From the NCBI GenBank assembly GCA_020184695.1, contig JAANOX010000070.1:248001-312000 (forward strand): a stretch of DNA of 64,000 bases. The letters run 5' to 3'. The position numbers and the translations under genes are program-made. Shown here in pieces: positions 1 through 64,000 of this stretch. The notes beneath the pieces were generated by a model. It was given only the letters and a program-made list of their open reading frames with translations. It was not told the origin of the DNA and searched no databases. Within the stretch, counting starts at the first letter, position 1. The number at the start of each line of letters is the position of its first letter. This DNA comes from Histomonas meleagridis 2922-C6/04-290x (Eukaryota; Protista; Parabasalia).

Positions 1-945
1 ATTATTTAAATATATATTTAAACTTTTCAATTTTGAACACTTTATTTCACTTTATCAAATAACAAGTTCAAAAATCTAAAAAAAATACCATCCACAATTT
101 CTAATTAAATTCTATAATAATAATTTAGAATAAATACTGTAATTTTATAATTGATCTTATCTATGCAATATTGGTATAAAAAAGTAATAGTTTCAAGTAA
201 TAAATTTATTTTGTTCCATTCGGGATAAAGTATTGAATACCATACGATTGAAAATAATTTGATAGAGCGGTTCCTTCAATAATTTGACTCGAATGAAAAA
301 TTGAGTTACTGAGAAAAATATTTATAATGACATCATATAGTAAATTATTGTGAATGATAATTTAAATATATTATCAATATATATAAGTGAACATTGATGC
401 GATGCAATTTTATATTTGACTCCATTTTTCGTCATAATAAGTTAAATTTTAAATCGATCGTTGCCAATCTGCCAAATCATCAAATCTAAAATTGACATTA
501 TCGTCTTAGCTTTTTGATATATTTATTATATGAACTGACAAAATCCCTTTACACAAATCACTTTTTTCAGTAAAAAAGTGGCGTTTTTATATTCGTTACT
601 TTTTGTAAACCATGCAAATATTCTGAACGTTTTGCAAATTTGAATTATAATTTTAATAAGCTTTCAAAAATTTCTGACAGAGATTTGACAACCATGAGTC
701 GGCTATTTATCGACAATTTGATTTTTTCATTATCCCAGTTATCAATATTTTTTCCAGGTGTCAAAGACTTTTATCTGGTGAATAAAGCATGAATTAACGA
801 ATTTTAGATAAATTGAAATTCCAGGGTACGTTTATGAATGAAATTATCACCTTTGAAAAGTGGTCTGAAAACATTAACGAACTCTCTATCAAATTCCTAT
901 CGTTTCTATTTTGTGCAACATAATTGAGAAAGTTTGGTTAATTTG

Positions 946-2703
946 ATGACAAGGCAACAACAAGCAGATCCATCCTTCGTTTTAAACTTTTTTATAGAAG
1001 AACTAAATAGCGACAATGTAAATCACCGCCTCTTTGCAGCAAACAACATATCTTTAGTAGCTGCTGCAATGGGCCCTGAACACGCAAGGAATGAATTGAT
1101 GCAATATTTAATGTCAGCTAACCAGCTTGATGGAGAGGTTCAGATGTATCTTGCAAGCTGCTTTGGATCTTTAATTAAATATGTTGGCGGTCCTGAATAT
1201 TGCCATGTTTTACTTGGTCCACTAAAAGTTTTAGCATCAGCTGAAGAATCCATAGTTCGTGATAAAGCAATAGAAAGTATGGGAGTTGTTTGTGAATCAA
1301 TTCCACAAGCAAATGCTGATTCTAATCTTATGTCAACATGCAAAGATCTTGCAAACGCAGAATTTTTTACAGCACGATCATCAGCATGTGCTTTTGCCAT
1401 CAAAGTTTACTCCAAAGTCAATGATTCGAATAAGGCAATTTTAAGAACAATTTATAAAGGGTTATGCAAAGATGAAACTCCAATGGTTCGCCGTAGCGCC
1501 CTCAAATATCTTCCACAACTTTGTGAATTCCTTCCACCAAATATTATCATTGGTGAAATTGCAAAAGATATTCTTTCAGCTGCTGTCAATGATGACGAAG
1601 ATTCAGTTCGTCTGCTTGTTCCAGCCACACTTTCTGTTATATCTGGCAAACTTAATGAGAATGATAGAAATGCTTTAATAATTTCTCTCCTCAAAATTAT
1701 CATAAAGGATGGAAGCTGGAGAGTACGGTCTTCACTTGCTAATGAGCTTCCAGCAATTTCTAAGCCATTTACAGCCGAAGTTATTATGAATGAGATATGT
1801 CCAATCCTCTTCCGTTTGATGCGTGATCCTGAAGCCGAAACCAAAGCCACTTCTGTCAAAACTGTTTCAGGGATTCTTCCTTTACTTAAAGGGAATGAAT
1901 CATTTATTGCAGATAAGTTCATTCCAGAATTTTCTAATCTTGCCAAAGATGGCGCTCCCCAAGTCAGACGAGAAGTTTCACTCCGTCTTATGGAGTTAGC
2001 ATCCGTAATTGATCATCACAACACCAACGAGTCTATCGTCCCACTTTTCATTAAAATTTTGAGAGACAACGATAACGAAGCAAGTGTGGCACTTTTAACC
2101 TCTCTTTTAACGTACGCTGACAAAATTGACTTAGCTGCAATAACACCTCCAATTCTCCCTGTTATTCTTGAAATAGCAGGGGAAACGCATTGGAGAGTTA
2201 AAGTTGTCATTATTAAGTTAATTCCATCTTTTGCACATGTTCTTGGACTTGATGAATTTAGTCGAAAACTATTTCCATTAGTAACATCATGGCTCACAGA
2301 TAGTATTTATAGTGTTCGTGATCATATGTCCAAACAACTTGGGGCACTAGTTCAACAATTTGGTGTTGATTGGTGTGTACAAACATTAGCGCCTGTTATT
2401 TTACAATTCAAGAAACATCAAAACTACTTAATACGACAAGTGACACTTATGTGCGTAACACAGCTGCATGGCTTCGTGCCTATGAATGTCCTCATCAAGT
2501 ACTTTTTGCCAGTTGTGCTTCAAATGTCAACCGATAGAGTGGTGAACGTTAAGTTTATGGTGGCGAAAACATTGTTATTGTTTGTAGGCACTAATGAGCC
2601 AAAAGTTAACCAACAGATCCAAATTTGCTTAAAGACATTGTCAAATGACCCGGACACAGATGTCAAATATTTTGCTTGTATGGCATTGTTGAAGTGTCAA
2701 TAA
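946..2703 (+). CDS. PPP2R1A: Protein phosphatase 2A scaffold (A/PR65) subunit, HEAT repeats
   Basis: N-terminus FFIEELNSDNVNHRLFAANNISLVAAAMGPEHARNEL matches the PR65 start. HEAT motifs follow (EESIVRDKA, DETPMVRRSA, DGSWRVR, HWRVK, DRVVNVKF, DPDTDVKYFA). About 585 aa. First ATG is at 946; the ORF-track start at 934 is TTG. Confidence 0.93.
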   Translation: MTRQQQADPSFVLNFFIEELNSDNVNHRLFAANNISLVAAAMGPEHARNELMQYLMSANQLDGEVQMYLASCFGSLIKYVGGPEYCHVLLGPLKVLASAEESIVRDKAIESMGVVCESIPQANADSNLMSTCKDLANAEFFTARSSACAFAIKVYSKVNDSNKAILRTIYKGLCKDETPMVRRSALKYLPQLCEFLPPNIIIGEIAKDILSAAVNDDEDSVRLLVPATLSVISGKLNENDRNALIISLLKIIIKDGSWRVRSSLANELPAISKPFTAEVIMNEICPILFRLMRDPEAETKATSVKTVSGILPLLKGNESFIADKFIPEFSNLAKDGAPQVRREVSLRLMELASVIDHHNTNESIVPLFIKILRDNDNEASVALLTSLLTYADKIDLAAITPPILPVILEIAGETHWRVKVVIIKLIPSFAHVLGLDEFSRKLFPLVTSWLTDSIYSVRDHMSKQLGALVQQFGVDWCVQTLAPVILQFKKHQNYLIRQVTLMCVTQLHGFVPMNVLIKYFLPVVLQMSTDRVVNVKFMVAKTLLLFVGTNEPKVNQQIQICLKTLSNDPDTDVKYFACMALLKCQ

Positions 2704-2964
2704 ATTTTAAATTGATATCGATTTATTAATTCTTTTTTTGTGTTTAGAATTAAAGTTTTGGAAAAAGATAAAAAATTGATATCTGACATCAAAAATAATT
2801 ATGTTTAAAACTTAGTTTTTCTAACGTAATTTAGCACATTGATGTAATTAAAAAGGTTTTATTTGGAATAAGTTTAAGGGAAAATATTTTTTAGATTTTC
2901 TTTCGTTTTTTTTTTTTGTTTTTGGAACAGGTTCGACGGTTTTTTGAAAGTGAAGTTCAAAAAA

Positions 2965-5900
2965 ATGTCAACTGGTGAGCAAGAAAATCACCTTGAAATA
3001 CCAAACTTTGAGGATGTACCATCTTCAATTGAAGAATGTGAGAAAATCCTTTGCCAAATACTTAATTTTCAAGAATTTGATGAGCTCATTCAACATCTAA
3101 AAGAAAATGCACATTTTTCAAAATGTCAAGAATCTTGGGAGACTTCTCAACTTTCAATCACTTGCAAGCAATGTTCTGTAACAGATAGTGGATGTATATG
3201 TCTTGGATGCTATCTAAATGGAAATCATGAAGGACATTCAATTCGTATCGATCCTTTTTCAGTAGGAAACTGTGATTGTGGAGACACCGATCTATGGAAA
3301 CCATCAGGGTTTTGTGCAAATCATTCACATCAAGAAGAATTTCAAAATATATCTGATATTCCCGAATCTATTTTAAGCCCATTAGAACAAATGTTTGACA
3401 ATGCATTACCCCAGATCATCAAGCTTAATAAGAGTGATCCGGATGCTTCATCTGAATTAATTTTCTGGCTTATCAGATTTTGTCAAATTGGTGATTCATA
3501 TCGCCGCCTGCTTGTTACGTCATTATCCAAGGGCACAATTCTTGTTGATTTTTTATTATCCAGTTTAGAAACGACGAATGATAACATGGAAATAATTATT
3601 GAACTTTTTGGGTGTTGCATTAATGACTCATTATTTAAAGTCACATTTTCCAATGCTATTTTCACCACATATTTTGACATTATTGATTATAAGTTCAAAT
3701 TAATGCTTGAAGAAAATATCGAATATAAAAAGATCGATCACATAATACATTTTTCATTCCATTGTTTCTCCATCAAAAATCTCATCCAATGCTATGAGAA
3801 GTATAATTTTGATTGGCCCGAATTTTATATTAAATTAATTAAATCGATTCAATCCAAAACATTAACAATAATTTCTAAATCCGATGATGCCATTAATCAA
3901 ATCAAAATATCTGGCGGAGAATTTTCTTCATATCATTTATTAGTTTACATATTAAAAGAGGACCAATTCAAAGATAAATTCCAAAAATTTATTGAAGATT
4001 TAGAAGATATAATTCTTGATAAGGCGGCAATATATTATGCGAATATTCATCAAGAAAATCAACAATTTGATTTCTTTCAATTTGTTGAATATAGTTTAGC
4101 AATGGCTACAACATGTGAATCATTAAAAGAATGTAAATATATTGACTTAAAGAACCCATTAAATAAGTTTTATAATTATCTTAAAGATAATTATATAAAT
4201 GAAAATTTGACGCAATCGATTTTTAATAGTTGCAATGTATCATTGTTTCTTCCACCTTTCTTCTTTTTAAAGGATTTATTATTATCTAAGAAAGAAGAAA
4301 ACATTAAAACAATTCTAAAGAATTCAATTGATAATGTCGATGAATTCTTATTATTAACATCGATAAATATTCAACGAATATTAATATTAATATATTTCAT
4401 ATTCCATCAATTATTAAGTGAATGTCATGGCTTTAAATATTTCATATATCAAATGCGGAATTATTTTAGGCTTTTTAGACATATAAGTAACTTAATGCAA
4501 TTGTGTTCAGGTTATATTGAAGATAAAGAGAAATTAATTAATGCAATTGCTTCAACTGTTGGTATATTTGATGAAGAAGAACATAATGATTTAATATATT
4601 TCATTTTTATGCATTTCATTTCAACATTAATATTCGATCGAATATTAATATTTAATGATGAATATAATCGTGCAAAACAAAAGTTAATAACAAAATTATT
4701 ATTTAAACAAAAGCCTTATGAAGCATTACAACAAATTATTAATCAATCGAATATTGAAACGAATGAAGAAATTAAAAATCTTTTGGATGAAATTTCGATT
4801 TTCTTACCTTCACCAAAAGGTATATTATTTAAACTTAAATCAAATAAATTATGGGATCCTTTAGCACCACTTTATTCATCTAATTCAGTTATATCGAAAT
4901 ATTCGAAATATATTGCAAAATATCCAAATGAATTAATGCCTTTTAAGGAATTCATTAAAGAGCCTTATGATATGGATTTACATTCGATTTTATTCACGCC
5001 AACACTTTTAGCCATCGAATATTATGTATTATTATGTAAAAAGTCACAAGAAACAAATCAATTAATATTAAATTTACTTTTAACAGCATCAAAATTTAGA
5101 AACAAAGAAAATAATAATAATACGAAAAATGTTGTTGAACCAATTAAAGTTAATAATATTAAAGAATTAATTACAAAAATTCCAAATGATTTCGAAACTT
5201 TAATGTATCAGAAATTCATATTCCAATCAAATGAACCTAAATCATTTGTTGATTTAATTAGTTCATTAGGTGAAATCGGAATTAATGTATTAATTGATAT
5301 GAATATTTCATATGAAAATAAGACAACAAATAACACAAATACAAATGAAAACAAAAATAAAGTTTCTAATCTTAAATCATCTATATTACAAAACTTTAAT
5401 ATGAAACAACAACAATTTGTCGAAATTAATGAATTTAATATCGAAGAAGAGAAAGAAGAAAATGATTTATGTTGTGCATGTCGAACATGTTTAAAGCCAA
5501 ATGAAGTATTATTTTATCCATTATATTCATATTATTCTAAAATCCCTGTTATGTATGATAAATATGAAAAACCTAATAAAGTCGCATGTTTTACTATGTG
5601 TAAACATTTAATACATTCGCAATGTTTAGATAATGAATGTCCTGTTGATCGATTAGAACGTAATTTGATATTACCGAAACTTGATAACATTCCCGAAAAC
5701 GAATTAATTAATTCCGAAACAGTAATCGAAGCAGTGAATGTATTTAAAAATCATTTCGAAGATGAAACTGATCCAATGAATTTTGTCGCATTATCATTTT
5801 GTTATATGATAGTAACATTTGAAGTACGAATTCGTGCTAAACCGAATTGTTTAAGTCCGGATAAATATTCATTGTTAGCACGTAATATGTTTTTAAGTTT

Positions 5901-6600
5901 ACGAATTATTTATCAGAAATTGAAATGTGAAATCGATAAATATAAATTTACATATTTCCAAAATTTTATTTATGACTTAATTAAATCGAATGATCCGAAC
6001 TCTGAATTCATTGAAATTGTTAATAAACATATCAACGAATTCAAGGAAATCGAATTATATATATTCTTAAGAAGAATTCGTATCATCGAAAAGTTCGTTT
6101 TATGGATTAATACCGAAAACGAATTCGATTTAACATATAAAACGTTATGCGAAAGATATAACGTAAATTATGATAATAACGAATATGAATTACAGCCATT
6201 TAAACTATTTCCGATACCGAAGAACTTTTTGCACTTCGGTCTTCCGCCGTATAACTTCATTCCAATCCTTAAAACAGGAGGCGTCCAAATATTCATGTGT
6301 CTGTTGGATGGTTACGTGTCGATAGGCAAAAATATCATTATGAACTTCTTGGAATTGGGAGAAGATATGGCGCTGATGATGTCGCTGAGCATGAATCATT
6401 CCGTAATAATACTGATGAGGAAAACTGGCGTGCCGGGGCAGCTGGCGATAACAAAGGTGCCGTCGGTGTACGTGGACTTTCTCGGTAACGAGGGAAACGG
6501 ATTCCAAAATGGATTCGAGCTGTTTTTGTCCGAGGAGAAATACGAACAACTCGCAGACGACTTTTTGTCTGGAGAGGTCATAAAGTATAAAGAACAATAA
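2965..6600 (+). CDS. UBR-box (N-recognin type) E3 ubiquitin ligase-like protein
   Basis: UBR box CKQCSVTDSGCICLGCYLNGNHEGH...GNCDCGDTDLWKPSGFCANH near the N-terminus. RING-like segment CCACRTC...CKHLIHSQCLDNECPVDR. ATG at 2965. Confidence 0.85.
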   Translation: MSTGEQENHLEIPNFEDVPSSIEECEKILCQILNFQEFDELIQHLKENAHFSKCQESWETSQLSITCKQCSVTDSGCICLGCYLNGNHEGHSIRIDPFSVGNCDCGDTDLWKPSGFCANHSHQEEFQNISDIPESILSPLEQMFDNALPQIIKLNKSDPDASSELIFWLIRFCQIGDSYRRLLVTSLSKGTILVDFLLSSLETTNDNMEIIIELFGCCINDSLFKVTFSNAIFTTYFDIIDYKFKLMLEENIEYKKIDHIIHFSFHCFSIKNLIQCYEKYNFDWPEFYIKLIKSIQSKTLTIISKSDDAINQIKISGGEFSSYHLLVYILKEDQFKDKFQKFIEDLEDIILDKAAIYYANIHQENQQFDFFQFVEYSLAMATTCESLKECKYIDLKNPLNKFYNYLKDNYINENLTQSIFNSCNVSLFLPPFFFLKDLLLSKKEENIKTILKNSIDNVDEFLLLTSINIQRILILIYFIFHQLLSECHGFKYFIYQMRNYFRLFRHISNLMQLCSGYIEDKEKLINAIASTVGIFDEEEHNDLIYFIFMHFISTLIFDRILIFNDEYNRAKQKLITKLLFKQKPYEALQQIINQSNIETNEEIKNLLDEISIFLPSPKGILFKLKSNKLWDPLAPLYSSNSVISKYSKYIAKYPNELMPFKEFIKEPYDMDLHSILFTPTLLAIEYYVLLCKKSQETNQLILNLLLTASKFRNKENNNNTKNVVEPIKVNNIKELITKIPNDFETLMYQKFIFQSNEPKSFVDLISSLGEIGINVLIDMNISYENKTTNNTNTNENKNKVSNLKSSILQNFNMKQQQFVEINEFNIEEEKEENDLCCACRTCLKPNEVLFYPLYSYYSKIPVMYDKYEKPNKVACFTMCKHLIHSQCLDNECPVDRLERNLILPKLDNIPENELINSETVIEAVNVFKNHFEDETDPMNFVALSFCYMIVTFEVRIRAKPNCLSPDKYSLLARNMFLSLRIIYQKLKCEIDKYKFTYFQNFIYDLIKSNDPNSEFIEIVNKHINEFKEIELYIFLRRIRIIEKFVLWINTENEFDLTYKTLCERYNVNYDNNEYELQPFKLFPIPKNFLHFGLPPYNFIPILKTGGVQIFMCLLDGYVSIGKNIIMNFLELGEDMALMMSLSMNHSVIILMRKTGVPGQLAITKVPSVYVDFLGNEGNGFQNGFELFLSEEKYEQLADDFLSGEVIKYKEQ

Positions 6601-7212
6601 ATTAATGAAAATCAAATTTTATTTTAGGGATTAAGCTGTGATAAGTCTCTTATATTAATTTGGTAATATATCGTTTTGATATAAATGTTTCCATCGTATG
6701 TTGATCTGTAGGAACGTAATTTGAAGTTTATATCGTTTTTGATGGTAAATTTAGTGATATCCTTTCATCAATCAATTGATTTTTACTTACATATGCATGG
6801 ATTCATAAGTATTTATACTTTAGTAGTCATTTAAAATAAAATGCAAAGACAGATTTTTGTATTTTTGCTCTGGTCATTAGTTTAAAAATAGAAAAAAATT
6901 ATTAAAATAAATATAAAAAGATAATTAGTAACATGAGTTTCATATATTTTTTAATTTTAACTTCTGGTTCTAATTTTGAAATTTTCGAGATTGATCATAA
7001 CAAAATATGATATTAAAATTTAAACATATTAGTTTTATTAACTATGATGTATAGGATAATTTATTTTAATTTAATTCAAAGAAAAATAAAAAAAAAATAA
7101 TTTATTTTTTTGATTCAAAACGACCGTTTATTTGACATTTTTTCACTTCATCGGAGTCACTTTTCTCTGTGGTTATCAGGAAAGTAGTCAATTATTCAAA
7201 AGTGGCATTTGG

Positions 7213-9372
7213 ATGTCATCCCAGCTTCCTTACAACCTTCAATGGGCACAAGCTGATCTTGACAAAGCCTTAGCTAAGTTTGACCCAATTGCCGTCCGCG
7301 CCGGTCTTCAGGATCTTCTTAACCAACTTACATGGGGCGTTGATGTATCTCCTCTTTTAGGTGTTATTATTATGGCTTCGGAAACACACGATATTCCATG
7401 CAAACGTATGGTTTACACTATCATGACAAGCATTGCTCGTAAGGATCCGAATACATCAATTCTCATCACAAATACACTCTTAAAGGATTGTGCTAGTGAT
7501 AACCCAATCGTCCGTGGTATGGCTCTTCGTGCAATATGTGATATTGAGATCACAACAATGCAAGATGAACTTCCAAAAATTGTCGCTCTTGGTCTTGCAG
7601 ATACAAACCCATACGTAAGAAGAATGGCCGTTCTCGCTACCATACACTTAAACCGTGTTATGCATTCAGCAATCGAAGAAAAAGGTATTGTTAATCGTTT
7701 GTATGAATTACTTCGTGATCGTGATCCACAAATCATTTGTAACTCTCTCTTTGCCCTTGCCGATATTCTCAAGGACGATGGCGGTATTGCTTTCGATGTT
7801 AGTCTTATTCATCATCTTGTCAATTCATTACCAAAATTCAGTGAATGGGCTCAATCAGAAGCTATGCAAGTTATTTCTCAATATGTTCCATCCTCAGACA
7901 AAGAAAGATATGACCTTATGAACATCATTGATCAATTCTTATCATCATCTGCAGCTGCTGTTCTTACTGCTGCAGCAAAGATTCTTATCACACTCACGAA
8001 TGAACGTGGTGATCTTCAACGTCAAGTTGTTGGCCGTGCTTTACCAAAATTCATCACACAAATACATTCAGCTTCACCAGAACTTCAATTCTGCCTTCTT
8101 AAACACTTAGTAGTTCTTGCAAAGCGCTTCCCAACAGTTTTCAAGCCACATATCCCACATTTCTATGTCAATTTTTCAGATGATCCAACAGTTGCTCGTG
8201 CTAAGTTTGAACTTCTTGAGGTTATAACAGATGACATTTACGCTCGTGAAGTTATTGATACCACAGCCCGTTATGTTCTTCTTGAAAAACCATTAACTAT
8301 TGAATATGCCATCAAACTTATGCGTGACTTAGCACTTCGTCTTCCATCCTCAGTACAATTCATCATTTCCAAGATGCGTCTTTTCTTTGATATGAAGCGT
8401 CATAATCTCATCAATCAATGTCTCATTATCTTACCCGATTTAATGAGAAGACTTCCATTATCCCTTCCAGACTTCATATCTTTACTCCCAGCAGAGCCAC
8501 CCAACGAACTTTCAGGCCCAGCCCTTGGTTCATACGCATGGATCCTCGGTGAATATGGCGACCGTTTGCCCGACAGCGTCTACTGTTTGGAGCACCTCAT
8601 GTTACGCTCTTGGGGCGCCCCGACCGATGCAAAAAGTGACATCTCAGCACATGATGAGCAATCCATGATGAAGATTTGTTTAATGACAGCCTTAGCCAAA
8701 TTATTCTTCATTACTCCAGGAGAAGCACGTCCAGTATTAGCCCAATCCCTCTCATTAGGTGTCAAAGACAATCATCCCGGCGTCAAATCTCGCGCATTAT
8801 TCTTATACAACTTATTCAAAGCTGATTTAGAAGCAGCACGTGCCGCATTATTAACATCCAAGCAAAGCATGGAACCATTTGTTGAAGACGCAGATGCCGA
8901 AAACACAGATATGATATTCGATGAATTTAACACATTCTCAGTCATATACGAGCAGCCACAAGCAGATTGGGACAAAGGACAAGAAGAACTCGACCTCGAG
9001 ATCGACGAGGAGGAAGAAGAGGACCAACCAGAGCACCGTCTCGAGGACTTCGAAGAGATATCGCCGGAGGACTTCCAGGCCGTGTGGACGAGCCCAGAGG
9101 TGCACATCATCGAGGACTCCGTCAACCTCGGCTTCGAGCTCGACTTGTCTTCGTTCGTTGACGCGCTCGTGGCAGCGAACGTCGGAGTTATGGCGTCGGG
9201 CGCAACTGAGGACGGAGGATCGAAGGTGTTCGCGTACGGATACATCGAAGGAAATTTGGTGCTCATCGAATGCGTCGAGAAAGGAGGAGAAATGTCGTTC
9301 ACGATCAAGGCGGAGACCGACGCATTGGCCGAGCAGTTCAAAGACTTTTGGCTTGGGCTCTTTAATGAATAA
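7213..9372 (+). CDS. AP4B1: Beta-adaptin, most similar to AP-4 complex beta subunit
   Basis: Adaptin N region KRMVY...TNTLLKDCASDNPIVRGMALRAIC...GLADTNPYVRRMAV, an acidic hinge, and a short platform-only ear (ISPEDFQAVW...NVGVMASG...VFAYG) as in beta-4. ATG at 7213. Confidence 0.8.
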   Translation: MSSQLPYNLQWAQADLDKALAKFDPIAVRAGLQDLLNQLTWGVDVSPLLGVIIMASETHDIPCKRMVYTIMTSIARKDPNTSILITNTLLKDCASDNPIVRGMALRAICDIEITTMQDELPKIVALGLADTNPYVRRMAVLATIHLNRVMHSAIEEKGIVNRLYELLRDRDPQIICNSLFALADILKDDGGIAFDVSLIHHLVNSLPKFSEWAQSEAMQVISQYVPSSDKERYDLMNIIDQFLSSSAAAVLTAAAKILITLTNERGDLQRQVVGRALPKFITQIHSASPELQFCLLKHLVVLAKRFPTVFKPHIPHFYVNFSDDPTVARAKFELLEVITDDIYAREVIDTTARYVLLEKPLTIEYAIKLMRDLALRLPSSVQFIISKMRLFFDMKRHNLINQCLIILPDLMRRLPLSLPDFISLLPAEPPNELSGPALGSYAWILGEYGDRLPDSVYCLEHLMLRSWGAPTDAKSDISAHDEQSMMKICLMTALAKLFFITPGEARPVLAQSLSLGVKDNHPGVKSRALFLYNLFKADLEAARAALLTSKQSMEPFVEDADAENTDMIFDEFNTFSVIYEQPQADWDKGQEELDLEIDEEEEEDQPEHRLEDFEEISPEDFQAVWTSPEVHIIEDSVNLGFELDLSSFVDALVAANVGVMASGATEDGGSKVFAYGYIEGNLVLIECVEKGGEMSFTIKAETDALAEQFKDFWLGLFNE

Positions 9373-9559
9373 ACAAAGTCAACTCACAATGAAAATGTGA
9401 ATACTGAAGAGATGCAATGCGTCGCGCGTTCGAATTTTGGAGCAATGTCTAAATTATGTGAAAGGGCTGCGCAGCCATAACCAGTCATGGCAATATCAAC
9501 TGGGGTAAGGTTTAAAAAGCAGTTTATGTATGATAAGAATTGGGTGTTTTTATCAGAAC

Positions 9560-9870
9560 CTAAAGCACCTGACATCAGCAACTGCTTCGAATAATTCATT
9601 AATTCCTTCACCTGTTTCAAAATATTAAATTCACGTGCTAATCTCTTTGATTCCGATAAGCTTACAACCCTTTGTTCGATTAAATCAATTTTTTTACAGA
9701 CGATGAAGAGGGATCTGCCTTCAGCATTTTGGTTACCCAATCACCCAAATTGCCCAAATTATTTGATAAATAATGAACATTATCTATTTTTATACAAAAG
9801 TGTTGGCAATATTTTTTTGCTCACAAAAACTGCGATGATTTGAGAAGGCGGATATTTGATAACTTTACAT
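9560..9870 (-). pseudogene. Decayed Rab/Ras-family small GTPase
   Basis: Pieces in different minus-strand frames: NLGNLGDWVTKML (after switch II), LFIVCKKIDLIEQRVVSLSESKRLAREFNI (G4 NKxD region), and YFETGEGINELFEAVA (G5 region lacking SAK). Contains stops and frameshifts. Confidence 0.6.
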
Positions 9871-10087
9871 TATTATTTGAGAAGTTACAGAAAATTGCGC
9901 TACAAATTAGATTAAAAACCTTGTGTATGGTATTGTTGAGCGCTACCAATCGTCAGGGGTTATTTCAGGATGGTGAGGAACTTATGTACAATTTAGATAG
10001 GTTCAGCAGAAGAGGCTCAAGGCTTATATCATTTTTGTACATGGATAGCGGCTCGTCCTGCGATGATCACACCGCATTTCCACATCC

Positions 10088-10135
10088 TTTTTTGAATGCC
10101 CTCTCAATCCAATACGATCAATTTCAACACAAAAA
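10088..10135 (-). repeat. Dispersed repeat copy A (46/48 identical to 27917-27964)
   Basis: Reverse complement is tttttgtgttgaaattgatcgtattggattgagagggcattcaaaaaa, compared directly with copy B. Confidence 0.9.
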
Positions 10136-10204
10136 TCCCAACCGTCATTATAAAAAGGCGATAGGCATTCAATTTGTTTCTTTATTTAAAGGCAAGGAAA
10201 AAAT

Positions 10205-10210
10205 TCATTT
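10205..10210 (+). promoter_or_regulatory. Trichomonad initiator (Inr) TCATTT
   Basis: Lies 17 nt before the ATG at 10222. Equivalent TCA(T/C)T elements precede several other ATGs, e.g. 46906-46910 (+), 28836-28840 (-) and upstream of POLA2 and RNASEK. Confidence 0.6.
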
Positions 10211-10221
10211 CTCCAAAAATA

Positions 10222-11406
10222 ATGTCCAATCAAAATGATGAAATTATCAGTCAATTAGCATCATCATCAGATGAAATCAGGTATCATGGTTCAAATGCAT
10301 TTGTTGCGCAATCATTTCTTCATCCAGAAAAAGTTTTAAGAAATCTAAATGATCTTACTCTTGTTATTTACGCTCTTTGTTCTTCAACTGAACCAGAGTG
10401 GGGAACCATATCTGCTATTTTGTTTGGGATGTCCAATGCCATTAATATGAAGCCAGAAATGTTACAGGATTTATTTATTAGATTAGTGGAAATATCAGGA
10501 ACAATTACTAGTACATCACTTTCATTCCCATCCAAAGCTGAACCATTTTACCCGCATTTGTCAATTTTTTCGCAAGCAATAATAAATAATTTTAATTTCG
10601 AAATTACAAGAGAAGTAATACTTGCTATTACTGATCACAGTCTTATTGGTTATCTTTCAGATTCTTCCTTAGTTCAGATTCTTATAAACAATTTGGACAA
10701 AGTAATAACAATATGTAAAGGATTTGATTTTCACGACCTTAACAAGATTGCAACTCCAATGTCGAGCCGTAGCCCAAACATTTCCAACTTTTATTTAGCA
10801 TTATGGTCCAATATAATTCTTGAAATTCATGACAATCAATTTGCCACAAAAGCGCTTCGGGCACATGCAGCATCACTTACCAAGCACATTGACACCTATG
10901 AATCGTCCAAATTCTTACTTGACATGATTAAAGCATCACCAAAAGAGAAAGAACAACTTCTAAAATCTGGGCCACTAATCTGTAAAAGAGTTATTTCGCA
11001 TCTTAAACAACCACAGAATGCTTCAGAAAGTTCGACTTTCCAATCTGCCAAATCTACCAAACAAACAACATCAAGATTTAACATCTATAAAGCTCAAGTG
11101 GCAATAATAAAGAGCAAATTAATGTCATTGAGATCAAAGAAATGGGATGAAAATGCAGATTTAAAACTTGTCGAAGAAGCATCGATTTTATTTTGGTCAC
11201 ATGCAGGAAATTACGTACATAAAGGAGTTGCAGTACAATGTTCTGATATTGAAGAAATGCAATTGTTAAAGAAAGAGGCTGATAAAGAAAACGTGATAAA
11301 AATTACAATTGGAAGTTCAAAAACATCATACCTAATATCACTCCAAAATTATGTGCTTGCTTCACAATGGCAAAATTTGATAAAACAGGCGAAATTATCT
11401 GTCTAA
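10222..11406 (+). CDS. Hypothetical protein: helical (ARM/HEAT-like) N-terminal region plus C-terminal PH-like domain
   Basis: Long ORF with an Inr before the ATG. The C-terminal ~90 aa has a beta-rich pattern ending in helix LASQWQNLIKQA, typical of PH folds. Confidence 0.6.
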   Translation: MSNQNDEIISQLASSSDEIRYHGSNAFVAQSFLHPEKVLRNLNDLTLVIYALCSSTEPEWGTISAILFGMSNAINMKPEMLQDLFIRLVEISGTITSTSLSFPSKAEPFYPHLSIFSQAIINNFNFEITREVILAITDHSLIGYLSDSSLVQILINNLDKVITICKGFDFHDLNKIATPMSSRSPNISNFYLALWSNIILEIHDNQFATKALRAHAASLTKHIDTYESSKFLLDMIKASPKEKEQLLKSGPLICKRVISHLKQPQNASESSTFQSAKSTKQTTSRFNIYKAQVAIIKSKLMSLRSKKWDENADLKLVEEASILFWSHAGNYVHKGVAVQCSDIEEMQLLKKEADKENVIKITIGSSKTSYLISLQNYVLASQWQNLIKQAKLSV

Positions 11407-11582
11407 TAATAAAGATTTTCGTTCGATCGGAATTTGATTTTAATTTGAGCTTCAACAAAACTTGGCATGATCATTAGGCTGGAATAAAATACATTGGAAT
11501 CGATAATTTGGGATAAAACATTACAACTCCTTTTCCAATAAAAACGTTATATTCGGGGCACCTCAAACTAATTTTAAAACGG

Positions 11583-13124
11583 ATGTCGTATCTTCTGCAC
11601 GAAGTTTTACTTGGTGCATTAGGTATTAAAGGCGATCTAGAATTTTTTTCATCATCAGATAGTATATCTGCAATTGACTTAGAATTACTTCCACCAAGTG
11701 CAGGACCTTTAATTTCCAGAGTCAATGAATTAGGAAATACATACAGAATGATTGAGGAAACAATTGAACAACAACAACAAAATCCATACAATCAAGCTTT
11801 ATATGATTCTATTGATAATTATCTCGATCAATATCGAACAGTAATATTATCTGCTGAACAAGATATAACCAATGGGAAACTTACAACATTGACAGGACTT
11901 ATTGCACGCATTGAACCTTATCAACATGAATTACAATTTATTGGTCGAATTATTCCACCTATCCTTAATTCTACACCACTTGAAATGATGAACAAACTTC
12001 ACGAGTACTCTATAACATCGCCGCCATCTCTTTCATCAAAAATTTCCCTTTTTTTGTCTGCTCTTCATCAAGTTGCAATTACTCAATTAAATTGTTTTCT
12101 TTTTTATCACCAAAAAATTCCTGACATATTCGAAGAAACTTCCGATGGTTCGATTACATTCACCAAATCTCTCAATGCCACTTTCCTTCCCAAACAATTA
12201 TCTGATTTGCTTCTTCTCATTGTTTATTCATCGTCTCGTTGTACTGATTTATTCTCCAAATCTACTCCCCCATCATATACAAAACTTGAACAATGGATTA
12301 TTTCTATGTCAAGGACCACATCTCATCTTCTATCTTTAATGTTATCAGATAAATGGCCATCATTCTATCAATCACTTTCTTCACTATATTTGATTGGTCG
12401 TTCTGATTATGTTTCCATTATCGCACGTAAATCTGTTCAACCTTTTGCTTCATCATATGATTTGAATTGTTTACTTCCCAAATTCGAGCGACCGTTTAAC
12501 GTATCGTTTGACTTAACAAAAAAAGGTGTTATATTAAAATCAGATCTTACACCTCCAATTGATATGGTTGTCACTAATAACCATCAAATAATTCTTAGTG
12601 AAATGTTTCGGATATTTGTCCGTTTTTCTGCATCTGAAGAATGTCTTAATGATCTTTGGTGTGAAACCAAAAAGTTACCAAAAGTTTTTGGTTTTATTGG
12701 ATTAGTATATAAATTAATCTCTGCTCTTAAGGAGCATATTGTATTTGGCGTTATATGTCCATCACTTAAAACATTACAAAAGTCGAATGAGAATTTAACA
12801 GATTTCTTCAAGTTTAAAGCGATGTTTTCTGTATTTATGAAACAGATTTCAGAAAATTTACCAATAACAAATAATGAATTCCAAAATTTAATGGATGAAT
12901 TATGTGATAAGGTAATATATTTACATCAATTGTTCGTTGAGAAGTCGTTGTTGCAGAAAATGAATTCGAAACAAATGTTCGAAGTTATCGCAGAAGTCGG
13001 AAACGGAATAATTTTATGCGCAACAAAAATTGGTGAAATAATGAATAAAAATGACGAAATTGGTATAAATTTAATCAATAGAATCACCAAATTTACAAAC
13101 TGTATTCAGATGTATTGCAAATAA
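11583..13124 (+). CDS. TUBGCP4: Gamma-tubulin complex component (Spc97/Spc98 family), GCP4-like
   Basis: N-terminus LLHEVLLGALGIKGD resembles GCP4 MIHELLLALSG. YLIGRSDY resembles the GRIP2 motif FYLLGRGE. No long N-terminal extension. Confidence 0.72.
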   Translation: MSYLLHEVLLGALGIKGDLEFFSSSDSISAIDLELLPPSAGPLISRVNELGNTYRMIEETIEQQQQNPYNQALYDSIDNYLDQYRTVILSAEQDITNGKLTTLTGLIARIEPYQHELQFIGRIIPPILNSTPLEMMNKLHEYSITSPPSLSSKISLFLSALHQVAITQLNCFLFYHQKIPDIFEETSDGSITFTKSLNATFLPKQLSDLLLLIVYSSSRCTDLFSKSTPPSYTKLEQWIISMSRTTSHLLSLMLSDKWPSFYQSLSSLYLIGRSDYVSIIARKSVQPFASSYDLNCLLPKFERPFNVSFDLTKKGVILKSDLTPPIDMVVTNNHQIILSEMFRIFVRFSASEECLNDLWCETKKLPKVFGFIGLVYKLISALKEHIVFGVICPSLKTLQKSNENLTDFFKFKAMFSVFMKQISENLPITNNEFQNLMDELCDKVIYLHQLFVEKSLLQKMNSKQMFEVIAEVGNGIILCATKIGEIMNKNDEIGINLINRITKFTNCIQMYCK

Positions 13125-13453
13125 TAAATGTTTTATTGTTTTCGAATTTTTTTTAAATTGTTTATTTAAAATATTTTTTATTTCCTGAATATAAAAACAG
13201 AAATTAATGTGTAAAGAAATACAAGTGTTTGGATGATTTTTGGTTCTTTGATATGAAAACGGAAATATTCCCACCTTAGGGTTAATTATTGGAAAAATCT
13301 GTAATCAAAAACATTTTAAATTGTAAATGATATCATGTGTTTATTCATTTTTTAAACACGAAATAGGAAATTTGTATATTGAAAAAAAAATTAATTCATT
13401 TTATCTTTCCTTAGATTTCTATTCACAAAAAGAAATGGATTCAAACAAATGAT

Positions 13454-14590
13454 TTATTTTTCCAAAGCATCATAAAACTTTTTCCACATTACATCCCAAC
13501 TTGTCATTGGTTGCAACGCATTCTTTTTCAGTTCATCCAAATCGATTTCCTTTGAAATGCAAATTTTTATAATGTAATTTCTCAACTCTTCGTCATCCTT
13601 AAAAACAAATCCCTTATTTCCATTAACAATTTCATGCATTGGTCCATGCTTTGCAACTAATATAGGAATTTGTGCTCCAATTGCATCTGTAACTTCAGGT
13701 GCAAAATCGAGACCGTTAACAGAACCATCGAAAACGATACATAAATCGGAGCACCCCAAAACATGAGAATATGCATCAGTGTTAATAGGCACGAAATGTA
13801 GTTGTACATGATTTTGTTCTTGATCTGCAGGAAACATTTGTTCAATTGATCTTTGAACTTTCGGATTTCCTTGAATAATAAATGATATATCTACTTCATA
13901 CGATTCGAGACTTATTGTCAGTTCGAAAAATTTTCGTAATAAACTATCGTGAAGAATAGGAAAAGGAATACTTACGATTAATGTATCCGGATTACTACGT
14001 CCTAGAAAGCTTAGTACTTCTGACTTGATGCTTGTGTCATGTTTAAAGGTCGCGCCCGGTGGATCATAAATAAGAAATGAATCACATTTCAAAAAATTGA
14101 GAAGCACTTGAAGAGCTTTGGTAGAGCACACACGATAAGAAGTACAAGTAACGATGCGTTTCCCATATCTCCCATATAATGTATTGGATTTGACCCAACG
14201 TAAATTTTGGATATCAAAAATAAGTTTTGCATGAAATATCAAAGCAAGGTACTTAGAAAAAATATGAGAAGAAATAGTGGAGTCAAGGTTCGTTAATACG
14301 AAATCTATTTGTTTTAGAGAATAATATAAGAAATTTAATTGAAAGAAATAGAAAACGAAACTAATTGGGGATAATAAGTAATTTATAAGTTTAAATCGGA
14401 GTTCTGGGAAGTGGTAAATATATTTGTGTTGAATATTTGGTGATTGCTCAATATCTTTTGGTAATGATGTAATATCTGATCCAACTAAAAAAACTTTTGT
14501 ATCAGGTTGGCTTGCAAATGATTTAGCATGCCGGAGAAGTCTGTATTTCCTTCCAATGTCATCAAAAGAAAAAATTAAAACAGCCGGCAT
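13454..14590 (-). CDS. ALG1: Divergent ALG1-like beta-1,4-mannosyltransferase (GT33/GT-B fold)
   Basis: DDIGRKYRLLRHAKSFA corresponds to ALG1 GDVGRSPRMQYHALSLA. GCSDLCIV...SVNGLDFAPEVTDAIGAQIPI...HEIVNGNKGFVF corresponds to SSSGLDLPMKVVDMFG...ELV. First ATG at 14590. Confidence 0.72.
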   Translation of the reverse strand: MPAVLIFSFDDIGRKYRLLRHAKSFASQPDTKVFLVGSDITSLPKDIEQSPNIQHKYIYHFPELRFKLINYLLSPISFVFYFFQLNFLYYSLKQIDFVLTNLDSTISSHIFSKYLALIFHAKLIFDIQNLRWVKSNTLYGRYGKRIVTCTSYRVCSTKALQVLLNFLKCDSFLIYDPPGATFKHDTSIKSEVLSFLGRSNPDTLIVSIPFPILHDSLLRKFFELTISLESYEVDISFIIQGNPKVQRSIEQMFPADQEQNHVQLHFVPINTDAYSHVLGCSDLCIVFDGSVNGLDFAPEVTDAIGAQIPILVAKHGPMHEIVNGNKGFVFKDDEELRNYIIKICISKEIDLDELKKNALQPMTSWDVMWKKFYDALEK

Positions 14591-14747
14591 TTTGTTCAAA
14601 CAAACAAATTTAATATTATGTCGCCAAAAAATGCAAAACCTTCTAAAAAAAATGATCAACGAACATAAAAGCCTGATTCTCCTAAGCCTCAAAATAATAT
14701 CCCCTAATTAAAAAAAATATTGAAACCTTCTATTTATTAATTTAAAA

Positions 14748-15110
14748 TCATTTTTCCTTCTCGAGAAGTGGAGTTTCAGTAGTTGGGGCCAAAGTTGTTG
14801 ATCCAATTGCAGAGAATTGGATCTTCTTTTTAACAGCTTCATCATCTTCTTTTGGAGGGAATGGATGTTTACGACGGTACCAGAAGTTTATTCCGCACAA
14901 GATAACTATAACCACATAAATTATCCATGCGTAGAAGATATTTCGAGCATTTTCTATGTTTGACCGAGAAAAATGTCCGATATTTCCTGGTTTATCTAAA
15001 TAGAAAAGTAATGCAATAATACCCAAGAAGAAGAAAGCCCATATTCCAATGAAGATCCAGCAGACTGCACAACCTGGCCCACAAAGGCAACGTACCAAAG
15101 AGTTGACCAT
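14748..15110 (-). CDS. RNASEK: RNase kappa / V-ATPase subunit f-like two-TM protein
   Basis: LCGPGCAVCWIFIGIWAFFFLGIIALLF parallels [34 protein letters not shown]. Second TM NARNIFYAWIIYVVIVILC parallels SYNCFIAAGLYLLLGGFS. Inr TCACTT upstream. Confidence 0.62.
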   Translation of the reverse strand: MVNSLVRCLCGPGCAVCWIFIGIWAFFFLGIIALLFYLDKPGNIGHFSRSNIENARNIFYAWIIYVVIVILCGINFWYRRKHPFPPKEDDEAVKKKIQFSAIGSTTLAPTTETPLLEKEK

Positions 15111-15287
15111 TTGTTTTTTGGCTTTTGAATAAAAAAGTGACGCTTGTGATGATCGCTATTTGAATAGAAACCGAATTTCAGGCCAAAATCTGTGATGATA
15201 GAAAAAGTTAAAACTTTTATCGTCAGTTTTCTTCTTTTGGATGGAAAACAAAAAAAAAAAAAATGAAACATATCAAAGAGTTATTTT

Positions 15288-16424
15288 TTATTTGTTGAAT
15301 TCAGAAGTGAAGCGTGTTGTTATATTATTTCCATTCACATCTATCACAGCAATTGCGTTATTTTTAATGTATTGAGAAACATAGATTACATTAGTGCCGT
15401 CAAAGCATTCATGTAAATTAAATAAATGTGTGCCTGTGAGTATTATATTTGGCGGATTTTCTGGGACAAGTTTTGAAATGTATTGAATTTGAAGATTAGG
15501 ACTCATTGCTGGACAAGCTGAGTTTTGATACGCAATCTGTCGTGCAACATTTATACGCCTTGATTCTCCTTCGCCACTATAGTTCTGATTGATCGAAAGA
15601 GGTATATCGTTGGCGGTTGCGAGAACGTTAATCTGATCCATCAAAGTGACAAAGCAAGGATCGCCGAAAACATTCGCTCGGCCATTATACTGCGCAAACT
15701 TTGGGTGAGGAATTACGGGGAGAGCGAGGGCATCTTCTGTAGATGGTATAAAAACAGAATCTTCAATTCCTTCACTTAACTTATCTAAAACAAGTTGTGT
15801 GAGCTCAAAAGCAGTGTATTCACAATTAGGACTCATGAGAAGAACATTATTAGGCTGAACAAATGGACCAAGGAATATCACAAAATCTGGACTGTAGCTT
15901 TTGATTTTAGCATTTAATTCTGCAACTGTTTCAAGATTATCTGTAAAGTATGGACCTGTAGCAACAATTAATTTTGTCTTCAAATCTTCTTGAAAAGCAT
16001 TAGGCTTATTTGGACGTGCATCTGTGTAAATTTTGCTGGGGATAAATTCATCAGAATTGATCGTACCTTCAGCTGCAATAATTTGTCCTCTAAATAGTCC
16101 AGGTTCAACTCCATTAGGAAGAGTGAATTTCAAAAAGGGAATGTTGAAATCTGGAGTGAAATGTATTTGTGCATTTGATAAATTAAAGTGTTCTGATGGG
16201 TCATCTTCTTGGAACCCACTATACATTCTACCGTATACTAAAACATTATTAATTTCTGCTCTTTCTAAGTCATAAGTCCATTCTTCTTCTATGTTATTAG
16301 CTTTTTTAATTCTTTCTCCAACATTTCTAACATAATTTTGAAGTTCTAATTGTAGACTATCGATGTCATGATTAAAGAAACGGCCATGTTGCTGTTGGTC
16401 AAAGACATCTGATATTTCGTACAT
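15288..16424 (-). CDS. POLA2: DNA polymerase alpha subunit B (Pol12)
   Basis: OB-fold motif GLFRGQIIAAEG, and inactive phosphoesterase motifs VATGPY, DFVIFLGPFV, VFIPSTEDA and VFGDPC. Confidence 0.85.
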   Translation of the reverse strand: MYEISDVFDQQQHGRFFNHDIDSLQLELQNYVRNVGERIKKANNIEEEWTYDLERAEINNVLVYGRMYSGFQEDDPSEHFNLSNAQIHFTPDFNIPFLKFTLPNGVEPGLFRGQIIAAEGTINSDEFIPSKIYTDARPNKPNAFQEDLKTKLIVATGPYFTDNLETVAELNAKIKSYSPDFVIFLGPFVQPNNVLLMSPNCEYTAFELTQLVLDKLSEGIEDSVFIPSTEDALALPVIPHPKFAQYNGRANVFGDPCFVTLMDQINVLATANDIPLSINQNYSGEGESRRINVARQIAYQNSACPAMSPNLQIQYISKLVPENPPNIILTGTHLFNLHECFDGTNVIYVSQYIKNNAIAVIDVNGNNITTRFTSEFNK

Positions 16425-16679
16425 TTTTTAATGTAAAGTATTCAAAATGAGCCACCTCACTTCAATAAATAAACGTCTTTGTTAAATTTGAGATGGCAAG
16501 AAAATTATAAAGCAATATTGTTTAATTTTATAATGATGGATATCAAATCATTTTATATTAGAAAAAATTGTTACACAATATTAATAACTTGAAAGAAGAT
16601 ATCAAAATCAATTTTAATCCAAATTTATTTATTATATAAAATAAAATGAATGATTTCGACAATATATATGTTAATTAAT

Positions 16680-17882
16680 TTATATTTCGAAACTAGATTT
16701 CTTTGAGAGAAAACTCTCCAAAAATTCCTTTGCATTTTGATAATATTCTTTTGTCACGCCCATTGCCGAATTTATACAAATTGATCTTGATTTCTTATGA
16801 TCGATTCCTGCGAAAGGGTTATCATTTCCTTTATAATAAAAGAATCGTGAATTATCATATAAATCAGGACCGTACAGTTGCACAAACTTACACAAATCCT
16901 TATACGCGACACACGTTTGCATTACCGAAGGTTGGAACTCGAAATCGGGGAAAGTCCGAAAATGTTTTTTCATTGTTTCATTAATTTCAATAGGGAACAA
17001 TTCATTAACTTTACGCAATAATGTAAGAGAAGAAGTAAAAACAGTATGCGGCACTTCGCCTTTAGGTGAAACTTTAGTACGATTATTACATGCGCTAATT
17101 GTGTAATGTAATGATGCCCAAAATTCTTTACCATCTCCATCATTTACATTAGTAAGTCGATATATATTATACAATCGATGAACACCAATCCAATCATTCT
17201 TCTTTGCATATATAATTGGTAAATGCGTTTTCTCATCAAAGAATTCCCATTTGGAAGTTGGACGCGATAAAAAGACATCATCATTGAAATAAAGAAAATG
17301 TTCAGATAGTCCTGGAATGTTTACAATCCCATGCTCAATGACATTGGAATTATATGTGGGTAATGCAAACTTGGGTAATATTTGTGAATGATCAATATAA
17401 ACTATCTTTGGATGATTTGGTTTGACAAATGGAATCGTTTGATTATCAGTGATAACAAAGATTTTATGGACCCACGGAGCATATTGTTCAATGCTTCGAA
17501 GGGAATAACGAATTTCTTCGATGTCTTCAAAACGAACTTTGTCAAGTTTTGCATTACTTTGCCTTCCATATTGTATTTCGACTTTCCGTTTCTTGTTTTG
17601 CCAAAGTGGATCATCACCATTGACATATGTATAAACAATGTCAACATCAATGTCGTCTGATAGGCTTTCTAGAGGAGTTGAAATAGGAGATGGGGTTGGG
17701 TTTGGAGTTAGAATTGGGGTTGCATTTGCGCTTTGTTCTTTTTTATTTCCTGATAATGAAATTGTTAATATTCCGTGGATAAAATTATTTGAATCATCTA
17801 AAAACGAAAAAATATAAAGGCATAATGCAAGCGTCAAAATGAAAATAAGTTTTTTTGTGTTCGTTATTGCGAATTTCGTTTT
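16680..17882 (-). pseudogene. Stealth-family hexose-1-phosphate transferase, type II membrane protein, lacking an in-frame ATG
   Basis: CR1 DVDIVYTYVNGDDP, CR2 RYSLRSIEQYAPWVHKIFVIT...IDH...PTYNSNVIE...IPGLSEHFLYFNDDVF, CR4 ICINS. No Met before residue ~290, and an in-frame TAA at 17883-17885. Confidence 0.7.
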
Positions 17883-18319
17883 TTAGGAGCTTTAAATGTT
17901 TTGTTCTTTTTGGTTTTGTTTGCACCGATAGGATTTTCAATGCGACGATGATTTATTTCATTCGAACTGAAATACAACGAGTGGATATTATCATCCAATT
18001 ACATTAGATCATACCAAATAACTTATTATTTGTCAAGTGAAGTCTGATTTTTATTTGTTTAATTTGCATATGAATTAAGTGTCAAATTTGGTGTTTGAAA
18101 ATTACAATTTTTTATTTGAGATAGAAAATAAAGAATAATTATCTAATGAAATTATATACATTTATTCCATCATAAAGTTTAACCATGAACAGCATTCATT
18201 TCCATTTTTGAAATGATAACCAATTTTTTAAATTTTGCGACACATATCAAATCTAATTGACCTATAGAAGCAAGATATTTAAGTTTATAAAAAAAATTAA
18301 TTTTCCTAATTTATTTAAA

Positions 18320-18829
18320 TTACTTCTTTTTGTCATCTTGTGCATCATCTTTTGGATAGGTGTATCGCAGCGCCCATGCATTTTCGCCATCAGCGTAATA
18401 CTTAGGATCGAGTTTCAAGAATTTGTATCCCAGAGTTCTTTCATACAATATGTGTCCTGCCCTATTCGTTTCTCTCACATGCAAATTCACAAACTCTGCT
18501 TTGTGGCATTCCCTAAGGGCCGTGTGTGTGTATGATAATAATTTTGTAGCAAATCCTAATTTTCGATATCTTGAATAAACAGCAACTGAAGTAATTGCAC
18601 CATGAAGAGGCACAGGGGGCTTGCTATTGCGTCCTTCTTCATCTACTTTACCAAGTACATATCCAAGTATTTTCCCATTTTTGTTCACAGCAACATGAGA
18701 TGATTGTGGTGAGAGAAGATAATGATATAACCAATACCACATATGATAATTTTCAGCAAGGCAATGAAGGTTAGCGTTTTGAAGTTGAATTAAATCATGA
18801 ACTTTGAATCTTCTCAGGCTGATAGGCAT
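18320..18829 (-). CDS. NAA10: N-alpha-acetyltransferase 10 (ARD1), NatA catalytic subunit
   Basis: DLIQLQNANLHCLAENYHMWYWLYH, GKILGYVLGK, HGAITSVAV..RYRKLGFATKL, LHVRETN and PKYYADGENA. Confidence 0.93.
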   Translation of the reverse strand: MPISLRRFKVHDLIQLQNANLHCLAENYHMWYWLYHYLLSPQSSHVAVNKNGKILGYVLGKVDEEGRNSKPPVPLHGAITSVAVYSRYRKLGFATKLLSYTHTALRECHKAEFVNLHVRETNRAGHILYERTLGYKFLKLDPKYYADGENAWALRYTYPKDDAQDDKKK

Positions 18830-19182
18830 AAAAGTGGCTATACAATTACCGTTAGAGAAATAATTGACTAAGTTCGTTCACATCCAAATTTCTTTTTTAA
18901 TAAATAAGATTGTTATTTCATAGTGTCTAATGAAAACCACATTATATTCTTGCATAATATCTAACTAATGCAAGTTGAAAGATATTAGAATTAACAAAAT
19001 TAATGCAAGAAAATTATTTTACACAATACATTTTAAAATGAATTCTCAATGAATTTAGTTGGAATATTACCAATCTCATATCAATTTATTTATAGATACT
19101 TATGTAAAATGAATATTTTAAACATTAAAATGGTTTAATATATTTTTCACATCATATTTCAGTGATATTTTGAATCCGAATA

Positions 19183-19190
19183 AACGGTTG
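19183..19190 (+). promoter_or_regulatory. M3-like core promoter element AACGGTTG upstream of eIF3c
   Basis: Fits the trichomonad Myb-type M3 consensus DRCSGTTD, about 25 nt before the ATG at 19214. Confidence 0.4.
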
Positions 19191-19213
19191 AAAGGTTTGA
19201 CCACTCCATCCAA

Positions 19214-21334
19214 ATGTCTCGTTTCTTTGTTGAATCAAGTAGTGACAATGATGAAGAAGATTTTGAAGAAGAAGAGGAAAAGAAGATTGCTGAAGAAGAA
19301 ACAAAGCCAGCAAAATCTTCTTTTTTTGATTCTACACCAACATATCGAGAAACAAAACGCACTTTTATGTCAGAAAAGCAAAAACGTTGGATTGAACTTC
19401 GTAATTCGTTAGATTCTGTATTAGATGAACTTGAGTTAGGAAATTATAAAAAATCTTATGAAAATTTCCAACAATTACAAAAAAGTTATTACAAAGCTAG
19501 CAAGGCAATTAAAGAAAATGGCCATCCTGATTTCTTTATTCGTTCAATGAGTGAAATTGTCACAAAAATTGAAGAATTGGTTGAAACCGAAAAAGAATTA
19601 AGGCGTTTTTCACAAGATCTTAAATCATTTTGCAAAGCCTTTAATGACATTCTCGAAGATTACAAGAAAAATCCAGATGATTTCCAAGAAGATGATTTCG
19701 ATACTATGGATGATTTTGATGAGGAAGAAGAAGAAACTGTTACCACCGGTAAATCTGGTGGAGGTGGTTGGTTCGTTAGTTCTGATGATGATGAAGCTGA
19801 CAATATCAAGAAGAAAGTTGAACAAGAAGCCAAACCTCATCAATCTGTTCGTAGGAAGGAAGTCAACTTTGCAGACTCTGTTGAAGCTCGTATTGATGCC
19901 GAATCCAACAAAGTAATTGATATCAATACAGTCAAAACCGAATTACCAGTCTTCACTAAAAAACGTGAAAGTGGTAAAGTTTCCACAACCACCCAACACC
20001 TTAGCGACATGTATGATGCCGTTGTTGGCCAAGACAAAGAACTTGCCAAAGCCGTTCAACTTGAGTTATGCCAAACGGTCTCCCCTCTATCGTCCAACTC
20101 ACCAATTCCGCTTCATGACTGGGAACTTGTTTTACGTTATTTACCCGATCTTAAAGATGAAGGCAAGACCCTTCTTACCCTTTTCGAGCGTCTTAATCAT
20201 GATTTTTGGGCACACTCTGTTGATCCACGACATTTATTTACACCTGACGTATCCAAACTTCATCAAATTGTACCCAAATTTATTGATTTACTTAAAGATA
20301 TTTCCGATTGTTTAATTAAAACTGGCGACAAATCATATGCAGCACGAATATATTTAATTTTAGAGGAACATCTTTATCATAAGGAAACAGAAGACATAAC
20401 ACCGTTAGCATATTTTGTCATTGAAGCAGCATCTACACCTGGTACATTTAGTGACGATGTCGCAATGGACATGAAAGCGCGCGCAGCATTATATCTATGT
20501 ATTAACTTAGCAGTACGTAAGCATCCGATTGAAGCATCGAAACTTTACAGTCGAATTCCATTAATTTCAAGTTCGAATCCGATCACACAAATCTTAGCAA
20601 ACAGAGCACTTGCATCTATTGGTATCGAAGCGTTCAAACAAGGATATTACTTAATAGCGCATCAATACTTATGCAAATTTAATCGATTAGAATATATCGC
20701 GAAGAACATTGGACAAGCACCAATAATATATCCGCCATGGTTAGTGATAGAGCCAAATTATCTTTTGTTACTGAACTATCTTTCAACTGTTTTATTAGAT
20801 TTGCCATATTTAACAGTAACTTCAAAGGCAGAAAACTTGTTAATCGATAATTCTTTACATAGGAAATTACAAAAGGTTCCAATAGTGTTCCATCCAGAGG
20901 CAATCCTTCAGAAAATTGTGTTGGCGATACATAAAGCTAAGAATGGCGATTGGAAAAACGCTTATAAAGTATTCAAAGATGACTTGTCAAAATATTATCC
21001 AAATCACGAAGGTTTCATTGAAAGTTTGAAACAAATTTCGATGACATGTTTCTTATTAACCGCTAACCAGTTTTATGACAACATTTCGGTTGAGGATTTG
21101 GCAAAAATGTTTGAATTAACCAATGAAAAAGTGACAGAAATTGTGAAAGGAATGATCGGCGGTAATGGACCAATAGAAAATGCGAAAATAGAATTTAACG
21201 GTCAGCTTGATGGTAATAATTTCATTATATTCGAACAAACAGAGGTGGAAAGCCCATTGGTGGGTTATGGACAGATGATCAGTTATAGATCAGACATTAT
21301 AGCATCGAAACTGAATGGAAAATCTGAACTTTGA
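19214..21334 (+). CDS. EIF3C: Eukaryotic translation initiation factor 3 subunit C (NIP1)
   Basis: Start MSRFF followed by an acidic tract. KRTFMSEKQKRWIELRN and GHPDFFIR match the eIF3c N-terminal domain. QILANRALASIGIEAF and a C-terminal PCI domain (YDNISVEDLAKMFEL). Confidence 0.88.
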   Translation: MSRFFVESSSDNDEEDFEEEEEKKIAEEETKPAKSSFFDSTPTYRETKRTFMSEKQKRWIELRNSLDSVLDELELGNYKKSYENFQQLQKSYYKASKAIKENGHPDFFIRSMSEIVTKIEELVETEKELRRFSQDLKSFCKAFNDILEDYKKNPDDFQEDDFDTMDDFDEEEEETVTTGKSGGGGWFVSSDDDEADNIKKKVEQEAKPHQSVRRKEVNFADSVEARIDAESNKVIDINTVKTELPVFTKKRESGKVSTTTQHLSDMYDAVVGQDKELAKAVQLELCQTVSPLSSNSPIPLHDWELVLRYLPDLKDEGKTLLTLFERLNHDFWAHSVDPRHLFTPDVSKLHQIVPKFIDLLKDISDCLIKTGDKSYAARIYLILEEHLYHKETEDITPLAYFVIEAASTPGTFSDDVAMDMKARAALYLCINLAVRKHPIEASKLYSRIPLISSSNPITQILANRALASIGIEAFKQGYYLIAHQYLCKFNRLEYIAKNIGQAPIIYPPWLVIEPNYLLLLNYLSTVLLDLPYLTVTSKAENLLIDNSLHRKLQKVPIVFHPEAILQKIVLAIHKAKNGDWKNAYKVFKDDLSKYYPNHEGFIESLKQISMTCFLLTANQFYDNISVEDLAKMFELTNEKVTEIVKGMIGGNGPIENAKIEFNGQLDGNNFIIFEQTEVESPLVGYGQMISYRSDIIASKLNGKSEL

Positions 21335-22133
21335 ATAAAGCTTCTTCTGAAATAAATATTTAATTATTTAATTAGTTATTAGATGTCATCCACTGATAAT
21401 ATTTCCATACATTTAATGATCTTTTTTATGTTGAAAGTATTTCTTAAATTAAATTGATGGAAAATATTTTGGGTAAAAATAATAATTTTATAAGCAAAGG
21501 TAAACACCAAAAATCTGCGTCATTATCCTAATGGTATATTAAATATGAAATATTTTATATTTATTTTACACTGCATAAAATCATCATTAGAATCAATTGT
21601 CTTTAATCTCAACAAAAAAAAAAATTCGAAACGTCAGTTCAGGCAACAATTAATTTATTTGTAGATAGGCTACCGTCATCTGTACACTATCGACAGAAGT
21701 GCGGTACACTAAATCCGAGCTATAGTTTTTAAATGGAAATAATTAATTTAAAAAGAAAAGCCAACATGTAAATGAATAACGAAGGTTTTATAAATAGAAA
21801 TAAATATATGTATTTGGAGCAAATTAATCGTGATTTGAACGATAATGATCAACACAAGTTGATGATGAAGTAGTTGTTATTAAGAACACGTATCAAGAAA
21901 TATTACGTTACTGAAATGTTATAAATCTGTAATCATTTTAATGAATAAGAAAAAAAAAAATTTAATCATTCGACAAGATATTATTATTTTATTAAAATTG
22001 AATGCTGTTGTAATTTGATTCCTCAGTTTACGTTTGTTTGATGAGCGCTCCTTCCGCATCTTTTTATACAAAACAATGATTAACAAAAACGGAAAAATAT
22101 TTTAATACTACATTTTAACATATTTATTATAAC

Positions 22134-22505
22134 TCAAATCCATTGGTCCTCATCTTCCGTTTTCAAACTATTAAATTCATCGTTGGCATTTTCGTGATTT
22201 CCTTCGGTATTTGATGACATATTATTATTTATATTTGATAACGATTTTGTTTTCGTTGTTTGTTTCTTATTTCTCTTCAACATAAATACATAACAAAAGA
22301 AATTCCTCAATAAAAAATAAAATATTTTATAATTTTGCGCATAAATGAATAATTTCTTCATTTCCACTTGCAACTGCATATTATATTTGCCTGTATTTTC
22401 TATATTGGCACCATTCATAAGTAAATATTTTAAACATTTAACAGAAGAAAAAAATGCTGCATAATCGATTAATGTAACATCTTCTTTATTGTTTACTTTA
22501 CACAT
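22134..22505 (-). pseudogene. Chimeric relic: DUF3447-type ankyrin fragment joined to a BspA-type cytoplasmic tail
   Basis: LIDYAAFFSSVKCLKYLLMNGA is followed by YAVASGNEEIIHLC in another frame, shifted by a 5-bp tandem duplication (aatat aatat). The ORF ends with the tail KTEDEDQWI. Confidence 0.62.
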
Positions 22506-22804
22506 TTGTAAATAAATAATAAAGAAGTGGCTTGACTTAAATCAATTAAAAGTTTACGGCGCGCTCAAAAAGTGTTACCGCATAATACCAATGCAAGTAA
22601 TCACAATATAAGTAGTACACTTACTTAGTATGTTTACTAAAACTAAGTTATATAACAATAATAATTTTTACAAAAGTTTTACAAAAACAAAAGGCGCAAT
22701 ACTAAAATTAAAGTTGGAAGAAAATAACGATGTGACGTTGAATCGATTATACAAAAAATGAGAAAATTTAGAACATACTATATATTATTATTTATTTATC
22801 TAAA

Positions 22805-24700
22805 TCACATTTGCTCAATGAATTTCTCTTCTTTGAAGTCATCTGCAAATGGATCTTCTTCAATATTTGAGATAGATATTCCTGTTGTGAATGTGTTTGT
22901 AGTTTGGTTATTATCATTTTGTTGTTCTGAAACTTCATTTTCATCAATTTCTTCTTTTTTATTTTTAATTCGTATCAATAATATAATCAGTAATGAAATT
23001 ATAATAATAATAATAACAATAACACAAACGATTATTATGATAATTGTTGTTTTGTTGTCATTTGTTTGAAATTCATTGCTATAAATAAATGTAAAGAAGT
23101 TCGAATAATAAATATAATAAGTTGAATAAATAATAACTGTGTAATCATAATATATAAATTCTGTTTCAATATAAACATTCGATGAATTAATTGCAATTAG
23201 TGAAAGTGATTTTGTTTGTATTTCATAATAAGTAAATGAATGCGTAAATGATAATGTGATCGTTAATAGATATGAAAAAGATTTCGTTAAATCATTTTGA
23301 AATGATTCAGTAAATGTATTCGATTTTGAATATGTATTACTACGACTGAATGTATTTGACATAGAATATGTATTACTTTTGCTAAGTGTGTGCGATTGAA
23401 AAAATGTATTTGATTGAGAAAATGTATATGATGCTGAAAATGAAAGTGTTGGAATTGGTTTGCAATTTCCTTCTGCATATGATTTGATAACTTTTAATGA
23501 TCCAAAGTTACTTCCTATATATGTTGGATATGTTATAACTGTTGCTGTAACATTATAAAATGCATTTGCTCCAATATTTGGTTCTGTATCACCATAATAA
23601 TAAATACATTCAAGTGCATTACAATTACCAAATGCTGAACCTCCAATTTCTTTTATTCCATACCCAAGTGTTAATATAATTAAATTAGAACATAATGAAA
23701 ATGCTGAAACACCAATCGATGTGACTGAATTCGGTATTGTAATGTTTTTGATTGATGAACATAATGAAAACGCTGATTCACCAATTGTTGTAACATTTCC
23801 TCCAAAAATAATCGTTTCTAAATGTGAACATAATGAAAATGCTGAACCACCAATATCTAATATAGAATTACCAAAATTAACTGAAATAACTAACGGCCAT
23901 CCTGAAAATGCACCACTTGGAATGGTATAAATTCCTTCACGAATATTTATAAATTTCGTGATGCTTTTATATTGTTCAATTTCAGTAAAATCACTTGAGT
24001 TTGTTATTGTTAATGTTAAATTATTATCATAAAATAATTGAAAAGAATTTATGAAAAATACAACAAAAATTATAACATTTTTATGTTTTTTCTTTTCGCA
24101 TGTTTTCAATTTGTAGTTGGTCAAAAAAAAATTATGTGGAAACAGTGGTTTTTTCTGAAAAAAATTGATATAAACCACCACAATCATCATTGAAAAAATA
24201 GCGGTTAAATGAGCATAAACATTGAATTTAAATGGTCGGTCTGTTTTATCGTTTTGCATCAATGGAAAACAAAGAAATTCAAACTGGTTTAAAGACATAT
24301 CCCCATAATGCATATTCAAAGGTTGTGTTGATATATTGTTTTCAATAGGCATACTAGCTATAAAGAACTCATTTTGTGTAATTGTAAAATATGATGCAAG
24401 GAATTTTATTTTGTCATAAAAGAACTGAAGTATTTCTGATGTACACTTGCTGTCAGTCAAGAAATTTGAAAATATACTTGTTTTAAAGAAAGTAGAATTA
24501 ATGTTAAATATATCAAAATTCGCATGCTTAATTCCAAAGACTGGAACTTCTACATTGTATGTATGAGTGGGCCTTTCTTTGCTTAGGATCTTTTTCATAT
24601 TTGATATTTTTGTAGTTGTAAAAAATGGAATTCCTGGTATTGTATCGGATGTAAATTGCTTTATTATGCCTGAAATGAACAGCAAACGAAGAATTTTCAT
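22805..24700 (-). CDS. BspA-like (TpLRR) surface protein with N-terminal extension, S/T stalk, TM and acidic tail
   Basis: LRR units ITIPNSVTSIGVSAFSLCSNL and IFGGNVTTIGESAFSLCSSI. SxSNTF repeats, TM IIIIIVCVIVIIIIIISLLIILLI, tail EDPFADDFKEEKFIEQM. Intact 631-aa ORF from the ATG at 24700. Confidence 0.85.
   Translation of the reverse strand: MKILRLLFISGIIKQFTSDTIPGIPFFTTTKISNMKKILSKERPTHTYNVEVPVFGIKHANFDIFNINSTFFKTSIFSNFLTDSKCTSEILQFFYDKIKFLASYFTITQNEFFIASMPIENNISTQPLNMHYGDMSLNQFEFLCFPLMQNDKTDRPFKFNVYAHLTAIFSMMIVVVYINFFQKKPLFPHNFFLTNYKLKTCEKKKHKNVIIFVVFFINSFQLFYDNNLTLTITNSSDFTEIEQYKSITKFINIREGIYTIPSGAFSGWPLVISVNFGNSILDIGGSAFSLCSHLETIIFGGNVTTIGESAFSLCSSIKNITIPNSVTSIGVSAFSLCSNLIILTLGYGIKEIGGSAFGNCNALECIYYYGDTEPNIGANAFYNVTATVITYPTYIGSNFGSLKVIKSYAEGNCKPIPTLSFSASYTFSQSNTFFQSHTLSKSNTYSMSNTFSRSNTYSKSNTFTESFQNDLTKSFSYLLTITLSFTHSFTYYEIQTKSLSLIAINSSNVYIETEFIYYDYTVIIYSTYYIYYSNFFTFIYSNEFQTNDNKTTIIIIIVCVIVIIIIIISLLIILLIRIKNKKEEIDENEVSEQQNDNNQTTNTFTTGISISNIEEDPFADDFKEEKFIEQM
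23403..24114. repeat. LRR cassette direct repeat copy 1 (712 bp)
   Basis: By visual comparison identical to 26119-26832 except T5 vs T7 and one substitution near the left edge. Confidence 0.93.
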
Positions 24701-25568
24701 ACTTCAAGATCTAATATAGTTGAAGGCCTTTACTAAATACACATCGGCCAATACAAAAGTTAAAAATCATACGGTTAATATGTAAAAAATTTGTTGTTTA
24801 ATTGAAGTTTTTCAATTGAACCTAAAATTTGTTTGTTTCAATATTTAAAGACACCAGGAAAAGATAATACATTTAATGCTTGCAAATGCACTTTTAAATA
24901 ATATAATGAATGGATGTGTTAGAGCTGAGTTTGCTGATTAAAATGATATATCTTTGTTGTTGTTGAGCACTTTTTATAGTATTAAATTTCATGATTTTTA
25001 AGAGATATGCGTTTTATTCTTTTTATGTTAATATATTTTGCGTGATACTGGTAAATATGAATAAGTTAAACACATTCTAACATACATTCGAGATATTATG
25101 TATAATTAAGTGATATATTGCAAAGATAAACATATTGTATGCTAATACATAGCAAATAAAGTTATATCACAAACTCCTTGTTACTTCTATATTGATGGTG
25201 ATTCTTAATAGATTGATTCTAATTATCTTTAAATATAATATTTTGAGGTATGAATGTTTTTCATATAAATAAAATATTTTTCCATTAATGTTTTGTAAAG
25301 TAACTTAATGATTTATATCATTTACATTTAACATTTAATACTAAACGAAATATTTCTATTGTAAACTACAAATCATTTTGTAAATGAATAATATGATTCC
25401 GTTTGATCTTTAGAATGTTACATCAACAATATTCAGCATTTTCGATGTTTTCATTGTTGATTATATCAAAGTGATAATCGATTAATATTTCTCATTGCGA
25501 ATCATTTCATAGTTTTTATTTAAATTAAAAATATATCAATTAAAAATATATTTTTATTTTAAATTAAA

Positions 25569-27325
25569 TCACAGCCAATTGTCTTCATCTTCTTTAACAA
25601 TATCTTCAACTAAAGTATTGACATCTTCCTTTTGATTTAAACTTGATGTAGTTGAATCTTTAAATTGTAATGTTGAAGTCGATTTTCCTTTTTTGTTATT
25701 ATTTTTAATTAAGAATATAACAATTCCAACAATTATTAAAACTAATGCAATTGATCCGCAAACAATTCCAATCAATGCATTCATTGTAAGTCCATTCGTA
25801 TGTAAAATGTTCGTGCGAAACATTGTAATGAAATTTGAATAATAATTGTAATATGTCGAATACATAATAACTGTGTAATCATAATAAAGAAATTCCGTTT
25901 CGATATAAGAAAATGTTGAATTAAATATGGATAATGAAAGTGACCTTGTTTGCGTTTCATAATATGTAAATGAATATGCAATTGTCAATGTATACGTTAA
26001 TGCATATGAAAACGAAAATGTGAAATCGCTTTGAAACGATTGAGTGAATGTATTTGACTGTGAATATGTGTTACTACAACTGAATGTATTTGACTGTGAA
26101 TATGTGTTACTTCGACTGAATGTATTTGATTGAGAATATGTATATGATGCTGAAAATGAAAGTGTTGGAATTGGTTTGCAATTTCCTTCTGCATATGATT
26201 TGATAACTTTTAATGATCCAAAGTTACTTCCTATATATGTTGGATATGTTATAACTGTTGCTGTAACATTATAAAATGCATTTGCTCCAATATTTGGTTC
26301 TGTATCACCATAATAATAAATACATTCAAGTGCATTACAATTACCAAATGCTGAACCTCCAATTTCTTTTATTCCATACCCAAGTGTTAATATAATTAAA
26401 TTAGAACATAATGAAAATGCTGAAACACCAATCGATGTGACTGAATTCGGTATTGTAATGTTTTTTTGATTGATGAACATAATGAAAACGCTGATTCACC
26501 AATTGTTGTAACATTTCCTCCAAAAATAATCGTTTCTAAATGTGAACATAATGAAAATGCTGAACCACCAATATCTAATATAGAATTACCAAAATTAACT
26601 GAAATAACTAACGGCCATCCTGAAAATGCACCACTTGGAATGGTATAAATTCCTTCACGAATATTTATAAATTTCGTGATGCTTTTATATTGTTCAATTT
26701 CAGTAAAATCACTTGAGTTTGTTATTGTTAATGTTAAATTATTATCATAAAATAATTGAAAAGAATTTATGAAAAATACAACAAAAATTATAACATTTTT
26801 ATGTTTTTTCTTTTCGCATGTTTTCAATTTGTTAAGTAAAAATTTAATTTCATAACATAAAAAAAATCCCAAAATAAAAAAGTAACGCATTAGAGTTTGA
26901 ACATTTTCATTGAATTTGAACATTTTCTTTATGAAACTATTATTCATTGGCATTGCTAAATGTGCTTTTAATGAAAAATGATTAAGTACTAAAGAAAAGA
27001 ATTGGAAACAATGTTTAACGTATGAAATAGGTAATTCTAGCAAAGGGGAATGGCACTGACATCTTCTTGTGCTGATATTAAATGGATTCAATTCATTATC
27101 TTTTAGCATAATAAAATTGGTGACTTTGATGGATACATTCTTTTTATTAAGGCATGAGAATGTAAAGTATGTCTCCCACTTGGATTTTAAAGTAAGGCAA
27201 GGGGAGTACTGGTGAGTTTGAGAAATAGATAATTGATCACTAAAAATCTTGGAGCATAAGTTTTTTGGTGAGGTTTGTAATAAGCAAAAGAAATGTATGG
27301 GAAAAACCAAGATGAAATAACACAT
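25569..27325 (-). pseudogene. BspA-like surface protein, frameshifted at a homopolymer
   Basis: ATG at 27325 with signal-like MCYFILVFPIHFFCLLQTS. Same LRR block as the neighbouring gene, with a 2-nt expansion at 26461-26467 splitting it into track ORFs 26396-27334 and 25569-26480. TM ALIGIVCGSIALVLIIVGIVIFLI; tail KEDEDNWL. Confidence 0.85.
26119..26832. repeat. LRR cassette direct repeat copy 2 (714 bp)
   Basis: See copy 1. The offset changes from 2716 to 2718 across the T-run. Confidence 0.93.
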
Positions 27326-27579
27326 TCGTGCCAAAACTTGAGAAACTTGCTAATAAATCAGTCAAATACGATACAGAAAGCTTCAACCGCTTCTTCTTTT
27401 CGTCAGTTCATTTGTATAACTTTTACTGAAACGCGTTTTATTGTTTTTGCAATCGGAAGATGTTCACAAAGCTGAAACGTAATGGTATTAATGAAAAGTG
27501 ACAGAAAGTTCCTTATTCAAATTGTCGAAGAAGACAAAAAAATGAAAGAAAGAAAATGATATCGTTTAGCATCAAAATC

Positions 27580-27990
27580 ATTCAACACCTGAAGAATCAT
27601 ATGAAGCATCAATTAAATTTCATCGAAATGATATCTTTAAATATATTTAAAGATGGAAATTATTAAAAAAAAATTTAATTGAAAAAAATATTATCAAAAT
27701 ATTTGATCCAAAGTATCTTAAATATAATAGAAATGGGTACGCATATGGAGAAACTTATCCTTTCTTGGATTATTTCATGGACAAATTATATGAAAATATT
27801 TCAAAAGATGGTTATGTACTTGATAAGGAGAAATGAAATTTTTAAAAATAATTCGAAATGTAAGACATAAGGAAAGGATTGTATACTGATAGTTTTTTTA
27901 ATAACGAAGGCTTGCGTTTTTGTGTTGAAATTGATCGTTTTGGATTGAGAAGGCATTCAAAAAACCGCTACGATGTGGAGGTTATAATCA
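27580..27990 (+). pseudogene. Decayed DUF3447/ankyrin-type gene remnant
   Basis: ESYEASIKFHRNDIFKYI* resembles the trichomonad ankyrin-protein motif ESIKCHHNDIANYI. Contains stops and includes dispersed repeat copy B. Confidence 0.42.
27917..27964 (+). repeat. Dispersed repeat copy B
   Basis: tttttgtgttgaaattgatcgttttggattgagaaggcattcaaaaaa; 2 mismatches to copy A. Confidence 0.9.
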
Positions 27991-28259
27991 TGATTATGTT
28001 AATGTTAAGCATTTTTAATTGAATTATTTTCATTGAAATTTTCCATCGTTTTTTTACAACGAGGAATTACCCTTTGCCGATTAAAAATCAAACAAAACCA
28101 ATCGGAAAAATCCGATATGTTCAATTCCTTTCAATTGCGGGCGGTTCCTTTAGCGCACCCGTATTATTTTATAATCTTAACGTTTATATTATTTTGCACA
28201 AAAAAACTGAAAATCAAAAACAAAATAAAAATTAGATTAGGGGAGAAGTCCCGGGGTTT

Positions 28260-28832
28260 TTACCAATAACGGCGGCCATATTGGAAGCTCATGTATTGGA
28301 TTCCTGTTGTCTTAACAACATCACCTGAGTGTGGTGCATGGATGCAGTTTCCAGAGCCGACATAGATACCAACATGGGAAACTGGGCTGTAGAAGCAGCA
28401 GACATCACCTGGCAAAAGGTTAGCTTGTGTAACTTTTGTACCACTTTGTGATTGAGCACTTGCGGTTCTTGGGATTGAGATACCAACTTGAGCATGGCAC
28501 CATTGTGTTAAACCAGAGCAGTCGAATGTGTTTGGACCAGCTGCACCATAAACATATGAGCATCCAAGCTTGGATTTAGCATAAGAAACGATTGTATCAC
28601 CAACTGAGTTTGAGGATTGAGCAACTTTTACGAATTGAGCACGGACATATGCATCATGGCCACGGAGATCGATTTTGATCCATTGTGAAGTTTGTTCCTT
28701 GATTGTAACCTTTGTTCCTTTAACGAGAAGAGCGATTGGCCTTGGGAACTTTGTTGATTTGAAGACAGGGGCATTCTTTGTGATAACACCAGTAAGTGTT
28801 GCACTGCAAGCAGCAAGAAGGAAGCTTAACAT
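28260..28832 (-). CDS. Secreted SH3b-NlpC/P60 peptidoglycan endopeptidase of bacterial type
   Basis: Short signal MLSFLLAACSA. SH3b-like LVKGTKVTIKEQTSQWIKI...AYVRAQFV. NlpC/P60 motifs YVYGAAGPNTFDCSGLTQW, LLPGD, SHVGIYVG and IHA give an intact Cys-His-His triad. Inr TCATT upstream. Confidence 0.95.
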   Translation of the reverse strand: MLSFLLAACSATLTGVITKNAPVFKSTKFPRPIALLVKGTKVTIKEQTSQWIKIDLRGHDAYVRAQFVKVAQSSNSVGDTIVSYAKSKLGCSYVYGAAGPNTFDCSGLTQWCHAQVGISIPRTASAQSQSGTKVTQANLLPGDVCCFYSPVSHVGIYVGSGNCIHAPHSGDVVKTTGIQYMSFQYGRRYW

Positions 28833-29823
28833 TAGAATGAACTTATTTTCTGTGCCATTGAATTCTTGTCATCTGACAGATCCCAAGGCGGTTTTATTTG
28901 TCAAATGACACTTGTCCATTCAAAAAGTGGAAGGAATGCATCAAATTATCGGAGCTATGATGCAAGAGTACAGTTGTGCAAAGGGTAATTTTATCCCTTT
29001 TCAAAAAAACTGATCATTTGATCGGCTCGTCTTAAAAAATTTTGAATGATGGTGTATTGAATTTTGTGCGTTTTCTAAACGAAAAAAGTGTAGTTTGAGT
29101 TCACATTTCCCCAAACGAAGTCTTTTTTAAAAGAAAATTTTATAATCGTTTTTTAGCATTTTGAAGGGTTTCTCATTACCAATTTGCTTATCTATCCTTT
29201 AGTATTTGGAGGACAAAGCTGACTTTTTGGGATTTAAAATTAATTTGATTGAATGCATCAAATTATTATGTATTACCAAATAAAATACGCTTTGGTACAA
29301 AAGCTTCGATTGGAACCTTTGCATGAACTTTGCTTTTAAATTTATCGATATCTTAATCAAATAAATTAACTTAACTTTTATGCATTCCGATTTTGTTTTA
29401 TTTTTTTTAATTCTGTAAACGCTAGCGCTTATGTAATCAAAACATTTATATGTATATATAAATCCTGAATACCTTGTTACATTTTTGAAAACCCTTATTG
29501 TATTATTTGGAATTTCAGGTTTGTAATCGATAATTTAAGGTCCATCAAATTAATAAGTGTACACAAAAGAAAAAAGATAAAAATGTGAAATTGTTCTTTG
29601 ATAATTTGTTAAGATATGTGCTGATATTTCGGTAACAAAGAGATAACCTTCCAATGAAAATAAGTATCAAAAATCTAATCAAAAATTCTTGGAAAGAAAA
29701 TATGTGTTGGGTTTATCCACTGGGACTGAATAGCGACCGTTTTTTTACCCATACAGTGATAACAATGTAAACTATTTAATATTGACTGTGAAATTGTTTT
29801 TTTGAAAAGCAAATCCACAACAA

Positions 29824-30294
29824 ATGTCCACGTTTGCAGAGCGCAGAGCACTCCTCGCTCGAACATTTGGAAACCCAGGACCTCCACCACCATCTAACAG
29901 TGGTGGACCAGCACCAAGACCAGCTATGTTTATTCCTGGAATGCCTATGCCGGGATCTGTTACAGCTGACGAAGATGAAAATGAGGACCCAAACCAAATG
30001 AGGCGTCCCCCACCAAAGCCAGTGGCACCAACTTACACATTTCCAGAACCTGTCGGAACACCACCTCATCTTGTTAAGAAGAAGAGAGAATATCCATCTA
30101 AATGTAGAACAGGAACAGAAGGATGTAGCGATTTTCACTCTTTCATTCTAGAAAATGCACCACAACCTGCATCTCCAGCAAAGGCACCTAAAGCACCAAA
30201 GGCGCCCAAAGATGACTCTGGCGGTGGTGCACCTCCTCCTCCTCCACCTCCGCCACCACCTCCACCACCCACACTTCAAAAGTACCGCGAATGA
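29824..30294 (+). CDS. Small proline-rich protein, putative actin/SH3-ligand
   Basis: ATG-initiated ORF with coding-like GC. MSTFAERRALLARTFG...MFIPGMPMP and a terminal run of 12 prolines. Confidence 0.62.
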   Translation: MSTFAERRALLARTFGNPGPPPPSNSGGPAPRPAMFIPGMPMPGSVTADEDENEDPNQMRRPPPKPVAPTYTFPEPVGTPPHLVKKKREYPSKCRTGTEGCSDFHSFILENAPQPASPAKAPKAPKAPKDDSGGGAPPPPPPPPPPPPPTLQKYRE

Positions 30295-31080
30295 GTCAAA
30301 CATGGATCATTCAATTTTTTAAAAAATTGATTTTCTCATTATTTCCAATATTTCCTCTTTCATGACATTTTTTTCATGAAAACACACTAAAAACATCCAG
30401 CTCATCATCAAATTTGCAATTCCAAAAGGTATAACCGTTTTTGACTGTGAGAGTTTTTATTAACGTTCTCCTCATATGGAAAACCTAAAATTCTTCTTGT
30501 TATATAAAGTGAAATGATGAAATATAATTATTTATATCTTTTTTAGACATCACAAATGTATATGTATGAAATTAGAAATTATTCTGATTAAATAGATTAA
30601 AAAGTATTAATTTTATGTTATCGATTGCTGAACGATTAGAATAGTTATTTATATGTTCATTATAGATAATTAAAAAATTCAAACATAAATCGATATCATT
30701 TTATCTTTTGCATGTAAAAGAAAATGGTCAAACAAATTTTACCTTAGGAGAAGCTCTCCTTTTCTTGTGAAAAAGTAATGCCAAAATCAAGTCATATTGT
30801 TGATAACATCCATTCAATCGAGTTCATTTTCTTCTACGTTGACTCGGCGGTTTGTGATGTGGTTTCTTGAAATTGAATACTTTATTTATTGATTTTGAGT
30901 TTGGGTGGTTTATGTTTTCACCGCTGAGTCAAAAGTGTCGTCGAGTTCAAATTTGAAAGGACCAAAATTGTCAAAACGATGAAATTGAGAGCGATCTGAC
31001 ATAAAAGTGTGACGAAACGGTTATTTTCATCAAACCATCAAAAAAATTCTCGCACATTTGACTGTAGAACTTAAATTTAC

Positions 31081-31767
31081 TTAAAAGGAGAAAATATTAC
31101 ATGTTCCAAACTTCATTTGATTGTCAAACAATCCTTCGTCTGGAAATGAAAAATCATTGAATTCATTTGGAGAAGAAGCCAATGGCCTCACCTCGGGTAA
31201 AGGAACAAACTTATTTTGGACCGTTGTGTAAGGCATTATTTCAACCTTTGGATATATGTTGTTGTTATTATCATTATCTTTGTTCATATCCAAAACATTA
31301 TTTTGTTTCTGAACAGACTCAACGGGCTTACATGTTATCTGATTCTCAACTGAATCGTTCTGCATCTTAGACTTCCTTCTGGAAATCAGCATCCAACGAT
31401 TTCTGAGACTATTATCTGATCTATTATTAAAGAAACGTGCTATTTTATTCCACTTTGCACCAAGTTCATCGTGCTTTTGGCAAAGCAACTTATCTTCTTC
31501 TGGTGTCCAAGGATCCTTTCTGAGTTCAGGGTTCAAGTAGTTTTTCCACCTTTCACGGCACTGTCGGGGGTTACGGGTTTCCATAAGCTTAGAGATCATT
31601 ATCCAATCTTTGCATCCAAATATAGATACCAATTTTGATAATTTATCATCTTCTGCTTCTGTGAACTTAATTTTGAGTGAAGGGGCCTTTGGTACTTTCT
31701 GACAAGCATACATATTTGCTTCCTTAGGGACTTGAGGAAACATCATTGGGATGAAACTGCTAATCAT
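31081..31767 (-). CDS. R2R3 Myb-like DNA-binding protein
   Basis: KIKFTEAEDDKL...WIMISKLMETRNPRQCRERWKNYLNP and DPWTPEEDKLL...GAKWNKIA...RSDNSLRNRW. First ATG at 31767. Confidence 0.92.
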   Translation of the reverse strand: MISSFIPMMFPQVPKEANMYACQKVPKAPSLKIKFTEAEDDKLSKLVSIFGCKDWIMISKLMETRNPRQCRERWKNYLNPELRKDPWTPEEDKLLCQKHDELGAKWNKIARFFNNRSDNSLRNRWMLISRRKSKMQNDSVENQITCKPVESVQKQNNVLDMNKDNDNNNNIYPKVEIMPYTTVQNKFVPLPEVRPLASSPNEFNDFSFPDEGLFDNQMKFGTCNIFSF

Positions 31768-32230
31768 CTCCAAAACGAAAAAAGAAGACCAAACCTCCAA
31801 AAATTGTGTACATTCTCAAATTTGTGTTAATTCTTCCTGAATAAACTCCGTTCAAAACCAGAACCTCAAAGCGTTAATTTTTACTTTTTGACAGTGTTAT
31901 ACGTAACGCATTCTGGCCGACCTGCCAAAATTTGACAAGTGGCTCATCTGAAATACACAAAAAGTGGTAGTAAACGTTCTTTTCATGAGTAAATTAATAA
32001 CGTATTTTGTCAAAATCATATGAAATCTTGAAGTAAAATAATATTTGATCTCTTGAAGTTAAACATGGTTATATGTATACAATGAATTTCATTTTTTTAC
32101 ACGTAGTTTGAATAAATCATTTTTTTTTGAAATTACATCTAATTGCTGATTTTCATTGTTTTCTTGAATCAGCTAGAATTTCCTCGAATTAAACTGTTTT
32201 ATAGAATACCAACAAGATAAGAAAGTATTT

Positions 32231-33331
32231 TTATGCAAATTTATCTTTGAATATAGTTTCGAAAAATTGTGGGACAACTAAATCAATTTGTGATGTTTGC
32301 GCATTTTTGCCTGAAAGGAAACTTACGTGACCTCCTTCAGGGTAATGAACTAAAACCATTGTTTGGCTTTCTTCGATTTCCTTTATTGGCAAGAACTTTT
32401 TGCTGGTGAATGGATCATCGTCAGCTGAAAGCATAAGCCCAGGAATGCGTACTTTTGGTATTTTATCGTAAACACCAAGTGGTGAATAATATTCGATATG
32501 ATCTTTAAGTCCAAATTTCTTGCATGTATAAACATCATCGAATTCAGAAATAGTTTTGGCCCTTTCTGCTTCAGGAGAGTTGACAAATTTACTCTTTTTG
32601 ATCATATGAATAAGTTTGGCCATAATGACAGGAAGATAAAGACGGCGCTGGAGTGGTTTCTCAAGAATGAGGTTTGCTTGTACAGGATTCATTGTATGTG
32701 ATACGCAAGCAAAACCATCAATATCATCTTTAAGTGCTGCATAACCAAGAGTTTCATAGCTACCAAGTGAAAAACCAACAAGGAATAAGCACTTAGGAGT
32801 AAATATTTCGCGTATGTGCTTGATGGTGAATTCAATATCATCAATTGAACGTAAATCATAAAGTCGTTCAGAAGTGATCGGAGCACCAGAACATCCACGG
32901 TTGTTTGCAACAACTGCTCGCCAGCCCATGTTTACAATAGCTTCTGCTAAATTATTTGTACATGGTTCACGAGTTCCTCCAGCTAAAGTATGAATTATGA
33001 CAACAATTGGAGTATCATTTGATACATATCTTGGTTCAAACCAATCAAGTGCAGATGTTCCACCATCTTCAAAAACTAATAATTCACGACGACATTCATT
33101 GGTCAATTTTGATCTTTTCCTATTTCTCATTCCTTGCATTGTGTGAACATTTGGACCAATAAGCCACCATGTTGGCTTGTAAGGTTTATCTAATATTGTC
33201 ATTTGGGAAACTAAATTTGCTATTTTTCCATTTTTATTGTAATGCACCATTGCCTTGTAACTTCTTGTCATTCGGTACAGAATGAAAAGGCATGCCAATA
33301 CTGCAATGATTAACAGTACATAGCCAATCAT
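32231..33331 (-). CDS. Alpha/beta hydrolase, ABHD1/2/3 (YheT/Eht1-like) family with N-terminal anchor
   Basis: RRELLVFEDGGTSALDW, HTLAGG, NNRGC, nucleophile GFSLG, ADDDP, GGHVSF. ATG at 33331 is followed by a hydrophobic anchor. Confidence 0.88.
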   Translation of the reverse strand: MIGYVLLIIAVLACLFILYRMTRSYKAMVHYNKNGKIANLVSQMTILDKPYKPTWWLIGPNVHTMQGMRNRKRSKLTNECRRELLVFEDGGTSALDWFEPRYVSNDTPIVVIIHTLAGGTREPCTNNLAEAIVNMGWRAVVANNRGCSGAPITSERLYDLRSIDDIEFTIKHIREIFTPKCLFLVGFSLGSYETLGYAALKDDIDGFACVSHTMNPVQANLILEKPLQRRLYLPVIMAKLIHMIKKSKFVNSPEAERAKTISEFDDVYTCKKFGLKDHIEYYSPLGVYDKIPKVRIPGLMLSADDDPFTSKKFLPIKEIEESQTMVLVHYPEGGHVSFLSGKNAQTSQIDLVVPQFFETIFKDKFA

Positions 33332-33977
33332 GCGAAATCCCCAAATAAAAAAATAATAATTTCTTTCAATTGCTTGGCCACCCTCTTTCAAACTTGGAAC
33401 TGTGAATTTGCCGGCTTCAGAAATTTCAATACGTGTTAACCCTTTTTTCAAATACGCTCAGTTTTGGTGAGGGATTTTGCAAATAATTCGTGATGGAGGA
33501 AAAAGCAAAGTTCTAATAAGTATGGAAATAATAACAGACCATCCCAAGGCATCCTTTTTTGGTTGACTATTAATAACTTTTCTGGATGTATAAATGATGC
33601 AAAAAAATAATAAAAATTAATAAATATAACACGTTTGATAAAAATTTAAGCATTCGGCACATGCCAAAGCACTCAGTTGTAAGAGTATTTATTTCAGTGA
33701 TTACCTGTGTTTAATTTTGTTAATTATACAGACTTAGCGATCAACTTTTACTGGATTGAGATTTTCAGTAAAGAATATAAGTCTAGACTTATTCTTCTTG
33801 GAGATTTAGCATACATACAAAATGTATTTTAAATTATATAATTATATATTAGAATGAAAATTCAACAATTTTTGATCCTAATTCATTTTCATTCGCAATT
33901 AACTCTAATTTTCCACATGAAAAAAATCGGAAAGATTTAGATTTATAATCTTATTTGAAATTTTACTTACTAAAAAT

Positions 33978-34661
33978 TCACTGGGAATTATTCCCTTGAG
34001 GCGAACTCGCCAATGACGAATTCGTCCAGTTTGTTGGAAGAACTTCAAAAGAAGGTGAATTTGATTTCATTGGAACCACTGTTGGGATATTATTAGTGCT
34101 TTGAATGTCTGCACCTTCGAATTCCCTAAGGTAGCGCATGCATACTTTTTTGTATGCGGATGTATTTGCTTCGACTCTTGTTTTGAATAGATCCGTAAGT
34201 CGAGATGATTCTGCCGCTGTCGTTGGATTTGAAGCAGCGCGTATTTGCTCAAATACAACATCAGGATCGTTAAATTTGTGAGCCCATCCTCTATCGAATT
34301 TTTCTCTTAGTTTCGAAATTATGTCAAGTCCCTTGTTATTATTCTGAAAGATAGTCTTTTCTGGCTTTTGCTTCTTTCGCACAACGTGTATAATATCGCC
34401 ATTTTTGACATCTTGAAAATCAAGTGAAAAACTTGGCGATAAAATGCGACCATGGCAAATAAAAAATGCATCATGAATATTGATTATTCTTGCTATGTCA
34501 TTTGCTGTCTCATATGAAGAAGACATAACAATAGTTTGATTTGATGCTCCGGTTAAATGAAGAGTTATATTTTGCTCATTGTTTGTTATTTCAATTGGCT
34601 TAGGAAGCATCACTTTATTTGTGTTTTGGGGAAGGTCGCAACGACGTTGCTGTGGGAGCAT
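33978..34661 (-). CDS. Ubiquitin-like domain-containing hypothetical protein
   Basis: UBL pattern FFICHGRILSPSFSLDFQDVKNGDIIHVV with no C-terminal GG. First ATG at 34661. Confidence 0.68.
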   Translation of the reverse strand: MLPQQRRCDLPQNTNKVMLPKPIEITNNEQNITLHLTGASNQTIVMSSSYETANDIARIINIHDAFFICHGRILSPSFSLDFQDVKNGDIIHVVRKKQKPEKTIFQNNNKGLDIISKLREKFDRGWAHKFNDPDVVFEQIRAASNPTTAAESSRLTDLFKTRVEANTSAYKKVCMRYLREFEGADIQSTNNIPTVVPMKSNSPSFEVLPTNWTNSSLASSPQGNNSQ

Positions 34662-35739
34662 TCTGACCTTGCAGTCCAGAAAAGTTGGATCTTTTAACGG
34701 TTTTAAAAAATGAAACAAATAGAAGAAATGAAAGAAATAGAAATTTCTAAATATACTAATTGTAGAACCAAAATTTTTTAATGTGTATTCTCTTAAAATT
34801 ATATTTTATTTATTTGTGTTTGTTTATGAAGCTAAATACTCATAACATTGAAAAAGATGAAACCATATCTTATCCATATATTTTTTATAAAAAATGTGAC
34901 ACAGAAGTGGCTTATTAGAACTGCATCCCTAATACATTTTTTTCAAATTTTTATTTGTTAAAAAAAAATTGAAATTAAAAATTTAATTTTGATTTTTAAG
35001 ATAATGTTTCTATAATTGGATTATAACAAATACCGTATGATAAAAACAGGTTGGGATATGTCAAAAACGAAGTTTCGCTTGTTATAAATTAATTTTGTCA
35101 TTTAAATTTTATAAGTAAGAATAAAAGATTAATTTATGGAAGATGTCTTGCAATACTTTTTGGTGTGCCATTATGTATAATGATGAAATTATCAAAAAAG
35201 CAGCTGATGGAACTCTACATATGTAATGATACATTATTCAATCATCATAAAAATAAAAAATTAAATAATGAATTTTTTCTAAATTTCGAAATGGGAGTGA
35301 CTAGTCAGTTATATATAACTGAAGACATTCTTGTATTGGTGTTTTTGATATTCTGGAGATAAATGCTTTAATTTGATTATCAAATTTTTAGCTTAAAATA
35401 GGCAATCAAAGCAATTGCTCAAGTTGATGAATTCGGAAGTGTAATATTATTTAATGTAATATTCATTTTAATTAGTTTTGTTGAATATGTGCATAATATT
35501 AACACATATAAAATCAAACTTATTTTTTCATATCTAATTAATATATAGCCATAAAAATAATATAATGAAAAATTATAACTATTAATTCATTGTCAATAAA
35601 CACAAATATAAAAACACAACTCCAAACATACTATCTAATGATTCAATAAAAATACAAATATAATATGACAGTTTTTTAGTAATATTACATTTTGATATAT
35701 TATTTAATTTTAATTTTATTAATAATATAAAATTTTATA

Positions 35740-36060
35740 ACTGAGTTTAGTAAATTGTTATAGTCTTTCTAAACAATTCATATAAATCAGAATAAATACT
35801 ATAATAAGTTGAATAGCATATGATTGTGTAATTATAATAAATGAATTATGTTTCAATATACGTGTGTGATGAATTAATATACGAAAACGTAAATGAATTT
35901 ATTTGTAAATTATATAATGATAATGTTTGTGTGATAGAATATAAATATATTAAAGTGTTTATAAAAGTTAATAAAGAATTTATTAAAAAAGATTTGGTAA
36001 ATGTATTACTTTGACTGAATGCATTTGATTTAGATATTCCAATAGTTTCAACTGAGTTGA
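35740..36060 (-). pseudogene. Relic of the BspA-like family (stalk and Tyr-rich juxtamembrane motif)
   Basis: Minus strand reads SNAFS/SNTFTKSF...HTYIET*FIYYNYTIICYSTYYSIYSDL. The conserved Glu codon is TAA at 35846-35848. Not reported in the ORF track. Confidence 0.7.
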
Positions 36061-36832
36061 GAGATTGACTGATATAATTCTACTAATTAAATTTGAGAAA
36101 TATAATTCGGTTTCTAATTGAGGTAAACCTTAAATCAACAGTTCAGTGGACAATGATATTATTTGATTCATTCAATCCATAAATATTCTGATAGGTAAAG
36201 TACCTTAAGCATTACGATGGATTCGAATTTATTGGTTTACCATATCTATTATCTACTTTTTAGTTAAAGTCAAGTCATTTCTAATGCAGTCTAGAATTAG
36301 ATTAAAAAGATGAAAGTGTAAATGCTATGTTCCCAGTGAAAGTTTTTATGTGATCAAGTGTGAGTCTTTATTTATCACCGGGGATAAATGTTTCTCCCTA
36401 TATTTTTCCATTATTTTCAAACTTTTCGATCATTATCCAAAAAATATCAAAAACGTGTTTTTATATTAAAATTCGAATATTTTCTTTACTCACAACTAAG
36501 TTTATGCTAGGCACATTATATATCTTTTATATCGTGAAGTCAATAAGGACTTGTTCTGCAAATAAAACGTTAATGCCTTCGGGATTCGGAGCAACTCTTG
36601 GAAAGTAATTTTTATGAGCTTTTGAATGATCATTGGTCACTGGGTTCTAACCCACTTTTTGACAATTTTGCCAAAATATTTCAATGAACTCCTGTCCCCA
36701 ACCAATTATCGCACAGAAAACAAAGCATATTTAAGTACAAAATAATCGTCAATTGTATTTTGAATTGGTGTTAAAAAAATTAGGTGAACCAAAACGTAGC
36801 GGCAGGTGACACAAATATAAACCACAAAATCA

Positions 36833-37825
36833 ATGTTTATCCTTTTATTAATTAATACTTTATGCTGGAAGCATCCTAAGCCATCCAATGATGAACAAGA
36901 ATATTTGAAACCATCAGATAACGAACCAGTTTATTTAGAAATTCCAGAAGGACTTGAAAATGGAATTGGATGTTCAATTTGCAAACACTTTGTTTTTGGT
37001 ATTGAGTCAATACTCACGAATACAACAATTCAATCTAAAATTATTGAATACGGCAAAAAGGTTTGTTCACGTTTCCCATCAATTGGTCGTAGATTTTGTA
37101 ACCAAATTATTGAATATATTCCAAACATCATGGAATATCTTAGTGAAGGACTTACAAATTCTGAAATTTGCGCAAAACTTAAGATTTGCAACTCTAATGA
37201 TGTTAACAATGATGACTCATATCTTGAACTATATCTTGAAATGGAAGATAGTGATTATATAACCGAATTTGAACTTCCATTAGGAATATCTAATGACGAC
37301 TTATGCGAATATTGCAAATGGGCTACTGGTTATACTCACTCACTTTCCATGAGCAACTCATTAAATAAAAACACAGCAATAGCATCTTGCTCTGCCCTTT
37401 CTGGTAATGCGGGGTTAGTTTGTAAGTCAATTATAAGCACTTCATATGGTATGATTCAAAACTCTATTGCAACAAGCTTCAATCCGGCCAGTCTTTGCAT
37501 AAAAATCGGCTTTTGTAGGGTACTGAGTTCAAATGATTTTGATGCCGAAACTAATTCCATTCAAATCCCAACAGGTTTGAAAGAAACTTATTGTTCAACT
37601 TGTAGGAGTGTTGTTTCCTCAATTAGAAATATGATTAGTGGCACAATAGTTCAGGCAAGAATCCCACTTCTTCCTACAAAAATTTGTTCTATGTTACACC
37701 AAAAATCTATTAAGCAACGACAAGTTTGTAGATCAATAGTTAAAAGGGATATTGCAAAGATAATTCAATATCACAATAATGGTTTGTCTATCTCTAAAAT
37801 TTGCAGCAATTTAGGATATTGCTGA
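36833..37825 (+). CDS. Secreted saposin-like (SAPLIP) precursor with three saposin-B domains
   Basis: Signal peptide, then three 6-Cys units (CSIC...C...C...EICAKLKIC; CEYC...LCIKIGFC; CSTC...ICSNLGYC) separated by acidic linkers. Confidence 0.9.
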   Translation: MFILLLINTLCWKHPKPSNDEQEYLKPSDNEPVYLEIPEGLENGIGCSICKHFVFGIESILTNTTIQSKIIEYGKKVCSRFPSIGRRFCNQIIEYIPNIMEYLSEGLTNSEICAKLKICNSNDVNNDDSYLELYLEMEDSDYITEFELPLGISNDDLCEYCKWATGYTHSLSMSNSLNKNTAIASCSALSGNAGLVCKSIISTSYGMIQNSIATSFNPASLCIKIGFCRVLSSNDFDAETNSIQIPTGLKETYCSTCRSVVSSIRNMISGTIVQARIPLLPTKICSMLHQKSIKQRQVCRSIVKRDIAKIIQYHNNGLSISKICSNLGYC

Positions 37826-38025
37826 ATTAATTAAAAACCATTTTTAAAATGATTTCACTTTTGATGAATTATCATAATCACAAACAAAACGAATTCTGTT
37901 AAACGAAAAATTTTATTATGAAAAAACGACAATGCCATAAACCTTTCAAAACTACCATAAACTTTTCAATTTTGCACGATAGAATGACACTTTTTGCAAC
38001 ATCAATTTTGATGTTGAAATTAAAT

Positions 38026-39222
38026 TTAATCTTTTTCGAAACTTGATTTATTAGGCAGCCAACTTAATAGCCAATTCTTTGCATTCTGCGAATAAGTACT
38101 TGGTGCCCAAGTTCCGGAGTTTATACAAACTGTTCTATATTTCAGATGATTTACATTTATGAATGGGTTACTATTACCAGTGAAATAAAAGAATTTCACG
38201 TAATCATCTTCTTTTTTAAGTTCATTTATTTTACATAATTTCTTATTCGCTAAGCATGTAAGCATAGCACCCGGTTGAAGTTGTATGTTCCGATAATCTC
38301 TGAAGTGGGAATTTAATGTTCCACTAATTTCCTTTGGAAATATTTCATTCATTTTCCTTAATAAATCAACCGAACATGGGAAAACTCCATGTGGAATTTC
38401 TCCTGATGGGTATATACCGGTTCTATTATGAAAAGAGCTCATTGTAAAGTACATTGTTGCCCAAAAATTCACTGCATCTCCATCATTCCGATTTCGATCT
38501 CTCGTATATTTGTAATATTTTTGATGCAAATTCTTCCATTCGTTATGGATAACATTAATAATTGGAACTTTTTCTTTTAAGTCAAAGAAATCCGACTTAT
38601 TTGCTGGTCTAGAAAAGAAGAAATCATCATTCAGATATAGGAAATTATTAGAAAGACCCGGAATATTAACAATGCCCTCTTCAATAGCAAACGAATTATA
38701 GTTGGGCAATGCATATTTAGGGAGAATTTGCTTATGATCAATATATACAATCTTCGGATGATCGCTTTTGATGTATGGAATTGTTTGTTCATCTGTAATT
38801 ATGAATATCTTGCGAACCCATGGGACATAAAGTTCGGCACTTCTAAGTGAATAACGGATTTCTTCGAAATTGATGAATCGCGCCTTGTTAAGATTACCAT
38901 CAACAGAAAAGCCGAAACGAGCTTGAGTTTCCTGTTTCTTCTTTTGCCAATTTGGATCTGATCCATCAACATATGTATAAACAAGATCGACATCGAAATC
39001 ATTATCTTCTTTTTTAACTTGAACTGGCTCTTCGATTTCTTTTTCTTCTTTTTTGTCGACAATTTTTTGGTCTTTTGGCTGCTGGTAAATAACTTCTTCT
39101 TTTCCTAAATAATTGACCTGGAATTGGACTTTGCGCGTTTCGTCTATCACGAAACGAGGGAGGAGAAAGCTGATGAGGAATATGAAAAACAGTTGCTCGT
39201 ATGGGAATTTCTTTTCTCGCAT
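38026..39222 (-). CDS. Stealth-family hexose-1-phosphate transferase, type II membrane protein (intact paralog)
   Basis: N-terminal TM, CR1 DVDLVYTYVDGSDP, CR2 RYSLRSAELYVPWVRKIFIIT...IPGLSNNFLYLNDDFF, CR3 PHGVFP, CR4 VCINS. Confidence 0.92.
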   Translation of the reverse strand: MREKKFPYEQLFFIFLISFLLPRFVIDETRKVQFQVNYLGKEEVIYQQPKDQKIVDKKEEKEIEEPVQVKKEDNDFDVDLVYTYVDGSDPNWQKKKQETQARFGFSVDGNLNKARFINFEEIRYSLRSAELYVPWVRKIFIITDEQTIPYIKSDHPKIVYIDHKQILPKYALPNYNSFAIEEGIVNIPGLSNNFLYLNDDFFFSRPANKSDFFDLKEKVPIINVIHNEWKNLHQKYYKYTRDRNRNDGDAVNFWATMYFTMSSFHNRTGIYPSGEIPHGVFPCSVDLLRKMNEIFPKEISGTLNSHFRDYRNIQLQPGAMLTCLANKKLCKINELKKEDDYVKFFYFTGNSNPFINVNHLKYRTVCINSGTWAPSTYSQNAKNWLLSWLPNKSSFEKD

Positions 39223-39802
39223 TGAGAAATCGTTGTTGATGTGGTTTGTAGTTATTCAAAAAGTTTCCAAAAATTGTGTGGTGTCAATGAGCCCAGTTGA
39301 AGCAACCATTCGGTTATTCTGGTCAAACTTATGCATAGAAAAAAATAAATTTATTCATAAATGGTTTTTTATTTTTATAACAAAAACATATTATATCAAT
39401 AGCATAACTTTTAAAATACACAATGAAATGCTTTACTCTATTAAAAAGTCTAAAGTTAACAAAATATCACAAAAACATTTTCCTCGGGGAATCGTTTTTT
39501 GCTACAGACAAACCTTGTCAATTTTAGTAGCTAAAAAATTGTGTGAAAAAGGCGGGGAATTCCGAGGGGGTTTCGGAAATGTGATATAAAAAAATTGTTC
39601 TCACAAAGATTGAAGAAACAACACCTGTTCTCTTTACCCCTTTAATAGACTTTTTAGTAATCATTACTATCTCATTTATCTCTCTCTTTCAAACATCTGT
39701 GATTTGCTTAATCATTTTTTGCATTTTTGTCTATTTTGTTTAATTTTTTAGTATATATTTTAAAATAGTTTTTGTGTTTTTAAATCTTTAGTTATATGTT
39801 AA

Positions 39803-39851
39803 AATTATACGGACACTTTTTGAGCGAAGCTCAAAAAGTGTAGGTATAATT
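39803..39851. repeat. Palindrome/hairpin: 8-bp stem, 2x2 mismatch, 13-bp stem, GAA loop (GCGAAGC core)
   Basis: aattatac-gg-acactttttgagc-gaa-gctcaaaaagtgt-ag-gtataatt, read directly from the sequence. Confidence 0.95.
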
Positions 39852-39852
39852 G

Positions 39853-39902
39853 AATTCTCAGAAAACTTTTTGATAATAATTTTGTGTAACAACTTTTTCA
39901 AT
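39853..39902 (+). repeat. Left 50-bp inverted repeat
   Basis: aattctcagaaaactttttgataataattttgtgtaacaactttttcaat, the exact reverse complement of 40663-40712. Confidence 0.97.
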
Positions 39903-39915
39903 AGACCAGTGGTCC

Positions 39916-40434
39916 ATGAGCTACCACATGGATTTCAATAGTTTAGTTCAAGCTAATGTATCTGTTGAACAACAAAGGATTGCTGAAAACACACAAAGAA
40001 CATATAATTCTTTGTTGCGTTCATATGAAAATACAATGAATCAAATTCCTAATGCACCCGAATCATATCCCATTACTGAGAATAAATTACGTGCTTTTTT
40101 GAAATTCTATAGAAGTCAACACCCTCAAACAACCTATTCCTACCTTAAATCATTCGTCTCAGCTGTTGTATCTTATTTAAGAAAAAATAACTTAGATGAT
40201 TTTACGAAAACAAATAATTTTAAGTCGTACATGCTTGGCTTGAAAAGAATAATGAAGGGGGATACATCTCCAAATGCGAAAAAGTATGTCACAATACGAC
40301 TTATGATAAGACTTGCAAAAAGTACTAATCAAAATGTAAAAAATGAAATAGAACTTATGACAATAGAAAGTTTGTGCATTTATGGTTTTTTACGAATTTC
40401 TGAGGCGTGCAGATTCTTCATTTATATAACTTAA
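39916..40434 (+). pseudogene. Tyrosine recombinase, N-terminal core-binding domain plus first catalytic Arg box, truncated
   Basis: IAENTQRTYNSLLRSY...LRAFLKFY...TTYSYLKSFVSAV...LGLKR, then SLCIYGFLRISE (LRxSE box I). The ORF stops 9 codons later. Confidence 0.8.
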
Positions 40435-40461
40435 TTCTTTCCATTTTGGTAACCATAGAAA

Positions 40462-40560
40462 AGGGGAATAACTCTCTGGATTCACTCCAATTTTTTTAAG
40501 TTGCAATTTAAACTTTCTCCTAACTGTTCTATCACATAATGTAAAGACATTCATGCTATC
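40462..40560 (-). pseudogene. Inverted tyrosine-recombinase C-terminal fragment
   Basis: Minus strand reads VFTLCDRTVRRKFKLQLKKIGVNPESYSP. This is the helix and G.NP..YS segment that normally precedes HxxR; the sequence breaks off just before the His. Confidence 0.55.
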
Positions 40561-40662
40561 AGCGTTATACTTCTATCCAAATGGTTGAGGCTGGAGATGC
40601 AATTACAGTATAAATTTAATTAAAACTCAATTTAAATTTGTCCATATAATTTTTTATATGAG

Positions 40663-40712
40663 ATTGAAAAAGTTGTTACACAAAATTATTATCAAAAAGT
40701 TTTCTGAGAATT
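40663..40712 (-). repeat. Right 50-bp inverted repeat
   Basis: attgaaaaagttgttacacaaaattattatcaaaaagttttctgagaatt. Confidence 0.97.
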
Positions 40713-41455
40713 TGAATTTGTGGTTTAACTTCCCCAATTTTTTGCTTCAGTTTTTGAATATAAATCCGATGATTTTTCATTCATTTGATTCTATCGTTGG
40801 AAATCTGCATTGAGTTAATTAAAAATATCCTTATTCTAAAATGTACACCCTTTTTTCCCCTCCAATATTATTTTATTTTTATTCTTTCAACAGATATGTG
40901 AATTTAAATATATTATGATGTTTTATTTATTATTAATAAATCTTTTATTCTCTTTCTTTTTCAGCATATTATTTATAAAATTTTTAATTAAAAGCATTCA
41001 CCAGAATATGAAACTCAAAAAATGTGAAGAAATTCTAAAAATCAATAATTTATATGATTTTGTTAGCTTCTCAATAATTTTTTCATCAAAATCTTACGTT
41101 TTGCTCCATCTATTTTTTATCTAACAAATTTAATTACAGCAAAATGACATCTAAATTATTTTTTTGCTACTAAAATTGACAAGGTTTGTCTGTAGCAAAA
41201 AACAATTGCCCATTTTCCTCCGATAATTGAATCAGATGGAATTTATTGACTCTTTAACATATAATTATAAATCTATAATAAAAAATAATGAATTATTTTT
41301 TAACTAGTTCTTCTTTCTTTAGCTTTAAAACATTAAAATATGGAGAACATATATATATGTAAAGAATGCAAATATTGTTTCATTGTAAGTTATCGATTTC
41401 TTTACCAAATTTAATTCAAAAAATGATATTATCGAAAACAAACATTTATAATAAT

Positions 41456-43951
41456 CTAATTTTTACTAACAAAAGAATAAGAATTTTGTACTTGATTTTG
41501 ACCGTTTAGTCTTTCCTCCAGTTTTTGAGCGTATTTGATCGTCGCCTTCAGAATCAGGAACGGCGTTATGTAGTCGCTCAGACTGAGTCTTTTCATCAAG
41601 TTCAAAGTATTTTTATATTCGCTCATATACGACAATGCTATCACGCAAGGGTAAGCATCAGATCCGAACTCCTTAATCTTCTCGATAAATTTTGGTATCA
41701 CGATATCGTAATCAGTATTATATTTAATTGTCACAAACTTCACCAAAGCTTTAGCGGCATAATTAATTGCGTTAACATTATCGATATGTTTAATTCTTTC
41801 ACAAATCATTGATATAATTCCATTATCTTCAAATTTTTGTGATACTTTTGAATTAATTGAATAATTGGAAATCAAAGAACAAACGACAGCAAATGAATGT
41901 AAGTCACCGAACTTCAAAATCGATGCCAAAAAGTTAGGTACGAATTGATTATTCAAGAAAATATTTGAATCGATTTTGAGCAGCAGAATAAACAATTGAA
42001 AAATATCGGTTGCCATATCGTTAGAGACCGTTAATATCATATTTTGAATTTTTTCATTTAGAAACACACCGAAATATTGTTGTTTTGAAGCGAAGTAAAA
42101 CAACAACAAAGCAGCGTTTTGACTTCTTGATTTTTCGAATATTTTAATAAATATGATAATTACTTTCATTACTATATCTAAATTCGCCAAAATATTAGAG
42201 TTCAAAAATATTCTTCTAAAGTATTCTATTGATATTTCTCTTAAAGGACAATACTCTGATTGACAATGCTTTAAGCAGTCGTCGAAGTTAATGATGGACA
42301 AGTCAGACAAATACAGAACCACTTGATAAGCAGCCGTAATATTTTGTGGCTGTGTCGAGTTAAAATATTTTTGTGTCAATTGTAACATTGACTTATTATT
42401 CACTTTAATTAGTTCCATATTTAACGCAATTGTTTTTAATATGAATGATCCGTAAACATTATTAAATGAATTTGATGAAATCTTATAAAAGAACTTAACA
42501 ATCGTTTTCCGATATTTAACTTCGGTTGTGTTCTCTAAGATTTTACACATTAATCGAATCGCTTTATCGATATCATTCACTTTACTATTCTCCTCATCGA
42601 CCACAATATTTTTCAAGTTACGTATCATTTTCGAAGATATCAAAGAAGATGAAAAACAAATAATATACAAATATAATTCCAGCGTTCCTTGGTGGATATA
42701 ATTCTCGATCTTATGCGCAGGCGTTAAGAAGTCGAGCATCTTCTGGTTACGTGCGCCCATGATAAGTAATTTTAAGACTCGGCTATGCACATGATCTGCT
42801 TCAACTAAAACTGGTAACAATAACTCCCAAAAATGCGGACCCATTAAGCGGCGAATCTTCGGATCACTTTCGATACAATGTAACGCAACTTTGAACTCTT
42901 TCTTATGTGGATTACGTAACGCATTGACGATCTCCGCAACTTCCATACGTGTGTCGAATGTTCGATCGCGGCGGCCACTCGCTATCTGTGACTTCGGCTT
43001 ATTATGTGGCTCGCTCGCAGCAAAGACAAACGTGGAGTTAGTTTGCGTACGTCCGCCATAAGACGCAAAGAAGTTAGAGACGGCGCTACTGATAGTACCC
43101 GGAAATTGGATGTTCCCGGAGGATAACTCTAAGTGGATCCACTTAAAAGTAGGGCGCTCTTCTGGCGTTTGTGACCAGCACTTACGAATAAGAAACTCTA
43201 AAAGTTTAGGTGTGTTTTTCGGAATTGGTGGTCGCTCGCCTTTCATTGAGACGGAGTAGATAAGTTGTATGGGGTCAATGTTCTCAAATGGAACTTGCCG
43301 CGTGAGCATTTCCCATAACATTATACCGAACGCATAGACATCAACAGACTCATTAAAGTTTTGTTGACGATGCTGCTCAGGTGACATAATGGAGGCAGTG
43401 CCAAAGCCTTGGTTAAGTTTTGAGTCGGAATCAAGAATTGTTGAGATGCCAAAATCACATATCTTAGGTTGATATCGAGAATCTAATAAAATGTTAAGAG
43501 ACTTAAGATCGCGATGTACAATGCGTTTGGAATGCATATATGACATGGCTGATGAAATACCTGTGGCAATTATTGTTAAATCAGTTGGAGATAATCGGAC
43601 TTTGGAATCACTAGAATGAAGGGCATCATGAAGTGTGCCATTGGGAACATATTCAGTAACAATACAAAAGGGCTTTTCATCAGTATAACCAATAAAATTT
43701 GTGATGAATTTATGATGTAAAGATGAATGAATATTGATCTCGTTGAGAATCTCAGGTGTAAGTTCTGTGGAAAATAGCTTCTTGATGGCGACTTTTTGAC
43801 CTGTTGGTAAATAAATACCTAACCATACTTGGGCAAAACCACCAGTTGCAATGTTTTTTTCAAGACGGATTTCGGAGTGACGTATTACAGTGGGTTTTTT
43901 GGGTATGAATAAATCGGGAGAATAAACTGCCGAACGATTTGACAGTTTCAT
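41456..43951 (-). CDS. TKL-family protein kinase with C-terminal ARM/HEAT-like region
   Basis: VAIKK, IVTEY, IVHRDLKSLNILL, ICDFG, MSPE, DVYAFG, WEMLT..VPF. First ATG at 43951. Confidence 0.9.
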   Translation of the reverse strand: MKLSNRSAVYSPDLFIPKKPTVIRHSEIRLEKNIATGGFAQVWLGIYLPTGQKVAIKKLFSTELTPEILNEINIHSSLHHKFITNFIGYTDEKPFCIVTEYVPNGTLHDALHSSDSKVRLSPTDLTIIATGISSAMSYMHSKRIVHRDLKSLNILLDSRYQPKICDFGISTILDSDSKLNQGFGTASIMSPEQHRQQNFNESVDVYAFGIMLWEMLTRQVPFENIDPIQLIYSVSMKGERPPIPKNTPKLLEFLIRKCWSQTPEERPTFKWIHLELSSGNIQFPGTISSAVSNFFASYGGRTQTNSTFVFAASEPHNKPKSQIASGRRDRTFDTRMEVAEIVNALRNPHKKEFKVALHCIESDPKIRRLMGPHFWELLLPVLVEADHVHSRVLKLLIMGARNQKMLDFLTPAHKIENYIHQGTLELYLYIICFSSSLISSKMIRNLKNIVVDEENSKVNDIDKAIRLMCKILENTTEVKYRKTIVKFFYKISSNSFNNVYGSFILKTIALNMELIKVNNKSMLQLTQKYFNSTQPQNITAAYQVVLYLSDLSIINFDDCLKHCQSEYCPLREISIEYFRRIFLNSNILANLDIVMKVIIIFIKIFEKSRSQNAALLLFYFASKQQYFGVFLNEKIQNMILTVSNDMATDIFQLFILLLKIDSNIFLNNQFVPNFLASILKFGDLHSFAVVCSLISNYSINSKVSQKFEDNGIISMICERIKHIDNVNAINYAAKALVKFVTIKYNTDYDIVIPKFIEKIKEFGSDAYPCVIALSYMSEYKNTLNLMKRLSLSDYITPFLILKATIKYAQKLEERLNGQNQVQNSYSFVSKN

Positions 43952-44580
43952 TTTGCCAAAGTTGGAATTGTTGCCACTTTTTAAAATCAAAAGCCGCTTT
44001 AAAAGGAGGTTTGACCAAATATAAATTGAATGCTTATTTAATAAAAAATAAAAATATCTTCAAATATCTAATATTTTAATCTATCAAAACATATAGAGAC
44101 TTATTAAAATCAAAATTTTTAATTTTATTCACTAAATTATTATTGTTTTGTTATTATGTCATATTTAATGAAAACGCATCTATGATGATTTAATAAAATA
44201 GTACAGCATTTTTCACCGAAATGTGATTTGTTGATGAAAAAAAGCATTATTTTTTTGATGACATTATTGATCATTCATAATTGTTTGAAAAAAATATGTA
44301 ATTTGATTTGACTGAAAGAAATAATTTCGATATTGATAATGAGTATAACAATAAAAATTGCTTGTATTTGTTTTTTTGATATCAAATATTATTTCATTTG
44401 TTGTTTTTAATCCTTTTTCCGATTATTTAAAAATTCTGTGAATTATCGATTTTACAGTCCAGAATTTTCTTACAAATATCGGCTTAAACAAAAGTGCGCA
44501 ATTTATAAATTTAAACGTGCTTGAAATCACGAACGTTATTTAAACGGTCGGAATGCTATTTGGCCAGATTATTAAAATTT

Positions 44581-46365
44581 ATGTTTTTTCTGTTTCATCT
44601 AGTATATTCATATCATCGTATCATACCCAGTTTTTATGTATTCTCTAAAAATAATAAAATTCATAATTATTTTGATTTCAATGAATTAAATGAAGAATTA
44701 TCTTGTATCAAAAATATAAGCTTTGAGAACCCAAAAGAATCAGAATCATGTATTGAAAAAATAAACAGTTTAACAGATAACGGAGATGCTCAATTTATTC
44801 TTGGAACTATCAATGAATTCGGTCTTTTTGGCTTCGAAATGAATGATACTATTGCACGAGAATACTATGAAAAAGGGTCTGAGCTTGGGAATCCAGAAGC
44901 ACAAGCTAATTTAGCATTTTTCTTAAGATATGGAATTGGAGGAGATAAGGATTTAGAACGCGCATCAGAATTAGACTCATCTGCTAGTCCTATTGTTCCA
45001 TGGTCAAAGTTATCAAAAGCTTCTTCATATCTCTATTCGACATCTCAAATGAGTTGTGATACTTCATTCAACATTCTCAAACAAGTGGCTGATTCTCTTT
45101 CAGAAGGAATGACGTTTTTTGATAAATATCGTAACACAGGTGTTCAACGTTTTCCAGATCAAGGATCACCAAATGATCGCTTTACTTTAAAAGAATCTCT
45201 TTTAGAGTTCACTAAGTCTAATGCTAAGCGTGGAGACCCCATATCTATTCTCAAATTAGGACTTCTTTACATTCAAGATCGAAATTATAAATCAGCAAAT
45301 AAATATGTCACAATGGCTGCCAACCTTGGCGTTCCTGCTTCATATGCTATAGCAGTTCTTATGGCTATGAATGACTTAACAAGTACTGTTGATCAAGAAT
45401 TATTATCTAAATATATTTACGAAGGTTTACGTGCAGGAGACACTCTTATGGCTGTAGTTACATCACAATTATTGACTAATGATAAAAACTTTAATGATTT
45501 ATCCAAGAAAAATTTTATAGCTGCAGTTGCATCGGGGCACCCCGAAGCACTTTTTCTAAAGGGTATTCAAAAATTGAATAAGGCGAAATACAACAGAAAA
45601 AAGGCTAAAGAAGCTTATGAGTTATTTAAGCGGAGTTATAGAATAGGGAATATATTAGCATTATATGAAATGGCTATTGTTATGCATCGTTATTTATCTG
45701 ATGAGATATCATGTTCAGAATCGTTTTCAACATTACTTCGCTTTTGCGAAAACACAATTATCTTTGAAGATGAGGCAATAGCATGGAATGCCTTTGTCAA
45801 CAAAGATTACGAATATGCTTACCGAATATATCAAAGACTTTCTGATATGGGATCAGAAAATGCAACATACAACGCCGAGAAAATCGCAGCGCTGATGGGC
45901 CGCGAGGACGAAAGGCGCGAACTATTTGATAAACAAGTAAAAATGAATTCTGCCAATGCATTAACTCGTCTTGGCGAAGAGGTATATTCCGCCGGACAGG
46001 TTAACGAGGCCTTATATCTATGGGAGAAGGCTTCGTTTCGCTATGCCAAATCCAACTTTTTGCGGGCAATGGAAATCAGAAATAATGACATGGTAAAAGC
46101 GGCCGAACTTCTGAAAGAAACCGCTTCCCAAAACAAAAACGCAAAGATTCCGGTGGAAATAGCCAAAGTTATGATGTTTTTTGAGGCATTACCGAAAACT
46201 ATTATATCGATTTCAAGAAATGATTTTGACAATCATTGCGTGAAATTCGTTGTTAATACGCTCAAGGAAAATGCTATGAATATTGTATTTGTGGTCTTGA
46301 CGATATGTTTATACGCATTAGTTGCAATGAGAGTGAAAACATTCTTTAGAGTCACTACGGATTAA
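44581..46365 (+). CDS. Sel1-repeat membrane protein (SEL1L/Hrd3-like)
   Basis: Signal peptide MFFLFHLVYS, Sel1 repeats (DAQFILG...EYYEKGSELGNPEAQANLAFFLRYGIG) and a C-terminal TM. ATG at 44581. Confidence 0.8.
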   Translation: MFFLFHLVYSYHRIIPSFYVFSKNNKIHNYFDFNELNEELSCIKNISFENPKESESCIEKINSLTDNGDAQFILGTINEFGLFGFEMNDTIAREYYEKGSELGNPEAQANLAFFLRYGIGGDKDLERASELDSSASPIVPWSKLSKASSYLYSTSQMSCDTSFNILKQVADSLSEGMTFFDKYRNTGVQRFPDQGSPNDRFTLKESLLEFTKSNAKRGDPISILKLGLLYIQDRNYKSANKYVTMAANLGVPASYAIAVLMAMNDLTSTVDQELLSKYIYEGLRAGDTLMAVVTSQLLTNDKNFNDLSKKNFIAAVASGHPEALFLKGIQKLNKAKYNRKKAKEAYELFKRSYRIGNILALYEMAIVMHRYLSDEISCSESFSTLLRFCENTIIFEDEAIAWNAFVNKDYEYAYRIYQRLSDMGSENATYNAEKIAALMGREDERRELFDKQVKMNSANALTRLGEEVYSAGQVNEALYLWEKASFRYAKSNFLRAMEIRNNDMVKAAELLKETASQNKNAKIPVEIAKVMMFFEALPKTIISISRNDFDNHCVKFVVNTLKENAMNIVFVVLTICLYALVAMRVKTFFRVTTD

Positions 46366-46914
46366 ATTAATAAATTGTTTGTTTTATAAATGATTTAAAA
46401 TACTATTTTAAATTATATGAATGAATATATTGTTAAAGTAAAAAAAAATGAATTTTAATTGGTTTTTTTATATCCTAAAAATTAATTTTAAGAAGTCATT
46501 GAATAGAGTGATTTAAAAGTATTTATTGGACGAGTTCTTTTAGTAAGCGTATCATAATTCGATTTAAACAAGGATTTTTTCAGCTATAAAGTTGTTGACT
46601 ATTTTTGATCGTTTTTATTCATCAGATCTGTCAACTGAAAAAGTAGGCCAGATTGAGAATAAGGAACGGATTGAATGGTTGTAAAATAATATTTTGAAAG
46701 ACTTAAACCGTTGTCACAAAAAGTATTATGAATCTTATTTCTTGGTGGAAAGTGGGCATTTTTTAAAAAATCAATGTGTGTTGTCAATAAATTTTTTAGA
46801 ATTTATTTAAATAAAACAATAAAACACAAAATTGAAAGAATATATGTGTTATTGTAAATTTTAAAATTTTCTTTAAATTCATACATCGACTTCAGAGAAA
46901 TTGCTTCATTAACA

Positions 46915-49321
46915 ATGTTAGTTTTACAATTATTTCTATCATTTTTGGTATTAAAACACTCCAAGCTTCAGTATGATTTATATATTCCAGAAGTAAATAT
47001 GATTAAAAGAAATGATATTTATTACAACGAAAGAATCTCAAAAAACAATTTCATAAATAATGCAGATAAAATGCACTATATCTTCTCTCGATATAAAGCT
47101 TATCATGAAAACTTAACAAACAAAATATGTGATCGTTTTTTCAATAGAAAATTAGTAAATGATCATAATTTACAGGTAGAACAATTTGTTTTGACAAGTA
47201 ATCAGATTTCTTTTCCTCAATTACAACAAACATGTCCTCCATTTTCAGAAAATAAATACTTTTTCGTCATCGTTAAAATAATGTTGGTTTTTATCATTTA
47301 TAAAATTTTATCAAGACAAAGATGGAATTATTCATTTAATATTATTGACGATAATAAAAATAAATTAAATAATTCATTTTCAAATTTTATATTTATATAT
47401 AATTTATTTTCTACTTCATTAGAACTTGAATCTTTATATATTAAAGATACAACAGATTTTTATACAAATCGAAAAAATAGTGCCAATATTGTAATAATCA
47501 CCGGGTCAGTCACAGAAATACCAGAAAAAATTTTTATGTACTGTCCAGTAATGAGTGTTGAGATCAAATCTTCTGTCACTACGATAGGAAATAATGCTTT
47601 TTCATTATGTAGAAATTTGATTGTTGTTCAACTGAATGCAGGACTAAAAAGCATTGGAAACGGTGCATTTTCACACTGTACCAATTTAAAGTCAATCACA
47701 ATTCCAAGTTCAGTGACGTCACTTGGACAAAGTATTTTTTCTTATAGTGGACTTGAAAATATAAAAATTGAAGAAGGTGTAAATATGATTTCATATTTTA
47801 TGTTCGATAGTTGTGATATTACAAATATAAATATTCCTAATTCTATTACATTAATAGAAGATAATCCTTTTGTCAGGTGCCAGAGTCTTCAGACAATTAC
47901 AGTATCTAATGACAATTCGCACTTTTCTAATTATAATGGCGATGGAGTTCTTTATGATAAAGGAATCACGAGACTTATTAGTTATCCAATTGGTAACACA
48001 AGAAGTGAATATGTAGTTCCAAACTCAGTAACAAAAATTGAACATGCAACATTCCATTTCACAAGTTTAACATCAATTATAATTGGTGAAGGAGTAAAGA
48101 CAATTGGACCTTCCGCATTTGATAATTTGAAAAAAATTACAAATATAATAATCCCAAATTCAGTTAATGTTCTTCAATCGAGAGCTTTTACAACTTGCTA
48201 CAAATTAACTACAATTAGAATTGGTGCAAATGTTCAATCAATTGAAAGTGGTGTATTTGAAGATTGCACTGATCTTAAATGTATTTATTTTTATGGAGAA
48301 AGTCGTCCTTCATTTGGCGATAATGTTTTTAATAATGTTCCGTCAGTTTCTGTTATGACATATAACACATATCAAAGCGATGATTTCGGAGGACTTCCTG
48401 TTTTGAAAGGAATTCCATATAACGATTGTCCTTTCATACCAACATATATATTCACACCAACTAATACATATCCATTTACACCATCTAATGGTTTTACCTC
48501 TTCAAATATATTTACTCCATCTAATGGTTTTACTCATTCTAATACATTTACTGCTTCAAATACATTCACTCAATCAAACACATTTTCAGATACATTCACA
48601 CAGTCAAATTTATTCACGCAATCGAACACATTTACAGAATCAAATTCGTTTACACAATCAAATACATTTACAAATACATTCACAAAGACAAATATATTCA
48701 CGCAATCAAACACATTTACACAATCGAATACATTGTCGAATACATTTACATTATCAAACTCATTTTCACAATCATACACATTCACATCATCAAATTCTTT
48801 CACTCAATCTGATTCATATACAAAATCAAACTCATTTTCAAATGCAATTACTCAAACATTTCAAATGCCTGTTACACATTCCCATACTTTTGTTCTTACA
48901 TATTCATTGCTTATTACTGAGACGATAATTAGCAAATTGCATATTATAAATACAGTTTCATATATAAAAATTGGATCAGGTTTTGATTATATTACCACTG
49001 ATATTGTTTATTATGATTATGAATTGCATCAATATTCAACTTATTATATTTATTATTCTGATTTCTATACACTCATCCAACAAAATACATATGAAAACTC
49101 AAAAATTTCAAAAAATGCTTTGATCGGAATTGTTTGTGGTTCGGTTGCAATTGTTCTTTGGAATTGGAATTTTTATGTATCGTAAAAGTAAAACAAATGC
49201 TTCATCAAAATCTGTCGATGTGAATAAAGATTCGCTAACAGGCGTACAAGAAAATCAAGAAACTATCATAAAGGAAATAAATCAGTATGCAATGAATGAA
49301 GATGATAAATGGCTGTTTTAG
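46915..49321 (+). pseudogene. BspA-like surface protein with a frameshift inside the TM segment
   Basis: About 12 TpLRR units (SITIPSSVTSLGQSIF, IIIPNSVNVLQSRAF) and TQSNTF repeats. ALIGIVCGSVAIVL is followed by a premature stop at 49183-49185. The rest of the TM and tail (GIGIFMYRK...NEDDKWLF) is in another frame ending at 49321. Confidence 0.83.
48478..48843 (+). repeat. Degenerate 18-nt coding tandem repeat (T-Q-S-N-T-F)n
   Basis: Recurrent caatcaaatacattcaca-like units. Related arrays lie at ~23300-23420 and ~26030-26135. Confidence 0.85.
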
Positions 49322-49421
49322 TTCGAGAAAAATAAATAAATGTCATTTTACAATAAAATTTTCAAATTCAAATCACTTCTTTTTGGAAAATGAAATTGGT
49401 AAGACATTCCTGTAATGGAAT

Positions 49422-49470
49422 TACACGCATGGTGTAGTGTGCCAATGGGCAGAGCCACACTGCGCGTGTA
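49422..49470 (+). other. GC-rich stem-loop, candidate structured RNA or 3'-UTR element
   Basis: tacacgc pairs with gcgtgta, and gtagtgtg pairs with cacactgc (one G-U), within otherwise very AT-rich intergenic DNA. Confidence 0.35.
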
Positions 49471-50351
49471 CTCCGAGAATTTCGATAGAATATAAAAATT
49501 TTTAATTGCATCTGACAAAATATTATTAGAATCACATATTTTAACCTTTAAAATGTAAACAAGAATTAAAAACATTTGGTTCAGAAATTAAAGAGGTTGA
49601 GCTGGGGCCTCCGACTCAATAATCTTTTTGTTAATATTATAAAGAAAATACTACACAAATTTAAAATAGAAATAAATAAACACGCATTGTAAACAAAAAA
49701 AAAGATTTCAAGATAATAGTTTCGTTAACAAGATGTTAAAACATATATTTATATTCGTCATATTCTAATCATTAACGTTAATGATAATATATAGAATCAA
49801 GTTGTTGACATAATTTATCAATGATATCACCAGAAAATAAGGCAAATGCGAAGCATTATTTAGATTGTTATATGTTAAAGGGATATTTTGAATTTTGCTG
49901 ATAAAATAAATCAAAAAATTATTTTTAATAACAAATTTAATTAAACAATTAATTGTAGACAATGATTATATTTTATGATGATAATTTTTAATATTGATTG
50001 GTTTTTCAAAATGGAATATAGTAGTTGTAATTTTATTAGACTTATATATTACAAATGAAAGTTTCCTCTTATTTTATCATAACAATAATTCACTTAAGTA
50101 ATCAAGATTAGTATTATAGATTATTATAAATAAATGAAATTTTTGACATTAAAAAATATAATCAAAAATTAGAATTAACATTAAGAAACGATTTAAATAC
50201 CATATCTGTAATTTTATGTGATTGACTTTTTTGTAATAACAAAGAAATTGAAATGCAAAAATATCAAATTTAAGATTTTTTTTTTATTATGACATGAAAA
50301 TTAACTTAATTTAGAATATCAAGAAATAATTCAAAAAAAGCAATAAAGATA

Positions 50352-51369
50352 TTAATTTTCATTCATTTGAAGTGTTGTATGTGAAGTAGGTGATGCAGGA
50401 GTCGTAGATGTTGTAAATGTTGAAGATGTTTCAGTTGTTGAAGATGATGTAAGTGTTGAAGATTTTGTAAACGTTGAAGATGTTATAGATTTTGCAGGAG
50501 TTGAAGATGTTGTATGGGTAATGGGATTTGTTGGAGTTACAAAAATATTTTGGGTAGTAATATTAAATAAAGGACTTGTCTGGATTGAAGGTCTCAATCC
50601 ATCTATATTATTAAAATCAATGAATCGTTGATTTTCTGGTGTAGTATATAATTTCAAATCAACTTGAACGCTACCACTTAATACTGATGTCTAAGTTTAC
50701 CATAATATTAACCCTCTGCAGGTCAATGGACATTATCAACTGTAATTTTATTATTTCCGAAGGTAATAGTATCAAATTTTAGCTTGTAGAATTTGTTTCT
50801 TGCCATAAAGTGATTATTGTTTAATATTTCCATATTTGATGAAATAAGATTGTTTGCTGTAAATTGTCCTGATGCTGAGTCATGAATTTCAATTGCGTTA
50901 TATTTGACTCTTCCTTGGAATTTTGGTTTAACTTTATTATGAATGTAAAAAATAGGAATTGCATCAGAAAGATCAGTTGTATCAGATTTCACATTTAAAT
51001 TAAATCCATCCAAACCTATATCACCAAATTGATATATTTGATTTGAACAATTTGTTAAATCAAGATCAAATGTTGTTAAGTTGGATTGGACGAATATATA
51101 ATTATAATCACCAGCAAGTCGAGACATGTAAACAGTAGGTCCGGTAGGAAATTCATTTTTACAATCAGATGTAGCATTAGTTTCTGCCCAATCAAGGTAT
51201 TGACGAAGATGGTCATCAACTACTGAACAAGTTTCATTCTCAATTTTTTTTACATTGTAATCTTATATTGATCGATATTCATATACTTAGAAGACCCACA
51301 AGAAGCATATCCTGGCAAGATATAAGCTTTTGAAATGCTGTAGATTGTTTCTACCAAAAGAAAGAACAT
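50352..51369 (-). pseudogene. Disrupted secreted/surface protein (Cys-containing N-terminus, T/S/P-rich C-terminus)
   Basis: ATG at 51369 after an Inr, signal-like MFFLLVETIYSISKA. Frameshift near 51265, stops at ~50710-50725. Joins track ORFs 50723-51127 and 50352-50657; no TM retained. Confidence 0.62.
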
Positions 51370-51679
51370 ACAAAAAAAAAAAAATGAAATGAATTTAACA
51401 CATGATGTATCTCCATTCAAAACCCAGAGACATACATTTTCAAATTAAAGCCGCAAATGTTCGAACATTTTCAGAATGGAGAAGCGTATAATAGCACCGA
51501 AACACGGAAAAAACTTCGAATTTTATTCAAATGTCTATTTAAAATTTTTGAATTTATTGTGAATCGTGCAAAGTTTTTGATGTTCCAAAAATTCTAAGCT
51601 TTCGCACGTCCCATAATGGGACCTATCTAGATAATGTTGTGATACATAGATACATATTTAATAAAAACGTTATGTTATC

Positions 51680-52320
51680 ATTACCATATTATGATCTTCC
51701 TTTTGTTCAATATTCTAAAAAAATTCATCCCATGATAAATATCCCACTCCATCACTATGCACCAGATATTTGTCATTAGTATCCACCACAATTTTATTGT
51801 AAATATTTTTCCGATTCATAGTAAACCAGATTTCCACTAAGTCTTTGTTGAGTTGAGATAACACGAGTTATAGATATCAAGAAGCACCAATGAATCTTAT
51901 AGGAATTGACCAAGCTTTCTGATGGCGTTTAAGCTTGTCCAAAACGTTGCTATAAACGCATAGAATTGTGTGAATTATGTCTCAGGTTGAGTCTCGGGAT
52001 CAAGTGTAAACGCAAGTGCTTCTAGTGCATTTGATTCGAAGTTTTTCAACAAGTTTTGGCATTGATAATGCACTTATTTTGATCAATATGTCGAAACAAA
52101 GATAAGCAATTCACACAAAACTGAGAGACTTCGTCAGAGGAAAAGCTACAGCTAAGTTTAAAGCGAAGATTTTAGGTAATGTTCATCATATTATAAAATT
52201 TCATATACGTATCCATCGCAACATTAAGATTGTCATTCATATACTTAATAAATGATTCAACCCTATTAAGTGCGTTTACAAGAAAGAACACTTCATCGGT
52301 TTTGGAAGAAGAGTTTTTCA
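51680..52320 (-). pseudogene. Decayed coding remnant of unknown family
   Basis: Long protein-like stretches (DEVFFLVNALNRVESFIKYMNDNL...; LLKNFESNALEALAFTLDPETQP...) broken by stops, with raised GC relative to the flanks. Confidence 0.33.
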
Positions 52321-52742
52321 ATAATTAATTATAAATAAAATGGAAGAGTTACTATTTTTAAAATGATTATATGGAATTGTGTCGCATTTTTATTCCTTTG
52401 TTTCTTTCTGTTTGACTCAATTACTAGTGGTTGGATTCCAGACATTTCTGTTTATTGCTCTCCTTTCGATTTCGTTTTTATTGGCTTAAAGCCTAATTTG
52501 AGAGATCTCTGTAAATGTGGTGAATCTAAAGTTCCGATTCACACAGAAAAAGGAACAGAATCATTGAATAATATAGGCTTTTTTGGTTATGATAAATGCC
52601 TTTATAAAATCAAATACAACATGGACTCAGTTTTCGAACTGACTGTTAAAGTTCGAAAAAAAAGTTTCTATGTTCATGTGAAATGTTTAACAAAAACAAG
52701 TAAAATTATTTTAATAATTGATTTCTTTTATTTAACAGAATA

Positions 52743-54666
52743 TTAAATATCATAGAGAATTGAACCTCCCCACTCCACTACAGTATAACCATTACGTTCT
52801 TTATGTAAATTTTCTAAGTTTTGAAGTGGTAATTCCTCAACCTTATCACCTCTTAAATTTTTCATAATCATAAATACTCTAATAATACAATCAGGTTTTG
52901 GTGTAATTTCAAGTTGTGCAACATTTTCATATTCTTCACTTAAAAATTTAATCATAGTATAATTACTTCTTTGGATTTGAGGCAACCAAAACTGAATAAA
53001 ACTTGTTAATTCTTTTCCACGAAGTCCTAAATAATATAATTTGTCTTCTAAGAATTTTTCGGCATTTTCTTTTGTTACAATAAAACCTTCATTAAAGTCA
53101 AATTCATTATCATTAAATAAACATTCCCAAAACAAACTATCATATTCAATTGAATTTGGATCGTCTTTGTTAACCATAATCCCATTTTCATTTACGTTAA
53201 CATTCCAACCTTTGTCAACATTGTATTTAGGATATGTACAAGTAAAATCACCTTTTATATTAACTTTTACATTTACATCCATTTTTTCTTTAGGATATAT
53301 ATAAATTACTGGCTTCCCGCCTCTAAGTCTAAGAATTAATAGTAATTTAGTACCAGAAACTATATTTTGTTCTCCAATTTTTTGATCATCTTCTAATTGA
53401 CGGTGATGAAAAATAATTCTTTGTTGATCAGTTGGTATTCCTTCCCTAATAGTTATTTCGTGTTTTATCTTTAATATTGTATCATCGGAACATACATTGA
53501 ATTTCATTTCTTTTCCTGTTAAAGTATGTATTATTATTGGAAAAGAATTTTTAACTAATGAAGAATCAGATTTAAATTTTAAATAAATATGATCCCTTGG
53601 ATCAATACACCCCATTAGATCATAATCCTCCATTTTATCCGCTAAATAGAGAACTTGTTCTTTTATAGGAACATGCTCTTTTTGAAATATTTTTTCTTTT
53701 AAATTGTATATAGTTTCAGTAAGAGACATATTTATATCAAATATTTTGTTTCTTGATGTAAAGATTTTATATGGTAATTTTTCATTGAGATTTGTAGCCA
53801 AATATATATCCATATAACATACAAGATTCGGATTATATACTATATATGGAAGAAAATCATCCATAATTATTCCATTTGAGATAAGAAATTGCTTTTCAGT
53901 AGGAATATTTTTTTTTTTGATATATTCTTTCTTTAATGTTCTTAATAGTTACAGTTGGTTTTGCTTTAATAAAAAAAGAATCCCCATTTAAAGGTCGTAT
54001 ATATATTTCAAATTCATCAGATGAATGACAAATTTTTGGAATTCTAGTCAAAAGAATATTAGAATTTGACTTAATGTTATAATCACTCAGCGATCTTGCG
54101 TCTTCCATATCTTTCCCCTCAAAAATAAGTCGTTGTTTCTGAATAGAAATTTCTGTTTTCTTCATTATCTCCTCCTTTAAATCAAATACTTTTTTTGCAG
54201 TTGCGATAGTGAATTTTAATGATCCACCATTTACATTTCTAATGTAAATTGGAATTAATTTGCAAATACCTTGACTTAAATTTGTTTTTATTATATCATT
54301 TGAATTTCCTTTATTTTTCTTTATGAAACCATGAAGCTGTCTAGCAAGATTAGTATTACCTAATGCAAGACAAAGTTCAAAAATATCGTTAACCTTGTGT
54401 GAAGGAATGCTTGCATAATTATCTTGAAAAATTGATAAAAGGAGTTCCATATCTCCATCAACATCTTGATAATCAACATTATAACTATTAATTGAAGTAT
54501 TCATGCGATGGATATTTGCAACTTCTGGAGAAATAATATCTGCAACAATTTTATTACAATGAACTTTCCTTTCCCCAAGACAAAAAGTAAAGTCTTGATT
54601 TGTATATAAAGGTAATATGTTCATAAGTGAATTAATAGGCACTTCAATACGGCAAAAATCTTCCAT
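52743..54666 (-). CDS. BTB-like + four ubiquitin-like domains + KPVIYIYP domain fusion, split by a +1 frameshift in an A11 run
   Basis: BTB-like DFTFCLGERKVHCNKIVADIISP. UBL2 runs across the frameshift (IKERIYQKK/NIPTEKQFLISNGIIMDD). UBL4 is GIPTDQQRIIF...LRLRGG, directly followed by KPVIYIYP...FT.TYP...GW...EYDSLFWE...FIQFWLP...IRVFM...VVEWGG. Confidence 0.83.
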
Positions 54667-54878
54667 TTATAAATGTGAAATGATGTTTTTTTGCCGCAAT
54701 TAAAAAATGTCATAAATTAAAAAAAAAATTAAACACACCGTTAGAAAACAAATTTTTGCAAGAGGATAATTTTGGCAAAAATTAGGATTTTCCAAAAATT
54801 GTTTTATAAAACATGTATATAATAGAAAAAACAAAAAATAATTCAAATAGTAATAAATTTTAACATTGAAAATAAATA

Positions 54879-56012
54879 TCAAATTTGTAAATGTTTGATA
54901 TTTTTGACCACACTCGAAGGAAATTTCCCTTTTTGTCCAGTCCCTATATTTTTTCCTTCACACCAACCTTCCTTAAAAGTGCTTACAAACACGACATCGC
55001 CAAACTCTAATTCTATTTCGTTGGGGTGCCCCGGAGTGAATTTTTTATCAACTTCAAACACTTCGTTGATTGATATTGCTCCGCTTTCGATGTCTGTTAA
55101 CAAATCAACGAAGTTCATTGGAAACATTCCCCTTCTTCCAAAACATTCTCCTTCCCACCATCCACTGGGGTGCTGCTTTAAGACTTCTATAAAGTCTCCT
55201 CGAGAAAATGAGAGATCATTAACATCTTCGCCATCGAAATTCGATTTGGCAATTGCGAAAAGTCGCTTTCGTGGTGTTGGAATACCAAACGATTTAGAAA
55301 TTATTTGAGTTTCAAGCGAGGGCTCATATCTGTCGGCTGAGATGTTCACTGCTAACAATGATTGAAGAAGATTTTCATGTGATGATTTCTCATAATGTGT
55401 TAGATTAAGTATGGAGTTTTTGATGGTGGTACGAACACTAAAATCTATGTCGGTCATGTCTGCAAAAAAATTGGGGAATTCCACATTGCGAAGTTTTTGA
55501 TAATATTGGATTTTTTCTTTTTCAATGTCATCAAGCTCTTTCTTAAGATTTCGTTCAACACGCTTAGCTTTGTCTGTTTTAGTTGTTGAGAAATGGAGTG
55601 ATTCTATTTGTGCTTTTTCAAATTGTGATCTGGAAATGAAAAGTTTTTTTTGAAATTTCTTGATAGAATCAATTGAAGCTTCCAATGATTTTGTTAAGTT
55701 TGTTTTAGAACGTCTGATGTATTGTTGAAAAGATTGAATTGGTGGAATAAATTGTGTTTTTAATTCATTCGCAACATCTTTATGATGATTAAGAATAACT
55801 TCTATTTCATCATAAACAAGAGTTGTTGGAGATGTTGCACTTTGAACAGGATTTTGTAAAAATTTAGATAATTCATTTGCGAATGATTCTTCAAGTTCTC
55901 TTCTTTTTATTAAATATGTGTGCAAAATGTCAATCCCCTTCTCACTTTCTGTGAGTACATGATCAACATGTTGTGAAAATTCTATAAAGTCTTCGGGATT
56001 GCTCTCGCCCAT
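54879..56012 (-). CDS. F-BAR (FCH) protein with two C-terminal SH3 domains
   Basis: FCH motif GIDILHTYLIKRRELEESFANELSK and coiled coil. SH3 AIAKSNFDGEDVNDLSFSRGDFIEVLKQHPSGWWEGECFGRRGMFPMNFV, plus a second SH3. Likely ATG at 56012. Confidence 0.85.
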   Translation of the reverse strand: MGESNPEDFIEFSQHVDHVLTESEKGIDILHTYLIKRRELEESFANELSKFLQNPVQSATSPTTLVYDEIEVILNHHKDVANELKTQFIPPIQSFQQYIRRSKTNLTKSLEASIDSIKKFQKKLFISRSQFEKAQIESLHFSTTKTDKAKRVERNLKKELDDIEKEKIQYYQKLRNVEFPNFFADMTDIDFSVRTTIKNSILNLTHYEKSSHENLLQSLLAVNISADRYEPSLETQIISKSFGIPTPRKRLFAIAKSNFDGEDVNDLSFSRGDFIEVLKQHPSGWWEGECFGRRGMFPMNFVDLLTDIESGAISINEVFEVDKKFTPGHPNEIELEFGDVVFVSTFKEGWCEGKNIGTGQKGKFPSSVVKNIKHLQI

Positions 56013-56055
56013 AAAACCGAACCGAAGAACGTTTATCCTCATTTGGTCTTGCAAA

Positions 56056-56322
56056 ATGAATATAGAAAATGAAGTAGATGTAACTCCAAAAGAAGCCATC
56101 AACATTCTTAAACACTTTACACAAGATCCATTTCTTGAAGAAAATGATCCTGATTTGGCAAAAGGCATTAATTTAATATATCAAAATTTGTTAACAACAT
56201 CGTTTGAAATAGTTACACCCACAGTTGAAACAGTGGCACAAGACAATAACGCAGAACAAGAAGGTGAAGAACCACCAGCAGAAACACATCATCGAAGAAG
56301 GCGTCATTCCAAAAAAGAGTAA
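56056..56322 (+). CDS. Small hypothetical protein (88 aa) with acidic/basic C-terminal tail
   Basis: ATG at 56056 after Inr TCATT. Helical core VTPKEAINILKHF...DLAKGINLIYQNL; tail ETHHRRRRHSKKE (NLS-like). Confidence 0.6.
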   Translation: MNIENEVDVTPKEAINILKHFTQDPFLEENDPDLAKGINLIYQNLLTTSFEIVTPTVETVAQDNNAEQEGEEPPAETHHRRRRHSKKE

Positions 56323-56354
56323 TTATTAAACTATAGAATTAAATGCAATTACGT

Positions 56355-57050
56355 TTAGACTTCTGTGAGAAAATCTTTGATGTCTGTTGTTGAAAGAATT
56401 CTGAAATTGCGATCCTTATCAACAATTCCAATCTCGATTAAATCCGCAGTAAGTTGACCATCAAATCCTTCCTTAAGTGTGGATATTGCTGTATGGATAG
56501 CATCATCAACTGATAAGTCATCATTATATCTTCTTTCTAAAAATGTTCTTGATCCATCACTTCTCTTGCCGAGAGCAGTGGCTTTCCATGCCCAAAATGC
56601 ACCTGATGGGTCAACTTGCCAAAGAGTTGGTGTATCTTCCCATCCAATAATTAAAAGTGAAACACCAAATGGACGAACGCCACCACTTTGAGTATACTTC
56701 TGATTGACAGCAGCTGCTTCTTTAACAACTTCTCTTGTTGGCATTTCAACACCAAACCTTAACTTGTATTTCATGGCTGTTTTTCTGATCTTTTTAACGA
56801 GTACACGATAATCAGTAACAACACCACTGTAAACGCATCCAACATTTGGGTTTATTGCTTGAATTTTCATATTTGTGTTTCTTTCAGCTAATGGAGAAAT
56901 TGGCTTTGATTCACATGCAATAACAGCGCCATTCTTCGCTTTAACTCCAACACATTGTCCACCAAGTGAAACAGCTTTGAGAGCATGCTCTATTTGACCG
57001 AGTTTACCTCCAGAAGAGAATGTTGTGAGAGAGAAATCAGTATCGCCCAT
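56355..57050 (-). CDS. PSMA2: 20S proteasome subunit alpha type-2
   Basis: FSLTTFS.GGKLGQIEHALKAV, YTQSGGVRPFGVSLLI, LWQVDPSGAFWAWKATALGK and FLERRYNDDL. Confidence 0.95.
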   Translation of the reverse strand: MGDTDFSLTTFSSGGKLGQIEHALKAVSLGGQCVGVKAKNGAVIACESKPISPLAERNTNMKIQAINPNVGCVYSGVVTDYRVLVKKIRKTAMKYKLRFGVEMPTREVVKEAAAVNQKYTQSGGVRPFGVSLLIIGWEDTPTLWQVDPSGAFWAWKATALGKRSDGSRTFLERRYNDDLSVDDAIHTAISTLKEGFDGQLTADLIEIGIVDKDRNFRILSTTDIKDFLTEV

Positions 57051-57088
57051 TATGGAATTGACAAAGTTTGTTTGATATATAGTTGGTC

Positions 57089-57102
57089 AAGTGACGTCAC
57101 TT
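57089..57102. promoter_or_regulatory. 14-bp palindrome AAGTGACGTCACTT (Inr TCACTT on both strands; CRE-like TGACGTCA core)
   Basis: Perfect palindrome about 40-50 nt upstream of the PSMA2 ATG. Confidence 0.45.
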
Positions 57103-57200
57103 TTCGGATTAAATTTATGATGATTTTGATCGTCGTTAAAATTACCAAAAAAAAAAAATAAAAATTAAATTAAAAAATAATTTTTATTAATAAAATTATT

Positions 57201-59210
57201 TCATATCCATTTATCTTCTTCCTCATGAATCAGAATATCAATAACTTCTGTAGGTTTTTCAATCAAAATATCTTTATTTTCAGTCAGCGATGAACTTGAA
57301 TATTGTAATGTACTTGATTTATAAGTTTTATGACGAAAAACTCCAATGACAATTCCTGCTATAAGTAAAACTACTGCAACCGATCCACATATAATGCCAA
57401 TTAAGAAAATTCGATTAACATCATTATTTTGATTATTATCTTCCAATCTATCATAATATATATAGAAGTTGGAATAAATTTTAATATATGTGGAATATAA
57501 AATAAATGAATATTCGTAATAAATGTAATATGTATTCAGCTGTGTAAATTCTGATTTTATATAAGATAAAATAAATGTTTGTGAAAGATATGACTTTATA
57601 ACGGATAATGATTTTGTAAATGATAAAATATTTGTTAATATATATGAATGTGAATATGTAATATCTGAATTATTTGTTATTAAATCAGAATTTTTTATCC
57701 AATTTGTATTTGAGCTTATTATTTTACTTGTTGCAATTTCAATTTGTGTTAATGAAATATATGTCAAAATTGTATTCGAATTAGATAACGTAAGTGAATT
57801 TGTAATTGACAATATATTTGATAATGTGTATGTAACTGTTATAGTTAATGAGGTTGTATTCAATAATGATGGTGATGATGTTGTTGAATTTATTAGAGTT
57901 TGAGTTTCTGAAATTGTTTGTTGTTCTATATTTATCATAACATTTGATAAAGATTGCGTATTTGATAATGTTAATGTTTGGGTTGATGCAATTGAATTAG
58001 TGATAATAATTGTTTGTGAAGAGTATTTTGTATATGATTTTGTATATGTTGGTGATAATGTAACGGATATCGTTTTTGATAGTGAATTCGTTGGTGATAT
58101 TGTTACTGACGAAACATGTGTCTGTGATGATGTAATTGAATTGGTTTGCGTTAATGTTAAAGAAGGAACTAATGTAGATATATTTGATAAGATTGATATC
58201 TGCCATAATGAAGGCACAATTATTTGTGATTGAGTGGTTTGACCATTAACTAATACATATGTAAATGAATTACTAAAACCATCTAAATATTTAAAAACTA
58301 TAGTTACTGTTTGAGTGGGAACATATGTTTTATCAGATGTACTAACTTTCATATTAGATTGAGTTAAAGATATAGATGCTGTTGTCGAGGTTATAAATGA
58401 AGTTTTTAGTGTATTAGTTATTGTATTACTAGATATATGTGTAAGTGATGAAGTATTTATATTAATAATAGTATTTGTAGTAAAAGAATATGTTGTATTA
58501 AATGACGTTGATAATAATGATTGCGTATCACTGTTAACATAAGTATTCGATTTATAATTTGTAAGGGAAGGTGAAAGTGTTATTGATGGAGAATATGTAT
58601 GAATATTTGAAATAAGAGTTGTATATGTAAATGAGTTTGCTATACTTCGCGTTAATGAAGGTGATAAAACATAAGAATATGTATTTAATGTAACGTTGGA
58701 TATAACAAATGTATTTACTTTAGTAGATACATTTAAATTTGATTGTGAATAGACTAATTCGTTAATTTTCTTCTTGGTGTTTAATTTTATATCTGGATCT
58801 AATTTAGAACAATTTGAAAAAGACTCGAATCCAAAATTTTCAATTTTATCAAAAGTTACTTTTGTTAATTGTGGACATGACGAAAATGCATAATCTCCAA
58901 CAGAATGAATTGCCAATTTAATGATAACACTATGCAAATTCGAACAAAATGAAAAAGCATGCGAACCTATTTTTTCAACATTTGAAAGATGAACTTCATA
59001 TAATGAATCCCAATGTGAGAATTCATAGCTTTTAATATTTCTAATATTATTTTCAATAAAAAGATATTCAGATAGATTTTGATACTGCCATATATCCATA
59101 TTTTCTCCCGTCACTCTAAGTGTCCTATTCTTCGTTATGAATATGGTTTGGCCTGTAATTTGTAGAAAGATCGTGAAAATGATAGAATATTTTAATAACA
59201 ATTTCATCAT
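57201..59210 (-). CDS. BspA-like surface protein with few LRRs and a long S/T-rich stalk
   Basis: Signal peptide and about 4 TpLRR units (VEKIGSHAFSFCSNL, VGDYAFSSCPQL). Roughly 400-aa S/T stalk, Tyr-rich motif, TM FLIGIICGSVAVVLLIAGIVIGVF, tail HEEEDKWI. Confidence 0.82.
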   Translation of the reverse strand: MMKLLLKYSIIFTIFLQITGQTIFITKNRTLRVTGENMDIWQYQNLSEYLFIENNIRNIKSYEFSHWDSLYEVHLSNVEKIGSHAFSFCSNLHSVIIKLAIHSVGDYAFSSCPQLTKVTFDKIENFGFESFSNCSKLDPDIKLNTKKKINELVYSQSNLNVSTKVNTFVISNVTLNTYSYVLSPSLTRSIANSFTYTTLISNIHTYSPSITLSPSLTNYKSNTYVNSDTQSLLSTSFNTTYSFTTNTIININTSSLTHISSNTITNTLKTSFITSTTASISLTQSNMKVSTSDKTYVPTQTVTIVFKYLDGFSNSFTYVLVNGQTTQSQIIVPSLWQISILSNISTLVPSLTLTQTNSITSSQTHVSSVTISPTNSLSKTISVTLSPTYTKSYTKYSSQTIIITNSIASTQTLTLSNTQSLSNVMINIEQQTISETQTLINSTTSSPSLLNTTSLTITVTYTLSNILSITNSLTLSNSNTILTYISLTQIEIATSKIISSNTNWIKNSDLITNNSDITYSHSYILTNILSFTKSLSVIKSYLSQTFILSYIKSEFTQLNTYYIYYEYSFILYSTYIKIYSNFYIYYDRLEDNNQNNDVNRIFLIGIICGSVAVVLLIAGIVIGVFRHKTYKSSTLQYSSSSLTENKDILIEKPTEVIDILIHEEEDKWI

Positions 59211-60064
59211 ATGAAGTAGTTGTTCTCATAGAATTCAACAATTATATGAATTTTGAATATATCGCAATAAGTCGGTTAACCATAAGAAGTCAAAAATTGA
59301 ATGAACAGGTCATTGAAATTCACCGTGAAACATTTGTTTCAAATAAAATTGGGAGAAAACCTTTGAAAAAGGGAATCGAATGTATGGTTTTTATCACTTC
59401 ACATAAGCAAAATTTTGAGCTTTCAAGTGGATTACAATCGGAAAAAACGACAAACCAATAGATGGTAACATAAGCTATATGCTAGGTACACCTAATTATG
59501 ACATTTTCCCATTCATAATAGAAATTGATTTTTTCAACATCATAAAATTTACATCAAAAATTGCATCTTTAACCAAAGAGATTTTTCACGTATTTTTTTG
59601 AACGCGAAGTGTATTCGAAAATTTTAATAAATTTTATATGTCGGTGTATCATTTGTACAACTGGTAGATATTCTTGTTAAATATATATCAATAAGCGAAT
59701 TGATATATGTTCTTTCTATCATTTGTTCGTACATATAGGTATTTTTTCGGATTTTTTGAACGTTCTCCATAAACCTCAAATTTTAGCTTATCAATCATTA
59801 ATTCTACAAAGCAATTTGAACTTATAGCTCCTCAATTGACACTTTATCACGAAAATCTTCTGAAGAAAGCAAACATTTTAAACACTGATTAAATATGGCA
59901 TTTTGATAAATAACAATTATTTGTCTTTTTGGAACTATAATCATTTGCTAAATTTTAATCAATCAGAAACATCTTACATAAAAATGAAATTATTTCCGAA
60001 CATTTATCCATACAATAAAATTTTATTAAATATTTTTTTTTTCTTTTTCATTCCTATACACATA

Positions 60065-61403
60065 TCAAATAAATTTTTCATCATTTGCCACATCCTCAGA
60101 ATTATTATTATTCTCGTGGTTCTTATAGTCTCTGCATTCGTCCCAAGGCACGATCACATACACCAAAACCGCGACAATTATTCCACCGAAGAACAATGGC
60201 AATGCGATGTTAATGATCTTATCCATTGTTGGGTCGGGCGGCTTCTTCACCAGATCCTGTTTGCATGTTACGTTCATCAAAGCCTCAGTCTGATCCAAAT
60301 ATACGTACGAGAAATATATCAAATCATTTGCTCCGAAGTCATCTTTTGTTCCATAATAATTCAAATAATTTTCGTTGATATATTCCATGAATTTATTTTC
60401 GCCCGGATATTTATGATATTCATTTTGATTTATGAGTAAAAGTGAATTATATCCTTTACTCGTACTATGATCAATGATAATACTAAATGAATAATCGAAA
60501 TTATTTAATTGATATTTGAAATATAATATTTGATATGGCTGAACTAAAAATGTTTTCGAGGTTCCGCTCTTCATTTCAATTATTTCATGTTGACAAAATA
60601 TGCCGGCGGACTTATCATTACAAACACATTCATTGCCTATAATTTGTTTGGTGTTTTTGGAGTCACATAAATAAAACCAATTATATTTAGTCGTATTAAC
60701 TTTCTTTAAATTCATAACATTACCTAACGTAACTATAGTGCCATTAATTTTTTGGTTTTTATTTTTCTCACTATCAAATGATAATTTAGATTTAATATGT
60801 ATTGCATATGTGCCATTCATTAAGTTGTCTTTCGTTATGAATATCCTTTGGTTAGTTGAGAATAAGTCTTCTTGATCATAATACATTGGTAATAACTTTT
60901 CTCCGTTTGGTGTAACCACAAATAAATTCATATTCACATTCAACATGTAATATTCTTCAGTAGACAAAATATCATTATATTAATTGGAATCAACAATAAA
61001 TAACGTGTTACGAATACGTTTCGGTGAATACTCTGTTAAGTTCGCAAATGAAGAATGTGCTCGAACTAAAAGTTTATCCTGAACTTTAAGATAATCATAA
61101 GGTTGTGTTACTTTACTGTTCGGTTGCAATGGGGAAAGAATAGCACTTTAGATTTTGAAAGTTGTGAAGATTCTTTTGGGGTTAAAAACAATAAACAAAA
61201 CTTTTGGTTGGGATATTGATGGCCGTTAAATATATGTGGGAATTCTTCTATAACTGACTTATTTTTAAATTGGATGTAATACTAAATTCATCAGATTTTA
61301 TCGTTTTACTTTTAGCAAACAATAACTCGCTGGGCAAAGGAAAGCGTTCACTTATCTTCTTTATGCCTTTCCCCGCCGTAAAATAAAACAAGAGGGGAAA
61401 CAT
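60065..61403 (-). pseudogene. Single-pass membrane protein with subtilase (KP-43/TagC-type) C-terminal jelly-roll-like domain and EGF-like module, no catalytic domain, disrupted
   Basis: ATG at 61403 with signal MFPLLFYFTAG. Stops at 61248-61250 and 60980-60982, plus a frameshift. NMNLFVVTPNG...EDLFSTNQRIFI...GTYAIHI; EGF-like CDSK..IGNECVCNDKSAGIFCQ; TM IALPLFFGGIIVAVLVYVIV. Confidence 0.65.
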
Positions 61404-62406
61404 TTTTTTTGGAGGTTGATTTCATAGAAATATTCTTTTCTCCTTTGGAAATGCCTGTTGAAATCTCATACCGGAGGTTTGGGTGTTACCGTATTCAATT
61501 TCGAACCCTTTTGAACAGAAACAATTCTAAACGTCATTAAATCCGCCACTGTTTCATGAGGGTATCCCAGAAGCCGATGAAAATCAATAGAAAAACAAGT
61601 ACTTGGATCCTTTGAAAACACGAACAATTGAAAATTGAAACAATTGAAATTTAGTGATAGAAAAAATGGATTTTGAAGGAAGTAAAATTTTTTGCATTGA
61701 TTTGATTGGATACGAAATTTTATCAATTGATTTTTGAATGATTCAATTCTGAATAACCCACAAAAACGTAGTTCCAAATTCTTGCTCAAGAGAAATAATA
61801 GAAAACAGAGTGAGAAATTAACATCCTTTTATATTTGCATTGGCAACAGTAATTGTTAGTGTATCTTTGTTTGATTCTTTAATAATGCAGATGCTGAAAA
61901 ATTTGGTAAAAATAATTTTGAAACAAAGGTTTACAGTAAAAAGGCGCATCAATATATAACGTAGAAGAAGAATGGTAAATTGTTGAAATAATACAATTCT
62001 TACATATAAGTATATAATAAAAATGAATGAGAAATTGGTGTTAAATACAAAAGCATTTTATTAATAAATAGTGAATATGAAGACAGACCAAATCATATTC
62101 ATCAATGTAATTCTATTTTATTTTAATAATCTTGATATTATATTTTCGAATCGTAAATAAAAACAAAGTATTTTCAGAATTTGGAAATAACTTTTAGTTT
62201 TCTATAATTACTTAGTTAATAAAATGATTTTGATAATAATGTGTAAATTATAAAATTCTAATGGCTTACAGTACTTCGCAAAACAAAGATTAAGATAAAG
62301 ATGAACATATATCTATTAGGATTTAACTATTACTTTTTTTTGGTAAAGATGATGGTTTGTTTTTGTTAGAGGGGTCTTCAGACATGTTATGTGAATTTTA
62401 AATTAT

Positions 62407-63210
62407 ATGTCCATAGAGGAAGAAATTTTTGCTGAATTAGATGATAAAAACATAAATATGAACTTGGAATTACTTTCCAAAATTCAATACACACAACCTG
62501 AATTCAAAGAATTGAAAGATTTTTCTGTTCTTTCTCTCATTTATCATGGAAATATGTCATCTTTATTTATTGGCAAAATGAACGGTGAAAATGTTATAAT
62601 TGAAACATGTACTCGCGTTCCTTTCATACTTGTTTGCCGAGAAATTTCTTTATTAAATGAATTAAATATTCCAAATATCATAAAAATAGTTGGAATCACT
62701 CGTAATCCTTCATTAGGAATTATCTCGTTAGCTTATAGTTCGTTTGATTTTTTAACAAATCTTGAAACCATTCCACTGGAAAAACTTCCAAATCTCTTAA
62801 TTTCTCTTTTATCAATTTTAAAGGCATTACATAAAAAGCAAATCTCCCATGGATGGATTTGCCGCTCATCGATTATGGTTTCTCCGGATTATTCACATGT
62901 TACACTTTCATCTTTTCACGCAGCATCGAAAATTGATAGTCAGAGACCGTTAATTGTAAATACTAATTGTTCACCGACGAATAGATGCGAAGATGATCCA
63001 CGCAAAGACGATGTTTATTCTGCTGCTCTTTGGTTCCTTTCGTTCTACAAGAAAAATCCAAAAACTGCATTGAAAGAAATAAAATCACTTCCATTAGAAC
63101 AAAAATTAAGAAAAGTAATAAAATTAATGACAAATGCAAACTTAGAAAAAAGAATTACCGCAAGTGTTGCAATAAAGTGCTTGCAAAAAGTCCTCCGAAC
63201 AAAAAAGTAA
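62407..63210 (+). CDS. Protein kinase-fold pseudokinase, CK2-alpha-like
   Basis: REISLLNELNIPNIIKI, LKALHKKQISHGWI and DDVYSAAL align with kinase subdomains. VAIK Lys is replaced (VIIE), HRD is HGW and DFG is SFH. Confidence 0.72.
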   Translation: MSIEEEIFAELDDKNINMNLELLSKIQYTQPEFKELKDFSVLSLIYHGNMSSLFIGKMNGENVIIETCTRVPFILVCREISLLNELNIPNIIKIVGITRNPSLGIISLAYSSFDFLTNLETIPLEKLPNLLISLLSILKALHKKQISHGWICRSSIMVSPDYSHVTLSSFHAASKIDSQRPLIVNTNCSPTNRCEDDPRKDDVYSAALWFLSFYKKNPKTALKEIKSLPLEQKLRKVIKLMTNANLEKRITASVAIKCLQKVLRTKK

Positions 63211-63385
63211 ATTATATCTGTTTTTAAAAACGACTTTTTACTTTCGTAGAATACCTTGCCTAAAAGTTTGTAAATTTTTTCATTTATTATGGTAAATAAC
63301 AGAACACCAATTTACAATGCTTCATGATTAAAAAAGAAGATACGTAAATAAACGGTCGATGCACTTTTTTTATTAAAAGTGGCAT

Positions 63386-63700
63386 ATGGAGTGCGAAGAG
63401 CTTCGCAACCTAGAACACGCAGAAGATCTTGTTATTAGCTTACTGGAAAATGCAGGTAATGCTATAGGTGAACTTAAAGAAATCCAAGCAAATGATACCG
63501 ACAAAAATAGTGCATTAATTCAATATATTGCTGCTTATTTCGACAACCTCACTGAAATAAAAGAAATCCTTATTTCTGAGGTCAATTCGCTTGCCAGTTC
63601 TTCAACATTGCCACTTAGGAGACCAGGAATTGATGAATTAGCTATTTCAGAATGGCAAGCTAAAATTGTTGCTGATAACCTTCACGAAATTGCTAATTGA
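63386..63700 (+). CDS. MED11: Mediator complex subunit 11-like
   Basis: ELRNLEHAEDLVISLLENAGNAIGELKE parallels MED11 [28 protein letters not shown]. 104 aa, all-helical. Confidence 0.68.
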   Translation: MECEELRNLEHAEDLVISLLENAGNAIGELKEIQANDTDKNSALIQYIAAYFDNLTEIKEILISEVNSLASSSTLPLRRPGIDELAISEWQAKIVADNLHEIAN

Positions 63701-63914
63701 AAACTTAACATAAACATTTGTATTTTACCATCAGATCTTATTTATTAAAAATCAATCATTTCAAAATCCATAAGATCAAACTTCCCTATATTTTATAAAA
63801 AGGTTTTAATGACACAAGTTTAAATTATTATCAGATGAATTTTTGTGATTTTTTTGAAGTTTTAAATCAATAAAAGTGACACGCAGGGAAAACCGTTATA
63901 TTTCAAAGTGATTT

Positions 63915-63933
63915 AACGGTTTGGCCGTCCTTT
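63915..63933 (+). promoter_or_regulatory. M3 (AACGGTTT) plus M5 (CCTTT) trichomonad core promoter
   Basis: M3-like motif at 63915-63922 and CCTTT at 63929-63933, 7 nt before the ATG at 63940. This pairing is typical of trichomonad ribosomal-protein-type promoters. Confidence 0.55.
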
Positions 63934-63939
63934 TGGTTA

Positions 63940-64000
63940 ATGTCTAAGCCAGCCGTTGAAGCCAAGCAACAACAAACAAAGAAAACAAAGGAAGAAGCTT
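63940..64000 (+). CDS. 5' end of a gene running off the window (MSKPAVEAKQQQTKKTKEEA...), possibly a ribosomal protein
   Basis: ATG downstream of M3/M5, with a Lys/Ala-rich start and coding-like GC. Confidence 0.48.
   Translation, partial: MSKPAVEAKQQQTKKTKEEA

What the first reader, a model, noticed from the sequence alone, without database searches (positions are those of the whole stretch)
23403..26832. Near-identical 712-bp LRR cassette plugged into two otherwise different surface-protein genes
Copies at 23403-24114 and 26119-26832 appear identical apart from one substitution and a T-run. The flanking N-terminal extensions and the TM/tail modules (EEKFIEQM vs EDEDNWL) are very divergent. 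Whole-gene duplication would not give this pattern. It points to module-level gene conversion or cassette shuffling that recombines a ligand-binding LRR with different stalks and sorting tails, a possible surface-variation mechanism.
Basis: partly seen in the sequence, partly recalled or inferred. Interest (0 to 1): 0.75.

Follow-up and report, generated by a model that had tools for sequence, protein, structure and literature searches.

The report
Gene conversion in paired BspA genes
Two neighbouring surface-protein genes of the poultry parasite Histomonas meleagridis keep the same leucine-rich-repeat part because that part is repeatedly copied from one gene to the other, and all ten such gene pairs examined in this genome show it; this is a clear but ordinary case of concerted evolution.

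Summary
Window 23403-24114 and 26119-26832 (both genes on the minus strand) are identical except for one substitution and a two-base difference in a homopolymer run.

The genome is the attenuated Histomonas meleagridis assembly (43,133,364 bp, 281 contigs). The genes encode BspA-type LRR membrane proteins.

The pair is one of at least 21 dispersed two-gene units, always in the order beta then alpha. I examined 10 of them.
- The two partners are 97-100% identical over about 570-960 bp.
- The same segment is only 83-92% identical between units.
- The upstream N-terminal modules are unrelated between alpha and beta.
- The TM/tail parts fall into two deep clades, alpha and beta.
- Holding alpha cassettes as one clade is rejected (p-AU 7e-74). 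The 3' parts split by type at 100/100 support.

This is recurrent gene conversion within each unit. The 5' limit is fixed where homology ends. The 3' limit varies and mostly lies in an 18-nt repeat array.

Free cassette shuffling is not supported, because only two flank types exist. Three beta-front/alpha-tail chimeras look like collapsed pairs.

The frameshift in gene B lies within the assembly's reported error rate. The subfamily seems to be missing from the annotated proteome. First-stage notes on other pieces of this genome describe the same pattern, unchecked.

The parts
22805..24700 (-). Gene A (alpha type): intact 631-aa ORF, BspA-type LRR membrane protein
   Evidence: the ORF listing. 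Pfam LRR_5 at 90 bits against a cut-off of 27.7. Collinear with P0001, a 605-aa protein from another organism.
24113..24700 (-). Alpha N-terminal module (aa 1-196): hydrophobic start and TM1 (24158-24208); no known family
   Evidence: An ORF with ATG at -586 from the cassette start is open in 8 of 14 alpha copies and aligned. dN/dS 0.70. No Pfam match. Weak collinear match to the N-terminus of P0001 (E 6e-4). AlphaFold pLDDT 21-30.
23403..24114 (-). Homogenised tract in gene A: basic loop, TM2 (24035-24079), about seven 23-aa LRRs (Pfam hit 23612-23959) and cap
   Evidence: The AlphaFold model has strands every 23 residues, pLDDT 75-95.
23315..23443 (-). Ser/Thr-rich hexapeptide (18-nt) repeat array of gene A, where the identical tract ends
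   Evidence: In 7 of 10 pairs the tract ends inside this array.
22808..23047 (-). Alpha TM3 (22976-23047) and cytoplasmic tail (22808-22975) carrying EEDPFADDF
   Evidence: Hydropathy. The tail is nearly invariant in 15 copies. dN/dS 0.18.
25569..27325 (-). Gene B (beta type): same architecture; the frame as assembled is interrupted inside the cassette
   Evidence: ORFs 26396-27334 and 25569-26480. Intact beta paralogues of 560-611 aa exist, e.g. L012, L014, L021.
26834..27325 (-). Beta N-terminal module (164 aa): hydrophobic start and its own TM1; unrelated to the alpha module
   Evidence: An ORF with ATG at -493 is open in 8 of 15 beta copies, and in a ninth (L028) with ATG at -511; aligned. 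hhalign alpha against beta gives probability 0.1%. dN/dS 0.57.
26119..26832 (-). Homogenised tract in gene B
26461..26467 (-). Homopolymer run whose length differs by two bases from gene A (23745-23749); this is where gene B's frame breaks
   Evidence: The same run differs between the partners L003 and L004. The source assembly reports 99.79% accuracy and 21,822 unfiltered indels between strains, of which 2 were confirmed.
25572..25778 (-). Beta TM (25707-25778) and cytoplasmic tail (25572-25706) ending EDEDNWL
   Evidence: dN/dS 0.40.
24701..25568 (-). Spacer between the two genes; homologous in other units
   Evidence: Seven other loci match most or all of its length at 82-91% identity. The last ~300 nt before the alpha ATG match in most units.
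27335..27576 (-). Conserved ~240-nt 5' flank of the unit (query positions 1225-1466 of window:27335-28800:-)
   Evidence: More than 30 loci match at 79-95% identity; alignment.
22510..22804 (-). 3' flank of the unit, shared only with the closest units
   Evidence: C32 89%, C249 90%, C256 76%.

Best explanation
The window holds one copy of an old two-gene unit of Histomonas meleagridis: a beta gene followed by an alpha gene, both BspA-type LRR membrane proteins. The two genes share a homologous core (basic loop, TM2, LRR, Ser/Thr repeat, stalk). Their N-terminal modules are unrelated, and their TM/cytoplasmic tails diverged long ago. The unit has been copied to many places in the genome. Within each copy, non-reciprocal recombination (gene conversion) between the two direct repeats, 2.7-4.8 kb apart, repeatedly overwrites one LRR segment with the other. 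The partners therefore stay about 99-100% identical there, while different units have drifted 8-17% apart. The 5' limit is fixed because homology stops there. The 3' limit varies and usually falls in the 18-nt repeat array, where the partners differ in unit number. Occasional crossover between the two cassettes deletes the DNA between them and leaves a single gene with a beta front and an alpha tail. Shown here: the repeat itself, the unit structure, the conflicting trees and the chimeras. Inferred: the molecular mechanism, and the idea that each unit displays one LRR ectodomain on two chassis with different tail signals.
For: Genome identity: 43,133,364 bp in 281 contigs equals Table 1 of PMC8529796 for the attenuated strain. 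Family size: 311 first-look candidates, of which 40 were scored at 83-92% identity, mostly as same-strand pairs; a TM2 24-mer hits 73 times, and I count 21 adjacent pairs among them. Two conserved upstream types occur, always beta before alpha. Within-pair identity is 97-100% over the cassette in 10 of 10 pairs, about 50% upstream and about 55% far downstream. In the cassette tree 9 of 10 pairs are sisters and the alpha/beta labels are fully interleaved; holding alpha as one clade costs 982 lnL units, p-AU 7e-74. In the 3' tree, restricted to the paired genes, alpha and beta tails are separate clades at 100/100, and the window pair as a clade is rejected at p 3e-4. The sister unit on C32 differs from the window unit by 8% in the cassette, 4.4% in the alpha N-module, 9% in the spacer and 7-11% in the flanks, so within-unit identity arose after the units separated. 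Tract 3' ends vary from 572 to 961. In L023 the beta-like stalk runs right up to the alpha TM. L007, L014 and L027 join a beta front to an alpha tail, and L007 has the beta 5' flank and the alpha 3' flank with no spacer. Purifying selection on the stalks and tails (dN/dS 0.18-0.40) shows these are, or recently were, working genes.
Against: Only one assembly was available, so no conversion event was seen directly and no reads were checked. About 60% of copies have at least one frame break as assembled, and no protein more than 48% identical exists in the protein database, so expression is unproven. dN/dS of the N-modules (0.57-0.70) and of the cassette (0.63) shows only weak constraint. One pair (L008/L010) is not a strict sister pair in the cassette tree.
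Confidence: 0.85

Rival explanations
1. This is a programmed cassette-exchange or antigenic-variation system: the LRR module is moved on purpose between different stalk/tail chassis, or switched on and off by homopolymer slippage, to vary the parasite surface.
For: LRR segments differ by 8-17% between units. The variable positions sit in the exposed part of the repeat, after the IG of each unit. Chimeric beta-front/alpha-tail genes exist. Frame breaks recur at the same homopolymer runs in several copies.
Against: Only two flank types occur and their order is fixed. Both partners are full genes with their own conserved 5' regions; neither is a silent donor. Conversion makes the partners alike rather than different. 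The indel differences, about 0.8 per kb within pairs, are in the range of the assembly's stated error (99.79% accuracy; 21,822 raw indels between strains, only 2 confirmed).
Confidence: 0.08
2. This is an assembly or polishing artefact: the two cassettes are truly different but were made identical by repeat collapse or by short-read polishing of a Nanopore assembly.
For: The assembly is Flye from Nanopore reads with three rounds of racon using Illumina reads, and base accuracy is only 99.79%.
Against: The same pattern occurs in 10 of 10 pairs on 8 contigs. The tracts end at different points, and some pairs carry up to 9 real substitutions. The flanks are unique and the repeat is only 0.7 kb with 2.7-kb spacing, which long reads span easily. 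Short reads from copies 8-17% apart would not cross-map well enough to erase every difference.
Confidence: 0.04
3. Each pair arose by its own recent tandem duplication, and the differing fronts and tails were acquired afterwards.
For: The within-pair cassette identity is very high.
Against: The alpha and beta fronts, the spacer and the tails are each homologous across units at 77-95% identity. The two-gene layout is therefore older than the units, and the same unrelated flanks would have had to be acquired independently in every unit.
Confidence: 0.03

Closest known systems
TvBspA-like proteins of Trichomonas vaginalis with a transmembrane domain and cytoplasmic tail (Noel et al. 2010, PMC2843621; Handrich et al. 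2019, PMC6701047)
   Same: A BspA-type 23-aa LRR ectodomain, a C-terminal TM and a short tail with endocytic-type motifs; DxF and FxDxF are on Handrich's motif list. A large family with tandem and ectopic duplicates.
   Different: Here an extra N-terminal module and two extra hydrophobic segments precede the LRR. The genes come as fixed beta-alpha pairs. Homogenisation restricted to one domain is not described in those papers; a search for 'gene conversion' with 'BspA' found no paper describing it.
Annotated BspA-like proteins of H. meleagridis (94 counted in PMC8529796), e.g. P0007
   Same: Same organism. P0007 has the same stalk, TM and an EDPFADDF tail motif.
   Different: P0007 is only 31% identical and lacks the N-module. 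The subfamily studied here has about 70 or more loci and appears absent from the protein database.
Concerted evolution of tandem paralogues by gene conversion, e.g. the human fetal G-gamma/A-gamma globin genes and plant LRR resistance-gene clusters (from my own knowledge; Leister 2004 is cited in PMC2843621)
   Same: Partners in one locus are more alike than counterparts elsewhere. The tract covers only part of the gene, and one boundary lies at a simple repeat.
   Different: Here the same partial homogenisation is seen in parallel in all ten dispersed copies of one unit that I examined (at least 21 such pairs exist), which amounts to a natural replicate experiment.
Cassette-based antigenic variation (trypanosome VSG, Borrelia vlsE, Neisseria pilin; from my own knowledge)
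   Same: Gene conversion acting on segments of surface-protein genes.
   Different: There are no silent donor cassettes and no single expression site. The outcome here is sameness within a unit, not new variants.

Membership tests
BspA-like / TpLRR proteins (Pfam LRR_5, PF13306) | LRR_5 match above Pfam's gathering score | tested here: met
   Gene A scores 90.2 bits against a cut-off of 27.7. The two pieces of gene B score 46.8 and 48.5 bits.
BspA-like / TpLRR proteins (Pfam LRR_5, PF13306) | Repeat unit of about 23 residues forming a solenoid | tested here: met
   In the AlphaFold model strands start at residues 250, 273, 296, 319, 342, 365 and 387, with pLDDT 75-95.
TvBspA TMD-CT subclass (membrane-anchored, with endocytic tail motifs) | C-terminal TM helix followed by a cytoplasmic tail with sorting motifs | tested here: met
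   Hydropathy peak at aa 552-575. The alpha tail contains DPF and FADDF, which fit the DxF and FxDxF patterns used in PMC6701047. Whether the motifs function was not tested.
Concerted evolution by gene conversion | Paralogues within a locus are closer to each other than to same-type genes at other loci, in one segment only | tested here: met
   AU test p 7e-74.
Concerted evolution by gene conversion | Adjacent segments of the same genes give a conflicting tree | tested here: met
   The 3' parts of the paired genes split by type at 100/100. The window pair as a clade is rejected at p 3e-4.
Concerted evolution by gene conversion | Conversion events observed between isolates or within a lineage | not testable with these tools
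   Only one assembly could be reached.
Cassette-type antigenic variation system | Silent, promoter-less donor cassettes feeding an expression site | tested here: not met
   Both partners are complete genes with their own conserved 5' regions and start codons.
Phase variation by homopolymer slippage | Read-supported run-length variation within a population | not testable with these tools
   Run-length differences exist between copies, but at a rate that the assembly's error can explain.

The most novel reading that the evidence does not exclude
The beta-alpha pair is a selected 'one ectodomain, two chassis' device. Conversion is kept up by selection so that each unit shows the same LRR specificity on two proteins with different N-modules and different tail signals: alpha with a DPF/FxDxF endocytic-type motif, beta with an acidic tail ending in W-L. 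The 20 or more units, whose LRRs differ, would then form a repertoire of ligand-binding or antigenic variants that current Histomonas annotation misses.
Probability: 0.15. Interest if true: 0.7.

Novelty: new member of a known kind. Interest (0 to 1): 0.4.

Why it matters
BspA-like proteins are candidate adhesins of trichomonads, and Histomonas causes an untreatable poultry disease. This work gives three results.
- A subfamily of about 70 loci, with an unusual three-hydrophobic-segment architecture, seems to be missing from the published count of 94 BspA proteins.
- Its genes evolve as pairs, so trees built from the LRR region will mislead about gene relationships.
- The many parallel units offer a natural system for measuring conversion tract lengths and boundaries in a parabasalid.

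As a mechanism it is textbook concerted evolution.

Tried and rejected
1. I first took the hydrophobic stretch at the cassette start for a signal peptide with a nearby start codon. No in-frame ATG exists there in any copy, and the nearby ATGs are neither conserved nor in frame. The start must therefore lie in the upstream modules.
2. A word search with the alpha N-module found nothing. Pfam found nothing for either N-module. hhalign shows no alpha-beta relationship.
3. AlphaFold with a 6-row alignment gave no confident fold for the N-module or the stalk (pLDDT 21-30), so no fold search was made.
4. I looked for a sharp 5' unit boundary with terminal repeats that would suggest a mobile element. 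Homology fades by subfamily instead, so I dropped this.
5. I looked for a trichomonad initiator-like motif before the two start codons; the result was not decisive.
7. dN/dS of the LRR between units is 0.56, so there is no overall signal of positive selection.
Full report
OBSERVATION

Window 23403-24114 and 26119-26832 are the same sequence. They differ by a two-base change in the length of one homopolymer run (23745-23749 against 26461-26467). They also differ by one substitution (23421/26137), 18 nt from the 3' end.

Both copies lie on the minus strand inside BspA-type LRR genes (Pfam LRR_5). Gene A is an intact 631-aa ORF (22805-24700). Gene B is split by the run-length difference into ORFs 26396-27334 and 25569-26480.

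Upstream of the tract, identity drops at once to the random level. Downstream it steps to about 72-80% and then to about 50-59%.

ORGANISM

An eIF3c gene lies next door at 19214-21334, so the organism is a eukaryote. The assembly has 43,133,364 bases in 281 contigs. These are exactly the figures in Table 1 of Palmieri et al. 2021 (PMC8529796) for the attenuated strain of Histomonas meleagridis.

That assembly was made with Flye from Nanopore reads and polished with three rounds of racon using Illumina reads. Its stated accuracy is 99.79%. Of 21,822 raw indels between the two strain assemblies, only 2 were supported by reads.

THE PAIR IS ONE COPY OF A DISPERSED TWO-GENE UNIT

A search of the whole genome with the 712-nt tract gave 311 first-look candidates. 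Forty were scored, at 83-92% identity, and most lie in same-strand pairs 2.7-4.8 kb apart. A 24-mer from the TM2 region hits 73 times, and I count 21 adjacent pairs among those hits.

In the 30 loci I could fetch, the DNA just upstream of the tract is of only two kinds. Alpha resembles gene A and beta resembles gene B. In every pair, beta comes first in the direction of transcription.

Several parts of the unit are conserved between units at 77-95% identity:
- about 240 nt before the beta start codon;
- the spacer between the two genes;
- the roughly 300 nt before the alpha start codon.

The roughly 300 nt after the alpha stop is shared only with the closest units, at 76-90% identity.

The two-gene layout is therefore older than the spread of the unit.

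CONCERTED EVOLUTION

In all 10 pairs for which I had both genes, the partners are 97-100% identical across the cassette. They are about 50% identical upstream and about 55% identical far downstream.

In a maximum-likelihood tree of the cassette, 9 of 10 pairs are sister taxa and the alpha/beta labels are completely interleaved. Forcing alpha cassettes into one clade costs 982 log-likelihood units (p-AU 7e-74).

The 3' part gives the opposite picture. Among the paired genes, alpha and beta tails form two deep clades with 100/100 support. The window pair as a clade is rejected at p 3e-4.

The unit on contig C32 is the closest relative of the window's unit. It differs from the window's unit as follows:
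- 8% in the cassette;
- 4.4% in the alpha N-module;
- 9% in the spacer;
- 7-11% in the flanks.

Had the two cassettes of a unit evolved independently since the units split, they would differ by about that much. Instead they differ by 0-9 substitutions. Homogenisation has therefore happened within each unit after the units separated. That is the signature of gene conversion.

TRACT BOUNDARIES

The 5' edge is the same everywhere because the alpha and beta N-modules are not homologous (hhalign probability 0.1%), so there is nothing further to pair with.

The 3' edge varies. By the criterion it lies at +572, 688, 695, 712, 726, 729, 760, 804 and 961. The identity profile puts the tenth pair at about +860.

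Seven of the ten ends lie in the Ser/Thr hexapeptide (18-nt) repeat array at about +670 to +800, where the partners differ in unit number. In pair 7, the alpha gene L023 has the beta-type stalk right up to its alpha-type TM helix. That tract ran further, probably from beta to alpha.

This resembles the classic fetal globin case, in which a conversion tract ends at a simple repeat (from my own knowledge).

CHIMERAS

Three single genes (L007, L014, L027) combine a beta front with an alpha tail. At L007 the beta 5' flank and the alpha 3' flank are both present and the spacer is absent. This is what a crossover or single-strand annealing between the two cassettes of a pair would leave behind.

I found no gene with an alpha front and a beta tail. 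Recombination thus occasionally makes a new combination, but the repertoire of flanks is just two, not an open set.

THE PROTEINS

No in-frame ATG lies in or near the cassette. Instead, an upstream ORF continues in frame. It is 195 codons in alpha, with ATG at -586 and starting MKIL. It is 164 codons in beta, with ATG at -493. It is open in 8 of 14 alpha copies and 9 of 15 beta copies (in one beta copy, L028, with ATG at -511), with indels in multiples of three.

A 605-aa protein from an unrelated metagenome contig (P0001) is 48% identical in the core. It is collinear with alpha from its own MKIL start through the N-module (hhalign E 6e-4). I therefore take the N-modules as coding, though weakly constrained (dN/dS 0.70 and 0.57).

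Hydropathy suggests this order of segments:
- a hydrophobic start;
- about 140 aa of unknown fold;
- TM1;
- a basic loop;
- TM2, which is the first part of the cassette;
- about seven 23-aa LRRs, confidently modelled;
- the Ser/Thr repeat;
- a Tyr-rich stalk;
- TM3;
- the cytoplasmic tail.

The stalks and tails are under clear purifying selection (dN/dS 0.18-0.40). The alpha tail carries EEDPFADDF, which fits the DxF and FxDxF endocytic patterns that Handrich et al. screened for in trichomonad BspA tails. The beta tail ends in EDEDNWL. These two motif readings are inference, not tests.

THE FRAME BREAK IN GENE B

Within pairs, most differences inside the cassette are one- or two-base changes in homopolymer runs, about 0.8 per kb. 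That is the order of the assembly's stated error.

The break in gene B, and those in about 60% of copies, may therefore not be real. I describe where the break is and go no further.

ANNOTATION GAP

Searches of the 5.8-billion-protein collection found no protein more than 48% identical in the core and nothing for the N-module. Three intact ORFs are not present as exact sequences. Other H. meleagridis proteins are in the collection: P0007, at 31% identity.

The genome paper counts 94 BspA proteins. The subfamily described here, about 70 loci, therefore seems not to have been called as genes. I could not check the GenBank record directly.

LITERATURE

Tandem and ectopic duplication of BspA genes, and the idea that pseudogenes might serve as a reservoir for recombination, are discussed for T. 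vaginalis (PMC2843621). A full-text search for BspA, gene conversion and Trichomonas returned two papers; going by title and abstract, one is on Trichomonas transmembrane cyclases and the other on Entamoeba taxon-specific proteins, and I did not read either, so no report of this pattern in BspA genes turned up.

VERDICT

The open-ended cassette-shuffling and surface-variation part is not supported.

The mechanism is well known. The instance, its parallel replication across units and the unannotated gene architecture are new.

First-stage notes on other pieces of this genome describe the same pattern. They were unchecked and did not enter my scoring.

LIMITS

- Only one assembly was available and no reads.

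Noticed in passing
window 22134-22505 (-): A short ORF just downstream of gene A has an ankyrin-like start (weak Pfam hits), a hydrophobic segment and a tail ending EDEDQWI. That ending closely resembles the beta BspA tail end EDEDNWL (pairwise E 0.002). It may be a sorting signal shared between unrelated membrane protein families.
   Followed up: partly
window ~22320-22490 and ~21956-22288: Two short stretches downstream of gene A are dispersed repeats: about 160 nt at 85-89% identity in 25 or more loci, and about 330 nt at 76-87% in 10 or more loci. They overlap the ankyrin-like ORF.
   Followed up: no
window ~28001-28161: A 160-nt element upstream of the unit recurs at 93-97% identity on at least 7 loci in both orientations. 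It may be a small mobile element.
   Followed up: no
G000 C11:46127, C26:69066, C33:331332 and 160565, C87:101320, C269:117245, C278:55225: In the wider units (4.2-4.8 kb spacing, and one of 3.7 kb) a third, more divergent BspA copy sits between beta and alpha. At L026 it is only 79% identical to the cassette and looks degenerate in the parts I could read. It has escaped the homogenisation going on around it.
   Followed up: partly
whole genome G000: The 33-nt stretch encoding the alpha tail motif EEDPFADDFKE occurs 164 times with up to 3 mismatches, against 0 for the control. That is far more than the roughly 70 copies of this subfamily, so the tail is shared by a wider set of membrane protein genes.
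   Followed up: no
G000 C258:264164-266848 (L005): This unit has the beta 5' flank and the spacer only about 440 nt apart, so most of the beta gene appears to be deleted.
   Followed up: no
L010 (G000 C11:78458): The alpha gene of pair 3 has an unrelated 3' part (very long branch; unrelated ORF). It is probably truncated or rearranged.
   Followed up: no
window 19214-21334 (+): An intact 706-aa eIF3 subunit c gene (Pfam eIF-3c_N) showed that the window is eukaryotic.
   Followed up: yes
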